NCBI GenBank assembly: GCA_965203325.1
Contig: OZ241875.1
Coordinates: 1,472,001 to 1,536,000, forward strand
Source of the DNA: a bacterium
Lineage (GTDB): Bacteria > UBA8248
DNA length: 64,000 bases
Reading direction: 5' to 3'
The translations under genes and the position numbers were made by a program. Position 1 is the first letter of the stretch; the number at the start of each line of letters is the position of its first letter. The notes beneath the pieces were generated by a model. That model had not been told where the DNA came from. It made no database searches and saw only the letters and a list, made by a program, of their open reading frames with translations. Shown here piece after piece: positions 1 through 64,000 of the stretch.

Positions 1-798
1 GAACTCGGCTCTCCTGAGAAAGATCACACTGAAAAGCACGGTGAACAAAGGGCTGATCTGAACGAGCGGCACCACCCTGAAAACCTGGCTCACCTGCAAG
101 GCGGAGGTGAAGAGAAAAATTCCCATCCCCGCCGCTATCCCGCCCAGCAGATACGGCCAAAACGCTTGTTTTACGTCTCCTGTCTCTTCTTCGCGCAAGG
201 CGTAACAGGTGTATGCGCCCACCAAGACGAGAGCGGCGGCGGCGCCTACCATCGAGGCGGGAAGTGCACTCGGAAAAGCGACCAACCCCTTCTTCCAGGA
301 CATGGCTCCAAACCCCGAAATGATTGCCGCGATCAGGGGCCACCGAGCGTCCCAACGGCTCCATCGTCCTTCCGTCTTTCCCGATACGAGCAATACGATA
401 CCGCCTACCACGAACACAATGCCTACCAGATGATACCAAGCCGGGTCCTCTCCCAGAAAAATGAGCGCGAAAAGAGCAGCGAATATGGGAGACATACCCT
501 TTATGGGCGCCGCGCGCGCTACGCCAATTCGGTGGATACCAATCAGGAAGAAGATGAGGAACAGACCCGGGTTACACAGGCCTCCAACCATTATCCACAG
601 GTAGTGCACGCCCATTTCCGGGAACGAGGGCCCCAGGAGGAAAACCAACGGAACGAAGAAGACCAACTCCCCCACCAGCGTGATGGTGGCGCCCACGAAA
701 TGGTTGGCGAATTGCAAACCCTTGCGTGCGAAGATATCTGCGCATGTAAAAGAGAGCGCCGCGCTCAGAGCAAGAAAAACGAACGGTTCGATCAACAA
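1..798 (-). CDS. EamA/DMT family transporter (3' end runs off the window)
   Basis: Not in the ORF track; translated by hand: LLIEPFVFLALSAALSFTCADIFARKGLQ...GIHRIGVARAAPIKGMSPIFAALFALIFLGE...VVPLVQISPLFTVLFSVIFLR. Two EamA-type hydrophobic repeats; start (TTG 798 or 795) uncertain. Confidence 0.85.
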   Translation of the reverse strand, partial: MLIEPFVFLALSAALSFTCADIFARKGLQFANHFVGATITLVGELVFFVPLVFLLGPSFPEMGVHYLWIMVGGLCNPGLFLIFFLIGIHRIGVARAAPIKGMSPIFAALFALIFLGEDPAWYHLVGIVFVVGGIVLLVSGKTEGRWSRWDARWPLIAAIISGFGAMSWKKGLVAFPSALPASMVGAAAALVLVGAYTCYALREEETGDVKQAFWPYLLGGIAAGMGIFLFTSALQVSQVFRVVPLVQISPLFTVLFSVIFLRRAEF

Positions 799-864
799 GG
801 CGGGAGTCTCCGCGCGAAAGTCAACGGGCTCAAAGATATTCTCCCGCGGAGGAGCCTAGAAATT

Positions 865-2085
865 CTAGGCGAGGTATTTTTTCGAATTTCCCAAGAACTC
901 GACCACAGATTGAGCGAAGACGCTGACGCCGACTGCCAACGCGTCCTCATCCAGGTCGAACAGATCGGAATGCAACCCGTGCACGAATCCTTTTCCCGGG
1001 TTCGATATGCCCACGCGAAACAATGCGCCGGGCCGTTTCTCCACCATGTAGGAGAAATCCTCGGCTCCCATCGAAAGCGGCATCTCCTCCACGTTCTCTG
1101 CGCCGAGAACCTGAACCCCCGCATTTTCGACGAGTGCGGCGGCGGCCTCGTGGTTCACCAGAACGGGATATCCCGGCGTGATTTCCAGGTCGATTTCCAC
1201 GTCGAAGGCTTCCGCCACTCCGCGCGCCACCGCCCGCACGCGGTCGGCCACCTTCGCTCTGACCTTCGGATCATGCGTGCGGATGGTGCCTTGGAGCTTG
1301 GCGTCACGCGGCACGATGTTGACCGCTACGCCGGCCTCGAACGTAGTGATCGAAAGAACGGCGGATTCGAAAGGACCGACGTTTCTACTTACGATACATT
1401 GAAGCGCGGTCACCAGATGGCAGGCGGCCAGCAGGGCGTCTTTGGATTGATGGGGATACGCCGCGTGCGAACTGACGCCTCTGACGTGAATCTGGAGTCT
1501 GTCCCCCGCCGCCAGCGAGGGGCCCGGCCTCGTGCCGATATGGCCAACAGGCATATCGGGCCACACGTGCGCGGCGATGAGGAGATCCACCTGCGGTCCT
1601 TCCAGAACGCCCTCTTCCACCATTCTCTTGCCGCCGGCCTTGCCCTCCTCCGCCGGCTGAAATATGAATTTGACGTTGCCCCCCAGGCCATCAAGCCAGC
1701 TTTTATTCTCGGAAAGCAGGCGAGCCGCACCCAGCAGCATGCTCACATGAGCGTCATGACCACAGGCGTGCATCTTCCCCGGCCGGCGGCTCTTGTAGGG
1801 TACGTCGTTGGACTCATCGATGGAGAGCGCATCCATATCGGCGCGTATGCCGATGGTGGGGCCGGGACGTCCCGTCTCGAGCAGGCCGACCACTCCGGTT
1901 TCCGCGATGCCTGCATGTACACCAAGCCCGAAACTTTCGAGGTTCTCCACGATGAGGCGGGAGGTTTCATGCTCCTCGTAGGCGAGTTCGGGATTCATAT
2001 GAAGGGTGCGCCTGGTCTCGGAAAGCCACGGCAGCAGCGCCAGTGAGGCATCCCGTATCGATCGAGACGTGTCGGCGGATTTCAT
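865..2085 (-). CDS. M20 family amidohydrolase (hippurate hydrolase-like)
   Basis: HMNPELAYEE, RADMDAL, MHACGHDAH, FQPAEEG, GAEDF motifs. Confidence 0.92.
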   Translation of the reverse strand: MKSADTSRSIRDASLALLPWLSETRRTLHMNPELAYEEHETSRLIVENLESFGLGVHAGIAETGVVGLLETGRPGPTIGIRADMDALSIDESNDVPYKSRRPGKMHACGHDAHVSMLLGAARLLSENKSWLDGLGGNVKFIFQPAEEGKAGGKRMVEEGVLEGPQVDLLIAAHVWPDMPVGHIGTRPGPSLAAGDRLQIHVRGVSSHAAYPHQSKDALLAACHLVTALQCIVSRNVGPFESAVLSITTFEAGVAVNIVPRDAKLQGTIRTHDPKVRAKVADRVRAVARGVAEAFDVEIDLEITPGYPVLVNHEAAAALVENAGVQVLGAENVEEMPLSMGAEDFSYMVEKRPGALFRVGISNPGKGFVHGLHSDLFDLDEDALAVGVSVFAQSVVEFLGNSKKYLA

Positions 2086-2343
2086 CGATTCGCTTTCCTC
2101 ATCACGTTGACGCCCTCGCTGAAGAAAATCCGCAAAGGTTCGCTTGACGCTCGGATAATTTGTTCAATGAAGGGTAGATAACACAAACAATGGAGATAAA
2201 CCAATCCATCGCCCGAACCTGCGCTTATGGGTCTGGGCGGCTATTCCGTTCAGGCATGAATGCTTTGTTCTGCCGCGGGTTTGATAAAGGAGTAACACCA
2301 CAAATTAAAAAACGCACACGGATCTGTCACCCACACCAAGAAA

Positions 2344-4020
2344 TCAAAAATCATCCGCAGAGAAGTCTGGCCGCTCACGCAATATCGCCTTGATGTCCTC
2401 TCTCTTGTGTTTGCGCGTGGTCGTTTTGGGCAACTCCTCCTCAGGCCAGAGGAAAAATCCGGCCACTCTCTTATAATCCGCGAGATGCACGCTCAATCGT
2501 TTGAGTTCGGAATCGGCCAGGGCGGTGCGCTTCTCGTCTTCATCAGGCAAATCGGCTTCCGGGTCGAGCACCACGACAGCGAATACCTCCTCGCCGCCGC
2601 GGGGTGTTTTCCGCCCGATGACACATACGTCCTGAAACCACTCGCTCTCGAGAAGCTGCTCTTCCACCTCCTCGGGATAGATGTTCTTCCCCGCCTCGGA
2701 GACGATGACGTTCTTGGAACGACCGCATATCGTGAGGTAGCCGCCCGAGTCCAGGCGGCCGATGTCTCCGGTATGAAACCACCCGTCTCGCAGGACCTCC
2801 GCCGTGAGTTCGGGGTTCTCGAAGTAGCCCTGCATTACGTTCGGGCCACGTATGAGGATTTCACCCTCTCCCTCATCCGCGCCCTCTACGGGTACAATCC
2901 GCGCCTCCACCCCCGGAATCGGCGGGCCGACGGTTCCAATTCTGTTCGGCGCTCCCGGCGGATTCGCATGGGTGACGGGGGAGGTTTCCGTCAAGCCATA
3001 CCCCTGGAGCACCTCGATCCCAAAAATGAGCAAATCACGTGCGATCTTGGGATCGAGCGCGGCTCCCCCGCTCGCGAAATAGCGCAGATTCGGGCCGAGA
3101 TTCTTCTTCACCTGAGAAAACAACGATCCCCCGACGCGAAGACCCATGGAGAGACAAATGCCGGAAATCCCGAAAAGCATCTTGAAGATGATTTTCTTCG
3201 CACCGCTCAGCGAATCCACGTTCGACATGATTCGTTTGTGGATAAGCCGCGCCAGCGCTGGCACCATGAGGCAGATGGTGATGCCCTGGTTTTGCATGGC
3301 CTCCACGAGAAGGCGAGGGTTCAACGATGAGAGGTAATGCACGCGGGCGCCTGCCGCAAGCGGAATCAGGAAACCGCCCGTGCTCTCGAACATATGGTGA
3401 AGCGGCAGAATCGATAGAAAAACGTCGTCCTCCCCGGCGAAGAAAGGTTCAAGTACGGCGCGCACGTTGGAGGTGATATTCCCGTGAGAGAGCATCACGC
3501 CCTTGGGCGTTCCCGTCGTTCCCGATGAAAACGACACCAGTGCCAGATCATCCGGACTTCGTTCTGCGCCCGGCAGCGTATCCAGCGAAGCGGCAAGGGC
3601 AGGCTCTCTGTCCCCATCGATGCGCAATACCGCGCAATTCGATGCGAGACCATCCACCAGAACATTGGCGCGTTCTTGTTCGCTCGCGTCCGTAACCAGG
3701 CATACGGGTCTTGCCTTCTCCAGGATGTTTGCGAGTTCTCCTTCTTTGAGATTCACATCCAGGGGCACGAGAACCCCGCCGGCGAGCAGCGCCCCGAAAT
3801 ATCCCACGCCCCATTCGGGTTGATTTGGCGCCAGCAGAGCGATGAAATCGCCCGGTTTCACGCCCGCATCCATCAAATCTCGAGCCAAAGCAGCGGCTTT
3901 CCCGCACAACTCCTCTCTCGTTAGTGTCACCCGGCCGCGTCCTTCCACGTCGCCTTCAAAGGCGATCGAATCGGGAAATTTCGCGGTTGTCTCTTTCAGA
4001 AGCTCAATCAGTGTATCCAT
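2344..4020 (-). CDS. Long-chain fatty-acid--CoA ligase (AMP-binding)
   Basis: SSGTTGTPKGVMLSH, QGYGLTET, GWFHTGDIG; GGAGG RBS before ATG 4020. Confidence 0.9.
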   Translation of the reverse strand: MDTLIELLKETTAKFPDSIAFEGDVEGRGRVTLTREELCGKAAALARDLMDAGVKPGDFIALLAPNQPEWGVGYFGALLAGGVLVPLDVNLKEGELANILEKARPVCLVTDASEQERANVLVDGLASNCAVLRIDGDREPALAASLDTLPGAERSPDDLALVSFSSGTTGTPKGVMLSHGNITSNVRAVLEPFFAGEDDVFLSILPLHHMFESTGGFLIPLAAGARVHYLSSLNPRLLVEAMQNQGITICLMVPALARLIHKRIMSNVDSLSGAKKIIFKMLFGISGICLSMGLRVGGSLFSQVKKNLGPNLRYFASGGAALDPKIARDLLIFGIEVLQGYGLTETSPVTHANPPGAPNRIGTVGPPIPGVEARIVPVEGADEGEGEILIRGPNVMQGYFENPELTAEVLRDGWFHTGDIGRLDSGGYLTICGRSKNVIVSEAGKNIYPEEVEEQLLESEWFQDVCVIGRKTPRGGEEVFAVVVLDPEADLPDEDEKRTALADSELKRLSVHLADYKRVAGFFLWPEEELPKTTTRKHKREDIKAILRERPDFSADDF

Positions 4021-4104
4021 CCCAGTTCCTCCTGCATCAACCCGCTCGAAAGCTCCGCAGACAGAGCGAGGTTCATCACCACTCGACTCCATCGAGCGTT
4101 CCGG

Positions 4105-4896
4105 TTAGATCAGCCGCTTTCTGACCTGCCATGCGGCGAATTCTCCCGCGAAAACCAGGGCGATGATCGCCAGCACAAGCACGCCTGATTTTTGCCACTG
4201 AAACTGCTTGACGTACAAGAACACGTAAAACCCCAAGCCCCCTGCACCGACGAGACCCAGAATCGTGGAATCGCGCAGATTCATCTCGAAACGTATGGCC
4301 AGATGCGCGACCATTTGCGGCAAAACCTGGGGAATGAGACCGTGTTGAATGATCTGAAGGGAAGAGGCCCCCGTGCCCTGTAGTGCCAGCAGAGGTTTCG
4401 GGTCGGTCGCCTCGATTTCCTCCGCCACGAACCGGCCGAGCACGCCGACAGAGTGCACCGCCAACGCCAGCACGCCGGGAAAAGGGCCGAGCCCCACGGC
4501 GGAGACGAACAACAATGCGAGGAGTAACAGTGGGATGGAGCGGACGAACGCCATAAACGCCTTGATGGGCAGGTGCACCCAAACCGGCGTCCAGTTCGAC
4601 GCCGCGAGTACGCCCAGTGGATAGGCAAACAAAGCACCCAGAAAAGTGCCCGCAATGGTGGTTTGCAGCGTTTCGACAGCCGAGGTCAGTAAAACATCCC
4701 AAACCGACCAATCGGGCGGCGTCATCCGGCCAAAGAAGTGAAACAGTTGGGGAACCCCGCGCCAGAATTGCCCGGGTGAAAACTCAGAACCCTGAAAAGA
4801 CCAGAATAAGAGTGCGCTAACCGCCAGGAAGAGGCTGACCTTGCCAGCCGTACGGCCAGGTGAAAGCGCTTCTGCTTGCTCTCGTTCCGTTCCCAT
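4105..4896 (-). CDS. phnE: PhnE/PtxC-type ABC permease
   Basis: GLGPFPGVLAL, RFEMNLRDSTILGLVGAGGLG. Confidence 0.88.
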   Translation of the reverse strand: MGTEREQAEALSPGRTAGKVSLFLAVSALLFWSFQGSEFSPGQFWRGVPQLFHFFGRMTPPDWSVWDVLLTSAVETLQTTIAGTFLGALFAYPLGVLAASNWTPVWVHLPIKAFMAFVRSIPLLLLALLFVSAVGLGPFPGVLALAVHSVGVLGRFVAEEIEATDPKPLLALQGTGASSLQIIQHGLIPQVLPQMVAHLAIRFEMNLRDSTILGLVGAGGLGFYVFLYVKQFQWQKSGVLVLAIIALVFAGEFAAWQVRKRLI

Positions 4897-5662
4897 TCAC
4901 GACTCCGTTCGTTCCCATGAACTCGTAGATTTCACATATCCTATCATTCGAGAGGGAATCCGAAGAACCATCCCACATGATTTTTCCGTTTTTCATCGCA
5001 AGGATTCTATCGGCATACTTGCGCGCCAGTTCGGGGAGGTGGAGGCTCATCATGAGCGTGAGTTCGTAGGCGTCGCAAACGGACACGAGAAGATCCATAA
5101 TGTCCTCTGCCAATGCCGGGTCCAGGCTCGAAACGGGTTCGTCTGCCAGCAGAATCGTCGGCTCCTGCGCCAACGCCCGGGCGATGGCCACGCGCTGCTG
5201 TTCTCCGCCGGAGAGCGTGCGGGCGAAGCGACGCTGCATGTCCTCGAGATGCACCTCGTGAATAGCCTGTGCGCAGATTTGCAAATCGCGCTGCGAGCAG
5301 ATTCCCAACGCGCTTTTGAGCAAAGACACGTAACCCAACCTTCCGTGATAGACGTTTTGCCAGACGGTTTCCCGGCCTATCAGGTCGAAATGCTGGTGAA
5401 TCATGCCGATATGGCGATGATGCGTTTTCATCTTCTGCGGGTCCTTGATCGGGAAAATATCCCCCATCACGACTACCTTCCCCTCATGGCAGGGCACGTA
5501 GCCCTTCAGCATTCTCATGAGGGTCGTCTTGCCGGAACCGCTGTTGCCGATGATGGCCAGCCTCTCCCCACGAGAGACCTCAAGATGATCAATGGCAAGA
5601 ATCGTCCGCCCCTCCATCTCCACGCGCGCATCTTCGATTTGGATGACCATTTCTTTCGACAT
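4817..5662 (-). CDS. phnC: PhnC/PtxA-type ABC ATP-binding protein
   Basis: [42 protein letters not shown]. Confidence 0.88.
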
Positions 5663-5665
5663 TTC

Positions 5666-6589
5666 CTACTCCTTCAAAAAACCATACCTACGAGCCATAT
5701 CGGCCACGGGTTGATATCGACTGTGATCGACTCTGACGTAACCATTTGTCCCGTAAAGAGCCCGCATCAAACTGCGATACTCGGGCCGGTTCATCTTCAT
5801 CATCGCCGCAATGAATTTTCGTCTGATTTCAGGCTCCAGGCCTTTGCGAACCACCACGTTGTGGCTGGGGATTCTGGCCGATTGCGCGATAGCGACGACT
5901 TGGTCGCGCTGCTCGGGACGGAGAAGATTGAGGGCGTATTGACTGACGCCGGCGGCGGCGACGAAGCCGCCGACCATCGAGTTGATCGCCTGCTGATCCC
6001 CGCCTGCAAAATAAACCCTTCGAAAAAATCCGCCCTCGGGCTTTCCCACTCCCCCATTCGCCAGACCAGCGTGGATGAAAATGTCATGGGGGTACATGAA
6101 CCCCGAACTCGAAATGGGATCGACATAAGCAATGGTCTTTCCCTTGAGATCGGATAGTCTCTTGATGCCGCTGTCCTTGCGAACGAAAATCCTCGCATAG
6201 TAGTAGGGTTTTCCGTCGTATATCTCCCCGAGCACCGCCTCGACTCCCGAATACTTGTTTGCCAGGACATAAGGCAGCGGAGACATGAAACTTACGTCCG
6301 CCTTTTTCGAGATCATCGCTTCTACTGCGGCCGAGTAGTTCAAGGTGATGAAATAGCGGACTTTCCGCCCCATTTCTTTTTCCAGGAAATTCATCGCAGG
6401 CCTCACGTTGCTGATGAGTTTCTCGGGATTCTCCAGCGGAATGAACGCGACCCGGAGCTCTCTATCGCTCGCGTAGAGGGGAGCCGCAGCAAACACCAAA
6501 AAGCTGAAAATAAGGAGAATCGCCATCTGAAATACGACCCTCGGCGCTCGCGGCGAAGATATTCGGATGAAACGCATGGTTCTGCTCAT
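5666..6589 (-). CDS. PhnD/PtxB-family substrate-binding protein (atypical binding residues)
   Basis: Signal peptide, NYSAAVEAM, YVDPISSSGFMYP, adjacent to phnC/phnE. Confidence 0.85.
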   Translation of the reverse strand: MSRTMRFIRISSPRAPRVVFQMAILLIFSFLVFAAAPLYASDRELRVAFIPLENPEKLISNVRPAMNFLEKEMGRKVRYFITLNYSAAVEAMISKKADVSFMSPLPYVLANKYSGVEAVLGEIYDGKPYYYARIFVRKDSGIKRLSDLKGKTIAYVDPISSSGFMYPHDIFIHAGLANGGVGKPEGGFFRRVYFAGGDQQAINSMVGGFVAAAGVSQYALNLLRPEQRDQVVAIAQSARIPSHNVVVRKGLEPEIRRKFIAAMMKMNRPEYRSLMRALYGTNGYVRVDHSRYQPVADMARRYGFLKE

Positions 6590-8547
6590 TTCAATTTGTC
6601 CTGGTTTTTCTGATAAAGAGCGTGATAAGCCGCTATTTTGCCGTCGGTCATCTTCACGTCGCCGTCCAGATGAGCTCGCAAGGCCTCATTCAGTTTCTTT
6701 TCCATTTCATTGAGAATCGGCAGGTTTCCCTTGTCCTGAACATCCCACTTGTGGGCCTGCACTTCACGCACCACGGTTTTCAGCAAGACGGTGATCAACT
6801 CTTTTTTCTTTCTCTGTTTCAACCGCTCATACGTGGAGAGGAAAAACTTGAACTCCTCCAACTCCGACTCCAGCGTGTAAACAGTATCCTCAATCCCCTG
6901 GACGCCATCACCCACGGCTTCGACGTAGGCCGTGAGATCGTCGATGTCCTTTGCACCCAATCCCAGCTTGAATTGCGTGTTGAACCATTCATTCACCGCC
7001 CGCAGGGTGGGCAGGCTCCCGTCGTGGAAATATGGGGCCGTGAATTTCGACGAGAGTAGTGTGGGCGTATCCAGGCCTCCCACGTGGAAGGGCTGGTTCT
7101 CTCCTCCCGTGGAACCGATGTTGTGGCGTTTGTGGTCGACGAAATTCGCATTTGGGATGTGACAACTCGCGCAACTCATGCCGCCCATCATCTGCGGAAA
7201 CTTCCGGTGAAATATCTTCTCGCCCCGAAGGGCTGCTTTCGAAACCTTCCCGGGATTCAGTCTCCCGCTTTTTCTCAGCTTCGGGTTCGGCAAGAATTCG
7301 AATTCGTTCATATAGGCGATCATCCCGTCCATGACCATCGGATCGGGCTCTGGCCCATTGAACTCGTTCACGATGACGTTGCGGACGAATTCCCTGAGCG
7401 AGGCGAAACGCCCGTTTCTGCCATATGGGGCCGTGAAGCGAATGCCCCGCAAATCGGGCGTGTCCAATGGATCGTGCAGGCCGTTGTTGGCGTGCCCTGC
7501 GAAGAAGCTGTTCGACACGTCCATCCCGCCCTTTTCCCTGGAAAGTCCCGGGATGAAGAATTTGGGATTCGTCACTCCCTTGTTGTGGCAAGTGTTGCAA
7601 CTTATTCCGAGGCTACGCGCTGGCTCGCCGAAAATCTCAGAACTGTCGAAAGCCATGTCTCCCAGGGCGATGAGAAAGGTTTCCGCCTCGTTTACTCCGC
7701 GCTCCGCCATGCCGAGAATTTGTCTTGGACGCGGGAGTTGCTTGTTGATATCGGAGCCGGGCGGCAGGCGCCTCGGCACTTTCGCTGATTGAATATACGT
7801 TTCGCTCGCCTTGGGACGGGGTAAAAGTCTGTGTTCTTTTCCGGCCCGGAACCCGGAAAAATTCGAATGGAAATATCGGCGAATAAACGCGACGCTCTCG
7901 CGGATTTTCTCCAGATTCATCGGCCTTGAGCCGATGCCCATCACGCCCGCAGCCCCAAGATGAGAATTCGCTTCGAGCCAGTGGACCTGCAGCCTCTTCC
8001 ACCCTTCCGGATCCAGATGCGGCAAGGCATCAGCGAAAGCCTGAGATATTCTGCGCGCCTCGTTCAGGCGGTTTTTCACCTCGGCTCTGCTCGAATCCGC
8101 TTTGATCCCGTCCAAGCGAGAGATTAACAACGAGGTGACTCCCCGCGTCACCAAAGAGAAAACCAAACGACTCCCGTTTTTGCGCGCGACGACCATATCC
8201 GGCTCTTCATCACCTCTGCCCACCGGCTGGGCCACATGCTTGGCAGCAGCCAACTCCGCCGAGTATTTTTTCGCGCCATGGGAATCCACAGCTCCGAGAG
8301 CTTCCTGGATACGCTCCATATCGGACCATACCTGCGGCCAGAGCACTGGATTCAGATTCAAGATGAAACTGACTCGACGATAACTTTCGGCAACGGGGTG
8401 CAATTCTTCGGGAGGGACGATGTGCGCCGAGGCCGGACTGAAACTCATCATCAGAAGCCCAGCGGCCATAAGCCATGCCGGCATCGTCAAGGAATTTTTC
8501 ACACGCAGTGCAAGACTCGCCCCGGGCGCCATGAGGCCGCATAACAT
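6586..8547 (-). CDS. Di-haem cytochrome c peroxidase/MauG-like protein with long N-terminal extension
   Basis: CNTCH and CASCH haem motifs, DTPDLRGIRFTAPY, DTPTLL...TAPYFHDGS; signal peptide ending ASA; start placed at ATG 8547 after GGAG. Confidence 0.8.
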   Translation of the reverse strand: MLCGLMAPGASLALRVKNSLTMPAWLMAAGLLMMSFSPASAHIVPPEELHPVAESYRRVSFILNLNPVLWPQVWSDMERIQEALGAVDSHGAKKYSAELAAAKHVAQPVGRGDEEPDMVVARKNGSRLVFSLVTRGVTSLLISRLDGIKADSSRAEVKNRLNEARRISQAFADALPHLDPEGWKRLQVHWLEANSHLGAAGVMGIGSRPMNLEKIRESVAFIRRYFHSNFSGFRAGKEHRLLPRPKASETYIQSAKVPRRLPPGSDINKQLPRPRQILGMAERGVNEAETFLIALGDMAFDSSEIFGEPARSLGISCNTCHNKGVTNPKFFIPGLSREKGGMDVSNSFFAGHANNGLHDPLDTPDLRGIRFTAPYGRNGRFASLREFVRNVIVNEFNGPEPDPMVMDGMIAYMNEFEFLPNPKLRKSGRLNPGKVSKAALRGEKIFHRKFPQMMGGMSCASCHIPNANFVDHKRHNIGSTGGENQPFHVGGLDTPTLLSSKFTAPYFHDGSLPTLRAVNEWFNTQFKLGLGAKDIDDLTAYVEAVGDGVQGIEDTVYTLESELEEFKFFLSTYERLKQRKKKELITVLLKTVVREVQAHKWDVQDKGNLPILNEMEKKLNEALRAHLDGDVKMTDGKIAAYHALYQKNQDKLK

Positions 8548-8581
8548 ATTTACGGTTCTCCAGAAAAACACCAACAAAACA

Positions 8582-8611
8582 ATTTTATTAATATCCAAAA
8601 AATAAAGTCAA
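8582..8611 (-). promoter_or_regulatory. Putative sigma70 promoter for the peroxidase-ABC operon
   Basis: Minus strand TTGACT-N18-TAAAAT in an AT-rich intergenic stretch. Confidence 0.55.
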
Positions 8612-8628
8612 CCCCTACTGAATAAATT

Positions 8629-8644
8629 TTTAGGCATGCCTAAA
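8629..8644. promoter_or_regulatory. Perfect 16-bp palindrome, DtxR/MntR-family-like operator
   Basis: TTTAGGCATGCCTAAA; resembles TTAGG-N-CCTAA boxes of DtxR/IdeR/MntR/SirR regulators. Confidence 0.55.
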
Positions 8645-8742
8645 TTCAAGAAAAGACACCAAGACCCACATAAACAGACGCTTCGGGGACTTAATTGAAA
8701 ATGACGCATGTAAAGTTTGTATTCTTTGAGAAGTTCGAGCGC

Positions 8743-8775
8743 AAAAAACCGGCCCTGGTAAAGGCCGGTTTTTTT
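8743..8775. terminator. Intrinsic terminator downstream of glnK (bidirectional shape)
   Basis: AAAAAACCGGCC-ctggtaaa-GGCCGGTTTTTTT. Confidence 0.8.
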
Positions 8776-8893
8776 AAGGCTGGATACTTGGTATTTGAAG
8801 AATCGCTCCGAAGGCAGATACCGAAGACGATAAAATCATCTACACCATCAACTCCGCCTTGTCGTGGAAACGACTCCGATGCGGAGCAGGTTC

Positions 8894-9232
8894 TTAAATA
8901 GCGCTATCGCCTCTGTCGCCGGTGCGTATGCGCACGCAATCCTCCACCGGCTGGACGAATATCTTGCCATCTCCTATCTGGCCCGAATTCGCCGCATCGC
9001 AAATCGCCGTGACGATGGCATCGGCGTTATCATCCTGCGTCAATATTTCCACTTTGATTTTCGGCAGGAAATCGACCACGTACTCGCTGCCGCGATAAAG
9101 CTCGGTGTGTCCCTTCTGACGGCCAAAACCCTTCACTTCGGTGACCGTCATTCCCGTCACACCGGCATCTCCCAGAGTTTCTTTCACACTTTCCAGCTTG
9201 AATGGCTTAATAATCGCCGTGACTAAACGCAT
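8894..9232 (-). CDS. glnK: Nitrogen regulatory protein P-II
   Basis: IIKPFKL, GFGRQKGHTELYRGSEY, GDGKIF; linked to amtB. Confidence 0.95.
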   Translation of the reverse strand: MRLVTAIIKPFKLESVKETLGDAGVTGMTVTEVKGFGRQKGHTELYRGSEYVVDFLPKIKVEILTQDDNADAIVTAICDAANSGQIGDGKIFVQPVEDCVRIRTGDRGDSAI

Positions 9233-9292
9233 TGTTCATTCCTCTCAAGATGACGGATGGATTCATCCAGTATAAATCCCCTCGCGCTTGAA

Positions 9293-10684
9293 TTAACCCA
9301 GCCTCTCGCCCGCGTAGGCCTCCATGCCGTGCTCCGAGAGGTCGAGGCCGGCCGATTCGTCTTCTGCGGAAACGCGCACACCAATCACGGCTTTCACAAC
9401 CTGCCAAAGGATGAGGGACAAGACGAAGGTAAACACACCGACCGCGATGACACCCGTAAGCTGCTTGATAAAGAGCCCTGCACCGCCGCCGTAGAACAAC
9501 CCCACGACGCCATCGTCGATAGAAGGCGCGGCAAATAAACCGAGCGCAAGCGTCCCGAAGATGCCGCATACCAAGTGAACCGAAACGGCGCCGACCGGAT
9601 CGTCTATCTTGATCTTATCGAGAAACGGAACCGCAATGCAGACGATGACGCCCGCAGCCAGACCGATAATCACCGCTCCCAACGGAGTGACGTTGGCGCA
9701 TGGTGCTGTGATGGCCACCAGCCCTGCAAGCGCCCCGTTCACGCTCATGGAAAGATCGGCTTTGCCGAACATGGCCCGCGAAGTCATGCTCGAGGCTACG
9801 ACGCCCGCCGAGGCAGCGAGGTTTGTCGTCACCGCGATGCGCGCAATGGCGCCGGCGTCGGCGGCCATGGTGCTACCCGGGTTAAATCCGAACCACCCGA
9901 GCCATAATATGAATCCACCCAAGGTGACGAGCGGCATGTTGTGGCCAGGCATCGCCTGCATCCGGCCGTCGGACGTATACTTGCCGAGCCGGGGACCAAG
10001 AACGATAATTCCGGCGAGTCCCGCCCAACCACCTACGGAGTGAACCACGGTGGAACCGGCGAAATCGAGAAAACCCATTCCACCCAGCCAGCCGCCACCC
10101 CAAATCCAATGTCCCTGAATGGGATAGATGATGGCGACAAGCAGAAAACTGAAGATCATGAACGAGGAAAACTTGATACGCTCGGCCACACAGCCCGAGA
10201 CGATGGTCGCCGCCGTCGCTGCGAAAACGAGTTGGAAGAAAAACTTCGCGTATAGCGGCACGCCCGTCCAATTAAGTGACGAGAAAACACCTTTGTACGC
10301 ATCACCCGTGGCCGGACTGTTGTCCGCCCCCGAAAGGAAGAAACCGTTCGTTCCGAGTATCGAGCTGCCATCGCCAAACATGAGGGCAAAACCCAATATC
10401 CAAAATGCCAGGGACGAGACGGCGACGACGCCAAAATTCTTATAGAGAATGGCGACGGTGTTCTTGGCTCGACAAAGCCCCGATTCGAGCATCGCAAAGC
10501 CCGCATGCATGAAAAACACCAGAAACCCGGCCACCATCACCCAAACAGTGTCCGCCGCCACTTGCAAATCCGCGAGGCTCTTTGCCATGGCCTTGACATC
10601 CTGTGCCCAGCCGTTGCCGGCAAAAGACAAAACCCACATGGCGAAGACCAACACCGCCGTAACGTAGAGATTTCTTCTTCTCAT
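9293..10684 (-). CDS. amtB: Ammonium transporter
   Basis: DFAGSTVVH, GWFGFNPGS, DDPVGAVSVH. Confidence 0.95.
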   Translation of the reverse strand: MRRRNLYVTAVLVFAMWVLSFAGNGWAQDVKAMAKSLADLQVAADTVWVMVAGFLVFFMHAGFAMLESGLCRAKNTVAILYKNFGVVAVSSLAFWILGFALMFGDGSSILGTNGFFLSGADNSPATGDAYKGVFSSLNWTGVPLYAKFFFQLVFAATAATIVSGCVAERIKFSSFMIFSFLLVAIIYPIQGHWIWGGGWLGGMGFLDFAGSTVVHSVGGWAGLAGIIVLGPRLGKYTSDGRMQAMPGHNMPLVTLGGFILWLGWFGFNPGSTMAADAGAIARIAVTTNLAASAGVVASSMTSRAMFGKADLSMSVNGALAGLVAITAPCANVTPLGAVIIGLAAGVIVCIAVPFLDKIKIDDPVGAVSVHLVCGIFGTLALGLFAAPSIDDGVVGLFYGGGAGLFIKQLTGVIAVGVFTFVLSLILWQVVKAVIGVRVSAEDESAGLDLSEHGMEAYAGERLG

Positions 10685-10945
10685 GCCCCCTCCTCCGATA
10701 CGCTTTGGTTATTTTTACGTTCTAAATATTTTGAGAACTCGCATTCCTAAAGTATCGTCTCGGTTTTGTAGGCGAGAAGTATTTCGATATCGTTTCCGCC
10801 GTATTACCCGCAAGTTAATAATGCTCCAAACCCCACCCCGTTCCGGTTTGACAGGCGATTTCGTGCGTGCTAGCAATTCCGCCAATTCGATTAAATTTCT
10901 TTTGAGCAAGCCCTTTTCCGGGATCAATCCACTGAAGGAGATACA

Positions 10946-11389
10946 ATGCCTCCAAAACGAAAGCCCAAAATTCCCACGAAAGCTCTCAAGCGCGGCACAC
11001 ACCTTTGGACCAAGGAATTCACCGAACGTATCGGCCATGATATGGCCGAATGGGCGGACGAAGAATTCATGGAAATGTTCATGAACTGCTGCTACGGCGG
11101 ACTTTATGATCGGGACGTCTTGCCCCAGAAAACCAGAGAACTTTGCGCCGTGGCCGCATGCGTCATGGCCAACGCGCATCCACAATTGCGCACCCACATT
11201 CAGGCCGCATGGAACTGCGGTGCGACAAAGCGACAGATCATGGAAGTCATCATTCAGATGGCCATCTATTGCGGCATGCCCTATATGCTTCAGGCGGCAC
11301 GAATCGCCGCGAACGAGGTCTTTCCCTTGCTCAAGCGCGGAGAGAAGGCCGCCGCTCCGCCGCCGGGCCTGAAATTGGATAAGAAGTAA
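10946..11389 (+). CDS. Carboxymuconolactone decarboxylase (CMD/AhpD-like) family protein
   Basis: KTRELCAVA...QLRTHIQAAWNCGAT...EVIIQMAIYCGMP. Confidence 0.8.
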   Translation: MPPKRKPKIPTKALKRGTHLWTKEFTERIGHDMAEWADEEFMEMFMNCCYGGLYDRDVLPQKTRELCAVAACVMANAHPQLRTHIQAAWNCGATKRQIMEVIIQMAIYCGMPYMLQAARIAANEVFPLLKRGEKAAAPPPGLKLDKK

Positions 11390-11452
11390 CCCGAAACCGT
11401 CAGGCGCCGGGCGGCCTACACCCAAAACCAAATACGTGAGGAGTATCTAATA

Positions 11453-12229
11453 ATGGCCCGTAGAATTGTAGATTTAAGCGTTCCCCTTCAAAACGCGCCC
11501 ATGGAGAACAATCCGGCCGCCATCCAGTACGTGAACCACACCGAGCTTGCCCGAATGCGAGCCAAATCATACAAGTTTCCGGACACCAGTTATTTTCCCG
11601 ACCACATGCACTGCGCGACCGAGAACATCACGGCCATCAGCACACACAGCGGCACGCACCTCGATTCTCCGTATCACTATGGGCCCGAATGTGAAGGGAA
11701 CCCCTCGAAAACTATCGACCTCGTTCCCCTCGAATGGTGCGTTAGTGATGGGGTAGTCCTCGATTTTCATGACGCCGAGCGCGGCCACAACATCACGTTG
11801 GAGGAAACGCAGCAGAAAGTGGCGGGCCTGAAAGAGAAAGGCTATTCCCTCAAGCCGATGGACATTGTTCTCATCCGCACCGACCACACCACGAAATATC
11901 TGTACACCCCCGATTTCGAACAAACCCATCCCGGCATGAGCGTAGACGCCACGGAGTGGCTTGTCGATCGGGGGATCAAGGTGATGGGGATAGACGCATG
12001 GGGTTTCGACATTCCCGTCTCCAGGATGACAGAACTCAGACGTCAGGGAAAATCGAAAGATTTCTTTGGCAGTCATTTCCTGGGCCGCAAGAAAGAATAC
12101 ATACATGCGGAAAAACTCATGAATCTCGACAAGCTCCCCGAGTTCGGGTTCACCGTCTCGATGCTCCCCATCAAGATAGAGCGCGCTAGCGGCGCCTGGT
12201 GTCGGGCGGTGGCCATCATCGACGATTAG
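11453..12229 (+). CDS. Cyclase family metal-dependent hydrolase (kynurenine formamidase-like)
   Basis: HSGTHLDSPYH motif, GIDAWGFD, EKLMNLDKLP. Confidence 0.9.
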   Translation: MARRIVDLSVPLQNAPMENNPAAIQYVNHTELARMRAKSYKFPDTSYFPDHMHCATENITAISTHSGTHLDSPYHYGPECEGNPSKTIDLVPLEWCVSDGVVLDFHDAERGHNITLEETQQKVAGLKEKGYSLKPMDIVLIRTDHTTKYLYTPDFEQTHPGMSVDATEWLVDRGIKVMGIDAWGFDIPVSRMTELRRQGKSKDFFGSHFLGRKKEYIHAEKLMNLDKLPEFGFTVSMLPIKIERASGAWCRAVAIIDD

Positions 12230-12343
12230 CCCGAATCTCTCCGGGGAGGCCGAGACCGGCGCGTGGAGTGACTCCACGGAAAAATATGGTAATATCTCCC
12301 GCATAAGATATCAGTGCGGCAAGAAACCTAAAGGAGCGGAGCG

Positions 12344-12541
12344 ATGGCCTCACATGAAAGCGCAGTGAAGCAAGAAGCCTTATCCGGCGTCCTGATCCGG
12401 CGCATGGCGGCCGTCAAGCCGGCCATATTGGCGATCGTTCTCGGCATATTCATTCTCTACGGCGTGGGCTTCGCCCAACCCCAGCTTTTACATGATGCCG
12501 CCCACGACTCTCGCCACGCCTTCGCATTCCCCTGCCATTAA
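12344..12541 (+). CDS. cbtB: Cobalt transporter subunit CbtB-like
   Basis: One TM helix then LHDAAHDSRHAFAFPCH. Confidence 0.85.
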   Translation: MASHESAVKQEALSGVLIRRMAAVKPAILAIVLGIFILYGVGFAQPQLLHDAAHDSRHAFAFPCH

Positions 12542-12571
12542 GAGGCCTGGCAACCTGTTGCCAGACAAGAG

Positions 12572-12603
12572 ACGGCGCCCCTTGAGAGGCGCCGTTTTCT
12601 TTT
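12572..12603 (+). terminator. Intrinsic terminator after cbtB
   Basis: ACGGCGCC-ccttgaga-GGCGCCGT-TTTCTTTT. Confidence 0.7.
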
Positions 12604-12613
12604 GAGGAACCGC

Positions 12614-12964
12614 ATGTCAGCGGAAATTACGGAACACAAACCTTGGGGGCATTTCACCGTCCTGGCCGATGAGCCGGACCATAAGGTGAAGCGGATTGTC
12701 GTTCATCCGGGCCATCGCCTAAGTCTGCAACGACACATGCGCCGATCGGAACACTGGCATGCCATATCCGGGCAAGCCATTATTATCCGTGAAGAAGCAG
12801 AAATCACGTTTTCCGCCGGCGAGAGCATGGATATACCACAAGGTGCATGGCATCGGGTTCAAAACGAAGAGGATACGCCCTTCGTTTTCATTGAGGTGCA
12901 AACCGGCGCCTACTTCGGCGAGGACGACATCGAACGACGCGAAGATGATTACGGTAGAGTTTGA
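12614..12964 (+). CDS. Mannose-6-phosphate isomerase type II C-terminal cupin (stand-alone)
   Basis: KPWG, KVKRIVV.PG.RLSLQRH..RSEHW, IEVQTG.YFGEDDIER. Confidence 0.88.
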   Translation: MSAEITEHKPWGHFTVLADEPDHKVKRIVVHPGHRLSLQRHMRRSEHWHAISGQAIIIREEAEITFSAGESMDIPQGAWHRVQNEEDTPFVFIEVQTGAYFGEDDIERREDDYGRV

Positions 12965-13051
12965 GAGAACATGCCCCGCTACCGGACAAAACCATCCCCA
13001 CACGGATGTGAGAGTGGTTCTTGAACGCGCCTGGACGAAAACGTCTTCAAC

Positions 13052-14251
13052 TTAGCCTTTTCGAAGTTGCTCCAACGCTACAGCCAGACGCTCCACGCCG
13101 CGCTCGCATTCTTCCGTCGAGCACGAATAGGCGATTCTGATGTATCCCTCGCCGCCGAAAACAGCGCCGTTCACCGTGGCGATGGCGTGCTCGTTCAGAA
13201 GGTAGTCCGCCACCTCGCCCGAGGTATCCCCAAAAACCTTCACGTTCGGGAACGCGTAGAATGCGCCCGTGGGTTCCGCCAGTGTGACCCCCTCTATGGA
13301 GCGCAGACCTTCTGATATCACGCGCCTTCGCTTGTCGAATTCACTCGTCATCGCCTCCATGGGCGCCTGATCCTCGAGCACGCCGCGCGCCGCACCGTGC
13401 TGAATAAACGTGTTGACGCACACGGTGGTGTATTGGCGGATCTTGAGCAAGTGACGGGTAATCTCGGGGCTCGCCACCGTCCAGCCGAGTCGCCAGCCGT
13501 CCATGCTGTAGAATTTCGAAAACCCGTTAATGATCACGGTGCGCTCCGCCATGCCGGGCTGTGAGAAAATACTCGGGGCGCACGGCGCATCGCCGTAATA
13601 TATGCGCGCGTAAATCTCATCGCTCATCACCATGAAGTTGCGCCGCACCGCCAGTTCGGCGATCTTCGCGAGTTCTGATTCCGGGATCGTGCAGCCCGTG
13701 GGATTGCCGGGCGAAGTGAGGCAAACGAGTTTCGTCTTGGGCGTCAAAACCGCCTCGATGTCTTCGGCGCGCAATGCGAAATCGTTCTCTTCTTTCGTCA
13801 TCACCTCGACGGGCACGCCGCCCGCCAACGCCGTGCAGGATTTGTAGTGATGCCAGTTCGGCTGCGCGATGATCACCTCATCACCGGGATTCACCAGCGC
13901 CAGCATGGAGACCATGATGCCCTCGTTCGCTCCGGCCATGACGATCACCTGCGTATCGGGGTTCACCTCCACGCCCGTGTCGATTTCCGTTCTGTATGCA
14001 ATGCCCTTCCGCAGGGCTGGAACCCCCGTGCTGGGCGCGTAGTGCACGTCGCCGCGCGCGAGGGACTCGGCGGCTCCTTGCTTGATGTGCTCGGGCGTAT
14101 CGAAATCCGTGCGCCCGATCTGCCAGTGGATGACGTCACGCCCCTCGGCTTCGAGCTTCGCCACGGCGTCGAAGACCTTGCGAATACCCGAGAAAGGAAT
14201 CTCCTCCAAACGATCTGCGCCCACGGATTGAGCGTCAAAAGCAATACTCAT
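13052..14251 (-). CDS. PLP-dependent class I/II aminotransferase
   Basis: SPGNPTG, SDEIY, NGFSKFYSMDGWRLG. Confidence 0.92.
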   Translation of the reverse strand: MSIAFDAQSVGADRLEEIPFSGIRKVFDAVAKLEAEGRDVIHWQIGRTDFDTPEHIKQGAAESLARGDVHYAPSTGVPALRKGIAYRTEIDTGVEVNPDTQVIVMAGANEGIMVSMLALVNPGDEVIIAQPNWHHYKSCTALAGGVPVEVMTKEENDFALRAEDIEAVLTPKTKLVCLTSPGNPTGCTIPESELAKIAELAVRRNFMVMSDEIYARIYYGDAPCAPSIFSQPGMAERTVIINGFSKFYSMDGWRLGWTVASPEITRHLLKIRQYTTVCVNTFIQHGAARGVLEDQAPMEAMTSEFDKRRRVISEGLRSIEGVTLAEPTGAFYAFPNVKVFGDTSGEVADYLLNEHAIATVNGAVFGGEGYIRIAYSCSTEECERGVERLAVALEQLRKG

Positions 14252-14450
14252 CTATCATCTCCTGGCAAATAAAATGACTATAAGAACAATAATTTCAAAT
14301 CACTGAAAACGCGATTTAAGCCGCTCGTTATAGCTTTTGAAGCTCTGAGGCGCAAGGGAGTTCTCGCCCCGGATTTCTCTCAATTACAACCAGCCGTTTT
14401 CCTGTTTTCTGGCGAAGGAAAGGGTAAATGACCATTCGACTGCCGCATGA

Positions 14451-15239
14451 TTAGAGCAAATCCCCCTGAAGAACGGTTACGGCCTTACCGCTAAGGACGA
14501 TGCGATCTCCCAGAATTCTCATACGCACCACCCCGCCTCTCGTAGATGCCTGATAGGCCGTAAGTTCTTCTTTTTTGAGGCGTTTCGACCAGAATGGCCC
14601 CAGGCAACAGTGGGCGGAACCCGTCACAGGGTCTTCGTTCACGCCCAGGCCGGGCGCGAAAAAACGAGATATGAAGTCATATTCAGGGTCATCGGAGCGC
14701 GCCGTGACGATGCAGCCGCGCATGGAAACTGTCTGGAGAAGCTGGAAATCAGGCGCCAGGGCCCTGATTGCCGCCTCCGAATCGGCTTCCACCAGATAAT
14801 CGAACTCGTTTTTCCCTACATAGCGGGGTATAAGACCAAGACCTTCCACCAGGGCATCAGGAGGTGCTGCGGGAGACTCTCGGCTGATGGGGAAATTCAT
14901 CTCTATCCATTCATTTTTCTGCTCACAGGTCAAAACCCCGCTTTTCGTGTGGAAGATGACCGTCTCATCAGAGCCGAGATGACCCTTTTCCCAAAGAACA
15001 TGGGCGCCGGCAAGCGTGGCGTGGCCGCAAAGGTCCACCTCGCTCACGGGCGTGAACCATCGCAGGCCGTAGCCGTCTTCCTGTTTCACCACGAACGCGG
15101 TTTCAGAGAGGTTCATCTCCGACGCTACGCGCTGCATCCACCCCTCATCCACTTGCGACGGCAGGATGCACACGGCGGCCGGATTGCCCGAAAAAGGCGT
15201 ATCTGTAAACGCATCCACCTGAATGATGGGAAATGACAT
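14451..15239 (-). CDS. PhzF family isomerase
   Basis: VDAFT..PFSGNPAAV, EMNLSETAF, EVDLCGHATLA, EDPVTGSAH. Confidence 0.92.
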   Translation of the reverse strand: MSFPIIQVDAFTDTPFSGNPAAVCILPSQVDEGWMQRVASEMNLSETAFVVKQEDGYGLRWFTPVSEVDLCGHATLAGAHVLWEKGHLGSDETVIFHTKSGVLTCEQKNEWIEMNFPISRESPAAPPDALVEGLGLIPRYVGKNEFDYLVEADSEAAIRALAPDFQLLQTVSMRGCIVTARSDDPEYDFISRFFAPGLGVNEDPVTGSAHCCLGPFWSKRLKKEELTAYQASTRGGVVRMRILGDRIVLSGKAVTVLQGDLL

Positions 15240-15262
15240 GAGGCCTTCTCGTGGAAAAACAG

Positions 15263-15733
15263 TTAGATACGTTTGATAATGTCGCCTGCGCGAATCGAGC
15301 CTTCGCTTAATACCTGCGCGTTCAGCCCCGAGCGGTTGATGAGCGCATCGTGCAGGCCATCTATCCCCAGCAAATTCTCGAAATACCGGCAAGGCTCGTT
15401 CAGGCGTACGCCGCGCATCTTCACATCGCCCACCTGAAACTCAGCCCCCACCAGATGATTGAGTGGAACGCTTCGCGTCACGATGTTTCTCCTGCTCTGA
15501 CCCGCGTCGAGATGGATATTGTGGTCGCGCGTAAGCGCCTCGATCGCTTCGATTTCGATGAGCGTGACCTCGCGATCGGGCCCCTGTTTTTTGGAGTACG
15601 TTCCCACGCCCTCGGCGTAGCGATCTCCCGCAAGCCCTGATCCTACAACTACTTGCGCCTGGGCGACTTCCATCATCGGTTCACCGCCCACCGAGGCGAT
15701 ATGCACCGAGACCACCTCGCCCTCGAAAGTCAT
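15263..15733 (-). CDS. MOSC domain protein
   Basis: GLAGDRY, SRRNIVT, NEPC, GSIRAGD; ATGA-coupled to the upstream gene. Confidence 0.85.
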   Translation of the reverse strand: MTFEGEVVSVHIASVGGEPMMEVAQAQVVVGSGLAGDRYAEGVGTYSKKQGPDREVTLIEIEAIEALTRDHNIHLDAGQSRRNIVTRSVPLNHLVGAEFQVGDVKMRGVRLNEPCRYFENLLGIDGLHDALINRSGLNAQVLSEGSIRAGDIIKRI

Positions 15734-15972
15734 GCTTTCACATGCTCCTGGATGAGATTGACGGCTTCTTCTTCCGTGGGGAAGTTGCCTGAATCGAGTT
15801 TCGACCATAAAAGCTCGCCGTCGAGCACCAGTTCGAAGGAGCCGACGCGAAAATTCCCGTCCTCGTTTCCGGCGATTTCCAGGTCCGGGAAATGTTTTTT
15901 CAGGTCCTGAGCCAACTGCTCATAGCGAGGCCCGTAGTTTCACTTTTCGCAGTATTCAACGTGAAGTTTCAT
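15730..15972 (-). CDS. Rdx (SelW/SelT/SelH) family selenoprotein, CxxU
   Basis: MKLHVEYCEK-TGA-NYGPRYEQLAQDLKKHFPD...GSFELVLDGELLWSKLDSGNFP; in-frame TGA at 15940-15942. Confidence 0.88.
15903..15934 (-). other. Putative bacterial SECIS hairpin
   Basis: 3' of UGA: GGGCC..TGAGC-AGTTG-GCTCA-GGACC; G near the start of the apical loop about 23 nt after UGA. Confidence 0.6.
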
Positions 15973-16181
15973 TCATCCCCTCTCCGGTAGAGAACAAAAG
16001 TTGGCGGGCACCCGCATCATAGAAGAATTCCGCTGCGAGGAGAAGGCGTGCAGGAAGCAAAGTCCTGAAATCTGATTCTTCGCACGCCGACAATTCTCCG
16101 AAACCCCCACGCGGCTTGACTATTTCGCCGACACAAGCGAAAAAGCTCCCCGATTTCCGAAGAAAACCCGAAGGAGGCGAA

Positions 16182-17585
16182 ATGGCTGGTATCACACGTG
16201 TGGGAGCATATATACCCTTTCATCGGCTGGGCGGAGATACCGTGCGGGCCGTATGGGGCAGCGGCAGCCCGAGGGCTTCGCGCCCGCTGGCCGGCTTCGA
16301 CGAAGACCCCATCACCATGGGGGTGGAGGCGCTGATCAACGCCGCAGGTTGGGGCGATTCCCAAGTCGATTCCCTCTACTTCGCCTCCACGTCTCACCCA
16401 TATGCTGAAAAATCAAACGCTTCCGTGCTTGCCGCGGCAGCGGATTTGCCCGAAAAACTCTTCACCCTGGATGCGGGCGGCTCCGTGCGCGCGGGCACAT
16501 CCGCCCTCAAAGCCGCGTGCGACGCCGTAGAAGCGGGTTCTTCCAAGACGGCGGCCGTGGTGGCGGCGGAGAAAAGGCCATCCCTGCCGGGAAGCCCCGA
16601 TGAATTAAGCCTTTGCGACGGCGCGGCGGCGGTGTTGCTGGGCAAGGGAGACGACGTCGCCGCCGAGATCGAGGCGATTTATTCGTGGTCCGAGGATTTC
16701 ATCGACAGGTGGCGTCTGCCGGGCGAGGGCGCCGTCTCCGCAGGCGACGCCAAATTCATCCAGGACTACGGCTACGTTCGCCAGAGCGTCGCCACGGTCG
16801 AGGGATTGCTCAGCCAGACGGGCGCCACGAGAGAGGACATCGCGCGCGTGCTCGTCTACGCCCCCGACGCCCGCACCCACGCCGCAATCGCCAGAAAACT
16901 GGGCTTTCCCGAGTCGGCATATCCCGAAAACCCCCTCATCGCGCGTCTCGGGGACGCGGGCGCGGCGGCGCCTTTGCTCTCCCTCGTCGATGCGCTCCAG
17001 GGCGCGGAACCGGGCGAACACATCATCGTCGCGGGCCACGGGAGCGGGGGCGAGGCCATCCTGCTCCGGGCGACGGATAAGGTCCACTCCTTGAGAACAC
17101 AACGGGGAGTCGGCTGGTCCGTCGAGCGCGCGCGCACCATCCCGAATTACGGCCAATGGTTGAAATTCAATGGCTTATCGCCCGAGGAGGAAATCAAGCC
17201 CTTCACCTCGCCCAGCATCCTCTGGAAGGAGAACAGGGCGACCATGCGCCTGATGGCGGGGGTTTGCCGCGTCTGCGGGGAGCTTCAGTATCCCCGCCAG
17301 CAGGTCTGCAACGCCTGCGGCGCGCGGGATGAGTGGGATGAGCGGAAACTCGCCCGCCGGGGCAAAATCTTCACCTTCATCCACGATTACCTGCCGCCTT
17401 CGCCCGAGGGCTTCATCACGATGGCGACGGTCGAACTCGATGGCGGCGGGCGGTTTTACGGCCAGATGACGAACCAGGTGAAAGACGAGGTCCACATCGG
17501 CATGGAGTGCGAACTCACTTTCAGGCTTCTCCATCAGGGCGATGGGTATTATAATTACTTCTGGAAACTGCGCCCCGCCGAATAG
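16182..17585 (+). CDS. HMG-CoA synthase-like domain fused to DUF35 (Zn-ribbon/OB-fold)
   Basis: DEDPITMGVEA, YFASTSHPYAEK; C-terminal CRVC..CNAC and FRLLH...YFWK. Confidence 0.85.
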   Translation: MAGITRVGAYIPFHRLGGDTVRAVWGSGSPRASRPLAGFDEDPITMGVEALINAAGWGDSQVDSLYFASTSHPYAEKSNASVLAAAADLPEKLFTLDAGGSVRAGTSALKAACDAVEAGSSKTAAVVAAEKRPSLPGSPDELSLCDGAAAVLLGKGDDVAAEIEAIYSWSEDFIDRWRLPGEGAVSAGDAKFIQDYGYVRQSVATVEGLLSQTGATREDIARVLVYAPDARTHAAIARKLGFPESAYPENPLIARLGDAGAAAPLLSLVDALQGAEPGEHIIVAGHGSGGEAILLRATDKVHSLRTQRGVGWSVERARTIPNYGQWLKFNGLSPEEEIKPFTSPSILWKENRATMRLMAGVCRVCGELQYPRQQVCNACGARDEWDERKLARRGKIFTFIHDYLPPSPEGFITMATVELDGGGRFYGQMTNQVKDEVHIGMECELTFRLLHQGDGYYNYFWKLRPAE

Positions 17586-17633
17586 GGCTTTATCTTTTCC
17601 TCGGGAAAACATCTTTTTTTCAAGGAGTTGGAC

Positions 17634-18830
17634 ATGAGCGGAAGCATCGCCGGAAAAGTCGCCATCATCGGCGCGGGCATCACGAAATTCGGGGAACTCT
17701 TCGAGCAAAGCTATAACGACCTCGTGGTGGAAGCCGCCTTCGAGGCCTATGAGGACGCGGGCGTGAGCGGCGAGGATATCGAAGCCGCATGGCTGGGCAC
17801 GTATCTGCCGCTCGGCTGGGGCTTCGACGGCACGGGCGGCCCCTCTCTCGCAGAGGCGCTCAACCTCTACCCGAAGCCCGTCTCGCGGGTCGCGAACTAC
17901 TGCACCACGGGCATGGAGGCCGTCCGCATGGCGGCGATGGCCGTGGCTTCCGGCATGCACGACGTCGTCCTCGCCGTCGGCGCCGAGAAGATGCGCGAGG
18001 TCCCTCCGAGGGGGAGCCTGGTCGCGCAACACGTTGAAAAACTTCACCCTATGTACTCGAAGGGCCGCACGGCACCGGGCAGTTTCGCCGTTCTGGCGAG
18101 GCGGTATTTCGAGGAATTCGGCGCGGATAAAGAGGACCTCGCCGAGGTGGCGGTGAAGAACCACTACCACGGCAGCCTGAACAAGCGCGCGCACTTCAGA
18201 AAAGAGATCACCAAGGAGCAGGTCCTGAAAGCCCCGCCGGTCACGGAACCCTTAGGCCTCTATGATTGCTGCCCCACGACGGACGGTGCGGCCGCGGTCG
18301 TGCTCTGCCGGGCCGAGCTGGCCGAGGAGCGCTTCGACAAGAAAGACTACGTCCTGATCGACGGCATGGGGCTCTCGTGCGCGACGGGCTACATCACCAC
18401 GGCGTTCAACCCCAGGTTCAGCTTCATCGGCTTCGAGGCCACCCAGGAGGCCGCGCGCCAGGCGTATGAGCAGGCCGGCGTAACGAACCCCCTCGAGGAG
18501 ATAGATGTCGCGGAAGTGCATGATTGTTTTACGATTACGGAGATCCTGAACTACGAGGACTTAGGCTTCGTCGAGAAGGGAGAGGGGCCCGATTTCGTGA
18601 AGAGCGGCGCGAGCAGGCTCGGCGGCGAACTTCCCGTGAACACCTCGGGCGGTCTCAAAAGCTGCGGCCATCCCATCGGGGCGACGGGCGCGCGCGTGGT
18701 CGCCGACCTCACGCATCAACTCCTCGGGCGCTGCGGCGACCGCCAGGTAAAGGGCGCCAAACGGGCGCTCGGCCACACCCTGGGCGGCCCCGGCGCCGTC
18801 TCCAGCGTATTCGTGTTGAGCAAGAACTAG
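17634..18830 (+). CDS. Thiolase (SCP-x/archaeal-type acetyl-CoA acetyltransferase)
   Basis: NYCTTG, DCCPTTDGAAA, EVHDCFT, GHPIGATG. Confidence 0.9.
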   Translation: MSGSIAGKVAIIGAGITKFGELFEQSYNDLVVEAAFEAYEDAGVSGEDIEAAWLGTYLPLGWGFDGTGGPSLAEALNLYPKPVSRVANYCTTGMEAVRMAAMAVASGMHDVVLAVGAEKMREVPPRGSLVAQHVEKLHPMYSKGRTAPGSFAVLARRYFEEFGADKEDLAEVAVKNHYHGSLNKRAHFRKEITKEQVLKAPPVTEPLGLYDCCPTTDGAAAVVLCRAELAEERFDKKDYVLIDGMGLSCATGYITTAFNPRFSFIGFEATQEAARQAYEQAGVTNPLEEIDVAEVHDCFTITEILNYEDLGFVEKGEGPDFVKSGASRLGGELPVNTSGGLKSCGHPIGATGARVVADLTHQLLGRCGDRQVKGAKRALGHTLGGPGAVSSVFVLSKN

Positions 18831-18844
18831 CCAGCCGAATCATG

Positions 18845-18871
18845 CCCCCGGGCGCCCGCCCGGGGGTCTTT
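18845..18871 (+). terminator. Intrinsic terminator after thiolase
   Basis: CCCCCGGGC-gccc-GCCCGGGGG-TCTTT. Confidence 0.7.
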
Positions 18872-19295
18872 CATCTGAGCAATTCCCCGCAAATCCGCGC
18901 ATTTGCCGTCACAGATTGGACTGCGGACTATGGCAGAATTCCCCTGCGTCCGAATTCCGCGGCGTCATTTCTCAAAAATTTAATTTTCAGGAATTTACAG
19001 AAAAACCCCGTGAATTTATCGTATTTTATCGAATTTTTCAGGAATTATTATTTGCATTTTGCGCCTTCCGCGCCTCGCCGGAGCGGCGGCCCGTTCCCCG
19101 CGGGCAACACCCCTTCCGCCGCCTGAAAAACCGCAGGCCGACGGGCGGCCTCTCCAGCATACCCCATCGACGCGAAATGCGGGCGACGGCAAATGCGGGA
19201 AAATGCGTGTGTGAAGGTGGTGGTGCGGCGAACGGTATCCGCCCGGCCCGCCTGCGGAATATCTCCCCACAGGCGGGCGCGAAGCGGTTTCTGCC

Positions 19296-20402
19296 CTACT
19301 TGAACACCTTGAGCCACTCGCCGCGCACTGCCTTGAAGCTGCGCTGGGCGGCGACCCAGTCCTTGAGACCGATCAGCTTGACCTTGCTGAGGTCCATCAG
19401 GAACGGACGCACGTTCTCGGGCGGCGTGTAGTTCTCCCTAAAGGAGTAGATGGCCTCGTTGCCGACGTAGATGTCGGTGCCTTCCTTGGTCATCAGGAAC
19501 TCGAGCAGGAGCTTGCCCGCGTTGGGGTGCGGCGAGCCCTTGATCACGCCCGCCTGGTTGCCGAGCATGACCTGGCCTTCCTTGAAGTGGCTGGCCTTGA
19601 TGATCTTGGCGAGCGACGGTTTCTTGAGGACGTTCTGGTAGATGCGTCCCGTGAGGTTGAACATGTCGACCGGGCGCTCGCAGTTGATCACCGTCTGGAT
19701 GCGCGGCTCGGTGCGGAACATGACGATGGGCTTGGTGGCCTTCATCCGTTTCCAGAAATCGCTCATGTCCACGCCCGCCTCGGTCAGGCCGATGACGGTG
19801 TTGGTGGTCGTGAAGCTCTTGGTGATGTCGGTCACGATGGTCTTGCCCGTGAGCGAGGGGTGCACCACGTCGAACAGCGAGGTGACCTTGAAGTCCTTCA
19901 TGCCCGGACACGCGCTGTTCCACACGGGCTGGAAGCTGTAGGCGAGCGGCGTCACGATGTAGGGGTAGTTGTGGTACTGGCCGGCCCCCTCCACGACCTT
20001 GACGAGGTCTTTCCAGTTGCCGCTGTCGAGCTTCAGGAACGCGCCGCGCTTCACCGCCGCGTGGAAGAACCCGGGCGCGCTCACCAGGTGGATGTCCACC
20101 GTGAACTTGCCCGCCTTGATCTCCTGGCGCACCTGCGCGACGGTGGAACCCGTTCCCTTGCGCACGTTACGGAACCTGAAGCCGTCCCCCAGGCCGTAGC
20201 GCTTTATGAAGGCGGGGCCCATCACTTTGGAAGTCCGGTCGCTGAACAGCGGGTTGAGGATGACGACGCCGCCCTCTTTTTTCGCCGCCCGGATGAGCTT
20301 CTTCTCCTGCTCGGTGATCATGGCGGCTTGCGTGAGCGAAGCGCCCGCGACGCAGACCGCCGCCAGGATTGCGATGCCAAAGACAAAAAGTTTCTTTCTC
20401 AT
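19296..20402 (-). CDS. ABC transporter extracellular solute-binding protein (Fe3+/thiamine/polyamine-like fold), no permease nearby
   Basis: Signal peptide, LIRAAKKEG, SPHPNAGKLLLEFLMTKEG. Confidence 0.8.
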   Translation of the reverse strand: MRKKLFVFGIAILAAVCVAGASLTQAAMITEQEKKLIRAAKKEGGVVILNPLFSDRTSKVMGPAFIKRYGLGDGFRFRNVRKGTGSTVAQVRQEIKAGKFTVDIHLVSAPGFFHAAVKRGAFLKLDSGNWKDLVKVVEGAGQYHNYPYIVTPLAYSFQPVWNSACPGMKDFKVTSLFDVVHPSLTGKTIVTDITKSFTTTNTVIGLTEAGVDMSDFWKRMKATKPIVMFRTEPRIQTVINCERPVDMFNLTGRIYQNVLKKPSLAKIIKASHFKEGQVMLGNQAGVIKGSPHPNAGKLLLEFLMTKEGTDIYVGNEAIYSFRENYTPPENVRPFLMDLSKVKLIGLKDWVAAQRSFKAVRGEWLKVFK

Positions 20403-20441
20403 GTGCTTCCTCCTTCGGGGTGGTTGTTGGTCCATCAATCA

Positions 20442-21883
20442 TCAATCAGTCGGCGTTGGAGAACCGAAATAGCCGCCCCCGCTCAGGACGGCCTCTCTCC
20501 CGCCGTATCGCTCCACCAGGGCCGACTGATCGGCCCTGGCTTTTCTGTCTGCGGCCTCGGGGTCGACGACCCCCCGAAGTGCTGTTTCAAATTCTTCGAT
20601 AAGAGAATTGTAGCCCGGTTCCCGCGCGAGGTCGAACGTCTCTTCAGGGTCGCTTTCGAGGTCGAAAAGCTCGGGCGCGAAGTCCACATAGTGGATGTAC
20701 TTGTACCGCCCGCGCCTCAGCATATACCCGCCCGTGGGCGCACCCGCCGCGTGGTATTCGCTGAAGACGGCGCGCTCGGGATCATCTGCACAGCCCGCGA
20801 GGCCAAACCACGATTCGCCGGGCAGTTCGCGCTTTTCTTCTTCGGTCAACTCCTCCCCCACGGCGGCCAGGATGGTGGGATAGGCGTCGGCGAGAGATAC
20901 CGCCGTCCGGCATACCTTCCCCGGGGGACGTCCGGCCCCGCCAGCACGAGCGGCACAGCGGCCGATTCCTCATAGAGCGTGCTCTTGCCCCAGATGCCGC
21001 GCTTGCCCAGGCTCTCGCCGTGGTCGCTCGCGTAGACCACGCGGGTTTTATCGTCCAAGCCAGCCGCCTCGATAGCGCCCAGCACCGCGCCTACGTTCGC
21101 GTCCATGAACGAGCACATCCCGAAATAGGACGCGACCGCCACGCGGCGTTTCTCCTCGTCCATGTAATCGTCATACGGCCAGGCCTTTCGTATCGCGCGC
21201 ACCCAGGGGTGGTGCGTCGGGTCGTCGGCGGATTTGAGCGGAGACAGCGGCATTTCCTCCGCCGGGTACATCGCATAGAACTCGGGCGGCGCCACGAGCG
21301 GGTAGTGCGGCGCGAGGAAGGAGACGAAGAGCACCCAAGGCCGCTCGCCATCCCGCCCGCCCGCCTCTTCTATCCACTCACACGCCCGCTCGGCGATCTG
21401 CCTGTCGTAGCGCAGGACGCTCGAATCGCCCGGTCCCAACTGCTGGGCGAGTCCCTTGGTGGCGGTCTTGGGCGGCATCTCGGCGCGGAGCGCACCCGCG
21501 AGGTCGCCGCGTCCGTCCTTGACGTGCATGGGGAGGATTTGATCGTCCAGACCGGTGGGGTCTGTCGTGTTGCGGTAATGGAGCTTCCCGATCGAGACCA
21601 CCCGGTGGCCGGTGGCCTGCAGGCGGTGCCCCCAGCCGGGGACCCGGCCGTCGTAGGGGTGGGCATTGTCCCAGTAGCCGGTCTCGTGCGCGTAGCGGCC
21701 CGTGGCGAAACTCGCCCGCGCGGGCACGCAGATGGGGCAGTTCGTATAGGCGGCCGTGAAGCGCGTGCCCGACGCCGCGAGGGCGTCGATGTGGGGCGTC
21801 TTCACGATCTCGTGTCCGCAGCAGCCGAGGGTCCGCGCGTTGTGCTCGTCGGACATGATGAAGACGAAATGAAGCGGTTCCAT
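20442..21883 (-). pseudogene. Choline-sulfatase-like sulfatase with one frameshift near 20925
   Basis: SDEH, CVPARAS (CxPxR), GKLH, SDHGE, GKSTLYEES; after GPDVP the alternative frame reads GKVCRTAVSLADAYPTIL and continues into ORF 20442-20861 (FSEYHA, ELFDLESDPEE). Confidence 0.8.
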
Positions 21884-22203
21884 TCATGAGTCCCGAAAAT
21901 GACGCCAATGTCATGATGAATGCGCCGTTGCATGTTACCACAGAGCGGGGATTTTCAACCTGGGACGGCACAGGCTACAGGGGCAACCCCGCTGATAGGC
22001 GGCTCCGAAGAAAACAACCAGCGGAATTGCTCCAGCTGTTCCGCGCGAATCAACCAAGAGGGATGCTTCCAAGTGAAGACGCCTGACGGCCCGCCCCCCG
22101 TTCCCCGATTCCCCACTTGCTCTATAATCTTACTGAAGACCCAAGAAGCGGGAGACCCATTGCTGCACGAGTAGACCACACGAGGAACACGAGGAGACCC
22201 GAG

Positions 22204-22641
22204 ATGCGCTTAAAGACCCGACTCATCCTATGCGGAATCATCACCCTCATTCTTGCGCTCGCGACGACTGCGTCGGCGTTCGAGCAGCGCATTCCGGCGC
22301 GGGTGACGAGAGTCATCGACGGCGACACCTTCAAGGTTGAGGCCAGGGTGTGGCCGGGCATCACCGCGCAGAGCAACGTGCGCGTGCGGGGCGTCGACAC
22401 GCCCGAGATCAGGCGCGCGAAGTGCGGCGAATACGAGCGACGGAGGGGCCTGGCTGCGCGCGATTTCGTGCGGGGCGTCATCGGCGAGCGCGTCTGGCTC
22501 GTCAACGTGACGCACGGCAAGTTCGGCCGCCGCGTCATCGCCGGCGTTTTGCTGGCGGACGGTCGCGACCTCGCCACGCTGCTCCTCGCCACCGGCCACG
22601 CCCTGCCCTACCGGGGCGGACGCCGCCCGAGGTGGTGTTGA
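22204..22641 (+). CDS. Thermonuclease (SNase) family protein with signal peptide
   Basis: RVIDGDT, VRVRGVDTPE, GKFGRRVIA. Confidence 0.88.
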   Translation: MRLKTRLILCGIITLILALATTASAFEQRIPARVTRVIDGDTFKVEARVWPGITAQSNVRVRGVDTPEIRRAKCGEYERRRGLAARDFVRGVIGERVWLVNVTHGKFGRRVIAGVLLADGRDLATLLLATGHALPYRGGRRPRWC

Positions 22642-22649
22642 GGGATCAA

Positions 22650-22697
22650 ACGCGAGTGGAGAACGAGTGTTTGACGCGAGTGGAGAACGAGCGTTTG
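22650..22697. repeat. 24-bp tandem duplication
   Basis: ACGCGAGTGGAGAACGAGTGTTTG / ACGCGAGTGGAGAACGAGCGTTTG (1 mismatch). Confidence 0.9.
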
Positions 22698-22797
22698 CAG
22701 GTTTTCCGACTGATGAAGAAGTGGTTCCGCAGAGGTGTAATATTTCCTCGAAGAGAGGGAATTAGAGAGAGCCTCCCTTCGTCAATGCAAGCGCAAC

Positions 22798-24525
22798 TCA
22801 ACACTCAGGCTTGGCGCTCTCCGCAACGCGGACAATCGCATCCAGCTTTTCTGTGATCTCAGGATCGATTTCCTCTTCAGGAACATAGGAAGCGAGTTCG
22901 TAAAACTGCTTCTTGGCCATGAGATTGGGTAATTCGAGTTTGTCGAAATACGACTTGAACAACGGGGTGAGAAATTCATCGCTTGCCTTGATGTCGGCTC
23001 CCCAAGGCGACCCCTTGTCGAGTCTCTCCAAGGCCCCTTCTATCTCGGCAATCGCTTCTTGCATCGCCCCTAGCCGTCTATCGACTTGCGGTGTGAAAAG
23101 GGTCTCTTCTTCTAAGTCCACTGAGCCTCGCGCATAGGCTTCCAAGGTCGCCTGGGTGCAGAAATAGTTTTCAATCTCAGACTTTTTCCACATCAGACAC
23201 CTAAGAGTCCCGCTTTCCGGCATACCGGCCTGGAGTCGGTCGAAGAGCGCCAGGCCCTTTAGCTCCGGACACGCTTCTCTCAGGCCGTGATAGTGATGCG
23301 CCGCCTGTAGCGGCTGATTGCCAACATAATGTACGAAGGGCCGTTCCAACGCCTTCATCGCCCTTTCATGGCCGAGGCGACTTGCGAAAGCCCGCAATAC
23401 CGCCAAATCCGTAGAGCCTTCAAGATAGAGCACCCAACCGGTCTGTTGGGCTTGATAATACTGATCGAATCCGATCTCGCGGAGCGCCTTTTGGACCTGG
23501 CTTCCCTTGTCGTCGATTCGGTGGGGCGAACCGACGAAAGCGATAACCATATCCTTGCCTGCGGCTTCGTTCAAAAGAACTTCCGAGTGACTTGCCGCGA
23601 TGATCTGGTTGCCGCGTTCTTCCGCTACATCTGTGATCAACTTGTAGATTTGCCGTTGCCTGAGGATTTCCAGATGCGCGTCGGGTTCATCCAAAAGGAC
23701 AATCGCACCGGGATTCGCGTACATATAAGCCAATAGCAACAGAGTTTGCTGCAACCCCCGTCCGCTGGAGGAGAGATCAAGCAGGGTTTCATTCTCTCGA
23801 TAATCCATCACTATCTCACCCCGCTCCGCTACATAGCGGGGGTCGTTTAGCTTAGACCCGAAGAGGTCGTCGATCTGTATTACCAATTCTTTCCATCGCT
23901 CAGGATCATCGTTTTTCACCTTGAAGCAAAGATTACGCAAAACCTCTGCCGTGCGCCCTTCACCCACCCGCACGTTCACCGCCCCTACGTCGAGCCGCGT
24001 CTCCGTCGCCGCTAGACCGGACATTGGGGGAAGGAAAGCAATTTGTGTTGAACCGGCCTCCTTGGGAATCGGCATACGATCAGGCGATTTACCTTCCCCG
24101 AGGCGCAGAGGCCGGCAATAGAACGACTCGGGGTTCGCGTAGTCGAATTCGAGGCCGCAAGTCCACGCCTCGTCTTGAGTGATTCCCTCGACGATGAGGT
24201 CAATCCGTATGTTATCTGTCCGCTGACTCCCTTCGATTTTCTGCACAACCCTTGTATGGAGTTCTCGCCACAAGAGAGCCGCGTTTGGAACGGGAATGGC
24301 CAGGAGATCTCTGCGGTTGATGGTGACGCCCGGACGATTCTCCGGCGTAGTTTTCCCCGAGCGTTTCTCGTTCCAGCGCTTCAGGCCGATATCCCAAAGG
24401 GCCAAAGCCTGCATGGCGGAGGTCTTACCCGAATTGTTCGGGCCGATGAATACCACGGGGTTCCCCAACTCGACCTCAACCTCGTCAAAGCGTTTGAAGT
24501 TGCGGGCTGTGAGTTTGGTGAGCAT
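22798..24525 (-). CDS. ABC-type ATPase with TOPRIM-like C-terminus (OLD-like)
   Basis: NFKRF, GPNNSGKT, LSSSGRG, LLDEPDAHLE, ASHS; YLEGSTD and EIENY in the C-terminal half. Confidence 0.78.
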   Translation of the reverse strand: MLTKLTARNFKRFDEVEVELGNPVVFIGPNNSGKTSAMQALALWDIGLKRWNEKRSGKTTPENRPGVTINRRDLLAIPVPNAALLWRELHTRVVQKIEGSQRTDNIRIDLIVEGITQDEAWTCGLEFDYANPESFYCRPLRLGEGKSPDRMPIPKEAGSTQIAFLPPMSGLAATETRLDVGAVNVRVGEGRTAEVLRNLCFKVKNDDPERWKELVIQIDDLFGSKLNDPRYVAERGEIVMDYRENETLLDLSSSGRGLQQTLLLLAYMYANPGAIVLLDEPDAHLEILRQRQIYKLITDVAEERGNQIIAASHSEVLLNEAAGKDMVIAFVGSPHRIDDKGSQVQKALREIGFDQYYQAQQTGWVLYLEGSTDLAVLRAFASRLGHERAMKALERPFVHYVGNQPLQAAHHYHGLREACPELKGLALFDRLQAGMPESGTLRCLMWKKSEIENYFCTQATLEAYARGSVDLEEETLFTPQVDRRLGAMQEAIAEIEGALERLDKGSPWGADIKASDEFLTPLFKSYFDKLELPNLMAKKQFYELASYVPEEEIDPEITEKLDAIVRVAESAKPEC

Positions 24526-24671
24526 GGGAGAACTCCTCCGCAATTCGTTCTACGAACTGCGTGCGCTTGAACTTATCTACAACATATCACGATGGGCGGT
24601 GAGAACAGGAATACTACAACATTAAACCGGATTTTATCGGCTGAGACTAGCCCGGAAGGACGGTTGCAACC

Positions 24672-24892
24672 TCACCCCAAAACCTCTTTACACGCCGCCT
24701 CGATGTGCGCTTGTCCGATCTGTAAGGCGTCGTAGACTTCGTGCGGGAGGCCGCTCCGGCCGAACTGGTCGGCGCCCGGCGCGCCGCCGAGGAAAGAGAG
24801 CGCGAGCGAATGCCCATCCAGCACGGAGACGACCGGGTTGTCGCGGTGCGCATCACCCACCATCATCTCGAGGCGCGAGGGGCGCCCCGTTT
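24672..24892 (-). repeat. Diverged copy of the last ~220 bp of the TPP-enzyme gene ending at 30339
   Basis: Encodes RPSRLEMMVGDAHRDNPVVSVLDGHSLALSFLGG...HIEAACKEVLG*; 21-bp deletion between CTGGTCGG direct repeats relative to the gene. Confidence 0.92.
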
Positions 24893-24975
24893 GGCTTCCA
24901 GGACCGTATTCACCGCGCGCTCCGCCTCGGCCTTAGGCAGCGAGCCCTGCTCCGTGGCGGGGGCCGCGATATCCT
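24893..24975 (-). pseudogene. Possible HU (histone-like protein) N-terminal fragment
   Basis: Hand translation DIAAPATEQGSLPKAEAERAVNTVLEA resembles HU helices 1-2. Confidence 0.4.
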
Positions 24976-25228
24976 GTGCAAGCAACGGCTTTGGGCATGG
25001 GCTTCCATGGTTCGACTCTACGATATGCAGCCCGGATTCGAGCGTAATCAGGAGCTCTGTCAGCCGCAGGAGTCAAGCATTGCCGCATCGCACGTTCCTG
25101 GTGGTGCGGATGCGTTCCTGTGAACATACCGGGCTGTTGCGACAAAGCGCAGAATGCAGATAACATTTAGGATCATCCACTCCGGCCTTGGCCGGTTGGT
25201 TTGCGTTTACCGGGAAAGGGGAATTTCG

Positions 25229-27703
25229 ATGAAGATCGCTTTGGCGGCAGCCGCCGCTTATGCAGCGCTGGCGGTGATGATAGCCCATGCCGGACCACTC
25301 GCGCCGGCGCCACAGGTCATCGCCGAATACGACCGCAAGTTCATCGAGCGCTCGGGCGCCCAGACGATCGAGGAGCTGTTGGACACCGGCATCATCCGCT
25401 ACTTTTTCACCGGGGGACGGGATCTGCTCGTCCTGGTGAACGGCAGACCCTATGCCACCACCGGCCATAACCTGGATTCCCTGCCGCTCTCGGCCGTGGA
25501 GCGCATCGAGGTTCTGAGAGGCGAGAGTCTGAGCACGCTGGGCGGCCACGCCGCCATAAACGGCGCGTTCAATATCGTGCTCAGAAAGGACCTGGACGGC
25601 TTCGAGGCGCGGACGGTTACGCGGATGCCGAGCAAGGACGGTGGTGACGGCTGGCAGGGCAGCCTCTTCTGGGGCGGCGCGGTCGGCAAGGGAGGACGCA
25701 TGACCATCGGCGTGGACGTGCTGGACCGCCAGGAAATCCTCGGAAAGGACCGGGAACACAGCCGCTCCGAGTGGGTCGAGGGTGGCAGCTTCAGCGAAGC
25801 CAAGAATATCAGCGTCGGTGGCAACACCGTCTATGTCTCCCGGATAGACGACCAGGGAGCATTCGCCGGCTTGAGGTCGCTGCCACTGGGGGACTGCGAC
25901 CCGTCGCTAGGCTATGTCGGCCCGCTCAGCAATCCGCCCGGTATCCGCACGGGCGACGAGGGCTGTGGTTACGCCTATGGAAACATCTGGTGGGACACGC
26001 CCAGCTATGAGCAGAAGAGTGCCGTCCTGAACCTGGAGCATCCCCTCGGAGAGGACGCCGAATTCCATCTGGACGCGAACATCAGGCAGGGCCGCGGGGC
26101 GTTCCGCTACGCGCCGTCGATCGACGTGTTTTCCTTTACGCCGAACGAGACGTTGCTGGATGAGCTCAGGAGAGCAGCTGACCCCGACTTCCAGTTGGGA
26201 GAAAACGACGAGTTCGTCGTGGGGCACCGCTTCATCGGCCACGGCAACCGTGACTGGGTGACGGACACCGAGGAATACGACATTTCCGCAAGCGTTGAGG
26301 GTCGTCTGGCTGAAGGTCTCGGCTATGATGTGCGCGTCAGCGCCTCCCGGCTGGACTATTCCGTGTCCGGCGACACCTTCGTGCATGCCGGCAGGATCAG
26401 GGAAGAGATCACGAGTGGGAATTACAACCTCGTGAACCCGTTGGACCCGCGTAATTCCGCAGCGATCGAGAACAGCAGCTTGCAGGAGGAGGAGAATGCC
26501 AGTTCGGAGTATCTTGGCGCCCGGCTGGCGCTGGAGGGCACGGGCTTCGCTATCGGCGGGCGCCAGACGGCATGGACCGCGGGGGTCGAACTGGGGAGCG
26601 CGGACGCGCACCGTCTCCTGGTCTTTCGGGACAAGGACGGCCATACCCATAAAGTGACCGAGGTGCTCGGTTCCGGCGGAACCAGCTATGCCGGCAAGCG
26701 CGACATCGCCGCGGCCGTCGCGGAGATGTCCCTGCCGCTGACCGAGGATCTGGAAATCAGGGTCGGTGGACGCGGCGATGAATACGACGATATCGGCGGA
26801 TTGGAATCGTGGCGTTTCGGAGCCGAATACCGGCTGACCGGCATCGTCACGCTGCGCGGCTCGTGGAGCGCAGGCGAGACGGCGCCCTCGATGCGGCATA
26901 TCTACAGCGACGCGTCGCAGGACCACCCTTATGTCGTTTGCGACCCCGGGAGCGGACCGCCGCCCCGCACATGCGATAGTCCGAACTACCGGCAGGTGAC
27001 GCGCGAGACGAGCGGCAACCCGGGTCTCGACCCTTCAGGCTCCGAGATGCTCTCTTTCGGCGCCGAGGCCCGCAAAGGGCCGTTCTATCTCGTCGCGGAC
27101 TGGTACCGGCTCGCAACATCCGACCAGTCGGGGCAGAACAGAGCCACCTGGGCCATGTTGAACCTGCAAGAATGCCAGGGCGGTAACCGGAAGGACTGCA
27201 TCGAGCGCATCGGCGGCGACATCACCATACACGACAGCTTTGCGAACATTGTCGATACGGAGATTTCGGGCGTGAATTTCCGTTACGGCGCGCGCATGAG
27301 AATGGATTGGGGCGTTATCGGAATGCGCGGGTTCTGGCGGCACGTCATCAGCACCAAACAGCAAATCGCGGGCGAAAAGCGGCGGTTTCCCCTCCCCCGG
27401 GATGCCGTGCGCGTCGTCGTCTCGGCCGGGCGCGGCAATCTCACCGCTTTCTGGTCCACGAACTACCGCTCCGAAATCGAGAATCAGTCGGACGAAGGGA
27501 GGTTCAAGTCCTGGACCGGCCACGATGTAACACTCGACTGGAAGCGGCCGCTGGGGCTGGAAAACGTTCGGGTGACCGCGGGCGTGTACAACGTCACCGA
27601 TTCCAAGCTCTCGACGAATACAGCCAACCCCTCCGTTACGGACGGACCCAGAGCGGCCGGTTGGGGCCGCACCTTTTTCCTCACCCTCAACATGCGGTTC
27701 TGA
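25229..27703 (+). CDS. TonB-dependent receptor
   Basis: Plug motifs LVLVNGRP, PLSAVERIEVLRG; barrel strands; GVYNVTD and C-terminal FFLTLNMRF. Confidence 0.9.
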   Translation: MKIALAAAAAYAALAVMIAHAGPLAPAPQVIAEYDRKFIERSGAQTIEELLDTGIIRYFFTGGRDLLVLVNGRPYATTGHNLDSLPLSAVERIEVLRGESLSTLGGHAAINGAFNIVLRKDLDGFEARTVTRMPSKDGGDGWQGSLFWGGAVGKGGRMTIGVDVLDRQEILGKDREHSRSEWVEGGSFSEAKNISVGGNTVYVSRIDDQGAFAGLRSLPLGDCDPSLGYVGPLSNPPGIRTGDEGCGYAYGNIWWDTPSYEQKSAVLNLEHPLGEDAEFHLDANIRQGRGAFRYAPSIDVFSFTPNETLLDELRRAADPDFQLGENDEFVVGHRFIGHGNRDWVTDTEEYDISASVEGRLAEGLGYDVRVSASRLDYSVSGDTFVHAGRIREEITSGNYNLVNPLDPRNSAAIENSSLQEEENASSEYLGARLALEGTGFAIGGRQTAWTAGVELGSADAHRLLVFRDKDGHTHKVTEVLGSGGTSYAGKRDIAAAVAEMSLPLTEDLEIRVGGRGDEYDDIGGLESWRFGAEYRLTGIVTLRGSWSAGETAPSMRHIYSDASQDHPYVVCDPGSGPPPRTCDSPNYRQVTRETSGNPGLDPSGSEMLSFGAEARKGPFYLVADWYRLATSDQSGQNRATWAMLNLQECQGGNRKDCIERIGGDITIHDSFANIVDTEISGVNFRYGARMRMDWGVIGMRGFWRHVISTKQQIAGEKRRFPLPRDAVRVVVSAGRGNLTAFWSTNYRSEIENQSDEGRFKSWTGHDVTLDWKRPLGLENVRVTAGVYNVTDSKLSTNTANPSVTDGPRAAGWGRTFFLTLNMRF

Positions 27704-27857
27704 GGATCCGTTCGAGAATGTTCAGGGACAGAGGATGGAGCGGAATCCGGTCGATGATGAATGCGGTTTTCCTATAACTCCATCCCCCGATCCGATCGGG
27801 TCTTCTCCATCGCCGGCTGCCGCCCTTCGCCCGGATGCAGCGTTCCCTTCTGCTTTT

Positions 27858-27980
27858 CCGTCACGAGTTCCGCCCGGTCCCGGGCGCGGCTGATCTCGAC
27901 GTATAACGTCTTCTGGGTGGTGAACCCGGGGTGGTTCGCCTTCATCGCGGCGATGACGGTATCGAGCGTGCGGCCCATCA
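27858..27980 (-). pseudogene. Fragment of a TrwC/TraI conjugative relaxase-helicase C-terminus
   Basis: GRTLDTVIAAMKANHPGFTTQKTLYVEISRARDRAELVT matches SF1 helicase motifs V-VI of MOBF relaxases. Confidence 0.7.
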
Positions 27981-28081
27981 TCTTCCACAAGCTGGGTCGC
28001 GACTCCGCCGCCGCCGGGCGCCACCCTGTACCCGGGTGGCGGGGACGGCGATACAGGCGTGGGGAACAGTCGCTCACGCCG

Positions 28082-29251
28082 CTACTCCAACGCGCAGCCT
28101 TTGCGCTCCCGGCGCAGGCAGCCGAGGTTGCGGTGGAACACCGCCGCCTGCGCCCGCGCGAAGCCGGCCGGGCCGGAGCCGTTCTCCCGGCTGTCTTGGT
28201 ACCGCGCCCAGTCGCCCTCGTTCCCCTCGCGCCAGTAGCCGCCCAGGATCTGCGCGGGCAGGGGCTTGAGCTCGGGCAGGGTGTTGTAGCGGGCCCCGGG
28301 CGGGCCGTCGCGGCCGGGCAACAGGCGGCGCTCGCCGAGGTAGCCGTGGAACGAGTAGAAGGCGTCGGAGCCGGGGAGGAAGGCGAGCTCGTAGTCGACG
28401 GTGCGGTCCGGTTCGGTGATGTCGTCCGCCGACATCATCGGCCGCGTGCCGAAACCCATCATGAAGGCCCTGGCGTCATGGTCCAGAAACCGCACCGCCC
28501 GGCGCGCCTTTCGCCCTGGAACGTGGGGGTACAGCTCGTTCGAGCGGATGGCCACGTCGACCTCGAAGCGTCCGTCGGGCCCGGGCGCCACCGACTCGCC
28601 GACCAGGTAGGTGCGCAGGTAGTTGTGCTGCTGCAGGGTCAGGGCGACGGGGCGCCCATCCGCGGCCAGGACCACGAACGCGGCGGTGTAGTGGTCGAGC
28701 TGGTGCCAGTCGTCGAGGTCCGCCACCAGCCGGAGCGGTATGGCCGCGACCGGGGATAGTCCCGCCGGCAGGCCGCTCACCCGGAACACCAGGTGGTAGG
28801 TGAGGACGGTGAATTCCCCGGCCGACCGGTCCGCCTCCTTCGGCGCCCACAGGCCGGTGCGCTCCACCGCGGCGTAGACGAGGGGCCGGGGCTCGGCCCC
28901 GCCCGGCACGTGCGTGAACTCGGCGCGGGCGTCGTCGCGGTAGCGGTTCAGGTCACCGGCGGTGGGGCCGTCGATGCGAACGCCGTCGCCCGTTACCAGG
29001 TAGCCGTGGGCGATGTAGTCGCGGTAGAAGTCGATGGGACCTTCGTGGCCGGCGGGCAGGTGGAAGCGCGGCGCGTGGCGGCGGGCCAGGGCCCGGTCGG
29101 CCGGACCGGCGGCGTCGGCCGGAGGGTTGGCCGCGAAATACTCGGCGAACCCGGGGCGCTGCGAGAAGTTGCCGTCGGCGGCGGCGGGGCCGGCCCACGC
29201 GCAGATCAGCACAAGCCCCGCGAGACAGCCGATCATGTATACGTAACGCAT
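28082..29251 (-). CDS. Secreted hypothetical protein
   Basis: 389-aa ORF, strong GC3 bias, signal peptide ending AGPAAA. Confidence 0.75.
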   Translation of the reverse strand: MRYVYMIGCLAGLVLICAWAGPAAADGNFSQRPGFAEYFAANPPADAAGPADRALARRHAPRFHLPAGHEGPIDFYRDYIAHGYLVTGDGVRIDGPTAGDLNRYRDDARAEFTHVPGGAEPRPLVYAAVERTGLWAPKEADRSAGEFTVLTYHLVFRVSGLPAGLSPVAAIPLRLVADLDDWHQLDHYTAAFVVLAADGRPVALTLQQHNYLRTYLVGESVAPGPDGRFEVDVAIRSNELYPHVPGRKARRAVRFLDHDARAFMMGFGTRPMMSADDITEPDRTVDYELAFLPGSDAFYSFHGYLGERRLLPGRDGPPGARYNTLPELKPLPAQILGGYWREGNEGDWARYQDSRENGSGPAGFARAQAAVFHRNLGCLRRERKGCALE

Positions 29252-29299
29252 CACATCACCGCGGAATGCCTGTGAACCCAGGTTTTCGGCCTTGTTGTG

Positions 29300-29398
29300 C
29301 GCGTTTCCAATTCCCCCTACCCCAAAACCTCCCGGCACGCCGCCTCGATGTGCGCTTGTCCGATTTGCAAGGCGTCGTAGACCTCGTGCGGGAGGCCG
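29300..29398 (-). repeat. Second copy of the 3' end (about 80 bp plus about 20 bp past the stop) of the TPP-enzyme gene
   Basis: GCGTTTCCAATTCCCCCTACCCCAAAACCTCCCGGCACGCCGCCTCGA...GGGAGGCCG versus 30322-30420. Confidence 0.92.
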
Positions 29399-29442
29399 TA
29401 AATAGATTGTCGAATTGCATCAACCGAAAATGCGGATACGGG

Positions 29443-29937
29443 TTATTCCGAACAGCTTTCAGGAGGACGCTCTTCAGGAGGCAGGAAGTCGATTCGCTCT
29501 TTCGAGGGGCAGCGAAATGTGAACGTCGTGCGTCCCTCATAGTTGCTGACCGCGAAGTCTCCTGCGCCGATGATATCCATACCAATCAGAACATCCGCAC
29601 CGCCGCTCAATCGTTCGGTTCCTATGACTCGCAGATTGCCGAATTCCACGTCGTTCAACAGCCGGATATTGATCAGATACGCCTCAACTGACCGGGCGTC
29701 GTAAACGCCTCGCACCCGGCTCATTCCTATGGCTTTGAGATTGCAATCCTCCACCACTCGCCGGGTAATCACGGTGCGCGTCGCACCCGTATCCCAAATT
29801 GACTTGTATTCCTGAAAAGTGGGCGCAGGGGAGCCTTCCGCAGGCGTATAGGCTGCGGCGATATGGACCTCGTTGATGAGGACATTCTTCCGCTCGTCGA
29901 AATATGTCGTAAAGGCGAAACTGGATGGTCCTGACAT
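29443..29937 (-). CDS. Retropepsin-like aspartic protease
   Basis: IWDTGAT catalytic motif and VLIGMDII. Confidence 0.85.
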   Translation of the reverse strand: MSGPSSFAFTTYFDERKNVLINEVHIAAAYTPAEGSPAPTFQEYKSIWDTGATRTVITRRVVEDCNLKAIGMSRVRGVYDARSVEAYLINIRLLNDVEFGNLRVIGTERLSGGADVLIGMDIIGAGDFAVSNYEGRTTFTFRCPSKERIDFLPPEERPPESCSE

Positions 29938-30183
29938 CTAGGAAAAACAGACTCTCGAATGGAAGGTCTCTATTGTGCTGTCCGGATCGGAACTGCATTC
30001 CTGCACGAGAAACGTGCCGAGTTCGTGCTTTTTGGCTGTCTTCTCAACGGCCTCCATCTCGTCGTCGTAAGTCCCGAGCACCCGCCGGTTCTTGATGACG
30101 ATGTATTTCCCCTCGTACTTCTGGGCGAGTTCGGACTGGTGATCGAGGTAGTATTGAAAATCATCTTTCAATAGCTGTTCCAT
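29938..30183 (-). CDS. Small DUF5678-like protein abutting the aspartic protease
   Basis: FQYYLDHQSELAQKYEGKYIVIKNRRVLGTYD; GGAG RBS. Confidence 0.7.
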   Translation of the reverse strand: MEQLLKDDFQYYLDHQSELAQKYEGKYIVIKNRRVLGTYDDEMEAVEKTAKKHELGTFLVQECSSDPDSTIETFHSRVCFS

Positions 30184-30338
30184 GGCCTTCTCTCCTGCTC
30201 AACAACTTCAGCCAAGGTCAGGCATGAGCCCCACCCCACAATCATAGTCTATCCATCGTGTTTGTGAAGTCAAATTCCGAATGTCCAAGATACATTCCAG
30301 AGTCGCCATGTGTTAAGTCGTGCGTTCCCAATCCCCCC

Positions 30339-32712
30339 CTACCCCAAAACCTCCCGGCACGCCGCCTCGATATGCGCCTGTCCGATCTGTAAGGCGTCGT
30401 AGACCTCGTGCGGGAGGCCGCTCTGGCCGAACTGGTCGGTGCCCAGGCATCGCTGGTCGGCGCCCAGCGCACCGCCCAAGAACGAGAGCGCCAGCGAATG
30501 CCCGTCCAGCACGGATACGATGGGGTTGTCGCGGTGTTCGTCGCCCACCATCATTTCGAGGCGCGAGGGGCGGCCCGCTTTTTTCGCCTTCTTGTGTTCG
30601 GCGTAAATCCTGTCCGCACTCGTGAGGACGTAGACGTTGGCGTGTATCCCCTCCGCCTCCAGCGCGCGGGCGGCGGCGAGGGCCTCGGGCGTCATCACCC
30701 CGCTCACGAAGAGGTTCACCGCGTTGGCACCCGCGCGGTAGCCGGGCGCATCTTTCGCCGAGTGAAGCAGGTAGCCCCCGCCCAGGACGTTATTCCTGAG
30801 CACCTCGCGCTTCAGGGGGTCAGCGAGCCACCCGGCGGGCAGGAGGTTCTGATCGACCTGCTTCGTGCTCAGGCGGAGATAAAACGCCGGGCAATCGGCA
30901 TCCCCGAGAACGCGGCCGATGGCCGAGAGGAGCAGCCACTCGACCTCGACGGCGAAGGTCGGCTCATAGGCTTCGAGCCCCGGCATCTCCAGGGATATGG
31001 CGGGCGTGAGGATGCTCTGGTGCGCACCGCCCTCCGGGGATAAGCTCGTGCCGCTCGGCGTCGCCACCACGATGAAGCGCCCGCCGTTATAGACCGCGTA
31101 GCGAAGCGCGTCGAGACAGCGGCTGATGAAGGTGTCGTACACCGTGCCGATGGGGCAGACCCGCACCCCGCAAAGCTCTTTCGAGACGCCGAAGGCCGCG
31201 AGCAGGAGCATCAGGTTGTTCTCCGATATCCCCAGTTCGATGTGCCGGCCCGCCGGGGACTCCTCCCACTTCAACAGCCGCTGCACCTGCTGTAAGGCGA
31301 AGAAATCCGCCTTGCCCTCGGGGTGGTATACCCCGCGGCGGTTGATCCAGCCGCCCAGGTTCGTGCTCACGGCCACGTCGGGCGAGGTGGTGACGATGTG
31401 GCGCGCGAGCGCGTCCTCCCGCGCCAAGTTCGTCATGATGGCGCCGAACGCCTCCTGCGTGGAAGTCTTGGAGGCGAAGTTCGCCCCCACTTCCCGGGGC
31501 ACGGGAGCGGGCACGACTTCCTCTCTCGCAAGCGTGGCCCGCGCGTCGTAGCGCGTAACCGCTCGCTCGACCGCGCGGGCTTCCGGCGCTTTCTCCCGAG
31601 AGAGGCGCCAGTTCCTCGCCCTCGCCTAGGCCCGCGGAATCGCGCAGTTCGGCGATCTGCGCCTCCGTCAGGAGCTGGGAGTGGTTCATCGGATCACCCG
31701 CGATGGGGAGCCCCCAGCCCTTGATGGTGTAGGCGAGGATCATCACGGGCTTATCCCTAACCCCGTCCGCCTCCTCGAGGGCCTCCAGGATGCACTCGAT
31801 GTCGTGGCCGCCCAGGTCGGACAGGAGCGCGGGCAGTTCCTCGTCCGGGTAGCGATCCAGCAGCCCCGCGAGTCCCTCGTAATCGCCCGCCTCACCGCGC
31901 GTGAGGCCCTCCCTTATCTCGCGCCCGCTTCTGCCGATGAGCATCTGGTACTCGCCGTTCGACATGTCGTCGATGCGCCGCCTCAGCGATTCGCCGTTTT
32001 TGAGCGCGAACGCGGCCTGCAGGCGCTTTCCGTATTTGAGTTCCACCACGTGCCAGCCGTGCAGGCGGAACTGATCGCGAATCTGCTGCGCCTTGCCGTC
32101 GGGCACGACGCGGTCCAGGCTCTGTCGGTTCAGGTCCACCACCCAGATGACGTTGCCGAGATGGGCCACGTATTCCTCCGCCAGCGCCTCCCAGATGTTG
32201 CCCTCGTCGAGTTCCGCGTCCCCCACCAGGGAGATGAAGCGCTGCGGCGGGCCCGCGCCGAAGTGATCGTCGATGTAGGACTGCATGAGCGCGGCGAACG
32301 AGGCGGCCACCGAGGGCAGCCCGAGCGAGCCGGTGGAGAAATCGACGGGGTATTCATCCTTCGAGCGGCTGGGATAGGCCTGGAGGCCGCCGAAGGCGCG
32401 GAGATCGCGTAAGCGCTCCATCGGCAAATCGCCGCGCAAGGCGTGGGCCGCGTGCAGGACGGGCGAGGCGTGGGGCTTAATGGCGAGCCTGTCCCCCGTC
32501 TTGAGCCAGCGGAAGAACATGGCCGTCATCAGGCTCACGACGGAGGACGAACTCGCCTGGTGGCCGCCTATCTTGATGTTCTCGGAGCCTGCGCGCAGGT
32601 TGTTCGCGTAATGGACGCTGTAGGTGGAGAGCCACAGGAGGCGCTTCTCGATAAGCCGCAGAATATCGGCTTCATCCGGCTCGATGGAGTTCGTCTCTGG
32701 CGGAGGGTTCAC
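30339..32712 (-). CDS. Pyruvate dehydrogenase E1/transketolase-like TPP enzyme with one frameshift near 31585
   Basis: KIGGHQASS, KPHASP, STGSLG, GDAELDEGN, NRQSLD, TIKGWG in the first frame; HIELGISENN, GTVYDTF, SPEGGAHQS in the second. Confidence 0.85.
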
Positions 32713-32739
32713 GCCCGTCCCTCCCCCGAGGCTGCAGGG

Positions 32740-33447
32740 TTATCCGCGCACCCCGGTGTGAAGCTCGGCGATGCCGCCCGTCATCGGGCGACGGTTCACC
32801 TCGCGAAAGCCCGCATCGCGCATCATCGCCGAGAACTGCTCGGCTTCGGGAAATTCATAAACCGTGTTTGGGAGGTAATTATACGCGCTTCTGTGGGCTG
32901 AGACGAGTCTGCCCACCACCGGCAGGAGAACCTTGAAGTAAAAGGCATATAAAAGCCCAAACAGGCCACCAGGGTGTCCGAATTCCAGCACTACGAGCCT
33001 GCCGCCCTCTTTCAAGACGCGGCCCATTTCCTTTAAGCCCGCCTCACGATCCTCGAAATTGCGAAGACCGAACGCGATGATCACCCCGTCGAACGCACCG
33101 TCCCCAAAAGGGAGGCTCAGCCCGTCTCCCTGGATGAGGGATAAGGGAGCGCCCTGCCTCTCCGCCTTCGTCTTCCCGCGCGCGAGCATGGGATACGCGA
33201 AATCAACGCCGAAGATGCGCGCGCCGCGTCCGGCTTGGGCGTACACTTCCAGAGCGACGTCGGCCGTGCCCGTCGCCAGATCGAGAAAGCAGGCCTCTCC
33301 TTTGAAATCGCTAAGAAGGCTCGCCACCGCGCGCTTGCGCCAGAGGCGGTCGACGCCGAAGCTCAAAAGCCGGTTCAGGAGGTCGTAGGTGGGCGCGATG
33401 TCCGAGAACATCGCCTGGACTTCGCGTTTCTCGACCCGGGTCGGCAC
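32740..33447 (-). CDS. menG: Demethylmenaquinone methyltransferase
   Basis: MFSDIAPTYDLLNRLLSFG, LDLATGTAD, AFGLRN. Confidence 0.9.
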   Translation of the reverse strand: MPTRVEKREVQAMFSDIAPTYDLLNRLLSFGVDRLWRKRAVASLLSDFKGEACFLDLATGTADVALEVYAQAGRGARIFGVDFAYPMLARGKTKAERQGAPLSLIQGDGLSLPFGDGAFDGVIIAFGLRNFEDREAGLKEMGRVLKEGGRLVVLEFGHPGGLFGLLYAFYFKVLLPVVGRLVSAHRSAYNYLPNTVYEFPEAEQFSAMMRDAGFREVNRRPMTGGIAELHTGVRG

Positions 33448-33453
33448 GCGCGC

Positions 33454-34314
33454 TCAGCCCGCGCCGATGAGCACGTCGGCGACCGCACCCGATGCGACCA
33501 CCACGGACACCCAGGCGTTGAGATTAAAGAAGGATATGTCTACGCGGCTCAAATCGTCGGGCCGCACGATCCAGTGCTCCCAGAACAGGAGACACCCCGC
33601 CGCCGCCAGCGCGAGCCAGTAAACGGGGCCGAGACCGAATATCCAGCCCGCGGCGAAGAAACAGGCCAGCGTCCCCAGATGGGCGAGCGCTGAGACGATG
33701 AGCGCGCCCTTCACGCCCAGAAGACGCGGGAGGGAGTGGATATTCTCCTCGCCGTCGAAATCCACGTCCAGACAGGCGTATATGAGGTCGAAGCCGCCGA
33801 CCCAGAGGGTGACGCCGCAGAAGAGCAGAACGGGCACAAAGCCCAGATCGCCGCGCACGGCCACCCACGCGCCCGCAGGCGCACAGCCCAGGACGAAGCC
33901 CAGGAACAGGTGCGTCCAGGAGGTAAATCGTTTCGAGTAGCTGTAGAAGACGATGCAGGCCGCCACGGCGAAGGAAAGCGCGAACGCGAGCGGATTCAGC
34001 ATCCAGGCCGAGAGGAGGAAGAGCGCCAGAAAGCCCGCCAGCATCATGAGGATGGATTTCGAATGGAGCAGCGCCTGGAACTCGGCGCGGTCTTTCGTCC
34101 TCGGGTTCTTGGGGTCGATGTCCCTGTCGGCGAAGCGGTTGAGCGACATGGCGAAATTCCGCGCGCCCACCGCCGCCATGACCATCCAGAACAGGACCCA
34201 GGCGGAGGGAACCCCGCCGGCCGCCATCACGCCGCCCATCAGCACGAAGGGGAGCCCGAAGACGGTGTGCTCGAACTTCACCATGCGCAGGAACTGTTTG
34301 AAACTCGCGCTCAT
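33454..34314 (-). CDS. UbiA-family prenyltransferase (MqnP-like)
   Basis: KFEHTVF, NRFADRDIDPKNPRT, YSYSKRFT, GFDLIYAC.D. Confidence 0.88.
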   Translation of the reverse strand: MSASFKQFLRMVKFEHTVFGLPFVLMGGVMAAGGVPSAWVLFWMVMAAVGARNFAMSLNRFADRDIDPKNPRTKDRAEFQALLHSKSILMMLAGFLALFLLSAWMLNPLAFALSFAVAACIVFYSYSKRFTSWTHLFLGFVLGCAPAGAWVAVRGDLGFVPVLLFCGVTLWVGGFDLIYACLDVDFDGEENIHSLPRLLGVKGALIVSALAHLGTLACFFAAGWIFGLGPVYWLALAAAGCLLFWEHWIVRPDDLSRVDISFFNLNAWVSVVVASGAVADVLIGAG

Positions 34315-34321
34315 CGACGCC

Positions 34322-35785
34322 TCAGCCGCCAAGGCCGTACTCCTCCCAGCGCCTCGTGACGCGCTCTTTTATCTCGTCCGTCATCACGATCTCGGGCGGC
34401 CATTCGCGCTCGAAACCCTCGGACGCCCATTTCCGGGTGCCGTCCACGCCCACCTTGCTGCCCACGTGGAGGCGGGGCGCGGCGTGTTCGAGCGCGTCCA
34501 CGGGGCCGTCGACGAACACCATGTCGCGCCTCGGGTCGATGCTGCCGAGCACCTTCCAGGAGACCTCGCTGATGTCGTGCACGTTCACGTCCTCATCCAC
34601 GATGACGATGACCTTCGCGAGCGCCATCTGCCCCATCCCCCACAGGGCGTACATGACCTTGCGCGCGTGGTAGGGATAGGACTTGCGTATCGAGACGATC
34701 ACCATGTTGTGGAACACGCCCTCCGCCGGCATGTGCACGTCCACGATCTCGGGGAGCTGCATCTTCATCAGCGGCAGGAAGATGCGCCCCGTCGCGCCGC
34801 CGAGCCAGTAGTCCTCCATCGGCGGGCGGCCCACGATGGTGGTGGGGTAGATGGCCTCGCGCTTTCTCGTGATGGCCGTCACGTGAAAGACGGGGTAGTC
34901 GTCCGCCAGGGAATACCAGCCCGTGTGATCGCCGAAGGGTCCTTCTTCCCTCAACTCGCCGGGGTTCAGGTAGCCCTCCACCACGATGTCCGAATCCGCG
35001 GGCACCTCCACGTCCACCGTCTTGCACTTGACCAGCTCGGCGCTCTTTCGCCTTAAAAAACCGGCCAGGTTCAACTCGTCAATCGCGGGCGGAAGCGGCG
35101 CGCTCGCCGCGTAGACGTAGACGGGGTCGCCGCCCAGGGCGATCGCCATCTCCATGCGCGCGCCCATCTTCGTGCTGTCCTGAAAGTTCTGCGCCCCGTC
35201 GTGGTGTAAGTGCATGTGCATGCCGGCGGTCTTCTCGTCAAAAAACTGCACGCGGTAGAGGCCCACGTTCCTGCGGCCCGTCCGGGGGTTTCGCGAGTAG
35301 ATGTGCCCGAAGGTAATGTAGCGTCCCGCGTCCTCGGGCCAGCACTTGATGGCGGGTATCGAGAAGAGATCCGGGTTTTCGGTCTCGACGATCTCCTGGC
35401 ACGGGGCCGCGCTCACCGTTTTCGGGGAGAAAGAAGCGAGCCGCGCGAGCTTGGGCAGCATCTTCACCTTCTCGATGATGCCCTCGGGCGGCTTGATTTC
35501 GAGAAGCTCGGCCACCTCGTCCGCCACCGCGTCCATGCTGTCGACGCCCAAGGCCATTTTCATCCGAAGGTCCGAGGCGTAGGCGTTGATTAGGACGGGT
35601 ATGTCGTATTCGCGCCCGTCGGGATCGACCGGCTTTTCGAACAACAGGGCGGGGCCGCCGCTCTTCACCGAGCGGTCGGCGATCTCGGTGATCTCGAGTT
35701 CGATATCCACCGGAACCTGGACGCGGCGCAACTCGCCCGCGCGTTCTAAAGCGTCGACGAAATCTTTGAGGGAGGCGTACGCCAT
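34322..35785 (-). CDS. UbiD-family menaquinone biosynthesis decarboxylase (MqnL-like)
   Basis: LEITEIADR, EGPFGDHTG, GRPPMED, GSKVGVDGT. Confidence 0.9.
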   Translation of the reverse strand: MAYASLKDFVDALERAGELRRVQVPVDIELEITEIADRSVKSGGPALLFEKPVDPDGREYDIPVLINAYASDLRMKMALGVDSMDAVADEVAELLEIKPPEGIIEKVKMLPKLARLASFSPKTVSAAPCQEIVETENPDLFSIPAIKCWPEDAGRYITFGHIYSRNPRTGRRNVGLYRVQFFDEKTAGMHMHLHHDGAQNFQDSTKMGARMEMAIALGGDPVYVYAASAPLPPAIDELNLAGFLRRKSAELVKCKTVDVEVPADSDIVVEGYLNPGELREEGPFGDHTGWYSLADDYPVFHVTAITRKREAIYPTTIVGRPPMEDYWLGGATGRIFLPLMKMQLPEIVDVHMPAEGVFHNMVIVSIRKSYPYHARKVMYALWGMGQMALAKVIVIVDEDVNVHDISEVSWKVLGSIDPRRDMVFVDGPVDALEHAAPRLHVGSKVGVDGTRKWASEGFEREWPPEIVMTDEIKERVTRRWEEYGLGG

Positions 35786-35798
35786 GTTTTCGAAAAAA

Positions 35799-36083
35799 CT
35801 ATTCGATGACCTTGGGAACGCGGAAATGGCCCTTTGCGAAATCGGGCGCCATCTTCTCCATGTTCTCGATGGGGGAGTCGGTGACCGCATCCTCGCGGAA
35901 CACGTTCGTGATGTCTAGGACGTGCGAGGTGGGCGCCACGCCCTCGGTGTCCACCTCGTTCAGCTTGGCGATGTGCTCCAGAATCGCGCCGAGCTGCCCG
36001 GTGAATTTCTCGATCTCATCCTCGCTGAGATTGAGCCGCGCCAGCCTGGAAACGTGAACCACATCTTCTCTTGAGATGGACAT
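35799..36083 (-). CDS. gatC: Asp/Glu-tRNA amidotransferase subunit C
   Basis: ISREDVVHVSRLARL...VDTEGVAPTSH..NVFRED..FRVPKVIE. Confidence 0.92.
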   Translation of the reverse strand: MSISREDVVHVSRLARLNLSEDEIEKFTGQLGAILEHIAKLNEVDTEGVAPTSHVLDITNVFREDAVTDSPIENMEKMAPDFAKGHFRVPKVIE

Positions 36084-36102
36084 CTCTTCCCCCTTTGCGC
36101 CC

Positions 36103-38412
36103 TTATACCGCCCGGTTCTCGCCCGCGTCAACGCCCTCATCCGCAGGCGAGAGCGGCGCGTACTTCAAGACCAGCTTCCTGAGGCCCGCGTTCTCGAACT
36201 CCACGCTCACCGTCGCCCGGTCTCCGGTTCCCTCGCGTGAGCGGATGACGCCGACCCCGAATTTCTTGTGCCTGACGCGCGCGCCGGGCGCAAAGGGGCC
36301 GAGCGCGGCGGCGGGTACGGCGGGCGCGCTCTTCTCTTTCCGGGGAGGAGCGGCTTTCGCTTCCGCCAGGATATCGGCGTAGCGCGAGTCGGTGGAATCG
36401 CGCGGCGCCTTGAAACCGCGCGGGGCGCGTCTGCGCGTCTGCGCGTGATCGCCTATGCGCTTGATGAGATCGGACCCCAATCCCTCCATAAAGCGGCTCG
36501 GACGCGACGACCAGCTTTCCTTGGCGCCGTCGGGCCGACGCTCCTTGGCCCACGAGAGAGTTAAAAACTCCTTCGCCCGCGTGACGCCCACATAGAGGAG
36601 CCTCCTCTCCTCATCCAAGGCCGCCGGCTCGTCGCGGGAGCGGCTGTGCGGGATCAATCCATCCTGTACGCCGACGACGCCCACGGCGGCGAACTCCAGG
36701 CCCTTCGCCGCGTGAAGCGTCATCAGGGAGAGCGCCCCGCTCTCACCGGACATCTCATCCGCCTCGCCCATGAGCGCCAACTCCTCCAGAAACAAGCTTT
36801 TGGCTTCATCCGATTGGGGCGAGAGGCCCTCTTCTTCGGTGATCCGGTCTTCGAAAGCACGGGCCGCGGCGATGAATTCCTTCGCGCCCTCCAGCGCCCT
36901 GGCAGCGGCGCGGCGGCGTTCCGGCGACGTGCTCCTTTGCGCGGCGCCTTCCAGCCAGGCCTGGTAGCCCGTGCGTTCGAGTATTTCCTCGATCAGGCGC
37001 GCGGGTCCCGCCTTCAGGGCAGCAAGAGACTCCAGCGTCTTCAGCAAGTCCGCAAGCATTTGCGCGGCGTTTCCCCGGATGCGGCCTGTGGCCAGGGCGG
37101 CTTGCGCGTCGGCGGTCGTGACACCCTGCGCGCCTTCGCCCGCTATCGCCTTCAAGCGCTCCGGCCCCAGCCCCCGTGGCGGGCGGTTGACGACCCGCGA
37201 GAAAGCCGCGCCGTCCCCGGGCCGGATGAGCAGCCTGAAATAGGCCGCCAGGTCCTGCACCTCGTTACGGTCGAAAAACCGCTGGCCCTTCACTATCTGA
37301 TAAGGAATCCCCCGCCTGCGGGCCGCTTCTTCGAGCGGACGCGACTGCGTGTTGATACGGTAGAAGACGGCGGTCTCTCCCCACGGAATCTCACCGCCCG
37401 CTCCCGCCTCGATGAGGCGCTTGATGACGGCTTCCGCCTCTTCCTCGGCGTTCGCCGCCGCCAGATAGCATACGGCCTCACCCGCAGCCTTGCGCGTGAA
37501 GAGGCGCTTCTCGTGCCGCGCCCCGGCCCCACCCATGATGCGCGAGGCGAGATTCAATATCGCGCCGCTCGATCGGTAGTTCTCCTCCAGGCGAAACACC
37601 CTGGCGCCCGGGAACCTGCGCTCGAAATCGAGGATGTTCTCCACCCGCGCGCCCCGCCAGCCGTAGATGCCCTGATCGTCATCCCCCACGGCGAACACCC
37701 GCCCGTGAACGCGCGAGAGCACGGCCACGAGTTCGTCCTGCACCGGGTTGGTGTCCTGGTATTCGTCGACGAGTATTTCCTCGAAGCGGTCCTGGTATTT
37801 CCTGAGAACCTCTGGATGCCGTTTGAACATGCTTAGAGGTCGCGCCAGCAGGTCGTCGAAATCCACGGCGCCCGCCTCGCGCAGGGCGCGCTCATAGGCG
37901 GGGGTGATTTTCCGGGCCGCCCCGTCGATGCTGAAAGGAGCAGGATCGGCATCCTCCGCCTCCGCCAGCGAGGTCTTCCGGCGGCCTATCTGCTCCAGAA
38001 CCGACCGGGGCGCGTAGCGCTCCTCGCTGATCTTCGCCTCCGCCAAGCAGCGTTTTACGAGCGTCAGGCACTCCCCGCGCGAGAAGATAGAGAAATTGGA
38101 GGACAAGCCCGCCGCTTCGGCTTCTGCTCTCAGAATCCTTGCGCAGACGGCGTGAAAGGTGCCCACCCAGATGCCGCGGACGCCTGCGCCCAAGGATGCG
38201 AACAGGCGCTCTTTCATCTCGCCCGCCGCCTTGTTCGTGAAGGTGATGGCCAGAATCCGGTTCGGGGCGAGGCCCTCGTCGAGCAGGCGCAGGATGCGGT
38301 GGACGATCACCCGCGTCTTGCCCGAGCCCGCGCCCGCCAGCACCAGATTGGCGCCCGGCGGCGCGAGCACCGCCTCTTTCTGCTGGGGGTTCAGGTTTTC
38401 CAGATAGTCCAC
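36103..38412 (-). CDS. pcrA: UvrD/PcrA SF1 DNA helicase
   Basis: AGAGSGKT, TFTNKAA, VDEYQD, NYRS, TLHAAKGLEF, EERRLLYVGVTRA, C-terminal VRHKKFG.G. Confidence 0.93.
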   Translation of the reverse strand: MDYLENLNPQQKEAVLAPPGANLVLAGAGSGKTRVIVHRILRLLDEGLAPNRILAITFTNKAAGEMKERLFASLGAGVRGIWVGTFHAVCARILRAEAEAAGLSSNFSIFSRGECLTLVKRCLAEAKISEERYAPRSVLEQIGRRKTSLAEAEDADPAPFSIDGAARKITPAYERALREAGAVDFDDLLARPLSMFKRHPEVLRKYQDRFEEILVDEYQDTNPVQDELVAVLSRVHGRVFAVGDDDQGIYGWRGARVENILDFERRFPGARVFRLEENYRSSGAILNLASRIMGGAGARHEKRLFTRKAAGEAVCYLAAANAEEEAEAVIKRLIEAGAGGEIPWGETAVFYRINTQSRPLEEAARRRGIPYQIVKGQRFFDRNEVQDLAAYFRLLIRPGDGAAFSRVVNRPPRGLGPERLKAIAGEGAQGVTTADAQAALATGRIRGNAAQMLADLLKTLESLAALKAGPARLIEEILERTGYQAWLEGAAQRSTSPERRRAAARALEGAKEFIAAARAFEDRITEEEGLSPQSDEAKSLFLEELALMGEADEMSGESGALSLMTLHAAKGLEFAAVGVVGVQDGLIPHSRSRDEPAALDEERRLLYVGVTRAKEFLTLSWAKERRPDGAKESWSSRPSRFMEGLGSDLIKRIGDHAQTRRRAPRGFKAPRDSTDSRYADILAEAKAAPPRKEKSAPAVPAAALGPFAPGARVRHKKFGVGVIRSREGTGDRATVSVEFENAGLRKLVLKYAPLSPADEGVDAGENRAV

Positions 38413-38428
38413 GGGTATGTTTCTCGGC

Positions 38429-39205
38429 TCAGAACCGGCGGCGGCCCACGCTCGATTTGGGGCCGCGGATGAGCGTGCGCTCGGGATAGACGCCCTTCGA
38501 GACGGTCGCGTTCGGCGCGACCCAGGAGCCGGCCCCCAGCATCACGCCCGGAGACGTCACGACGTTACAGCCGATCTCTGCGTCATCGCCCACCACCGCG
38601 CCGAACTTCGTGAGGCCGGTGTCGACCCGTTCCCCTTCCGCGCGCAGGACGATGTTCTTCACCGCGCCCGCTCTTTTCTCTTCTTCCGTCCTGAGTTCCA
38701 GGTTCGCCAGCTTGGCGCCCGCGCCCAGATTGGCATCCGCGCCCAGAATGCTGTCCCCCACGTAGGCGAAATGCCCCGCCTGCGCGCCGTTCAAAAAGAC
38801 GCTGTTCTTGACTTCGGTCGCATGGCCCACGACGGCGTCCGGCCCGATGAGGCATCCTCCCCGCAGATATGCCCCGTGCCGGACTTCCGCGCCCGAGCAA
38901 AGCACCGTCGGCCCCTTGATGACGCATCCCGGCTCCACCCGCACGCCCGCCTCGATGAGCAGGCCGACGGAGGCGATTTTCAGGCTCTCTCCTGTTACGA
39001 GCAGGCCCTCGCTCACGATGAGGCCCTCCTCCACCCGGAGCGCTGAGGCCTCTGCCAAAGGCGCATCCGCCTCGTCCACCAGATTCCGGATGAAACCATC
39101 CAGCAGGCCGACGGCCTCCCAAGCGTGCGCCGCACCATCGAACAAAGCCGAGTGCGGAAACTCGCCGAGCCTTCGGAAATAGGTTTCAGGCGTCGTCGCG
39201 CTCAT
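38429..39205 (-). CDS. Hexapeptide-repeat acetyltransferase (GlmU C-terminal-like)
   Basis: VRHGAYLRG, EVKNS, HFAYVGDSILG, NLGAG, TGLTKFGAVVGD. Confidence 0.82.
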   Translation of the reverse strand: MSATTPETYFRRLGEFPHSALFDGAAHAWEAVGLLDGFIRNLVDEADAPLAEASALRVEEGLIVSEGLLVTGESLKIASVGLLIEAGVRVEPGCVIKGPTVLCSGAEVRHGAYLRGGCLIGPDAVVGHATEVKNSVFLNGAQAGHFAYVGDSILGADANLGAGAKLANLELRTEEEKRAGAVKNIVLRAEGERVDTGLTKFGAVVGDDAEIGCNVVTSPGVMLGAGSWVAPNATVSKGVYPERTLIRGPKSSVGRRRF

Positions 39206-41133
39206 CTTTTCTGCTCCAGATACCACTCGCCGAGCGGCGTGATGCGTAAAACTCCTGCTTCTTCCCGCGCCAGACCGCCGCGCAGAACTTCTTTTCTGAC
39301 CTCGGCCGCTTGAGTCGGCGCGCCGAAGCGGGCTTGGGCGTCCAAATCCAGATGCGCATCGACGGCCGCAATATCCATTTCACGCTCCCTCAAGGCTTCG
39401 AGCAAGCTCGCCTCCGCCCGCGCGCCGGGGGCGCCATGGTCCTTCATGCGCCCTAGAATCTCGCGCAGCACCTCATCCCCAACGGCGCAGAGTTTTTCTT
39501 CCCACCCGGCGGGGCTTCTCAGAACCACGCCCGTCCGGCTCTCGGTGCCCGAGTTCCTTACATAAACCGCGCCCAGCGGCCCGCCCGCCCCGTCTTCCAG
39601 GGCGAGATACATGACGCCCGCATCGTCCTCCAAAGGCGCAAAGCGGGGAGTGGCTACGCCCGAGAAGGCGCTCTTCGCAGCCTCCATCAGTTTCGCGCCG
39701 ATGGCCTCCCACGCTTCCGTTCCCGGCGCGAAGCGGCTCCGCGCCACGTGGTAGGCATAATAAGACCTCTTGAACCCCCGGGGAAACGGCGCAGCGACCG
39801 CCACATACGCTTCTTCGGGTTCGGCGTTCTCGAAAAGGCTCCGCAGCGCGGCACAGGTGTTGAGGAAACTCTTGAGACCGTCTCCTGCCGCGAGCCTGCG
39901 CCCCTCGCCCAAAGCGTTGACGAGCAGGCCCGGCACGACCGTGTGGCCCGATTCCTCACCCCCCAGGGCGAAGCGGTCCCCGAACCTGCGCGCCTCGTTC
40001 AATATCCACTTATCCCCCACGGGGGTGAAGACGACGCGCAGGCCCGTCTCATTCAGGGCCGCCGCCGCGCCCGAATCGCTCTCTATCGTGATGGCGGCCA
40101 CGCCGTCTTCGGGCAGTTCATTCTCCCGCTCAAGGAAACGGGCTTGTAAGACGAGCGCGTCGTCGCCGTCCAGGACGTGAAGCGCATCCCGGAACGGATT
40201 GTAGACGAGGGAGTAGCCCCTGTCGCCGTCGGCGTCCAGGACGCAGGCCGCCGCCAGGCCGTCGCCTTTTTTCAGATCTTTCCTCCGCGCGCGGCCCGCC
40301 TCAAACAGCGCGCGCGCGCCCGCGTGACCGTCGATGAAACCGGCGTCCGTGCCCTCGACGATGCGCCTGCCTTCGAGAGCGACCACGCCGCCGCCCTCGT
40401 TCACACGGCCATCGCCCAAGGCGTTCACCTCACGCACGCTCAAAGGATGAAATTCCTCCAGCACCTGTGCGGCCAGTCCGCTCCACGCCCCCGCCGCGGG
40501 GTCCACCACGAGGCTCCACCGCGCAAGGTCGCCCGCGCGCAGCCAGCAGTTGGGAAGCTGGGTAATGTAATCGACGTAAAACGCGCGCGCCTCGGCGGCT
40601 GCTTCCACGCCGTGTCCGCTCTCGGGCGTCTGCTCGATCGCGCTCCACTCGTTCGCCCAGACGCGGGCGCTCAACGCCGCATCCTCATCCGGCAGGGGCT
40701 TGGTCGAGTCGGGGGCCAACAGGATTTTCACGCCGTTTTGCTCCGGGGGGTTGTGAGATGCGGTGAGGACCACCGCGCCCGCTCCGCCCACGCCCGCCAG
40801 ATAGGCCGCCGCCGCAGGCGTCGGCATCACGCCGAGCGAGAGGGCGTGCGCGCCCGCACGAAGGAGACCGTTCACGCACGCGGCAGTGAATTCCCCCGCA
40901 ACGTCCCTCGGGTCCCAAGCCAGCACCACCGCGGTCGGGGAGATGAGCTGCTCCGAGGCTCTTTCCAGAAACCAGGCGCCGGCTTCGAAAACGTAGTGCT
41001 CGACGAAGCGGGGCGTGAGGATTCCATACTCCAGGAAGGCCGTGCGCCCGTCGACCCCCTCCGCCTGTGGGTGATCCTCATCGGCGGCGAGGCCACGAAC
41101 CCCGTCCGTTCCCTGAAACTTCGCGTTCGGCAT
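39202..41133 (-). CDS. Phosphohexomutase (GlmM-like, unusually long)
   Basis: GTDGVRG, TASHNP, DADGDR, VGDK, GGEESGH, RNSGTE. Confidence 0.82.
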   Translation of the reverse strand: MPNAKFQGTDGVRGLAADEDHPQAEGVDGRTAFLEYGILTPRFVEHYVFEAGAWFLERASEQLISPTAVVLAWDPRDVAGEFTAACVNGLLRAGAHALSLGVMPTPAAAAYLAGVGGAGAVVLTASHNPPEQNGVKILLAPDSTKPLPDEDAALSARVWANEWSAIEQTPESGHGVEAAAEARAFYVDYITQLPNCWLRAGDLARWSLVVDPAAGAWSGLAAQVLEEFHPLSVREVNALGDGRVNEGGGVVALEGRRIVEGTDAGFIDGHAGARALFEAGRARRKDLKKGDGLAAACVLDADGDRGYSLVYNPFRDALHVLDGDDALVLQARFLERENELPEDGVAAITIESDSGAAAALNETGLRVVFTPVGDKWILNEARRFGDRFALGGEESGHTVVPGLLVNALGEGRRLAAGDGLKSFLNTCAALRSLFENAEPEEAYVAVAAPFPRGFKRSYYAYHVARSRFAPGTEAWEAIGAKLMEAAKSAFSGVATPRFAPLEDDAGVMYLALEDGAGGPLGAVYVRNSGTESRTGVVLRSPAGWEEKLCAVGDEVLREILGRMKDHGAPGARAEASLLEALREREMDIAAVDAHLDLDAQARFGAPTQAAEVRKEVLRGGLAREEAGVLRITPLGEWYLEQKR

Positions 41134-41147
41134 TTCGGGGAGCGCCC

Positions 41148-42971
41148 TCAGGCGACGGTGACGGACTTCGCCAGCGCGCGCGGCCTGTCGACGTCGCGCT
41201 TGAGCGCCACCGCGAGGAAATACGCCAAAAGCTGCCCCGAGACGAGATGCAGGAAGGGCGCAAGCTGCGCGGATACCCTCGGCAGCACGATCTCTTCGCT
41301 GAAGAGCCCTTCCACCATCTCGTCTCCCTCGAAGCGGTAGCCCAGGACGAAGCCGCCGCGCGCGCGGACTTCTTCCGCGCTGCTCCTGGTGAGCGCGTGG
41401 AGTTCGGCTTCCTCGGGCGTGGGCATCAGGACGATGGTGTGCATGTTCTCATCTATCAGGGAGATGGTGCCGTGCTTCAAGAACCCCGCGCTCATCCCCT
41501 CCGCGTGTAGGTAGGTGACTTCCTTCATCTTGAGCGCGCATTCGAGCGCCGCGGGATAGTAGATGCCCCGGCCCAGGTAGAGCCAGTTCTTCATGTGCTG
41601 GTGCGCCTGCGCGGCCGTGTGGAAATAGCCCGAGCGTTCGTTGAGCGTCTCGAGCACGAGGTCGGACAAGGAGGCGACCTCTTCCCGCAGCGCCTCGACC
41701 TCCGCCTCGCTCAGACGCCCCGCGAGCAGACCCAGCTCCATCGAGGCGAGCAGCAATACGACCGCCTGGCTCAGGGCCGTCTTGGTGCTGATGACGCATT
41801 TTTCGGGTCCCGCGCCCTGGAGTATCGGAACGTCCACCGAACGGACCAGGGTGGAGCCCATCATGTTCACGATGCCCGCCGTCCTGGCGCCGCTCGCTTT
41901 CGCATGGCGCAGGGCGCTCAGGGTGTCGTAGGTCTCTCCCGACTGGCTGATGGCGCAAAAGCCGTCCTCGGGCCCGATATCCGCGATGTGGGCGAACTCG
42001 TCCGTACTGACGACGGGGAGATACTTCCCCCCCAGGCGGCTGAAGAAATACTGCCCCATCGACGCGATGTAATAAGTCGTTCCGACGCCGCCCAGAAAGC
42101 ATTGCCGCGATTCGTGAATCATCCCGGCCAGCGCCTGGATATCCTCCCTCGGAATCTGGAGGGCGGCCTGGACGGTGGTGGGCTGATCGTAAATCTCCTT
42201 GAGCATGAAATGGGGGTAGCCGCCCCGGCGCGCCTTCTCCGCGTCCCACTCGATCTCGGTGACTTCCTTGTCGACGCGTTCTCGGGTGAGCAGACTCTTG
42301 ACCGCATAGCTCTCCGGCGTGATGAGCGCGTATTCGCCGTCTTCCATGATGATCGCCCGGCGGGTGAACTCGAAGAACGCGCTGAAGTCCGACCCCACGT
42401 AGTTGGCGTCGTCCCCAAGGCCGATGATGAGGGGCGATTCGCGCTTCACGCAGAAGATACGGCCCGGTGAGTCGACCGAGATGACCGCCAGGGCGAAGGT
42501 GCCCTCGAGCTCGTCGATCGCCTCGACGAAGCCCTCCTCCACGTCCTGGCCGTTTCGCGCGATTTTCTGCGCCACCAGATGCGCGATGACTTCCGAATCC
42601 GTCTCGGAGCGGAACGCCGCGCCGTCGCGCGAGAGCCTCTCCTTGAGCTCCTTGTAGTTCGAGATGATGCCGTTGTGGACCACGGCCAGACGGCTCTCGT
42701 TGTCCGCGTGGGGGTGCGCGTTCGCCTGCGTCACCCCGCCGTGCGTCGCCCAGCGCGTATGCGCGATGCCCACCAGGCCCTTCATGTCCGTGAAGCGCTC
42801 CAGGGAATTCACCGCCTCCACGGTGCCCACGTTCTTTCGGATGTCTATCGCCCCGTTTCTCTGGACGGCCATGCCGCAGGAGTCGTATCCGCGGTATTCG
42901 AGAGCCGCGATGGAGCGCAGGAGCTTTTGCGAGACGTTCGCGCTCGCCGCCATGCCCGCGATGCCGCACAT
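41148..42971 (-). CDS. glmS: Glutamine--fructose-6-phosphate transaminase
   Basis: MCGI, LEYRGYDS, HTRWATHG, SQSGET, ALKMKEV, LAKSVTV. Confidence 0.95.
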   Translation of the reverse strand: MCGIAGMAASANVSQKLLRSIAALEYRGYDSCGMAVQRNGAIDIRKNVGTVEAVNSLERFTDMKGLVGIAHTRWATHGGVTQANAHPHADNESRLAVVHNGIISNYKELKERLSRDGAAFRSETDSEVIAHLVAQKIARNGQDVEEGFVEAIDELEGTFALAVISVDSPGRIFCVKRESPLIIGLGDDANYVGSDFSAFFEFTRRAIIMEDGEYALITPESYAVKSLLTRERVDKEVTEIEWDAEKARRGGYPHFMLKEIYDQPTTVQAALQIPREDIQALAGMIHESRQCFLGGVGTTYYIASMGQYFFSRLGGKYLPVVSTDEFAHIADIGPEDGFCAISQSGETYDTLSALRHAKASGARTAGIVNMMGSTLVRSVDVPILQGAGPEKCVISTKTALSQAVVLLLASMELGLLAGRLSEAEVEALREEVASLSDLVLETLNERSGYFHTAAQAHQHMKNWLYLGRGIYYPAALECALKMKEVTYLHAEGMSAGFLKHGTISLIDENMHTIVLMPTPEEAELHALTRSSAEEVRARGGFVLGYRFEGDEMVEGLFSEEIVLPRVSAQLAPFLHLVSGQLLAYFLAVALKRDVDRPRALAKSVTVA

Positions 42972-42972
42972 G

Positions 42973-44178
42973 CTAGTTCTCTCCCCGGGGATAGGTATGG
43001 TGGTGCGGAACGACTTCACCGGGCGGCACGACGGTTCCCGAGGCCAGCGTATTCGAGGCGCCGACCAGCGCCCCGTCGCCCAGGAAGGAGCCCACCTTGT
43101 CGAGGCCCGAATCGACCTCGCCCTCCGGCATGGGCACCATGATGGGGGACTGGTCGAGATTCTGAATCAGCGTCAGCGTACCCGAACCCACCACGGCGTC
43201 CTCGCCGACGACGCTGTCGCCCACGAAGGAGAGGCGCCCCACCCGGACGCCGTTGAAGAGGATGCAGTTTTTGAGCTCCACGCCGAAGCCGATGGTCGCG
43301 TTCGCGCCGATGGCCGTATAGGGGCGCACCAAGACCCCGTTTCCCAGAAACGTATTCTCCCCGATGAAGCACGGGCCGAAGATGGAGGCACCCGATTCGA
43401 TCACCACGTTTTTCTCGATCACGACGGGCCCCCGGAACTGCACCGCGCCCCGAAGGCGCACGCTGCCGTCCACGCGGGCCTCGCTCCAGGTGTCCATGAC
43501 CATCTGGTTTCCCTTGAGCAGATCCCAGGGGTGCTGGGCGTCCAGCCAGGGTTCCTCCCAGATCGAGGAGCGAATCCCCTCGCCCGCGCAGAGTTCGTTG
43601 AACGCCTCGTCCATCTCGAGGCTTTCGAGCAAATCGAACAGCCGGTAGGGCATGACGAACACGCCGGCCAGCACGTAATTGCCCACCTCGCGCTCCACGG
43701 GCTTCTCCACCAGCCGCTCTATCTGCATGTCCTTGCCGAGATAGACCGTGCCGTAGTTCTGGGCATGGGGGGTGTGGCAAATCGCCGCCACGGGCTGGTG
43801 AAAAGAGCCGAACGCCTGAACGACCTGGCGGTACATGTTCTCCGACGCCAGCACGTCCGCGTATACCAGCAGAAACGACTCATCCTCCTGAAAATGGCCT
43901 TTCGCGAGGCTGATGGCGTCGCGGATGCCCGTGGGCTCTTCCTGGCGGATGTACTGAATCGTCATCCCGTAGCGCGAACCCTGGCCGAATTCGTTGATGA
44001 TCCTGTCGGCGCGGTGACCGACGACGACGACCAGATCGCTGACGCCGGCGGCGCGTATTTTCTTGAGCGCCGAATGCAGGAGCATCTCGCCCGCCATCGG
44101 CAGCATCGCCTTGGGCCGGGTATTCGTAAACGGATATAAACCGGCTCCTCGGCCGGCCGCCAGAATCAGTGCCCTCAC
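42973..44178 (-). CDS. Bifunctional sugar-1-phosphate nucleotidyltransferase/acetyltransferase (archaeal GlmU-like)
   Basis: ALILAAG.G...PFTNTRPKAM, EKP, PWDLL, C-terminal hexapeptide repeats. Confidence 0.82.
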   Translation of the reverse strand: MRALILAAGRGAGLYPFTNTRPKAMLPMAGEMLLHSALKKIRAAGVSDLVVVVGHRADRIINEFGQGSRYGMTIQYIRQEEPTGIRDAISLAKGHFQEDESFLLVYADVLASENMYRQVVQAFGSFHQPVAAICHTPHAQNYGTVYLGKDMQIERLVEKPVEREVGNYVLAGVFVMPYRLFDLLESLEMDEAFNELCAGEGIRSSIWEEPWLDAQHPWDLLKGNQMVMDTWSEARVDGSVRLRGAVQFRGPVVIEKNVVIESGASIFGPCFIGENTFLGNGVLVRPYTAIGANATIGFGVELKNCILFNGVRVGRLSFVGDSVVGEDAVVGSGTLTLIQNLDQSPIMVPMPEGEVDSGLDKVGSFLGDGALVGASNTLASGTVVPPGEVVPHHHTYPRGEN

Positions 44179-44402
44179 GAGATACCTTCCTGAAATTCGT
44201 ACAAATCCGCCCCGAAACGGGCGCTTCCACTCGCTTTTTCTATCTTGCGGGGGAAATTATAGCAAATCGGGGTTGTGGAAAAACCCCGTGTCGCGAGCAT
44301 CGCCCTTACCCCCTGACAAGGAGGTGTTAAAAAACCCTTGCGGGTCGGGCCAAATCACTCCCCACTTGATGGGGCTGTTGAAAAAGTCGGAGAAGGAAGT
44401 GT

Positions 44403-44471
44403 GTAGGGGTCGCATACATGCGACCCTGTTTTTTTCTCCCACTACGAGGGCCGCATGTATGCGGCCCCTAC
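44403..44471. repeat. GTAG-type REP doublet (inverted pair)
   Basis: GTAGGGGTCGCATACATGCGACCC ... GGGCCGCATGTATGCGGCCCCTAC. Confidence 0.85.
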
Positions 44472-44551
44472 ACTCCCTGCGACAAGGCCGAATCCTATTG
44501 CCGTCATTGCAGGGCTTTTCAACCAACCCAGATCAGGCGGCTTTGCGCGCA

Positions 44552-45313
44552 TCAGCCCTTGAACCGGCGCTTCTCGTAAATCTCCTGCGCCCGGCGCAGG
44601 TCCTCCGGCGTGTTCACGCCCAGCGCCTCTTCGGGCGACGCCAGCTCAAGGCCTTGGATAACGCGACCCTCGGCGCGCGCGATAGGGAAAACGTCGGGCA
44701 GGTAGTACTCCCCCTGGTTGTTCTCGGCCCTGATCCTCGGCAGGGCGGCGCGCAGGAAAGCGGCCTCGAAGGCATAGGCGCCCGTGTTGATCTCGATAAT
44801 TTCCTTCTGCGCATCCGTCGCGTCCGCCTCCTCCACCACGCCGATGAGTTCCCCCCCCTCGCGCAGGGCGCGGCCATACCCGTGCGGCTCCCCGGCAATG
44901 GCCGTGAGCATGGTGGCCGTCGCATCCGCCTCAACATGAAGGCGCGCCAACTGCTTGAGAGTAGCCGTTCGTATCAAGGGCGCATCGCCGCACAGGAGAT
45001 ACAGATGTTCCGCCTCGGAGGACAGGGCGGACAAGCCGACCTCGGCGGCATGGCCCGTGCCGAGCTGTTCTTCCTGAACGGTGAAAACGATATCCCCGTC
45101 ATCGCCGGAAAACGCCTCCTGAACGTCCCGGGCCTGATGGCCCACGACGACGACGATGGCGTGAGCGCCCGCCGCTCTCGCAGTGGCTACGACATGGCGG
45201 ATCATCGGCTCCCCGCCCACCGGATGGAGCACTTTCGCCAGCGGGGACCCCATGCGTTTTCCCCGGCCGGCCGCAAGGATGACGGCGGCGAATCCATCGC
45301 CTCGATGCGCCAA
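44552..45313 (-). CDS. Stand-alone GlmU N-terminal uridyltransferase domain
   Basis: VILAAGRGKRM.S...KVLH, QLGTGHA, GDAPL, YGR, EINTG, NNQGEYYL, GVNT; ends before any beta-helix. Confidence 0.85.
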   Translation of the reverse strand: MAHRGDGFAAVILAAGRGKRMGSPLAKVLHPVGGEPMIRHVVATARAAGAHAIVVVVGHQARDVQEAFSGDDGDIVFTVQEEQLGTGHAAEVGLSALSSEAEHLYLLCGDAPLIRTATLKQLARLHVEADATATMLTAIAGEPHGYGRALREGGELIGVVEEADATDAQKEIIEINTGAYAFEAAFLRAALPRIRAENNQGEYYLPDVFPIARAEGRVIQGLELASPEEALGVNTPEDLRRAQEIYEKRRFKG

Positions 45314-45317
45314 AAAT

Positions 45318-46706
45318 TTATCTCCGGCGGGAGGGGGAAGGCTTGGTGAGGCCGAATTCCAGGAGTTTTCTTCTCAGCGTGTTGCGGTTCATGCCCAACA
45401 GGCGCGCCGCCTGCACCTGGTTTCCGCCCGCTTCGCGGAGCACCAGTTCGAGCAGGGGTTTTTCGACGCTGCGGATGGTGTGGTCATAGAAGTCGCTGCT
45501 CTCCCCATCGCCCAGGGCGGTGACCACCGAGGAGAGCCTGTCGCGGAAAAAGCCCTCGATGTCGCCGCCTCCCTTTCCCCGGGGCGTGGAGCTCAAGTCA
45601 TCGAGCGAAATCGAGTTGCCCTCGCTCACGAGGAAGGCGCGGCACACGGCCATCTCGAGTTCGGACTCATTTCCCCACCATTTTTGCCCCGAAAACCAAT
45701 CCATCGCCGCCGGCGTGATCCGCCTTCTCGGCTGACCGATGCGGCTCGAGAATTCATCCAGAATCCCCTGGGCCACGAGCGAAATGTCCTTTTTTCGATC
45801 GCGCAGCGGGGGAATCTTGATGAAGCGAGTTGTTTCCTTGCGATACAGACGCTTGAGAATCGTGTCCTGTATCAGCCTTTCGGGGTCGTGCGTACAGCCG
45901 AATATCACGCGGAACTCTTGGGAGAGGCTTTTTTTCCCAAAAACCTTTGCCAACGCCTTCTGGTGATCCCTGCCGATGAGCTGGGCGTCCTCGATGAAGA
46001 GCGTACCCCCTTTTTCGACGATATCGCCCTCTTCGCCGCGTTTTTCTTCCATGCGCTTGATGGCTTTCTCCAGCACCGAGGCGCGCCTCATTTTCGGCCC
46101 CCAGTGCAGGAACGGATGCCTCGCACCGGGATACTGGGAATGCAGCGCGCGGGCGACGAGCCTGAAATTCAGCCCCTTCTCCCCTTCGAGGAGAATCGTG
46201 CGGTATTTCTGCCCCGCAAGCTGAATCGAGCGCCTCAGCCTCTCCGCCGCCGCGCTCGTTCCCACGAACCGCCAGCCGCCGGACTCTTCCCGCGCCTCGG
46301 TGCGAAGCCACCTGAGCTCCCTGCGAAGATTTCCCTCCTCGCTCAAGGCGCGTGAGAACTGGAACACTTCCTCGGGATGTACCTCGTCGACGAAAACAGC
46401 CCTCGCGCCCGAGTTGATGCTCAAGGGCGTGAACCCCTTGTCCTCGGGGCGCAGCACCGCGGCGAAAGGCTTGCCCGTCTCCGCGATTCTCCGCATCGGG
46501 GCCGCCGCTGCGGGGTCGGTCGCCCCGTAAAGAATGAAGTCGCACCAATTCGTGCGCGCGCGCGCCTTATGAGGCGTTTCGAAATAAAGCGTCTCCATGC
46601 CGATGTTCCGCAAGCCGCCGAGCAAACCCTCTCTTGCCGGCGTGAGGCGGCCTACGAAGAGCGCCTTGGCGCGTATCGCTTCCTTGTTGATTGCGCTCAC
46701 CGGCAC
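45318..46706 (-). CDS. Degenerate sigma54-activator-like protein with Fis HTH
   Basis: IPPLRDRKKDI, WWGNESEL, GGNQVQAARLLGMNRNTLRRKL; Walker A and GAFTGA degenerate. Confidence 0.78.
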   Translation of the reverse strand: MPVSAINKEAIRAKALFVGRLTPAREGLLGGLRNIGMETLYFETPHKARARTNWCDFILYGATDPAAAAPMRRIAETGKPFAAVLRPEDKGFTPLSINSGARAVFVDEVHPEEVFQFSRALSEEGNLRRELRWLRTEAREESGGWRFVGTSAAAERLRRSIQLAGQKYRTILLEGEKGLNFRLVARALHSQYPGARHPFLHWGPKMRRASVLEKAIKRMEEKRGEEGDIVEKGGTLFIEDAQLIGRDHQKALAKVFGKKSLSQEFRVIFGCTHDPERLIQDTILKRLYRKETTRFIKIPPLRDRKKDISLVAQGILDEFSSRIGQPRRRITPAAMDWFSGQKWWGNESELEMAVCRAFLVSEGNSISLDDLSSTPRGKGGGDIEGFFRDRLSSVVTALGDGESSDFYDHTIRSVEKPLLELVLREAGGNQVQAARLLGMNRNTLRRKLLEFGLTKPSPSRRR

Positions 46707-46712
46707 ATATCC

Positions 46713-47018
46713 TCAAAATATCCGAAAGACCGGCCCGGTATCCGAAAGACCGGAAAAGACCACTTTATCGCCGATGGACGGCTCGCTTTCGTCATCATCC
46801 GCCAAGCGGGCGAGTATTCGCCCCCCCTCTTCCAACTCCACCAAAGCGAGAAGGTAGGGCGTCGGCATCCCCTGGGCCCCCATGTGAACCGATGAGAAGC
46901 TGTAGACGACTCCCCGCCCGGAGGCTCGCCTCTCCTCCATCTGTGCGCCGCAATGCCCGCAGCGCTCCGCGCCTTCCAGATAAATCCGCCCGCATCCGGC
47001 GCAAACGAAGGTCTCCAT
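46713..47018 (-). CDS. DUF35 Zn-ribbon/OB-fold protein
   Basis: CAGC..CGHC, G.GVVYSFS.VH, PYLLALVELEEG. Confidence 0.88.
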   Translation of the reverse strand: METFVCAGCGRIYLEGAERCGHCGAQMEERRASGRGVVYSFSSVHMGAQGMPTPYLLALVELEEGGRILARLADDDESEPSIGDKVVFSGLSDTGPVFRIF

Positions 47019-47043
47019 GCGTGAACACCCGCCCTTCTCCGCC

Positions 47044-48204
47044 TCAGGCGGTCGCACCCAGAATATGCACGGCGCACGTGGCGCCCGAGCCTCCCAGATT
47101 GTGGGCCAGACCCACCTCGGCGCCCGGAACCTGGCGCGCGCCCGCCTCTCCGCGCAGCTGAAGCGTGAGTTCATGAATCTGCGCCACGCCCGTCGCCCCT
47201 ACCGGGTGGCCTTTCGATTTCAGGCCGCCGCTGGTGTTCACCGGCATCGCGCCGCCGAGCTTCGTCATCCCCTCGACCGCGCCGCGGCCTCCCTCGCCTT
47301 TGGCGAAAAACCCCAAATCCTCGAGCGCGATGATCTCCGCCATCGTGAAACAATCGTGAATCTCGGCCAGGTCGACGTCCTCGCGGCTCAGCCCCGCCTG
47401 GGAGAAAGCCGCCTCTCCCGCCTTTTGCGTGGCGTAAAACGACGTAATGTCGCGCTTGTCGGAGAGCGCGGGAGAATCCGAAGCCTGCGCCGATGCGAGA
47501 ACCTCGACGGGCTTTTCATGATACGCAGCGGCCGTTTCCGCCGGGCACAGCACGACGGCCGCCGCCCCGTCGCTGATGAGCGAACAATCGAAAAGCCCGA
47601 GCGGTTCGGCAACGGGCTTGGCGTCCAGCACTTGAGGAAGCGTCACGTCCTTTTGCATGTGGGCGTTCGGGTTGAGCTTGCCGTGGGCGTGGTTTTTCAC
47701 CGCCACGTGGGCGATCTCCTCGCGCGTCGTCCCGTGCTCGTGCATGTGGCGCCGGGCGATGAGGCCGAAAAGGGCGGGAAACGTGGAGCCGACGCTCGCC
47801 TCCACCGCCACGTCCCCGGCGGCGGCGAGGATGGAGGCCGTCTCGTCCGTCTCGGCGGAAGTCATCTTCTCCACACCCGCGATGAGGACGAAATCCACCT
47901 GGCCCGAAGCCACGGCCAGCACCCCCTGGCGCATGGCGAGTCCCCCGGAGGCGCAAGCGCCCTCGAGACGGGTGCAGGGCACCGCGCCCAGCCCCGCCGC
48001 GTGCGCCACCATGGGCGCGATGTGGTTCTGCCCGGTGAAGGCCTGGCCGGCGAAATTCCCCAGAAAAAACGCCTCGATCCGCTCAGGACCGAGGCCCGCG
48101 TCTTCAAGCGCGTCCCTGCAGGCGATTGCCCCCAGGGCGACGAGACTCTCCGCCCGCACCCCGAAGGGCGTGATGCCCACTCCGATGATCGATACGCCGC
48201 GCAC
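47044..48204 (-). CDS. Thiolase domain protein (SCP-x type)
   Basis: EGACASGG, DCSLISDGAAA, EIHDCFT, GHPVGATG, HNLGG. Confidence 0.9.
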   Translation of the reverse strand: MRGVSIIGVGITPFGVRAESLVALGAIACRDALEDAGLGPERIEAFFLGNFAGQAFTGQNHIAPMVAHAAGLGAVPCTRLEGACASGGLAMRQGVLAVASGQVDFVLIAGVEKMTSAETDETASILAAAGDVAVEASVGSTFPALFGLIARRHMHEHGTTREEIAHVAVKNHAHGKLNPNAHMQKDVTLPQVLDAKPVAEPLGLFDCSLISDGAAAVVLCPAETAAAYHEKPVEVLASAQASDSPALSDKRDITSFYATQKAGEAAFSQAGLSREDVDLAEIHDCFTMAEIIALEDLGFFAKGEGGRGAVEGMTKLGGAMPVNTSGGLKSKGHPVGATGVAQIHELTLQLRGEAGARQVPGAEVGLAHNLGGSGATCAVHILGATA

Positions 48205-48224
48205 TTTTCACCCCCTCGCTGTAT

Positions 48225-49553
48225 TCATACGCACGATTCACGCAAATCCACAAACCTTTTCGCCTTGAACGTCGTTCGCTCGAAAGAACCCGCGGGCAAA
48301 ACCTCCACCTCGGGCGTCACCAGGAGTTCCGACCTGAGCCTGTCGCGCAATTTATCGCCCAAGCCCGAGTTCGCCTCCCCCTCGGCGGCTTCGGCCACGA
48401 CGACGCAGCGGTCCCGCCCCGTCGATTCATCCGGGTGCAATTCCACGCGGAACTCGTTGCTGAGGCCTGCGAAACTCCGCACCACCTCTTCCACCTGGAT
48501 GGGATAGAACTTCGCCCCCTTGTAGATGACGAGATCGTCATGCCGCCCGAGAATCCCCCCGGGCGAGCGCAGGTGCGTTCTGCCGCAAGGGCTCGGGGAG
48601 CTGTCCACGCGCGCGAAATCGTTCGTCCAGTAGCGCAGCATGGGCGTGGCCTCGCGCGTGAGATGCGTGACGACGAGAATGCCCACCTCGCCCTCGGGCG
48701 TCGGTTTTTTCGTCTCGGGGTCGATCACCTCGATGATGTGGTGATCCTCCGCCCAGATGAGACCCGATTTCGCCACAGACTCGCTCGCGAAAGTCGGCCC
48801 GATCTCACCCAGCCCGTAATAATCATATGCGTCGACGCCGAGGGCGGCTTCGATACGAGAGCGCGTTGAGGGGTTCTGCGCGCCCGCCTCTCCGCCGAAA
48901 GAGCCGATTTTCAAAGGGATTTCACCGGGGTCCACGCCGCTCTCGGTGAGTTTTTCGCCGATGTACAGACCATAGCTCGGCGTGCTCAGGAGCACCGTGG
49001 AACCGATGGTGGTGAGATAGAGTATCTGCCGCTCCGTCATGGCGGCGCCGATGGGGATCACGAAACAACCGATCTTCTGCGTGGCGTAGTGCACACTCAT
49101 CCCGGCCACCCACAGGCCGTAGCTGAACGCGTTCTGGACGATGTCGCCCGGCCGCACGCCGAAACTCCACATCGTGCGCGCCGTGAAATCTGCGATGTTC
49201 TCGACGTCCGTCTTGCTCCAGATCGTACTCACGGGCACGCCGGTAGTCCCCGTGGAGGGGTGAAGCTCTCCCCACGTCGAAGGCTCGGCGACGGCGTATC
49301 GCCCGAAGGGCGGATGCGCTTGCTGCTCGTCTCTGAGTTCCTGCTTGGTGACGAAAGGAATTTTCTGCAGGTCGTCGAGGCTGCGAATCGAATCGGGTCC
49401 CAAGCCCGCCGCATCGAGGCGTTCGCGGTAGAATTCGGATTCCCGGTGGCAGCGGCGAACCTGCCACTTGAGCCGTTCGAGTTGCAGGGAGGCGAGTTCA
49501 TCGCGCGCCATGCGTTCGATGCGCCGATCCCAAAAATCGCCGTTATCCACCAT
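48225..49553 (-). CDS. Phenylacetate--CoA ligase family protein
   Basis: STGTTG.P, AFSYGLW, YGLGE, GRHDDL, KAKR. Confidence 0.88.
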   Translation of the reverse strand: MVDNGDFWDRRIERMARDELASLQLERLKWQVRRCHRESEFYRERLDAAGLGPDSIRSLDDLQKIPFVTKQELRDEQQAHPPFGRYAVAEPSTWGELHPSTGTTGVPVSTIWSKTDVENIADFTARTMWSFGVRPGDIVQNAFSYGLWVAGMSVHYATQKIGCFVIPIGAAMTERQILYLTTIGSTVLLSTPSYGLYIGEKLTESGVDPGEIPLKIGSFGGEAGAQNPSTRSRIEAALGVDAYDYYGLGEIGPTFASESVAKSGLIWAEDHHIIEVIDPETKKPTPEGEVGILVVTHLTREATPMLRYWTNDFARVDSSPSPCGRTHLRSPGGILGRHDDLVIYKGAKFYPIQVEEVVRSFAGLSNEFRVELHPDESTGRDRCVVVAEAAEGEANSGLGDKLRDRLRSELLVTPEVEVLPAGSFERTTFKAKRFVDLRESCV

Positions 49554-49745
49554 GGTCGCGGAACCTTATGGAGAAAGAATAAAAGCGAGCAAACCCGTCC
49601 CGCACCCCAAAACCCGTATTCAATTTGCTGACGAAAGTCCCGGAAAGAGACGCTAGAAAAAATAGCACACCGGAGAATGGCGCGCAAGAATACGTTTTTC
49701 AAAACAACTTCGTTTTACCGCCCTGCCGAGCGCAGCGGAGAAAAA

Positions 49746-51623
49746 CTAAAGGGTGATCGTGGTCCCCGCCGCCTGCGGGTCGTCGAGCGCGCCTGTGAGC
49801 GCCTCCATCACGCGGGCCGAGGGGGCGCGGCCCTCGAGATTCAGCATGAACCCGTCCATCAACTCCCGCCTCATCCAGCCGGCGAACACCGCCGCCTCGT
49901 CGAAATCCTCCGGACTCGCCTTCGCCTGCTCGAAGTCCTCGCTCAGGAATATCTCGTTTATCTTCTCTTCCAGGGTGCCAACGGGCGGGTCGCCCCGCTC
50001 GAAGGATATCTCATGAACGAGGAGTCCATCCTTGATGAAATAACAGTATCTCTCCTCGCGCGTCTGCCCGGGTTCGACGATGATGAGCCTTCTCCTCTCG
50101 ACGGACGGTCCCGAAAGGGCGTACATCTTCACCAGATGATGAAGACGAGCGATACGGCGCCTCAGTTTGCCGGGCGAAAGGACCTCCTCTCCCCAGGCCC
50201 TATTGAGAAGGGAGAATATGCCCTCATCCTCTTTCGGGAGACGACCCTCCAGGATGTCCATCAAAGTCTCGAACAACTCCGCATATTCCGAATCCGGCAG
50301 TCGGGGCGGTCTTTTGCCGCCCCGGAACCCGCCGCGCTTTTTGGCGTTGCGATTCCCCTCCGGCGCTTCACAGGGGAGCGGGAAGGCCGCGCCAATGGCC
50401 TCCAGCAAATCGGCGAGCTGCGCTTTTTTCCGAAACGGGCCATAGTAGCGCGCGCCGTCGCGAGCGAGACGGGATACGAAGGACACGCCGGGCCGTGCGA
50501 CGCCCGCCGAGAGCCTCAAAAAACCCCCGCCCGCCACGGAGAGGTTCCCGTTGATGAGACTCGCTTTTCGCATCGCCCGAAAGGCCTCGACGTTCATGGC
50601 CAGTTCGCTTCGCAGGCTCTTGGCCTCCACGCGGCGCACGCCCTTGAGCCTGAGGGCGAATCGGCCCGCGGAGCGGTTCTTGGGGTAGAACATATCCCGC
50701 ACCGCCCGCCGTATGTCGTTGGCCTTGCCCGCGAACACCAGCCTTTCGTCCTTGTCGTACAGACGAAAAACGCCGCGTTCCCGAGGGAGAGATTCAATCT
50801 TCGCCGGGTCGAGCCGAATCCCCTCCGCCATCGGTGGAGGAACGCCCTCGTCGGGTTGTTGAAACTCGAGCAGGGATTCGAGGCTCTCCAATCCCAGAAG
50901 CCGGCCCATCTGCATGAAGCGGACCAATATCTGCGCCGTCGCCTCGGCGTCGCTCAAGGCGCGGTGCCTTCCCGCCTCCGTATCGGGAAGTCCCAGCGAC
51001 GCGCTCAATTCTCCCAGATTGAAGCGTTTTTGACGCGGCAGAAGCCGGTTCGCCAATTCAAACGTGCAAAGAACCGGAGGCGAAAAATCGCGCTCCAAGA
51101 ACTCTTGCGCGTAGTACTGAAGAAAATGGAGGTCGAAAGTCGCGCAATGGGCGACGAACACGCAACCGTCGATGAAATCCAGAAATCCGGGCAGCGCTTC
51201 CATCAGTCCCGGTTTGTCCGCCACCATGGCGTCGGTGATGCCCGTCAGGCGAACGACGTTCCAGGGGATCTCACGGGCCGGGTTGACCAGGAAGTCGCAG
51301 GAATCCACCACTTCACCCGCGCGAACCTTGACGGCGGCCAACTCCGTGATGCGGTGCTGGGGGGGGCGTCCGCCCGTGGTCTCGATATCGACGACGGCGA
51401 AGGTGGTATCGGGAAGATGCGGGCGGGAGAGCAATCGGGCGGCCTCTTCCGCGCTCATAGGGTCGCTCTTTCCGTTCCCGGCGCTTTGCTCAAGGAGAGG
51501 TCCCAGGATACCGAAGGCCGCCGAATCATCTATCTCTTTGAGATTCAAGGCGTTGCGTACATATTGATATGCGGCGGATTCTTGAATCGTCACCCGTTTC
51601 TCTTGCGTCGTTTTCTGAGCCAT
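49746..51623 (-). CDS. DEDDh 3'-5' exonuclease (DnaQ-like) fused to a degenerate GIY-YIG/UvrC-like domain
   Basis: VVDIETTG, AHCATFD, HRALSDA; LPRERGVF...FAGKANDIRR, YGPF. Confidence 0.82.
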   Translation of the reverse strand: MAQKTTQEKRVTIQESAAYQYVRNALNLKEIDDSAAFGILGPLLEQSAGNGKSDPMSAEEAARLLSRPHLPDTTFAVVDIETTGGRPPQHRITELAAVKVRAGEVVDSCDFLVNPAREIPWNVVRLTGITDAMVADKPGLMEALPGFLDFIDGCVFVAHCATFDLHFLQYYAQEFLERDFSPPVLCTFELANRLLPRQKRFNLGELSASLGLPDTEAGRHRALSDAEATAQILVRFMQMGRLLGLESLESLLEFQQPDEGVPPPMAEGIRLDPAKIESLPRERGVFRLYDKDERLVFAGKANDIRRAVRDMFYPKNRSAGRFALRLKGVRRVEAKSLRSELAMNVEAFRAMRKASLINGNLSVAGGGFLRLSAGVARPGVSFVSRLARDGARYYGPFRKKAQLADLLEAIGAAFPLPCEAPEGNRNAKKRGGFRGGKRPPRLPDSEYAELFETLMDILEGRLPKEDEGIFSLLNRAWGEEVLSPGKLRRRIARLHHLVKMYALSGPSVERRRLIIVEPGQTREERYCYFIKDGLLVHEISFERGDPPVGTLEEKINEIFLSEDFEQAKASPEDFDEAAVFAGWMRRELMDGFMLNLEGRAPSARVMEALTGALDDPQAAGTTITL

Positions 51624-51786
51624 CAACTCGCGCTTTTGTGAAGACATGGGTCGTGAGTCGAACAATATGACCCAAATGTAGCAGAAAGCGAATGAGGATC
51701 ATAGTCCGTTACCCGCCAGCTCGTTCACCATCCGCGTCTGTTTTGGTATAACCCAAAGGCATGGTCTTTTCCTGAGGAGAGCAGCC

Positions 51787-52221
51787 TTGTTCGGAAGCAT
51801 CGGAATGACGGAGTTGATCGTGATCATGGTGGTCGCCCTGATCGTCATCGGACCCAAGCGTCTGCCGGAACTGGCCCGCACGCTCGGCAAGGCCCTGGGG
51901 GATTTCAAGCGCGCGACGTCGGATTTTCAGAACAGCTTCAGCATGGAAGACGACTACGATCTCGACGTCCTCGATGAGGAAGCAAAGGAAAAGGATAAAA
52001 AAGCGAGCGGCGAGGAATCAGACGAAGACGCCGACGGCGAAGACCACGACGAGGAAAAGAGCGGCGCGGCGGAGCAGACCGCCGAAACGGACCAGATCGA
52101 GACGGACGAACCCACGCCGGAGGAGGGCGAGGCCGCGCCTGAGGTGGAGGCCGCCGCCACGGAGAGCGAAGCGGCCGAGGACAAGACCGGGGCCGAGCGA
52201 GAGGACGACAAGCAGACGTGA
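51787..52221 (+). CDS. tatB: Twin-arginine translocase TatA/TatB subunit
   Basis: ELIVIMVVALIVIGPKRLPELARTLG, acidic tail, upstream of tatC. Confidence 0.85.
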   Translation: MFGSIGMTELIVIMVVALIVIGPKRLPELARTLGKALGDFKRATSDFQNSFSMEDDYDLDVLDEEAKEKDKKASGEESDEDADGEDHDEEKSGAAEQTAETDQIETDEPTPEEGEAAPEVEAAATESEAAEDKTGAEREDDKQT

Positions 52222-52985
52222 GCGGCGAATCATCCATGCCCCTCACCGGGCACCTGACAGAGTTGCGCAACAGAATACTCTACATCCTGGGCACGATTCT
52301 CGTCGTGTTCGTGGGCGCCTATTATTTTTCGGGTGAACTGCTGACCTTCATGCAGCGCCCCATCGCCGATCAGAAACTCGTTTTCCTCTCACCGACGGAA
52401 GCGTTCTTCGCGCACATCAAGGTCTCGTTTTTCTGTTCGGTCTTCATCAGCCTGCCCATCATCCTGTTTCAGATTTGGCGCTTCTGCGCCCCCGGGCTCC
52501 TGGACCGGGAGAAACGCTACATCGTACCCTTCGTGTTCTTCTCGACGCTGAGCTTCATCGTGGGCGCCCTTTTCTGCTACTTCCTGATTCTGCCTTACGG
52601 CCTTGCCTTTCTGCTGAGCTTCGCCACCGAATCCCTGACGCCACAGATTTCGATTGGCTTTTACATCTCCTTCGCCTTCAAGCTTATCTTTACGTTCGGC
52701 CTGGTGTTCGAGGTGCCGATCGTCACCATTCTGCTCGTGCAAATCGGCGTCATCACGCCCGATTTCCTCTCGAAAAACCGCGGGTACGTCATCGTCGGCG
52801 CATTCGTCATGTCCGCTTTGCTCACGCCGCCCGACGTGGTGACGCAGGTGTTCCTCGCAGGCCCCGTCATCGTGCTGTTCGAGATCAGCATCATCGTCTC
52901 GAAAATCATCATGAGGCGAAAGAAAAAACGCCAGGAGGATTGGGAGAAGGAATGGGAAGACGACGAGGACGATGATTCGGATTAG
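52218..52985 (+). CDS. tatC: Twin-arginine translocase TatC
   Basis: HLTELR, SPTEAF, QIWRF.APGL, FEVP, LTPPD. Confidence 0.95.
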   Translation: MSGESSMPLTGHLTELRNRILYILGTILVVFVGAYYFSGELLTFMQRPIADQKLVFLSPTEAFFAHIKVSFFCSVFISLPIILFQIWRFCAPGLLDREKRYIVPFVFFSTLSFIVGALFCYFLILPYGLAFLLSFATESLTPQISIGFYISFAFKLIFTFGLVFEVPIVTILLVQIGVITPDFLSKNRGYVIVGAFVMSALLTPPDVVTQVFLAGPVIVLFEISIIVSKIIMRRKKKRQEDWEKEWEDDEDDDSD

Positions 52986-53010
52986 GGGTTTGGCGAACAC
53001 CCCGCCCCTG

Positions 53011-53464
53011 GAGGCCGTTGAAAAAGCCTCTCGATGCGGGAAAACCACCGTCATTCCGACGAAAGCCGGAATCCATTTTATGATTTTTGCTTTCGTTTTC
53101 GCATTTGACTCCGACTCGCGGGAGGGAGCGTCGCGCCCGAATCCGGAACGAATGAGGCGGATATATATGGCGGCGTCCGTATCTTCCCCGGTCGGGAGAG
53201 AGGACATCCGGGCGAAAGACCAAAAGCAAAGGCAAAATCAAAATGGATTCCGGCTTTCGCCGGAATGACGATCAAAACAAAAAGGCGGGCGGACGCCGCG
53301 GTTGCGAAATGACGGCGTCGTGCGGCTTACGTATTGCCCGTAGGGACAGGCCTCCGTGCCTGTCCGATATCCGACAAAGGACAACCACGGAGGGCAGGAC
53401 AACCCCGATAAGGGGTTGTCCCTACGGATCGAACCCGCTACTGAGGGACTTTTTAACACCCCTC
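53011..53464. repeat. Composite palindromic repeat cluster (CGTC-type and GTAG-type REP doublets inside imperfect terminal inverted repeats)
   Basis: CGTCATTCCGACGAAAGCCGGAATCCATTTT (53049) / AAAATGGATTCCGGCTTTCGCCGGAATGACG (to 53270); GTAGGGACAGGC..GCCTGTCC / GGACAACCCC..GGGGTTGTCCCTAC; ends GAGGCCGTTGAAAAAG / CTTTTTAACACCCCTC. Confidence 0.8.
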
Positions 53465-53607
53465 CTGGTGACGAATCCCTCCCGCAGACGCGAATAAGGA
53501 GGCACTCTTGAATTCCCCGGACCCCCGCGCCGAGTTGTTCCCCGCCAACAGAATCATCCGCGCGCAGCCCGTTGCCCGCGCACAAGCCGGGTGATCACCG
53601 ATTCGCC

Positions 53608-53889
53608 ATGAAAGAAGAGACGCGGCGGATTCGCCTCATCATCCGGGGCCGGGTGCAGGGCGTATGGTACCGGGGCAGCGCGCAGGAGGTCGCCCGCGAA
53701 CTCGGCCTCACCGGATGGGTGAGAAACTTGGGCGACGGGAGCGTGGAACTGGTCGCAGAAGGCGAGAGTTCCGCGCTCGAAACCCTCAAGGCCTGGTGTA
53801 AGGAGGGACCGCCGGCGGCGAGAGTCCATGAAATTTCCGAAGAAGAGATGACGCCTTGCGGGGAGCCGGCCACGTTCGAGGTGCGCTGA
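53608..53889 (+). CDS. acyP: Acylphosphatase
   Basis: GRVQGVWYR, GWVRN..DGSVE..AEG, GPP.ARV. Confidence 0.92.
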   Translation: MKEETRRIRLIIRGRVQGVWYRGSAQEVARELGLTGWVRNLGDGSVELVAEGESSALETLKAWCKEGPPAARVHEISEEEMTPCGEPATFEVR

Positions 53890-53891
53890 AA

Positions 53892-54791
53892 CTAGATGCC
53901 CGCAAACCCCGTCCAGAAGATGAGGTAGGAGGAAATGGCGTTCAGGTAGTTCGAGATCAGCAAAACGCCCACCAGCAACAACATGGCGCTGCTCGCGATT
54001 TCGACGCCACGGAAATAGAGCCGAAACGACTGATAGAACCGGAAGAAAAAACCCACGCACAGTCCGCTCAAGAGAAACGGAATGCCCAGACCTGCGGAAT
54101 AGCTCGCCAGCAGAACGACCCCCTGGCCTGCGGTTTGCTGCGTGCCTGCGAACAGGAGGATGCTCCCCAGAATCGGGCCGACGCAGGGCGTCCAGCCGGC
54201 GGCGAAGGTGACGCCGACCAGCATGCTGCCGAGCCAGCCGGCGGGTTTGCTCTTCAGCATGATGCGGTTCTCGGAGGAGAGGACGGGCGCGAAAACCGCC
54301 ACGAACACATACAGGGCGACCGCCGCGAGCACTCCTCCCAATGTGGGATAGCCCATTTGCAGACCCGCCAGGCCCGCCAGGAAAACCAGGGCGGCGAAAG
54401 CGCCGCTCACGCCGATCGGTTTATCGATAAAGAATCTTTGGCCCCTGAAATCAAAGGCCCTGTCGCCGACGTAGAGGCCGAACATGGTGATCAGGACGCC
54501 GCCCAGCAGCCTGATGTGATCCTGGTATTGAAACAGGATATTCCCCACAAAGGACACGCTGGCGCCCAGGATGACGAAGACGAGAGAAAACCCCGCCACG
54601 AAGAACAGGGAATTCACCAGGATGACGCCTCGAACGCGGGCGGCTTCTCCGCTCTCTCTTATTTCCTCGTAGGACAAGCCCGTCAGATAGGAAAGATAAC
54701 TGGGAACCAGCGGGAGGATGCACGGGGAGGCGAAACTCAGCACCCCCGCCGCGAAAGCCAGACTCAAGGACACTTCTTCCGGGGCCATCAT
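53892..54791 (-). CDS. ccdA: Cytochrome c biogenesis protein CcdA
   Basis: SFASPCILPLVP.Y and GWTPCVGPILG. Confidence 0.88.
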   Translation of the reverse strand: MMAPEEVSLSLAFAAGVLSFASPCILPLVPSYLSYLTGLSYEEIRESGEAARVRGVILVNSLFFVAGFSLVFVILGASVSFVGNILFQYQDHIRLLGGVLITMFGLYVGDRAFDFRGQRFFIDKPIGVSGAFAALVFLAGLAGLQMGYPTLGGVLAAVALYVFVAVFAPVLSSENRIMLKSKPAGWLGSMLVGVTFAAGWTPCVGPILGSILLFAGTQQTAGQGVVLLASYSAGLGIPFLLSGLCVGFFFRFYQSFRLYFRGVEIASSAMLLLVGVLLISNYLNAISSYLIFWTGFAGI

Positions 54792-54918
54792 TTTCCTCTA
54801 TCAAGATCGACGGCGGCCATGCGGGTGATTCGGTCGGATATATCGAATCCAGACAAACTATCCTATCACAGTGACAATCAGAGGCGGGCTAAAATTCCCG
54901 GGATGGAGAAATTCCGAA

Positions 54919-57523
<2,605 letters not shown>

Positions 57524-57527
<4 letters not shown>

Positions 57528-59128
57528 GAAAAGCCCAACCTGACGAGGCAGGCGTCATAGACGTGGGGAATGGCGCGAACGTCTTCCATGACGGGCTCGG
57601 GCACCGGATCGTCGAGTATCAGGACGGCGACGGCCATATCGTGCTGCCATACTCGCCCCAACTGCATGCCGGCGATGTTGATGTTGTGATTCCCCAGCAG
57701 GGTGCCGATCTTGCCGATCATGCCGGGCCGGTCTTCGTTGCGGAATATGAGGAGATAGCCCCTGAGCGCCACGTCGACCGAATAGTCGTCTATGCGAACG
57801 ATTCTGGGGTCGTTCTTCCGCAGAAAAGTTCCCGCCACGGAGCGCTCGCCCGAGTCGGTCTTCACGCGAAGCTCGATCAGGTCCGTATATAGCAGATTCT
57901 CCGTTTGAGTCGTCGTCCTCACCTCGATGCCGCGCTCTTTCGCGAGCAGGAGCCCGTTCACCATGTTCACGCGGACGCTCGAGAGGAAACGCCCCAGCAT
58001 CCCCTTGATGGCCGAGGCGGCCAGCGCTCTCATGGGCATGTCGATCGATCCGCCGTAGACGACCTCGAGGGTCTGCAATCCCCCGCCCGCGAGTTGGGCC
58101 AGAAAATCGCCCAGGCGATCGGCCAGATCCAGATGGGGGCCGATTTGCTCCAGCATCTCGGGGCTCAGGGAAGGCAGGTTCACGGCGTGTCCCACCACCC
58201 CTTCGGTCAGATACGCCACGACCTGTTTCGCCACGCTCATGGCTACGTTTTCCTGGGCTTCCGCGGTAGATGCCCCCAGATGCGGCGTGCAGACGACGTC
58301 GTCGCGCCCGATGAGCGGATCGTCCGGGTCGGGGGGTTCCTGTTGGTATACGTCCACCGCCGCGCCTCCGACCTTCCCGCTGTCGAGCGCCTCGGCCAGC
58401 GCCACCTCGTTTATCAGCCCCCCGCGCGCGCAGTTGATGATGCGAACGCCGTCGCGCATCTGGGCGATTTCCGCAGCGCCGATCAGGTTCCCCGTCTCCG
58501 TGTTCTTCGGCACGTGCAGGGTGATGTAGTCGGATTTGGCCAGAAGCTCCTCGAAATCCACCGGGTTCACCCCGCGCTGGGAGAGCACTTCGGCGGAGAT
58601 GTATGGATCGAAGGCGAGGACGTTCATGCCCAGGTTGCGGGCGAACGTCGCCGTCTGCGAACCCACGCGCCCCATGCCCACGACGCCCAGTGTTTTAGAA
58701 GATAGCTCGCTGCCCACGAAGCGGTTTCGCTCCCATTTCCCTCCCTTGAGGGAGGAGACGGCCGAGGGAATCTTGCGCGCCAGCGAGAACATCATGGCGA
58801 TGGTGTGCTCCGCCGTGGTGATGACGTTGCCGTCGGGCGCGTTCACCACCAGAATGCCGCGCATGCTGGCGGCTTCGAGGTCCACGTTGTCCACGCCAAT
58901 CCCTGCGCGCGCGACCATCTTGAGCGTATCCCCGGCACCCATCAGTTCATCATCCACCTGCGTGCCGCTCCGGACGATGAGCGCGTCGGTTGTCTTCACG
59001 GCCTCGAGAATTTCTTCCCGCGAGGAGGCGGTGCGGTCGAGGACTTCAAAGCCCTGCTGGTCCTCGAGTATCTCGTGCGCCCTCGGCGAGATCGGCTCGG
59101 CAATCAGAACTCGAAACGTCTGGTTCAT
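57524..59128 (-). CDS. serA: D-3-phosphoglycerate dehydrogenase
   Basis: RAGIGVDN, G.GRVG, NCARGG, TPHLGAST.EAQ, ASB plus ACT domains. Confidence 0.95.
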
Positions 59129-60264
59129 TCGTTGAACACCTCTTGCGCTGCGGCGAGGCCGCGCCCTCTATCCAGTGAAAAGCCCAGATCGGCCAGGGTC
59201 GATTCCAGCGCGCCGACCGCCGCCAGCACGTCGGAGGAATCGACATACCCCAGATGCCCGATCCGGAAAATCTTGCCGCTCAGGCCGCCCTGCCCCCCGG
59301 CGATGGTCACCCCGTGCGCATCCTGCATCCTGCCGGGGACGGCTTTTCCGTCGACTCCCTCGGGTACGCAGACGGCGGTGACGGCCTCACTCCTCAAGTC
59401 GCGGGGGAATATGGCGAGGCCCATCGCTTCAACAGCCGCTCCCGTCGCCCGCGCCAGAAGCGCATGGCGCGCGAAGACGTTCTCCAGCCCCTCCTCGCGC
59501 ATCATGTCGAGCGCGACCGACAGGCCCGCCAGAAGGGAGATCGCAGGCGTCCAAGCGGTGGTGTTCTTCATCTGGCTCTTGCGCTCGATCTCGAGGTCGA
59601 AATAATACCGGGGCGAAGTCGATTCCGCGGCGGCGCGCCGGGCCCGCTCGCTCAGCCAGACGAAGGCCAGCCCCGGCGGGAGCATGAGCGCCTTCTGGCT
59701 CCCCGTGATCACGGCGTCCAGGTCCCATTCATCGGTCTTGAGGTCGTACACGCCCAAGGCGGTGATGGCGTCCACCACCACGAGCGTATCGGGCGACCGC
59801 TCTCGCACAAGCTTCGCAACGGCCTGCACGTCGTGCTTGGACCCAGTGGAGGTTTCGCTCGCCTGCATCAGCAGCGCCTTGTGCCCTCCGCGCTCCAGGC
59901 GCGCCTCCAGGGCACCTAGGTCGACCGAACGGCCCCATTCCACCTCCAGGACGTCCGCCTTTACGCGAAAGGCCTCGCAAAGCTCCGTCCATCGCTCCCC
60001 GAATTTGCCGCCCTCGATGACGAGCGCCGAATCGCCCGGAGAGAGCAGGTTCGCCACCGCCGCCTCCATGCCGCCCGTACCCGAAGCGGCGAGGGTGATG
60101 ACGTCGCCGCTCGTCTGGAAGAGCCATTCGAGGCCGCGCCGCGCTCCTTCGAAGTGCGCCTCGAACTCTCTGGTGCGATGGTGGATCAGGGGCCGCGCCA
60201 TGGCTTCGAGCACCCGGTGGGGGACCGGCGTGGGGCCGGGGGCCATGAGGTGGTGCTTGTTCAT
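59125..60264 (-). CDS. Class V aminotransferase (serine-pyruvate/phosphoserine aminotransferase-like)
   Basis: PGPTPV, SGTGGME, ETSTG, GSQKALMLPPG, FRIGHLG; coupled to serA. Confidence 0.9.
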   Translation of the reverse strand: MNKHHLMAPGPTPVPHRVLEAMARPLIHHRTREFEAHFEGARRGLEWLFQTSGDVITLAASGTGGMEAAVANLLSPGDSALVIEGGKFGERWTELCEAFRVKADVLEVEWGRSVDLGALEARLERGGHKALLMQASETSTGSKHDVQAVAKLVRERSPDTLVVVDAITALGVYDLKTDEWDLDAVITGSQKALMLPPGLAFVWLSERARRAAAESTSPRYYFDLEIERKSQMKNTTAWTPAISLLAGLSVALDMMREEGLENVFARHALLARATGAAVEAMGLAIFPRDLRSEAVTAVCVPEGVDGKAVPGRMQDAHGVTIAGGQGGLSGKIFRIGHLGYVDSSDVLAAVGALESTLADLGFSLDRGRGLAAAQEVFNE

Positions 60265-60386
60265 TTCTGCTCTTTCCCTGATGTCTGTCGTAGCGGGCGA
60301 ACACGTGACCATACGCCTCAAAGGATATACCACTCCCCGCCAAACCCCTCAAGCGATGTTCATGCCGCCCGTTTTCGTGGGGGTTT

Positions 60387-60411
60387 GTAGGGGCCGCATA
60401 TATGCGGCCCT
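60387..60411. repeat. GTAG-type REP palindrome
   Basis: GTAGGGGCCGCATATATGCGGCCC. Confidence 0.85.
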
Positions 60412-60584
60412 TGCGGGTCGGATCGTCAAGCCGTCGTAAAACCCATCCAGGAATTGCGCCGTTAGACGGGACGGAACTATCAATGGCGAAAACCACTCTG
60501 CGCGGGACGATGGGATGGACGCCTCCTTCCGGCAGTTTAGAATGTGGCGAGGTAACGTCACACACCGCCCGGAAGGAGACGACC

Positions 60585-61610
60585 ATGGAAGGAGTCTACA
60601 TCATCGGCATCGATCTGGCGAAGAACAGTTTTCAACTCCACGGGGCGCGGGCGGACGGTTCGGTCGCGTACCGCAGGAAGCTGACGCGCGCGAAGGTGCT
60701 GGGCTTTCTGGCCTCGCAGCCGCGTTGCGTGGTGGCGATGGAGGCGTGCGCGGGGGCGCACCATTGGGGCCGGGCGCTCGGTCGTCTCGGCCACGAGGTG
60801 AAGCTGCTGCCGCCGGCCTACGTGAAGCCCTACGTGAAGCGCCACAAGAACGACGCGGCGGACGCGGAGGCGATTAGCGAGGCGGCCACTCGCCCGACGA
60901 TACGTCCGGTGGCGGTAAAGAGCGAGGAACAGCAGACGCACGGGATGCTGTACCGGGCGCGCGATTTGCTGGTGGGTCACCGGACCCGGACGATCAACGC
61001 CTTGCGGAGTCATCTGGCGGAGTTCGGGGTCGTCGCGCGTCAGGGGCCCGTTGGCCTCACGAGATTGGTGGTTGCGGTTCGGGGAGCGGAATCGGGTCTG
61101 CCCGAGGCGGTCCGGGAGCTGGGCGAGGTTCTGCTGGAGGAGATCGCCGGCCTGAAGGCGAAGATAGAGGAGTTGGAGAGGCGGCTGTGCGCGAGCGTCC
61201 GCGATGACGAGGAGGCGCAGCGGCTGATGAGCATTCCGGGGGTCGGGCCGATAACGGCGTCGGCGATCCGGGCGTTCGCGCCGCCGATGGAGAACTTCCG
61301 TCGGGGCCGGGACTTCTCGGCCTGGCTGGGTCTGGTCCCCCGGCAGCACACCACGGGGGGCAAGCCCCGCCTGGGGCGGATATCGAAGATGGGCCAGCGC
61401 GACGTGAGGCGGCTGTTGATCATGTGCGCGATGTCGGTGATTCGCCAGGCCGTTCGGCGCGGCGCGCCGCGGGGTTCGTGGCTGGCCCGGATGCTGGCGC
61501 GCAAGCCTCGTATGCTCGTCGCGGTGGCGCTGGCCAACAAGATGGCGCGCATCGCGTGGGCGCTGCTGCGGAACAAGGAGTTCTACAGGGAACCGGCGCC
61601 CCTCGCCTGA
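60585..61610 (+). CDS. IS110 family DEDD recombinase/transposase
   Basis: IGIDLAK, AMEAC, KNDAADA, SIPGVG, LGLVPRQHTTGGK, VALANK. Confidence 0.95.
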   Translation: MEGVYIIGIDLAKNSFQLHGARADGSVAYRRKLTRAKVLGFLASQPRCVVAMEACAGAHHWGRALGRLGHEVKLLPPAYVKPYVKRHKNDAADAEAISEAATRPTIRPVAVKSEEQQTHGMLYRARDLLVGHRTRTINALRSHLAEFGVVARQGPVGLTRLVVAVRGAESGLPEAVRELGEVLLEEIAGLKAKIEELERRLCASVRDDEEAQRLMSIPGVGPITASAIRAFAPPMENFRRGRDFSAWLGLVPRQHTTGGKPRLGRISKMGQRDVRRLLIMCAMSVIRQAVRRGAPRGSWLARMLARKPRMLVAVALANKMARIAWALLRNKEFYREPAPLA

Positions 61611-61870
61611 GCGGCGCGCGGATAGAGTCGGGAGGAATGTGAGCCGGTCGGAGGAAGGGTAAGGGCAAACGGTCATCGAGACGGGATCGGGGCAACCAGG
61701 TACATGCGACGAGCGAACCACCGAGCTCGCCGGGACGATTCGGACCCGATCCGCGCATCTCCATACGGGCCCGCGGCCAGCATGAAGCGCCGCAACGAAG
61801 AGGCCGAATGTACGACTGAGCCGAACCGCTTTGCGCCGAACCCTCCAAAAAACCGCTTGCATTCCAAGGG
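61611..61870 (+). ncRNA. Putative bridge/seek RNA region of the IS110 element
   Basis: About 270-nt 3' non-coding region with stems enclosing segments that match the target (TACATGCG, CGGGACG) and the element end (ATGTACG); RNA boundaries unknown. Confidence 0.75.
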
Positions 61871-61976
61871 GGCGTCCATGTACGCATATATGCGTCCCCT
61901 ACACAATTCGTATATACCGAACCAAATAAGCCATAAATGTTAGTTAAAAAGGCACGGCAAAGTGTTCTCCACACAC

Positions 61977-62007
61977 AAAAAAACCGGGGGGCCGAAGCCC
62001 CCCGGTT
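61977..62007 (-). terminator. Intrinsic terminator of the porin gene
   Basis: Minus strand AACCGGGGG-cttcgg-CCCCCCGGTTTTTTT. Confidence 0.8.
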
Positions 62008-62047
62008 GTCGTCGCGTCAGGTGAGGACGCGAGCGTCCTTCATGCTG

Positions 62048-63295
62048 CTAGAAGATGTGGCGCAGCGTCCAGCCGACCGCCCAGCCGTCGTCGATCTCCG
62101 GGCCATCAACCGCTCTGCCGTAATCGCCGCGCAGGATAACGGCGCCCACACCGCGAAGCTCGAGGTTCGAGTGGATCTTCCACTTGAAGGCGGCGTTGAG
62201 CTCTGTGCCGAATTCCTTCGCGTCCATCGTGTTCGGTGCGAGGGAAGGCTCTGCGGAATTGTAGAGGGATACACCGCCGCCCAGCGTCAGGGTCTTGCTG
62301 ACCTTGAAGTCGGCCAGCCCCTCGATCACGGTCGCGCCGTTCAAGGCGCCCAGGTGCACGCTTCTGATGCCGTTGCCCAGAGTCGTCCAGCGGCGCGAAG
62401 TCATAATGTGGCCGCCGAAGAACCAGCCGGAACCGCCTTCCTGAGGCGTCCTGAACCGGCCGTCCTCACCGGCCCTGGCACCGTCATTGCCGGAGAGCAT
62501 CGTGAGGTTGCCGCTCAGCTTCAGTTTGCCCAGACTCGTGGAAGTCCTCACCAGAACGGCCCAACCCGAGAGCTCATCGCCGGGTTCGCGGGGATCATCG
62601 CTCGAGAGGTCACCTTCCTGGATGACCATAGAACCGTTCACGTTGAGGATGCCTACCTTGGTCTTGACGTGGATGCCGAGGAAGCTGTAGTCGTAGCCGC
62701 CGAGCACCGCGTCCCTGGAGTTGGCCGCCCACGGTGTAACCGTTAGCGTCGGGTTCACCTTGATGCCCACGCCGACGTAGTAATCCGTCTTGTCGTCGTT
62801 TTCGGCGCTGGTATCTTCCTTCGACTTGGTCATGAACGCGCTGAGCGACATGTTCTTGCTGAGCTTACCGTAGATCGCAATGCCCGGTTCACGGGAACGA
62901 CCGCTGCTGTCGTAGATTTCCTTGTCCGGCGAGAAATAGTCCGTCCGGCCCATACGCATGCGGAGCGCGCTGCCCGGAACGGCGAAGTCGATCACCCAGC
63001 GGTTGACGCCGACAGTCTGCCGGCCGGGACCGATTGAGAAGCCGCCGTTCGCGCTTACGAATTCGGGCTCCCACACGGCCGTGACGGCGCCGCTTTTCGC
63101 CGTGAAGCGCGGGCGGATGAGCGCGTCCAGGTAATTACTCTTGTCATTTACGTCATCGTTTCCGTCTTTGTTGACGTTTTCGCTGGATCCGCGCACTCGG
63201 AAGAAGCCGCTGAACTTGAGGTCGGCCGCGTACGAGGGCGCTACAAACGTCGCCAAGAGCGCCAGCGCAAATAGAGTTAACAGAATTTTCCTCAT
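62048..63295 (-). CDS. Outer-membrane beta-barrel/porin-like protein
   Basis: Signal peptide (SYA-A), alternating amphipathic strands, GTELNA..KW, terminal Phe. Confidence 0.75.
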   Translation of the reverse strand: MRKILLTLFALALLATFVAPSYAADLKFSGFFRVRGSSENVNKDGNDDVNDKSNYLDALIRPRFTAKSGAVTAVWEPEFVSANGGFSIGPGRQTVGVNRWVIDFAVPGSALRMRMGRTDYFSPDKEIYDSSGRSREPGIAIYGKLSKNMSLSAFMTKSKEDTSAENDDKTDYYVGVGIKVNPTLTVTPWAANSRDAVLGGYDYSFLGIHVKTKVGILNVNGSMVIQEGDLSSDDPREPGDELSGWAVLVRTSTSLGKLKLSGNLTMLSGNDGARAGEDGRFRTPQEGGSGWFFGGHIMTSRRWTTLGNGIRSVHLGALNGATVIEGLADFKVSKTLTLGGGVSLYNSAEPSLAPNTMDAKEFGTELNAAFKWKIHSNLELRGVGAVILRGDYGRAVDGPEIDDGWAVGWTLRHIF

Positions 63296-63850
63296 GTGTA
63301 TTTCTCCTCATCGAGGTTTCATAAAAAAATGTTGCCGTCTTCCTTCGTGTTCAACATCTTGATTTTGTCAATGTGTCTGCATTCGTGCTTCGTCGTCTGC
63401 AACAGGGCTTCCCGTTCCCGCATCACCCCCTCTCTTCTCTTCCATGTCGCCCCGTACGTCGACAAGGTTCTAACGAGCGAACCGGTTTTTTGCCGCTTAT
63501 GTAGACGATTCCCTGTCTGAGAAAACAATCATTCCATTCCCCGTTTCTCAAAGAATAGAGGAAGAAGATTCTTCTTGTCAACAAACAATCCGAATGGAAA
63601 CCCGAAAATTAGCCCCTACTCGATCCGAATCCCGCGCTTGGCCGTGAGACGGAAGAAAGTATTTAATGATTGTAAAATCAGTCCTTTACGAAAATTCTCG
63701 TGTCATGAATAAGCGGCGCGAGATTCCCCGGCCCGTCCGGCTTCCCCAGGTTCAAGAATTTTTTTTCTTTCGCAGGCCATAAATGTCGCGGAAATACGCC
63801 TTTCGCCTCTGGTAATCCGACCAAGCCCCACACCATTGAAGTAGAGGATT

Positions 63851-64000
63851 CTATTCCCTGATCCTGTAGAAAAAGAGTCGGCTCTTCGCTCCGGCGAACA
63901 GACCCGAACTCGCCGCCGCGACAACGAGATCGTCGTAGCCGTCGTTGTCCGCGTCGCCGAAAGCGAAATCCACGACTCCGCTGCTCAGCTTCCTCGTGCG
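63851..64000 (-). CDS. C-terminus of an FG-GAP/VCBS repeat protein (5' part outside the window)
   Basis: Hand translation RTRKLSSGVVDFAFGDADNDGYDDLVVAA...FFYRIRE*. Confidence 0.7.
   Translation of the reverse strand, partial: RTRKLSSGVVDFAFGDADNDGYDDLVVAAASSGLFAGAKSRLFFYRIRE

Follow-up and report, generated by a model that had tools for sequence, protein, structure and literature searches.

A di-haem cytochrome gene translationally coupled to a phosphonate-type ABC transporter raises the question of what the transporter imports, and what a haem protein contributes to that import. We addressed it for one such cassette in a window of 64,000 nucleotides from a bacterium (GTDB UBA8248, contig OZ241875.1). 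Database labels describe its four genes, all on the minus strand, as "cytochrome c peroxidase plus phosphonate transporter". In our view the cassette probably imports manganese with the help of a redox partner in the periplasm. The computed support consists of the conserved operon, the operator, the linkage to regulators, the replacement by known manganese transporters and the altered binding pocket. The features of the locus are:

6586..8547, minus strand: di-haem c protein of the CCP_MauG superfamily, predicted to be exported (open frame reaches TTG 8598)
5666..6589, minus strand: PhnD-fold substrate-binding protein with altered pocket (Tyr85, Tyr130, Asp198, Pro-Ser-His243)
4817..5662, minus strand: ABC ATPase, PhnC-like
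4105..4896, minus strand: ABC permease, PhnE-like
7585..7599, minus strand: haem motif 1 (CNTCH), read from the sequence, invariant in 93 homologues
7159..7173, minus strand: haem motif 2 (CASCH), read from the sequence, invariant in 93 homologues
8582..8611, minus strand: sigma-70-like promoter (TTGACT, 18 nt, TAAAAT; 1 found, 0.3 expected), kept in aligned close relatives
8629..8644, no strand assigned: perfect 16-bp palindrome TTTAG-N6-CTAAA, candidate MntR/DtxR-family operator

Conservation and gene content

The gene assignments of the original prediction were borne out by profile searches. The first gene matches Pfam CCP_MauG (E-value = 1.4e-12) and carries both predicted CxxCH motifs; it scores below all NCBIfam equivalog cut-offs. 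The predicted ATGA overlap of its stop with the binding-protein start (6586-6589) is real. The binding protein matches Phosphonate-bd (PF12974, E-value = 1.5e-55) and lies above the TIGR01098 subfamily cut-off (178.5 vs 112) and below that of the PhnD equivalog (173 vs 261). The phnC- and phnE-like genes follow as predicted, with the ATPase below the phnC-like cut-off (233 vs 266) and the permease above the PhnE cut-off (267 vs 217). The di-haem gene likely starts at ATG 8547 rather than TTG 8598, since this start gives a protein of 653 aa, as in relatives, with a GGAGA ribosome site ahead, and since the -10 box (8582-8587) falls inside the longer TTG frame.

The linkage of CCP_MauG, binding-protein, PhnC and PhnE genes, the conservation of which had been left to a neighbourhood search, is widespread. 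Of 54 genome loci, drawn from several phyla, 50 retain the order of the four genes; three others are cut by contig ends and one is an exception. Among 80 metagenome loci, the binding protein is next in all 63 with room for it, and all three transporter genes are present in 37/37. The cassette also occurs on plasmids of marine alphaproteobacteria, including conjugative metal-homeostasis plasmids of cultured roseobacters. The di-haem gene always comes first. Because this order is conserved across phyla, the linkage of haem protein and transporter is more than chance. The flanking acyl-CoA ligase, M20 hydrolase and glnK/amtB genes were considered as parts of the system and rejected, being missing beside three loci (L024, L026, L028) and not among the recurring distant neighbours beyond the close family.

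The absence of C-P lyase and phnX noted earlier for the window extends to the whole 95%-complete genome, in which no PhnJ and no phosphonatase (PhnX) over cut-off were found. This genome also has no NRAMP or TroA-type transporter, and the only member of the ZnuA family that it encodes is a ZnuA rich in His, next to CobW-like genes. In a phylum of 51 genomes, which are kin and not independent, the cassette is present in 31, MntH over cut-off in two and a TroA query match in five, with zero overlap.

Operator, regulators and the choice of metal

The palindrome lies 17 bp upstream of the -35 box. No other site of this kind occurs in the window and none arose in 100 shuffles; the palindrome is also the top site of the 4.39-Mb genome with a PWM built from the relatives' sites. 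It recurs with at most one mismatch to the core in 26 of the 27 closest loci, themselves kin and not independent. Among distant loci, only 15 of 83 have a box within 450 bp at the PWM threshold (0.3 expected), and four of these 15 are fairly close relatives. Genome-wide, the degenerate box is no more frequent than its reversed control, so that position, not count, carries the signal. The shape of the palindrome matches the site of the Deinococcus manganese sensor DR2539, described as binding before its manganese transporter gene (bioRxiv 2024.02.12.579695). We infer that an MntR-type protein binds the palindrome; its position upstream of -35, with the promoter core uncovered, counts against a manganese-repressor reading. 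The enterobacterial MntR consensus was rejected as a model, since the plasmid sites fit it only with 4-5 mismatches; their TAGC-N4-GCTA core is similar to the alphaproteobacterial sites listed in Table S5. The region delimited by the original prediction ends at 8644, the outer edge of this palindrome, which was unmentioned there.

An MntR-type repressor gene lies in the same genome, away from the cassette (G000 1298703-1299341). Its product has Asp and Glu at the DtxR Met10 and Cys102 sites, and its best NCBIfam match is Mn-dependent MntR, below cut-off (196 vs 350). In related loci, DtxR-family genes lie near the cassette itself: 44 were found (12/54 genome loci, 25/80 metagenome loci and 7/7 plasmid loci opened). 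The Cys102 site is Glu in 42 of their 44 products and Cys in two; Glu at this site is given as a mark of MntR/TroR (PMC2628430). In all seven plasmid loci opened, the divergent gene is annotated "manganese-binding MntR", and a TTAG-N6-CTAA box lies in the intergenic gap before it.

Relatives without the cassette have the same box ahead of MntH (G013), TroABCD (G042-G045) and MntR-FeoB. In one genus TroABCD occupies the chromosomal slot of the cassette, between CMD/cyclase and acyl-CoA ligase genes. The exclusivity of cassette and manganese genes is incomplete, since in G049 the cassette coexists with a boxed MntR-type gene.

Iron or mixed Fe/Mn uptake is an unlikely alternative, in which the haem protein would oxidise Fe(II) and a transferrin-like pocket would bind Fe(III), in analogy to EfeUOB. 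It would account for the two Cys-type flanking regulators and for the box ahead of feoB or feoAB in G041, G048 and G050, the default cargo of FeoB being iron. Tyr/Tyr/His sites favour Fe(III), as in transferrin (PMC3525939), and TroR-type repressors are described as able to respond to both metals (PMC2628430). On the other side stand the 42 Glu-type regulators and the annotation of the plasmid ones as Mn-binding MntR. In the FeoB cases, FeoB comes after an MntR that carries twin FeoA domains, a layout described for the manganese transporter operon of P. gingivalis (PMC4805248). A separate FutA/FbpA-like ABC transporter is encoded elsewhere in the genome, with its own Cys-type DtxR gene and no top-ranked box, and an Irr element was rejected on spacing (N6 in the box, N7 in Irr). 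The earlier alternatives of "a metal or a reduced oxyanion" as cargo are narrowed by the evidence to a metal, most likely manganese.

The binding pocket and the haem protein

The binding protein keeps the anion pocket of its family (Tyr85, Asp157, Ser160-Ser162-Gly163). A Tyr plus STS-type anion motif, reported as a trait of PhnD/PtxB P-oxyanion binders (PMC10284923), takes the form of Tyr85 plus SSSG in the window clade and of His plus SESG in the alphaproteobacterial clade. The column of the PtxB ligand His is occupied by Asp (109/120) or Tyr (10/120) in the window clade and by Tyr in the second clade (120/120); two alignments differ here by one residue in register, with no His in either. 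At the cap position, His243 aligns with a Tyr of PtxB and an Asp of HtxB, within a Pro-Ser-His segment found in 116/120 and 119/120 sequences of the two clades.

A profile of this segment retrieved transferrins or lactoferrins in most of 49 PDB rows, including the top ranks, and no PhnD-type protein among them. His243 aligns there with transferrin His249, with weak E-values (best 0.009); His249 is described as a metal ligand (PMC3525939). The whole binding protein is far closer to PtxB (E-value = 4e-38) than to melanotransferrin (E-value = 4e-8), the latter match covering the Tyr95 strand and the anion site. Three further profiles, of the Tyr95 strand, the Tyr188 segment and the alphaproteobacterial clade (A4, A5, A7), gave no transferrin match, and a 27-aa single-sequence search with the Pro-Ser-His segment gave nothing. 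The probable Asp63 column holds Ser, Gly or Pro in most sequences and Asp in 3/31; its register to transferrin is our assumption, as is the Tyr188 equivalence. The pocket thus appears to resemble a transferrin metal site in part.

The original prediction that this is not ordinary phosphonate uptake agrees with the MntR-type box upstream and with the lack of a Pho-box-like match in the upstream region scanned near the cassette promoter. Uptake of phosphonate, phosphite or phosphate as annotated is highly improbable: the fold and best matches are of PtxB/PhnD type, the permease exceeds the PhnE cut-off and PhnD proteins are reported to work without catabolic genes (PMC10284923), but neither the P-binding His nor the cap residue is retained, operator and regulators are of MntR type, and PhnJ, PhnX and a Pho-box-like match are lacking as stated above.

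The di-haem protein comprises a predicted signal peptide, by which it would be exported, an N-terminal helical docking domain, two CxxCH domains with a PYFHDG motif, and a C-terminal four-helix bundle. Across clades, the two haem motifs do not vary, nor do many residues of the haem domains. Trp538, a Trp in 35/35 sequences, corresponds in the alignment to the Met in 3o5c and 9qdt that we take to be the axial ligand of the C-terminal haem. There is no conserved Tyr after the aligned helix, i.e. no MauG-type Tyr ligand, and the equivalog HMMs of MauG/BthA/MbnH are not reached (TIGR03791, 30 vs 444; TIGR04039, 54 vs 363). Of the earlier proposal of a periplasmic redox step coupled to metal import, the import of a metal is supported; the redox step itself is putative, and so is the name "peroxidase", since the haem ligand found in bCcP and MauG (Met/Tyr) is absent. 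The protein may turn over peroxide.

The haem domain was poorly modelled in fold prediction, and a single-sequence AlphaFold model of the protein was unusable (pLDDT 39). Foldseek with the aligned model returned nothing at E-value ≤ 0.001, its weak rows being bCcP/MauG/HZS; VIA-align rows were generic four-helix bundles (residues 508-612), and Atlas gave no usable match for the N-terminal domain. Two further ideas were rejected. An N-terminal His or C-terminal Glu/His cluster as universal metal site is not kept in the alphaproteobacterial clade, and five long homologues, in which the haem domain might have been fused to the binding protein, were checked and have no binding-protein domain, their N-termini being propeller-like or unassigned.

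In a fold model, the N-terminal domain of the di-haem protein docks on the cleft of the binding protein (0.78 vs 0.11 for the best control), with contact agreement of at least 96% and partner pLDDT of at least 85. The complex-score mark is reached by 116/157 solved pairs and 2/215 mismatched pairs. The sole homologue that lacks a transporter (L050) is missing the stretch in which the docking helix lies. The model thus predicts that the two proteins form a complex.

A manganese importer whose haem protein is not a metal oxidase is quite unlikely. The haem protein would then either generate Mn(II) for loading, by reduction of Mn(III) complexes or oxides, or act as maturase of the binding protein, as MbnH modifies MbnP. 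Docking at the cleft rim fits either role, and the best PDB profile match, hydrazine synthase gamma, is an electron-transfer-type chain. The peroxidatic haem of the superfamily is described with a distal Gln-Pro-Glu triad (PMC6405878); here Glu412 is invariant with no Gln or Pro ahead, in a register that none of the alignments fixes. Against this, strict 1:1 translational coupling would suit a stoichiometric partner over a one-time catalyst, and the Tyr/Asp/His set of the pocket would suit a trivalent ion. A multicopper oxidase with a ZIP module in the same boxed slot of G037 suggests oxidation as a recurring theme of the regulon.

Import of Mn(II) with an anion (phosphate or carbonate) without a redox step, the haem protein serving as scaffold, sensor or peroxide guard, is very unlikely. 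The retained anion pocket would fit it, and Pit carriers provide a precedent for metal-phosphate co-uptake, but invariant haem motifs and residues in a gene that always comes first speak against it.

Proposed mechanism and comparison with known systems

As a manganese importer, the cassette would work as follows. At low cytoplasmic manganese the MntR-type repressor would leave the palindrome and the four genes be transcribed. The exported two-haem protein would dock through its N-terminal helical domain at the mouth of the binding protein, shift the arriving metal to another oxidation state, most plausibly from Mn(II) to Mn(III), at the expense of peroxide or another acceptor, and hand the metal over. 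Tyr, His and Asp/Tyr side chains, together with an anion in the inherited Ser-Ser-Ser-Gly pocket, would hold it as in one transferrin lobe, until the binding protein delivers it to the PhnCE-type importer. Manganese as cargo, its oxidation state, the redox step and the direction of that step are all inferred here from computation. The full manganese "transferrin cycle", in which the di-haem enzyme, once docked, would convert Mn(II) to Mn(III) and pass it to a single-lobe transferrin-like binder for the ABC importer to unload, is a tentative proposal that we hold doubtful though possible.

A manganese importer of this kind would explain how a large number of bacteria, mostly marine, that have neither MntH nor TroA obtain manganese, and add a redox-coupled route to manganese uptake. 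It would correct "phnD/phnE" annotations counted as phosphonate use in ocean surveys, and a CCP_MauG clade so far uncharacterised would gain a partner and a substrate that can be tested. The transferrin cycle, if true, would provide a dedicated Mn(III) import route and a manganese importer class besides MntH, TroABCD and FeoB2, as well as a living example of the passage from a phosphonate-type anion pocket to a transferrin-type metal site. The roseobacter plasmid copies in cultured hosts make every step testable. A literature search directed at novelty found no paper that appears to describe the system.

The cassette shares with the PtxABC/PhnCDE/HtxBCDE importers (binding proteins PtxB, PhnD, HtxB, AioX, ArrX) a common fold, the Tyr plus Ser-x-Ser anion pocket and PhnC-/PhnE-like partners. 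It differs from them by Asp/Tyr in place of the His, a His at the cap, the leading di-haem gene, predicted MntR-type control and the lack of the phosphorus-catabolic genes searched for (PhnJ, PhnX). The haem protein has two CxxCH domains and the PYFHDG motif in common with bCcP, MauG, BthA, MbnH and hydrazine synthase gamma. It differs from them in the invariant Trp where bCcP carries its Met ligand, in the absence of a MauG-type Tyr, and in the added N-terminal helical domain and C-terminal four-helix bundle. The likeness of the binding protein to a transferrin lobe is one of remote homology, with Pro-Ser-His on His249 and a matched range spanning the Tyr95 strand and the anion site, whereas its probable Asp63 position is mostly Ser/Gly and the protein as a whole much closer to PtxB. 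MntH, TroABCD/SitABCD and FeoB2 have the same type of operator and regulator and take the place of the cassette in relatives, in one case at the same slot; their proteins are unrelated to it and none has a haem partner. EfeUOB and Fet3/Ftr1 are systems of redox-coupled iron uptake. None of the four cassette proteins matches the DyP peroxidase, EfeO or FTR1 families that make up EfeUOB, so that the two systems have zero common parts: the cassette has a c-type di-haem protein instead of a DyP peroxidase, a PhnD fold instead of EfeO, an ABC importer instead of FTR1, and predicted MntR-type instead of Fur control. Yet the proposed logic is the same, an exported redox enzyme, a metal-binding protein and an importer under a metal repressor.

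The four-gene cassette and its spread

The four genes lie on the minus strand where the original prediction had placed them, as borne out by the sequence, and the predicted ATGA overlap between the di-haem and binding-protein genes is real:

6586-8598 (reading frame; likely start 8547), minus strand: di-haem gene
5666-6589, minus strand: binding-protein gene
4817-5662, minus strand: ATPase gene
4105-4896, minus strand: permease gene

Each is present in one copy in the genome (4.39 Mb, 95% complete, one contig). Just upstream on the same strand is an ordinary amtB-glnK pair (8894-10684), parted from the cassette by a terminator-like hairpin near 8755.

The proposed linkage of haem gene and transporter is conserved in other genomes: the complete four-gene order is found in 50 of 54 genome loci, and all three transporter genes in 37 of 37 metagenome loci with sufficient room. 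Three genome loci are interrupted at contig ends (one still has the binding protein) and one, L050, lacks the transporter. The metagenome set comprises 80 loci, 63 with at least 500 bp of downstream sequence; the binding protein is the next gene in 60 of these by script and in the remaining three by inspection. Records of close relatives are labelled "Nitrospinota" or "bacterium", and the taxa given for the genome loci are Nitrospinota, Planctomycetota, Acidobacteriota, Hydrogenedentota, Oligoflexia and Sumerlaeota. Alphaproteobacterial plasmids carry a second clade, with roughly 39% identity. The plasmid search gave 87 matching records, 43 of them covering at least 80% of the protein and mostly from roseobacters and Roseibium/Labrenzia. 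Six of seven inspected records carry the full cassette, and the seventh ends after a partial binding-protein gene at the record end; an eighth is a weak partial match in an unrelated context. Of 31 distant genome loci, 11 (including L037, 12257-13120) have a Phenol_MetA_deg (outer-membrane transporter-like) gene along with the cassette, as do 8 of the 80 metagenome loci; the product of this gene is a candidate outer-membrane channel of the system.

Candidate operator, regulators and proposed metal transport

A conserved sigma-70-like promoter is preceded, at a distance of 17 bp, by a perfect palindrome, TTTAG-N6-CTAAA (8629-8644). It recurs in 26 of the 27 closest loci (27/27 under a looser setting). 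Scored with a PWM derived from the sites of those loci, it is the top site of the genome (33.5 bits); only one further site exceeds 20 bits, and none does in three shuffles. Its shape is that of the site bound by DR2539, a Deinococcus Mn sensor, before its Mn transporter gene; this sensor uses Asp11, Glu102, Glu105 and His106 (available part of bioRxiv 2024.02.12.579695), and the MntR-like gene of the window's genome has the corresponding residues. Some 65 bp downstream of the genome's second strong box is an ORF (region L055, 5619-6176; near 353241 in the genome, G000) for an exported-looking coiled-coil protein of 185 aa with no Pfam or NCBIfam match.

The cassette is accompanied by a DtxR-family gene in all seven inspected plasmid loci, in 25 of the 80 metagenome loci and in 12 of the 54 genome loci, where the gene lies upstream in 10 and downstream in two. 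The residue at the DtxR Cys102 site is Glu in 42 of 44 flanking regulators and Cys in two. The plasmid regulator, annotated as Mn-binding MntR, forms a separate branch of these proteins; in 7/7 plasmid loci its gene is divergent from the cassette, with a TTAG-N6-CTAA box in the gap between them. A point against MntR-type regulation is that few of the more distant loci (15 of 83; 12-bit threshold; 0.3 expected) have a box within 450 bp.

The cassette occurs in 31 of the 51 genomes of the phylum, and 20 regions of this set were examined, 19 picked around box matches and one around an NRAMP gene. The box precedes MntH in genome G013, TroABCD in G042-G045, a twin-FeoA-domain MntR with FeoB in G048 and G050, this same MntR-type gene in G046 and G049 as well, and feoAB in G041. 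The twin-FeoA MntR and FeoB pair is arranged like the Mn transporter operon of P. gingivalis, as described in the accessible part of PMC4805248. The box also precedes a small exported cupredoxin-like gene in G012 (L092, 5977-6459) and G013 (L094, 95-550), and a two-domain multicopper oxidase with a ZIP-like permease in G010 (L093, 1-2384) and G037 (L095, 2068-5458). The latter pair is a candidate second oxidase-coupled Mn uptake module. In G037, accompanied by cytochrome c and SCO genes, it takes the cassette's chromosomal slot before the same acyl-CoA ligase and M20 hydrolase, and TroABCD in G042-G045 sits between CMD/cyclase and acyl-CoA ligase genes, the cassette's flanks in the window. Six of the 20 regions, the NRAMP region of G008 among them, lack either an evident metal gene or a strong site. 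MntH scores above cut-off in two of the 51 genomes and a TroA query matches in five, with the cassette in none of these seven, which represent a few lineages rather than independent samples. Elsewhere, the TroC/TroD-like permeases of L096 (7326-10100) both have a C-terminal DtxR dimerisation-type domain.

We consider, with moderate confidence, that the cassette most likely encodes an importer used in Mn starvation, together with a redox partner that docks on it. No NRAMP was found in the 4.39-Mb, 95%-complete genome, and its sole ZnuA-family protein probably serves zinc, being His-rich and adjoining CobW-like genes. Import of iron or mixed metals by the cassette is unlikely; a FutA/FbpA-like Fe(III) ABC system is encoded elsewhere (L057, 4395-7934; G000, 131394-134933), directly preceded by a Cys-type DtxR-family gene whose product has a C-terminal Cys cluster. 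Similar regulators come after the cassette in L038 and L152.

The haem protein and the binding protein

The original label of di-haem peroxidase stands as to CCP/MauG family. The protein scores below every equivalog cut-off tested; compared with bCcP an invariant Trp occupies the Met ligand position, compared with MauG no MauG-type Tyr follows that position, and the best PDB profile match is hydrazine synthase gamma. "Peroxidase" is thus only a family label. A candidate for the sixth haem ligand is an invariant His located 12 residues past the second CxxCH. A reverse redox or maturase role for this protein appears rather improbable.

In its model (pLDDT 77 overall, low in both haem regions) the haem core follows a helical domain at the N-terminus and precedes a four-helix bundle at the C-terminus. 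A model of the complex with the binding protein reaches 0.78 (best control, 0.11), with contacts agreeing to at least 96% and partner pLDDT of at least 85. The docking mark is reached by 116 of 157 solved pairs and 2 of 215 mismatched pairs, rough counts given our own alignments. Predicted contacts involve mature residues 143-167 and 556-560 of the haem protein; on the binding protein they cover the rim of the cleft, where Tyr85 and residues 192-196 are among the residues touched. No similar complex is known to have been solved. In the single homologue lacking the transporter (L050) approximately residues 116-223 are missing, and shorter relatives (400-470 aa) are also devoid of the N-terminal domain. 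The same core is found behind a propeller-like N-terminal domain in five homologues of 610-660 aa (P0151, P0154, P0162, P0232, P0269).

The binding protein has the PhnD fold, with PtxB closest. Members that bind phosphorus compounds do so with a Tyr, a His, an STS motif and a cap residue (PMC10284923, in the part available). In contrast, the His column here holds Asp198 (Tyr in the second clade), and the cap position an invariant His243 within Pro-Ser-His. A 28-column profile of this segment matches melanotransferrin first (E-value = 0.009) and serotransferrin second, with His243 aligned to transferrin His249 and no PhnD-type protein among the 49 rows matched. The transferrin metal ligands are His249, Tyr95, Tyr188 and Asp63 (accessible part of PMC3525939). 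The full profile matches melanotransferrin at 4e-8, and also serotransferrin residues 43-131, a range including Tyr95 and the anion site. The Asp198/Tyr column may correspond to transferrin Tyr188, and three further binding-protein profiles gave no transferrin match. A metal site like that of transferrin is therefore putative, a lead that the data support but do not establish. Between the two clades the pocket residues change together (Tyr85/Ser161/Asp198 versus His/Glu/Tyr), as would be expected of a retained set of metal ligands. In a Nitrososphaerota cluster of PhnD-like proteins (ESM Atlas match), Pfam Transferrin is found on 51% of members, possibly marking an archaeal metal-binding branch.

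Uptake of a Mn-anion complex without a redox step seems very improbable. Phosphorus uptake is the least probable reading of all: the reported lack of C-P lyase extends to the whole 95%-complete genome, where PhnJ is absent, and no phosphonatase scores above its cut-off.

Comparison with known systems

Our search of the openly available literature found no paper that appears to describe the cassette. The alphaproteobacterial MntR targets in the part of PMC1698941 covered (including Tables S3 part 1 and S5) are mntH and mntR only, and phosphonate is never mentioned in the available part of PMC6405878. The cassette would work like EfeUOB yet is a member of none of the tested families, and we therefore file it as a putative new form of redox-coupled metal import.

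Follow-up and report, generated by a model that had tools for sequence, protein, structure and literature searches.

The window, by which we mean the whole 64-kb stretch of DNA analysed, carries an aceE-like enzyme gene followed by a variable slot that runs from this gene to a conserved nuclease gene. Two leftover ends of the aceE-like gene lie in the slot, and each borders a block of added genes. The features are given below in window positions, from the target gene outwards.

30339..32712, minus strand: aceE-like thiamine-diphosphate enzyme gene, the target gene, about 790 aa (Pfam and NCBIfam profiles)
30322..30580, minus: functional gene end, template of both displaced copies (sequence alignment)
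29938..30183, minus: module 1, DUF5678 protein, 81 aa (Pfam)
29443..29937, minus: module 1, retropepsin-like aspartic protease, 164 aa (Pfam)
29301..29398, minus: displaced tail 2, -82 to +17 relative to the end of the stop; TAG at 29317-29319
28082..29251, minus: module 2a, 389-aa protein with a predicted signal-like N-terminus (sequence), below the secreted gene
27772..27981, minus: module 2b, internally deleted relaxase 3' end, from the twin-integrase mobile elements of the genome (sequence match)
25154..27703, plus: module 2b, TonB-dependent receptor (Pfam)
24893..24990, minus: module 2b, small-gene fragment (compared with G012)
24672/24674..24892, minus: displaced tail 3, -242 to the stop; TGA stop; 21-nt internal deletion
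22798..24525, minus: module 3, AAA ATPase, about 575 aa (Pfam and defence-protein profiles)
22117..22641, plus: SNase-family nuclease gene, convergent right anchor of the slot (Pfam)

The target had been described beforehand as a TPP-enzyme gene. The profiles agree, giving a 2-oxoacid dehydrogenase E1/transketolase fold, and narrow the product to an aceE-like enzyme (TIGR00759, E 2e-60, below the aceE cut-off of NCBIfam). The gene ends in a TAG stop at 30339-30341 on the minus strand. The gene looks split at 31583-31588 because of an error of assembly, one extra base that is absent from the contigs of all four runs compared. The host of the window is a sponge-associated bacterium.

Alignment confirmed the three same-orientation gene tails of the preliminary description, with copies of about 100 and 220 bp, the TGA stop and the 21-nt deletion. 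Tail 2 is 92.9% identical to the functional end over 99 nt (E 9e-35) and tail 3 is 80.8% identical over 240 aligned columns (E 5e-64). No further copy of the gene end was found in the 4.39-Mb genome, the next match having an E value of 0.035. The differences are mostly silent, as had been stated: tail 2 has 4 synonymous and no non-synonymous codon differences from the functional end and tail 3 has 15 and 6, with 321 against 75 in an orthologue control. Tail 2 passes the stop by 17 nt, close to the 20 bp or so first reported, and extends 17-20 nt beyond it in G000 (the genome of the window), G011 and G016. Tail 3, eroded forms of which are common to G012, G014, G017 and G018, is the older tail. 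Across genomes the tails start at -242, -236, about -138, about -130, -83, -66 and -46, and two tail joints have GC-rich microhomology of about 7 and 9-11 nt. As the spread of starts is partly later erosion (G000 compared with G012), the starts alone leave room for one original crossover point. No tRNA or tmRNA that could be an insertion target lies within the window.

The cargo named earlier was recovered by profile or sequence (DUF5678 protein, aspartic protease, TonB receptor, AAA ATPase, SNase and relaxase remnant), except that the nuclease is an anchor and not cargo; in 14 of the 21 relative loci its gene has close to its full length. The DUF5678 gene also lies directly 3' of an intact aceE-like gene in G011, G012, G016, G022 and L051-L053, and the secreted gene does so in G002 and G010. 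The 389-aa product of the latter matched no Pfam, NCBIfam or PADLOC family, and nothing pertinent on DUF5678 was found in the literature searched, which did not cover subscription papers. The module 3 ATPase matches defence proteins of the OLD/GajA/AriAB type, all partially, and has what we take, by eye, to be TOPRIM-like motifs. In module 2b, the fragment at 24893..24990 meets tail 3 through the 9-11 nt microhomology; the small gene behind it is presumably HU-like, judging by motif, and had no match in Pfam.

In the comparison across relatives that was proposed beforehand, the cargo after the same tail varies, and the locus is not an invariant one with a single tail. Extra aceE-like tails occur in 8 of 18 congeneric genomes, the stacked modules differ between genomes, and exact empty alleles exist. 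G010 has such an allele for module 1: its intact gene end runs straight into the secreted gene, and the window's tail 2 and secreted gene are colinear with this arrangement over 1322 nt, with 95.9% identity. Module 1 has one and the same joint whether it stands before the secreted gene, as in G000, G011 and G016, or before the ATPase, as in L051-L053, which suggests reassortment at the tails. In G017 the order is ATPase, nuclease 3' fragment, aceE tail, other cargo and full nuclease. The fragment (235 nt) is 99.6% identical to the full nuclease gene of G017 itself, and G010 carries a nuclease fragment of 79 nt. A circle that took in the entire slot, so that the second anchor was duplicated as well, would be expected to leave such fragments. 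Among 148 ORFs (18 relative slots and the window) no recombinase family was found, and the one IS transposase sits in a single-tail locus. A search of metagenome contigs for the slot gave five loci only, three of them informative and two of those identical.

The survey for other duplicated 3' ends, suggested earlier, found them in the genome. Seventeen other G000 genes show a copy-cargo-copy arrangement, eight at the 3' end and nine at the promoter/5' start, with repeats of 59-259 nt spaced 0.6-5.9 kb apart; the 19 pairs considered were picked by hand from 86 candidate rows. Fourteen of the 17 sites are more than 60 kb from any integrase-like match, and their cargo gave no match to the element integrases and relaxase. 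It includes MNT-HEPN, HicB, AbrB/MazE, AbiEii, DUF2283 and methylase-HerA, and is often toxin-antitoxin genes. Single-copy alleles were present in congeners at all six tested sites, with same-cargo alleles in other congeners. The ten 3'-type pairs have their outer end at -7 to +47 from the stop and their inner end anywhere from -54 to -261. Their codon differences total 63 synonymous against 26 non-synonymous (16 against 0 over 87 codons in one pair), a bias that fits two once-functional alleles rather than a decaying target copy. The nine 5'-type pairs, whose start codons are uncertain, have no such bias (13 against 29 codons). No shared motif was visible by eye at the 19 joints. The accretion hotspot of the preliminary description is a variable, stacked slot in relatives, but it is not special: the genome has at least 18 such sites, of which this one shows the most stacking, and one of its blocks is the wreck of an integrase-bearing element.

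The reshuffling of blocks in relatives and the scar at 17 other genes make it likely that addition was by ordinary homologous recombination of small circles and not by a dedicated integrase. It seems rather probable that each block was added when a small recircularised fragment and the chromosome underwent one homologous crossover. The circle would carry a relative's version of the gene end and whichever gene followed it there. The crossover would repair the gene with the incoming end, set the new block directly behind it and move the previous end and block further away. The displaced tails would be ends of the aceE-like gene that once worked and were left downstream as blocks were added. As each event would leave a repaired gene and a displaced end, repeated events could stack without an integrase. 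The tails might then offer short stretches of homology at which blocks drop out or recombine in a different order, and be worn down by microhomology deletions. In the window, module 1 was added in front of a gene-secreted protein allele, whose exact empty form is seen in G010, and module 2 may have been added earlier, in front of a gene-ATPase allele. A twin-integrase element would later have supplied the relaxase-TonB piece, of which relics are present, and then decayed. The repeated insertion of replacement 3' ends first proposed survives as additive insertion with a stranded old end, stacking and reassortment at the tails, although two insertions suffice for three tails.

Several observations bear on this crossover. 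A direct target repeat flanks the insert and is single in the empty allele, at aceE module 1 as at the six tested sites, and there is no fixed crossover sequence, repeat length and start both varying (erosion contributes). One crossover inside the repeat should leave a mosaic pattern, but four other sites yielded neither this pattern nor a clean switch point. At the best of them, it was the displaced copy that the closest empty allele resembled in the inner half, whereas the simple prediction is the reverse. For RecA, repeats 60-100 nt long and about 90% identical offer little length, so the present tails must be eroded or the events rare. We infer a vehicle (natural transformation, conjugative spill-over or particles), a circular intermediate and excision as circles. 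G000 has intact ComEC and DprA and an intact AddAB-like pair. Neither Ku nor ATP-dependent ligase was found in this genome, which is 95% complete, so circularisation here would proceed without dedicated machinery. PF05065, the single capsid family searched for as a sign of a gene-transfer-agent vehicle, was not found in G000. No circle joints or tail-to-tail skips were listed among the contigs of six runs, and contigs drop rare forms. In contig X22 an aceE-type end runs into the secreted-gene leader, an arrangement indistinguishable from tail 2.

We consider it unlikely that integrative elements accreted site-specifically at the aceE 3' end, as a CIME-type tandem whose integrases were later lost, leaving att tails. 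The genome does hold about 11 integrase pairs and 7 full relaxases, and the TonB receptor occupies the cargo position, from relaxase end to integrase end, of a decayed element. The orthologous G012 block retains the last 15 or so codons of integrase 2 adjoining tail 3, in the orientation expected for an integrase beside an att site, and its small gene corresponding to 24893..24990 runs into sequence found right after integrase 2 of twin-integrase elements. The earlier statement that no integrase is present therefore holds for the window slot and not for this orthologous block. The TonB block is a relic of a twin-integrase, relaxase-bearing element, and a decayed-element origin may hold for it. 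Accretion of this kind at gene 3' ends is established (PMC5704250), as are icd and icdC flanking e14 (PMC13626634), and with eroded tails one original crossover further upstream is possible. Relics, however, occur in only 2 of the 21 slots examined (G000 and G012), and both tail 3 with the ATPase and the secreted gene are found in relatives without them. The element left-end module is absent from the slot, and signs of a decayed element were seen in the relaxase-TonB block but not in modules 1, 2a and 3 or the 17 other cargos. Those 17 sites, with inserts of 0.5-6 kb, would each need their own vanished integrase. Among the matches listed, none of 13 twin-integrase left ends in G000 has a gene-end direct repeat within 120 kb, the direct repeats there being dispersed intergenic ones. 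No short att core is common to the modules, and the G012 remnant was the only sign of a cognate integrase at the site, none being found in an intact relative. IME att repeats are typically 8-60 bp (PMC5704250). Of the two mechanisms first offered, the single crossover thus fits better than the att-like one, given the variable starts, the missing recombinase and the missing gene-end repeats.

A route through linear DNA without a circle, by homology-anchored illegitimate recombination, also seems quite improbable. Here an incoming strand would pair with the gene end and be rejoined to the recipient by its free end, at a point upstream of the stop; alternatively, the slot would be duplicated by unequal exchange. 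This route would give the same copy-cargo-copy product, and has been proposed for T6SS immunity-gene displacement arrays (PMC5361080). Homology at one end and a microhomologous joint at the other were indeed found, the competence genes are intact, and the end-joining proteins for circularisation were not found. The one-copy cargo alleles of site B, where 7 of 15 loci hold cargo with a single repeat copy, could be ordinary replacement-type products. In experiments, however, this route usually deletes recipient DNA: with linear DNA of one-sided homology in E. coli it accounted for 4 of 60 clones, against 56 single-crossover integrants with target duplications of 109-950 bp (PMC3240628). Here the expected deletion is absent at module 1 and the precise empty sites, where recipient sequence is duplicated.

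A long target-site duplication, in which a staggered break copies the resident gene end and the copies drift later, is very improbable. It would suit the overrun of tail 2 past the stop in three genomes and the 96-97% identity of some pairs, but is opposed by the strong synonymous bias, the intact frames of displaced 3' copies, the clustering of outer ends at the stop and the lack of any identical pair among 19. Mis-assembly of strain haplotypes is barely credible, since, although this is a single-contig environmental assembly with indel errors and no listed short-read contig covers the whole array, independent short-read contigs run across the joints of tail 3 with the TonB gene (X1, 24780-25947) and with the ATPase (X19, X20, X21), and across that of tail 2 with module 1 (X21, 29320-30351), and G012 shows the same three-tail order at 95% identity. 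An integron, which would have an IntI integrase and palindromic attC sites, was also considered and finds little support: the slot has no integrase, the separators are gene ends, and none of the longest 25 of 112 inverted repeats listed lies at the tails.

The single crossover is a known laboratory reaction and implies no new enzyme, and its natural stacking is unusually well documented here. The E. coli conjugation experiment on insertion-duplication, in which a fragment with one-sided homology is trimmed and recircularised before the single crossover, is reportedly that of Amarir-Bouhram et al. 2011. The published E. coli products share the copy-cargo-copy form, gene-end duplication, variable starts and lack of integrase with our locus, but came from an engineered plasmid at about 6e-9 per recipient, whereas the events here are natural, repeated, stacked, at 18 genes and segregating across the genus (PMC3240628). 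In CIME/IME/ICE accretion (ICESt1 family, PMC5704250) and e14 in icd with icdC (PMC13626634), a replacement 3' end likewise makes a protein-coding gene whole again, stacked modules have displaced ends between them, and modules may be without an integrase. In those systems the crossover is fixed and a cognate integrase exists; here starts vary, no cognate integrase was found, and duplication extends to promoter/5' ends and to a second anchor gene. T6SS effector-immunity displacement arrays and Rhs orphans (PMC5361080) similarly place a new module behind a conserved anchor and push older ones back, in integron-like order without an integrase. They occur only at polymorphic toxin loci, where the old effector is usually lost, unlike the unrelated cargo behind a metabolic gene and the retained old gene end seen here. 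E. coli integrase-free hotspots (PMC2617782) and Alteromonas additive flexible islands (PMC5217437) also have a variable slot flanked by two conserved genes and a duplicated 3' end taken as the mark of one integration event. The Alteromonas duplications, unlike ours, are tRNA ends ascribed largely to site-directed recombination. We found no description of natural integrase-free gene-end duplications in the literature searched (subscription papers not covered).

Successive additions have left their scars at the locus, which occurs in empty, filled and reshuffled forms among 18 congeneric genomes. Its signature of gene edge, cargo and dead edge copy is countable, and can measure the share of gene gain that occurs without a mobile-element enzyme. 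More than half of E. coli gene-acquisition hotspots lack an integrase in any genome, and the study that described them leaves their origin open (PMC2617782). It is possible, though we are doubtful, that a sequence-independent host route of uptake, trimming, end-joining and single crossover is the main entry of small accessory genes in this lineage. Any gene edge would then be an attachment site, integron-like stacks would carry stranded ends as reusable shuffling handles, and toxin-antitoxin cargo would be enriched because addiction resists loop-out. If true, this would explain in general terms how hotspots without an integrase arise and expand.

As a density control, one pipeline with 20-kb tiles was applied to G000, G020, G032 and G006. 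It gave 71 pairs in 4380 kb of G000, many of them dispersed repeats, 7 pairs in 400 kb of G020 (2 clear and 2 probable gene-edge), 3 in G032 (none clear, 1 uncertain) and 4 in G006 (none), too few events for the lineage to be called exceptional. The polarity of the repeats, in which the intact gene keeps its edge, is the geometric outcome of any such duplication and not evidence of selection.

The array in the window is best read as a stacked example of a genome-wide, integrase-independent process of insertion and duplication. The genome is a single contig of 4.39 Mb, with the window at 1,472,001–1,536,000, and the best DNA matches on record for the window sequence are sponge metagenomes. The features that matter are:

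minus strand, ending at 30339: target gene, for an aceE-like thiamine-diphosphate enzyme
29443–30183: module 1, a DUF5678 protein and a retropepsin-like protease
29301–29398: tail 2, 99 nt, 92.9% identical to the 3′ end of the target gene
24674–24892: tail 3, 240 columns, 80.8% identity, with a 21-nt deletion
22798–24525: stand-alone ATPase

The preliminary description of three tails in one genome was correct, and a whole-genome search found no further copy beyond tails 2 and 3. Relative to the gene, tail 2 has four synonymous and no non-synonymous codon differences and tail 3 has 15 and six; summed over orthologues, the differences from our genome are 321 and 75. The split of the aceE-like gene into two ORFs comes from one extra base, missing from contigs of all four runs compared; among 17 further genomes of the genus that have the gene, 15 show an open frame of 794–849 aa. 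An apparent frameshift near 20900 in a sulfatase gene (20442–21883), where contigs of runs X21 and X1 add a base at 20916, is probably another assembly error.

The array itself is not the mis-assembly that the preliminary description had allowed for. Short-read contigs of other runs cross its joints: one from X1 (24780–25947) spans the joint of tail 3 with the TonB block (a relaxase remnant and a TonB receptor), contigs of X19, X20 and X21 cross the tail 3/ATPase border, and one from X21 (29320–30351) spans the tail 2/module 1 joint. None of the short-read contigs listed covers the whole array, and the three-tail order is repeated in G012, at 95% identity.

As had been anticipated, the locus varies among relatives. 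A full-length match is present in 18 genomes of the genus: eight of them have extra tails (G002, G010, G011, G012, G014, G016, G017 and G018) and ten a single tail. In 14 of the 21 loci examined the slot is bounded at its other end by a convergent SNase gene, which is therefore an anchor; the ATPase was rightly listed as cargo, but the nuclease was not. Slots hold differing combinations of the DUF5678-protease unit, a 389-aa protein predicted to be secreted, the ATPase, a pentapeptide-repeat membrane protein, a RAMA-domain protein, a BCCT transporter, tyrosinase, ankyrin proteins and others. For module 1, G010 supplies an exact empty allele, in which the target gene is intact and directly followed by the secreted gene. 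This stretch is colinear with the tail 2 region (95.9% over 1322 nt), so that tail 2 was once the end of the gene. Module 1, bounded by a joint whose homology is still recognisable, lies ahead of the secreted gene in our genome, G011 and G016 but ahead of the ATPase in three other loci (L051–L053), which requires recombination within the tails, with either the middle block lost or the module 1 unit entering another allele. No allele among the loci compared has the intact gene directly adjoining the ATPase.

The second anchor is also duplicated. In G017 a 235-nt fragment from the 3′ end of the nuclease gene (99.6% identical to the complete copy in that genome) lies behind the ATPase; next come an aceE tail starting at −236, further cargo and the complete nuclease gene. 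A nuclease fragment of 79 nt is present in G010. In G002 (L035, C187:1–9200) a 189-nt copy of the 5′ part of the secreted gene lies behind the intact aceE end, followed by GCS2, ankyrin and GPP34 genes and, beyond these, by the complete secreted gene and an aceE tail; this is a nested 5′-type duplication inside the stack.

Such duplications are not confined to this gene. Self-comparison of the genome gave 86 low-copy direct-repeat pairs 0.3–40 kb apart, 22 with one copy on a gene edge and the other beyond cargo. After three were discarded (two paralogue blocks and a 20-kb pair touching by one base), 19 pairs at 18 genes remained, aceE included; ten are 3′-type and nine promoter/5′-type. Cargo at the 17 genes other than aceE includes MNT-HEPN, HicB (twice), AbrB/MazE, AbiEii, DUF2283, a methylase-HerA block, an amidase and binding proteins, with no match to element integrases or relaxase. 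In 3′-type pairs the outer end lies −7 to +47 from the stop and the inner end between −54 and −261. Codon differences are 63 synonymous and 26 non-synonymous in 3′-type pairs, and 13 and 29 in 5′-type pairs.

We compared six sites across 16 congeners. Single-copy alleles joined to both flanks were found at the thiolase (12/15 loci; one exact, 11 with about 90–125 extra nt), MFS (4/15), amidohydrolase (9/17), phosphoesterase (6/15), monooxygenase (4/15) and hydrolase (one, exact, in 14) sites, and alleles with the same cargo at each. G012, the closest relative at the compared loci, is empty at two sites filled in more distant genomes. Stacking also occurs away from aceE, as G014 has one more copy at the thiolase site. 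In G020 (L201:13178–18508), two repeat pairs of 99 and 169 nt around small cargo are apparently nested insertion-duplications.

Decayed site-specific elements could have left the tails, although we think this unlikely. The relaxase remnant comes from twin-integrase elements, a family represented in the genome by about 11 integrase pairs and seven full relaxases. In G012 the TonB block runs on past our tail 3 joint, through sequence found elsewhere after integrase 2, and finishes with that integrase's final ~15 codons. Our joint, at −242, lies on 9–11 nt of microhomology and so reflects a later deletion that shortened an originally longer tail 3. These relics are the strongest point in favour of decayed elements. 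However, element relics occur in only two of 21 slots, no gene-end repeat was seen around any of 13 element left ends, and Pfam found no recombinase in 148 slot ORFs. Two of these ORFs are from the window and 146 were drawn from the 163 cluster representatives of 18 slots in relatives, after the four with an annotation and the 13 shortest had been set aside. The elements (G000:C1 3830899–3837568 and about 10 similar loci) carry a tandem pair of tyrosine integrases and a relaxase of ~950 aa, and their left ends adjoin dispersed intergenic repeats. The aceE-like stop context (30326–30345) shares 17 of 18 nt with a G-rich dispersed repeat beside one of them, perhaps by coincidence or through insertion of such a repeat long ago.

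The comparisons show additive insertion in which a gene edge is duplicated, alleles with and without the insert, reassortment and erosion, and no cognate integrase in the slots and relatives sampled. As homology ends at the stop, the incoming DNA would come from a relative in which a different gene followed the conserved gene. This DNA would be broken at no fixed position within that gene, circularised and inserted by a single crossover. In an E. coli experiment, 56 of 60 recombinants obtained with DNA of one-sided homology carried duplications (109–950 bp in 14 sequenced; PMC3240628), the product proposed here. The array is best taken as a new natural variant of a known reaction, not a new system. 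The genome has intact ComEC and DprA and an intact AddAB-like pair; neither Ku nor an ATP-dependent ligase was found. Four other sites showed no clean mosaic switch point, and the excised circles predicted earlier did not appear among the contigs listed for six short-read runs, contigs being prone to drop rare forms. The circular step is thus a best guess, albeit a reasonably probable one; a linear anchored route without a circle seems improbable, slightly more so than decayed elements.

CIME accretion (PMC5704250) and icd/icdC (PMC13626634) have the same architecture but involve an integrase, while T6SS immunity arrays show integrase-free displacement at toxin loci (PMC5361080). Published accounts also describe E. 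coli hotspots often without integrases (PMC2617782), Alteromonas additive islands with duplicated tRNA ends (PMC5217437) and repeats, mostly <30 bp, flanking small variable segments (PMC2884548). No description of a natural integrase-free gene-end duplication pattern appeared among the papers listed in searches of openly accessible literature.

The module 1 genes travel as a two-gene unit, with a paralogue at G000:C1 2885707–2886433 (59% and 49% identical), and their arrangement resembles a putative toxin-antitoxin-like pair. The ATPase, with partial OLD/GajA/AriAB matches, remains intact downstream of a defunct tail in six further genomes or loci (82–99% identity) and is a candidate single-gene defence protein. 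In G007 and G017, 29–30 nt inverted repeats surround the pentapeptide-repeat gene (L042:1243–2512 and L040:1418–2739), suggesting that this cargo may have moved between miniature repeats.

What the first reader, a model, noticed from the sequence alone, without database searches (positions are those of the whole stretch)
61680..61820. Readable bridge/seek-RNA guides: target and donor loops in the IS 3' non-coding region
Seen: the outer stem GGATCGGG (61684-61691)/CCCGATCC (61745-61752) encloses TACATGCG (61701-61708; complementary to target right half CGCATATA with one mismatch), an inner CGAGC/GCTCG hairpin, and CGGGACG (61731-61737; identical to the target left half). A second loop has CCATACG (61761-61767; imperfect complement of the left end CGATGG), a GGCC..GGCC-closed stem, and ATGTACG (61808-61814; identical to the element right end 61878-61884). 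Established: IS110 bridge RNAs and IS1111 seekRNAs use paired guide loops. Inference: a complete RNA-guided recombinase programmed against this genome's REP family, and a candidate programmable tool.
Basis: partly seen in the sequence, partly recalled or inferred. Interest (0 to 1): 0.85.

Follow-up and report, generated by a model that had tools for sequence, protein, structure and literature searches.

The report
IS1111-type insertion sequence with guide RNA
This is an intact, recently active insertion sequence of a known RNA-guided kind, and its readable guide segments match the repeat it sits in and its own ends, so it is a well-supported but ordinary new member.

Summary
The region is the 3' non-coding region of a 1375-bp IS1111-group (IS110-family) element, window 60510-61884. 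It has an intact 341-aa DEDD transposase, 9-bp sub-terminal inverted repeats, and a second identical copy in the same REP site. A metatranscriptome-library contig shows the empty site. Across 68 distinct homologous non-coding regions the stems covary. In 33 non-redundant elements the 3' target segment equals the left flank and the 5' target segment complements the right flank. The 3' donor segment equals the right end (0 of 10000 permutations each). The fourth segment, CCATACG, is nearly invariant and pairs with only ATGG of the left end. It may instead be a scaffold helix. Guide order matches published IS1111 seekRNAs. The guide reads a rare REP allele and carries one mismatch to both insertion sites. 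No direct proof of the RNA was obtained. Verdict: interpretation supported; a new member of a known kind; moderate-to-low interest.

The parts
60510..61884 (+). Whole IS1111-group element, 1375 bp. The core ACG/CG is shared by the left flank and the right end, so the limits could equally be written 60507-61881.
   Evidence: The identical second copy shares window 60504-61903. A contig in run X20 joins 60506 to 61882, skipping 1375 bases with 3 ambiguous letters.
60503..60509 (+). Left half of the target plus core (CGGGA+CG), part of a REP arm
   Evidence: Copy B has AGGGACG.
60515..60523 (+). Left sub-terminal inverted repeat, ATGGACGCC
   Evidence: Inverted-repeat search. It is 9 bp here and 11-14 bp in relatives.
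60585..61610 (+). Transposase gene, 341 aa, DEDD/RuvC-like plus Transposase_20 domains; carries GLVPRQHTTG (the GL-P----TG motif)
   Evidence: Pfam PF01548 and PF02371. NCBIfam NF033542, 326.9 bits against a cut-off of 140. Aligns to IS621 and ISCro4 transposases.
61630..61830 (+). Conserved scaffold of the presumed long seekRNA. The ends are approximate.
   Evidence: Alignments; alifold.
61684..61752 (+). Target-binding stem-loop: outer stem 61684-91/61745-52, 3-bp stem 61696-98/61741-43, inner hairpin 61710-14/61725-29
   Evidence: RNAalifold. Pair counts: helix 2 is 93.9% paired with 6 of 8 pairs changed on both sides; helix 4 has 4 of 4.
61701..61708 (+). 5' target guide UACAUGCG. It pairs with top-strand CG+CATATA with one A.C mismatch at 61703.
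   Evidence: These are the most variable columns. Relatives L012 and L015 match CATGTA flanks perfectly. 61703 is T in contigs of 4 runs.
61731..61737 (+). 3' target guide CGGGACG. It is identical to the left flank plus core and pairs with the bottom strand.
   Evidence: 7/7 here. The family mean is 6.09/7 against 2.86 for other elements' flanks.
61758..61767 (+). Putative 5' donor guide (..CUCCAUACG). CCAU pairs with ATGG of the left end. Alternatively it is one strand of a helix with 61659-61664.
   Evidence: Weak covariation (4.58 against 4.09; 1 of 10000 permutations). The alternative helix is seen.
61768..61805 (+). GGCC/GGCC stem closing a GCGGC/GCCGC hairpin (61773-77/61789-93)
   Evidence: 100% paired but invariant. 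The inner hairpin has 3 pairs changed on both sides.
61808..61814 (+). 3' donor guide AUGUACG, identical to the last 7 nt of the right end
   Evidence: 7/7 here. 37 of 41 loci are 7/7 across 10 distinct guides.
61857..61862 (+). TTGCAT, a -35-like hexamer. After circle formation it would face TACG|AT across the junction.
   Evidence: Conserved (C)TTGC at a fixed distance in 33 distinct junction reconstructions. Inference only.
61871..61879 (+). Right sub-terminal inverted repeat, GGCGTCCAT
61885..61903 (+). Right half of the target: CATATATGCGTCCCCTACA (REP arm)
   Evidence: Shared by both copies. REP census.

Best explanation
Window 60510-61884 is an intact, recently mobile IS1111-group (IS110-family) insertion sequence. 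Its 274-bp region downstream of the transposase gene encodes a structured guide RNA (seekRNA/bridge RNA) read from the + strand. In the first stem-loop, UACAUGCG (61701-08) pairs with the top strand of the target (core CG + CATATA). CGGGACG (61731-37) pairs with the bottom strand (CGGGA + core CG). The two overlap at the core, which fixes both position and orientation in a REP. In the second module, AUGUACG (61808-14) reads the element's right end plus core. CCAU (61761-64) probably reads ATGG of the left end at the circle junction. The DEDD transposase bound to this RNA would exchange strands at the shared CG. Shown here: element anatomy, two identical copies, an empty site, stem covariation, and guide-flank and guide-end covariation. 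Inferred from the published family: that the RNA is made, is bound by the transposase and is needed for movement, and that a junction promoter exists.
For: Protein: PF01548 and PF02371; NF033542 'IS110 family RNA-guided transposase' at 326.9 bits; aligns to IS621 and ISCro4. Element: 2 identical copies in GGGACG|CATATATGCGTCCCCTACA; an empty-site contig skipping 1375 bases; 9-bp sub-terminal repeats. RNA structure: 68 distinct homologues, 93.1% of cells paired, 18 of 29 pairs changed on both sides, 0 of 500 shuffles reach this, and slid controls give 20-44%. G.U pairs number 62 against 20 A.C, which favours a + strand RNA. Guides were tested on 33 non-redundant elements. These come from 41 usable loci, out of 47 with ends called, out of 79. 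The 3' target guide matches the left flank at 6.09/7 against 2.86 for other elements' flanks. The 5' target guide's longest complementary run is 6.15 against 3.01. The 3' donor guide matches the right end at 6.88/7 against 5.22. Each gives 0 of 10000 permutations, and the result holds with all 47 rows kept. There are 29 distinct 3' target guides, and 22 match their own flank at 6/7 or better. Close relatives differ in the guide at the REP's polymorphic base: A here, C in L012, T in L015. Guide order (top-strand complement 5' of bottom-strand complement, overlapping in the target) is as published for IS1111 seekRNAs (PMC11187229, Results). Contigs from RNA libraries in 3 runs of 2 studies cover the non-coding region.
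Against: No direct evidence that the RNA exists or binds the protein. Contigs from RNA libraries cannot show strand or ends and may hold DNA. No Rfam family matched at E<=10. The 5' target guide has an A.C mismatch to both occupied sites, and the sequence it would match perfectly (GGGACGCATGTA) occurs 0 times in the genome. One site identical to copy B's 13-nt target is unoccupied (2973803). The 5' donor segment is almost invariant and matches only 4 nt of this left end. The GGCC stem never varies, so it carries no covariation evidence. Six rows were dropped after inspection because their ends were miscalled; one search shows this does not change the result.
Confidence: 0.9

Rival explanations
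1. Only the first stem-loop is a working guide, as with the short seekRNA that is sufficient for ISEc11. The second module is not a donor-binding loop. On this view the 7-mer equal to the right end is a DNA-level feature, such as a transposase-binding direct repeat or a leftover of end duplication, and CCAUAC is a scaffold helix.
For: Siddiquee et al. report that the 70-100-nt seekRNA suffices and that the role of the long form is not established (PMC11187229, Discussion). CCAUAC pairs with GUAAGG (61659-64) in 63-77 of 77 sequences. The GGCC stem is invariant. L013 carries a tandem duplication running from the guide-coding 7-mer to the right end, so this DNA can itself recombine.
Against: The 3' donor segment tracks the right end through 10 distinct variants, with 37 of 41 loci perfect. 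The core base (CG or TG) co-varies between the 3' target and 3' donor segments. The clade with left end ATGC has GCAU in place of CCAU. Durrant et al. predict donor loops in IS1111 members (PMC11208160, passages).
Confidence: 0.12
2. The guide acts as single-stranded DNA of the element, not as RNA. Folded sub-terminal DNA would pair with the target, as in IS200/IS605-type elements.
For: Sequence covariation alone cannot distinguish RNA-DNA pairing from DNA-DNA pairing.
Against: The protein is a DEDD IS110-family enzyme, not a HUH transposase. Stems tolerate G.U far more than A.C (62 against 20), which fits an RNA of the + strand. Published relatives co-purify with RNA from the non-coding region (PMC11187229).
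Confidence: 0.03
3. The matches are chance in a GC-rich region and the element picks REPs through its protein.
For: CGGGACG alone arises in 11% of shuffles. The MFE is unremarkable.
Against: All three matches occur together in 0 of 20000 shuffles. The family-wide permutation tests give 0 of 10000.
Confidence: 0.01

Closest known systems
IS1111-family seekRNA elements ISEc11, ISPa11 and ISKpn4 (Siddiquee et al. 2024, PMC11187229)
   Same: A DEDD transposase of about 340 aa with the GL-P----S/TG motif, sub-terminal inverted repeats, and a long non-coding region downstream of the gene. Two target-matching segments overlap at the insertion point, with the top-strand complement on the 5' side. The target is a REP, as for ISPa11. 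A -35-like hexamer in the right end faces the circle junction.
   Different: It is an unnamed element. No experiment was done here. The right guide mismatches its own sites by one base.
IS621 bridge RNA (Durrant et al. 2024, PMC11208160; structure entry 8wt6)
   Same: Two-loop logic, with a target loop and a donor loop that each read both strands around a shared core. The transposase is homologous (E 3.5e-12 over residues 175-330).
   Different: In IS621 the RNA lies upstream of the gene. The order of the guide segments is reversed (per PMC11187229). Here there are long sub-terminal repeats rather than 2-3 bp, and the catalytic Ser position holds Thr.
IS5075 / IS4321 (annotated IS1111-family members on enterobacterial plasmids)
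   Same: 41.6-41.9% aa identity over 98% of the protein. By my own reading of L105, IS5075 also carries in its 3' region a copy of its right-end letters (ATAGATTC), and short matches to its flanks in the same 5'-to-3' order.
   Different: The non-coding regions are not alignable. The target is different (transposon ends, recalled from the literature) rather than a REP.
ISPpu9 / ISPpu10 of Pseudomonas putida (PMC12288879, passages read)
   Same: IS110-family elements that insert in REPs. That genome also holds unlinked copies of an IS-associated small-RNA gene.
   Different: Those are IS110-group elements without sub-terminal repeats. Ssr9 is not the guide and is not required for their movement.

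Membership tests
IS1111 group of the IS110 family | DEDD (RuvC-like) N-terminal domain plus the Transposase_20 C-terminal domain | tested here: met
   PF01548 E 3.8e-15; PF02371 E 1.3e-24. NF033542 at 326.9 bits against a cut-off of 140.
IS1111 group of the IS110 family | GL-P----S(t)G motif and transposase length of 330-350 aa (PMC11187229) | tested here: met
   GLVPRQHTTG in the translation. 341 aa. Aligned to the equivalent IS621 stretch.
IS1111 group of the IS110 family | Sub-terminal inverted repeats of 7-17 bp, set in from the ends | tested here: met
   ATGGACGCC / GGCGTCCAT, 9 bp. With CG assigned to the left end, the extensions are 7 nt on the left and 3 nt on the right.
IS1111 group of the IS110 family | The long non-coding region lies downstream of the transposase gene and the left end is short | tested here: met
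   274 bp downstream against 75 bp upstream.
IS1111 group of the IS110 family | Site- and orientation-specific insertion without target duplication | tested here: met
   2 of 2 copies are in the same sequence and orientation. The empty-site contig skips exactly the element.
IS1111 group of the IS110 family | A circular intermediate with a junction promoter | not testable with these tools
   Only a conserved TTGC(A) at fixed spacing from the junction. No circle-junction contig was seen.
seekRNA / bridge RNA | A conserved secondary structure supported by compensatory changes | tested here: met
   18 of 29 pairs changed on both sides; 0 of 500 shuffles reach the observed values.
seekRNA / bridge RNA | [quoted passage not shown] | tested here: met
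seekRNA / bridge RNA | Donor-loop segments matching both element ends | tested here: inconclusive
   The 3' segment is clearly met. The 5' segment matches only 4 nt here and shows weak covariation, with an alternative helix available.
seekRNA / bridge RNA | The RNA is transcribed, bound by the transposase and required for movement | not testable with these tools
   Contigs from RNA libraries cover the region in 3 runs of 2 studies, but they cannot show strand or ends or exclude DNA.

The most novel reading that the evidence does not exclude
Elsewhere in this genome, fragments of the same kind of guide-RNA region have been detached from any transposase. They flank an intact, multi-copy 350-aa protein of no known family, whose model resembles restriction-endonuclease-like folds. 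The layout mirrors an IS1111 element with its transposase replaced: an end-like repeat, the gene, then the start of the non-coding region. The boldest reading not excluded is that these units are moved in trans by the window's transposase and RNA, or that the protein itself uses the RNA module. The upstream end-like motif shares its last 11 letters with the window element's right end.
Probability: 0.06. Interest if true: 0.75.

Novelty: new member of a known kind. Interest (0 to 1): 0.33.

Why it matters
It adds one well-documented natural example to the RNA-guided IS110/IS1111 recombinases. The family set assembled here has 29 distinct target guides and 10 distinct donor guides, each with its cognate flanks. 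It shows single-base retargeting at the polymorphic position of a REP (A, C or T in three close relatives). It also shows an element tolerating one A.C mismatch four bases from the core. That is useful raw material for rules on mismatch tolerance and for the unsettled role of the long seekRNA. It does not change what is known about the mechanism.

Tried and rejected
- Rfam at E<=10 on 60300-62100 gave no family in the non-coding region. The weak Xoo2, sraA and sX2 rows lie on the porin terminator at 61977-62077.
- Single-sequence MFE is not special (z = -0.35).
- A local hairpin 61671-74/61680-83 is paired in only 50.7% of cells. A long-range helix (alignment columns 10-14 with 172-176) reaches 75%. 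Neither is firm, and the helix is poor in this element itself.
- A sigma-70 scan found only one + strand site, in the left end, and none just before the RNA.
- blastn of the transposase gene against E. coli genomes found no match.
- In the RNA-library runs most of the transposase body had no contig. This shows nothing, because contigs cannot show absence.
- For the 350-aa side protein: no Pfam or PADLOC hit; the Atlas gave only unnamed clusters; Foldseek PDB gave nothing at E<=0.001. The wide search gave PaqCI at Z 8.9 and many nuclease-fold rows at Z 5-8, a range the tool calls common. Within the phylum it was found in 2 of 51 genomes searched.
- The neighbouring ORFs of that unit gave only an HTH_17 hit.

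Full report
**Observation.** Every string and coordinate in the finding is correct.
- The outer stem GGATCGGG (61684-61691) / CCCGATCC (61745-61752) encloses TACATGCG (61701-61708), a CGAGC/GCTCG hairpin (61710-14/61725-29) and CGGGACG (61731-61737).
- Further on lie CCATACG (61761-67), a GGCC/GGCC stem (61768-71/61802-05) and ATGTACG (61808-14), which repeats the element's last seven letters (61878-84).
- In 20000 dinucleotide-preserving shuffles of 61611-61870, CGGGACG arose in 2214, ATGTACG in 113 and the right-half complement with at most one mismatch in 705. All three arose together in none.
- The minimum free energy of the region is unremarkable (z = -0.35).
- No Rfam family matches it at E<=10.

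**What the element is.**
- The ORF 60585-61610 encodes a 341-aa protein with Pfam DEDD_Tnp_IS110 and Transposase_20.
- It scores 326.9 bits on NCBIfam NF033542, 'IS110 family RNA-guided transposase', against a cut-off of 140.
- It aligns to the IS621 and ISCro4 transposases of solved structures.
- It carries GLVPRQHTTG, which is the GL-P----S(t)G motif that Siddiquee et al. describe for IS1111 transposases (PMC11187229, Results).
- A second, 100%-identical copy lies at G000:C1:20510-21909. Identity between the copies spans window 60504-61903, that is GGGACG + element + CATATATGCGTCCCCTACA.
- These are the only two full-length IS110-family transposase genes in the genome.
- The element is therefore 60510-61884, 1375 bp. 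ACG is shared between the left flank and the right end.
- It has 9-bp sub-terminal inverted repeats ATGGACGCC/GGCGTCCAT, 75 bp upstream of the gene and 274 bp downstream.
- A contig from a metatranscriptome library (X20, record 16) joins 60506 to 61882, skipping exactly 1375 bases with three ambiguous letters. This is the empty site in another strain.
- All IS1111-group features that could be tested are met.

**Comparative test of the RNA.** A scan of genome contigs returned 80 loci encoding relatives at 49-85% aa identity.
- Their downstream regions align over a conserved scaffold.
- In one search, 93.1% of cells are paired and 18 of 29 pairs changed on both sides. None of 500 shuffles reach the observed values, and slid controls give 20-44% paired.
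- The GGCC stem is invariant, so it neither gains nor loses support.
- G.U pairs outnumber A.C by 62 to 20, which is expected for an RNA of the + strand.
- Column entropy peaks exactly at 61700-61708 and 61731-61736, inside an otherwise conserved scaffold.

**Guides against flanks and ends.**
- Ends could be called from the inverted repeats in 47 of 79 loci.
- I dropped six rows after inspection because the repeat or the register was plainly miscalled (L014, L074, L052, L054, L065, L072). That left 41 loci and 33 non-redundant guide pairs.
- The 3' target segment matches its own left flank at a mean of 6.09 of 7, against 2.86 for other elements' flanks.
- The 5' target segment has a mean longest complementary run of 6.15 to its own core plus right flank, against 3.01.
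- The 3' donor segment matches its own right end at 6.88 of 7, against 5.22.
- Each of these gave 0 of 10000 permutations.
- The 5' donor segment is weak: 4.58 against 4.09, with 1 of 10000 permutations.
- Keeping all 47 rows (37 non-redundant) gives the same picture.
- There are 29 distinct 3' target guides, of which 22 match a cognate flank at 6/7 or better. There are 10 distinct 3' donor guides, and 37 of 41 loci are perfect.
- Flanks are host DNA in different genomes, so shared descent of the element does not explain these matches.
- The core (CG or TG) co-varies between the 3' target and 3' donor segments, as a shared crossover requires.
- The order is the one reported for IS1111 seekRNAs and reversed relative to IS110: the top-strand complement lies 5' of the bottom-strand complement, and the two overlap in the target (PMC11187229, abstract and Results).

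**This element in detail.**
- The target is CGGGA-CG-CATATA. The 3' guide matches 7/7 in the window copy and 6/7 in copy B, whose flank is AGGGACG.
- The 5' guide specifies CG-CATGTA, so both occupied sites carry an A.C mismatch at 61703.
- Relatives L012 and L015 have the same 5' guide and sit in CATGTATG flanks. In contigs of all four runs laid, 61703 reads T, which would match CATATA.
- The genome's REP family is GGG[C/T]CGCAT[A/G]TATGCG[G/A]CCCCTAC, with about 60 perfect palindromes.
- GGGACGCATATA occurs only at the two occupied sites (read on the opposite strand) and at one chimeric empty site, 2973804. GGGACGCATGTA occurs nowhere.
- Eight REP sites lie one mismatch from the guide-specified 13-mer. 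These are CGGGTCGCATGTA six times and CGGGCCGCATGTA twice, and all are unoccupied.
- The three closest elements differ in the guide at the REP's variable base: A here, C in L012, T in L015. Contigs show C (X20) and T (X19) at 61735.
- 'Programmed against the REP family' should therefore read 'against one rare allele of it'.

**The fourth segment.**
- CCATAC is nearly invariant in the family, as is GATGG at the left end.
- In the one clade whose left end begins ATGC, the segment reads GCAT.
- In this element only ATGG, plus a possible U.G wobble at the next base, can pair.
- An alifold of 77 longer sequences instead pairs CCAUAC (61761-66) with GUAAGG (61659-64), in 63-77 of 77 sequences.
- I cannot decide between a donor guide, a scaffold helix, or both in turn.

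**Expression.**
- No sigma-70-like site lies just upstream of the RNA. One lies in the left end at 60516-60543.
- TTGCAT (61857-62) is conserved as (C)TTGC at a fixed distance from the end in 33 distinct reconstructed junctions. After circle formation it would face TACG|AT.
- This fits the junction promoter described for the family (PMC11187229; PMC12288879, passages), but it is inference.
- Contigs from RNA libraries in three runs of two studies cover the non-coding region: X19 record 12 at 61615-61843, X20 record 22 at 61575-61894, and X18 record 5. They are 90-99% alike to the window and may derive from relatives or from DNA.

**Comparison and novelty.**
- Durrant et al. predicted bridge RNAs in the right end of 93.0% of IS1111 elements and inspected ISPa11, ISCARN28 and ISAzs32 (PMC11208160, passages).
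- Siddiquee et al. showed experimentally that the RNAs of ISEc11, ISPa11 and ISKpn4 bind the transposase, are essential and can be reprogrammed.
- The nearest annotated named relatives are IS5075 and IS4321 at 41.6-41.9% aa identity. By my reading, IS5075's 3' region shows the same logic.
- The finding is a correct reading of a new member of a known kind.
- The supplements of these papers were not opened. Supplementary Table 5 of Durrant et al. may already list close relatives.

**Side observation.**
- Four transposase-less copies of the non-coding-region scaffold exist elsewhere in the genome.
- Three of them lie on the opposite strand just upstream of an intact 350-aa gene. That gene is present three times here and twice in one congener. 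It was not found in the other 38 relatives searched.
- A fourth, complete copy with a right end follows one of these genes.
- The protein has 260 unnamed homologues and no Pfam or PADLOC hit.
- Its model has mean pLDDT 81.5. Its best matches are restriction-endonuclease-like folds at modest scores: PaqCI at Z 8.9, rmsd 3.7, 135 aligned.
- Two of the copies sit in a repeat of at least 3.7 kb.
- This was only partly followed up.

Noticed in passing
G000:C1:3861124-3862760 (L004/L092); also G000:C1:1997899-1998945 (-) and 4228091-4229137 (+): An intact 350-aa gene of no known family sits where a transposase would be. Its model weakly resembles restriction-endonuclease-like folds. Upstream is an end-like repeat (GGTGTCCATGTACG on the opposite strand) next to an inverted target-loop-like module. 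Downstream of the stop is the start of an IS1111-type non-coding region. One copy keeps a whole such region plus a right end. There are three copies here and two in one congener.
   Followed up: partly
window 60385-60410 and genome-wide: A REP family, GGG[C/T]CGCAT[A/G]TATGCG[G/A]CCCCTAC, with about 60 perfect palindromes, often in pairs. The A/T allele hit by the IS has no uninterrupted full copy in the genome.
   Followed up: yes
L013:2500-2900 (relative, 80% aa identity): The stretch from the 3' donor-guide 7-mer to the right end is tandemly duplicated: the right end is followed by ACTGAGCCGAACC... and then a second right end. It looks as if the guide-coding DNA, which mimics the end, had itself recombined.
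   Followed up: no
window 61733-61801: One contig from an RNA library (X18, record 5) joins 61732 to 61802. It lacks 69 bases, comprising the 3' strand of the target-loop stem and the first half of the second module. It may be a deletion variant in a relative.
   Followed up: no
window 60516-60543 and the left ends of relatives: A promoter-like TGGACG-16-TAGAAT lies inside the left end. Relatives instead conserve a small GGCA..TGCC hairpin in the 5' untranslated region ahead of a GGAGG ribosome-binding site.
   Followed up: no
window 61977-62077 (- strand): A strong intrinsic terminator (AACCGGGGGGCTTCGGCCCCCCGGTT + T run) follows the 415-aa outer-membrane-like ORF at 62048-63295. It accounts for the weak Rfam sRNA rows.
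   Followed up: no
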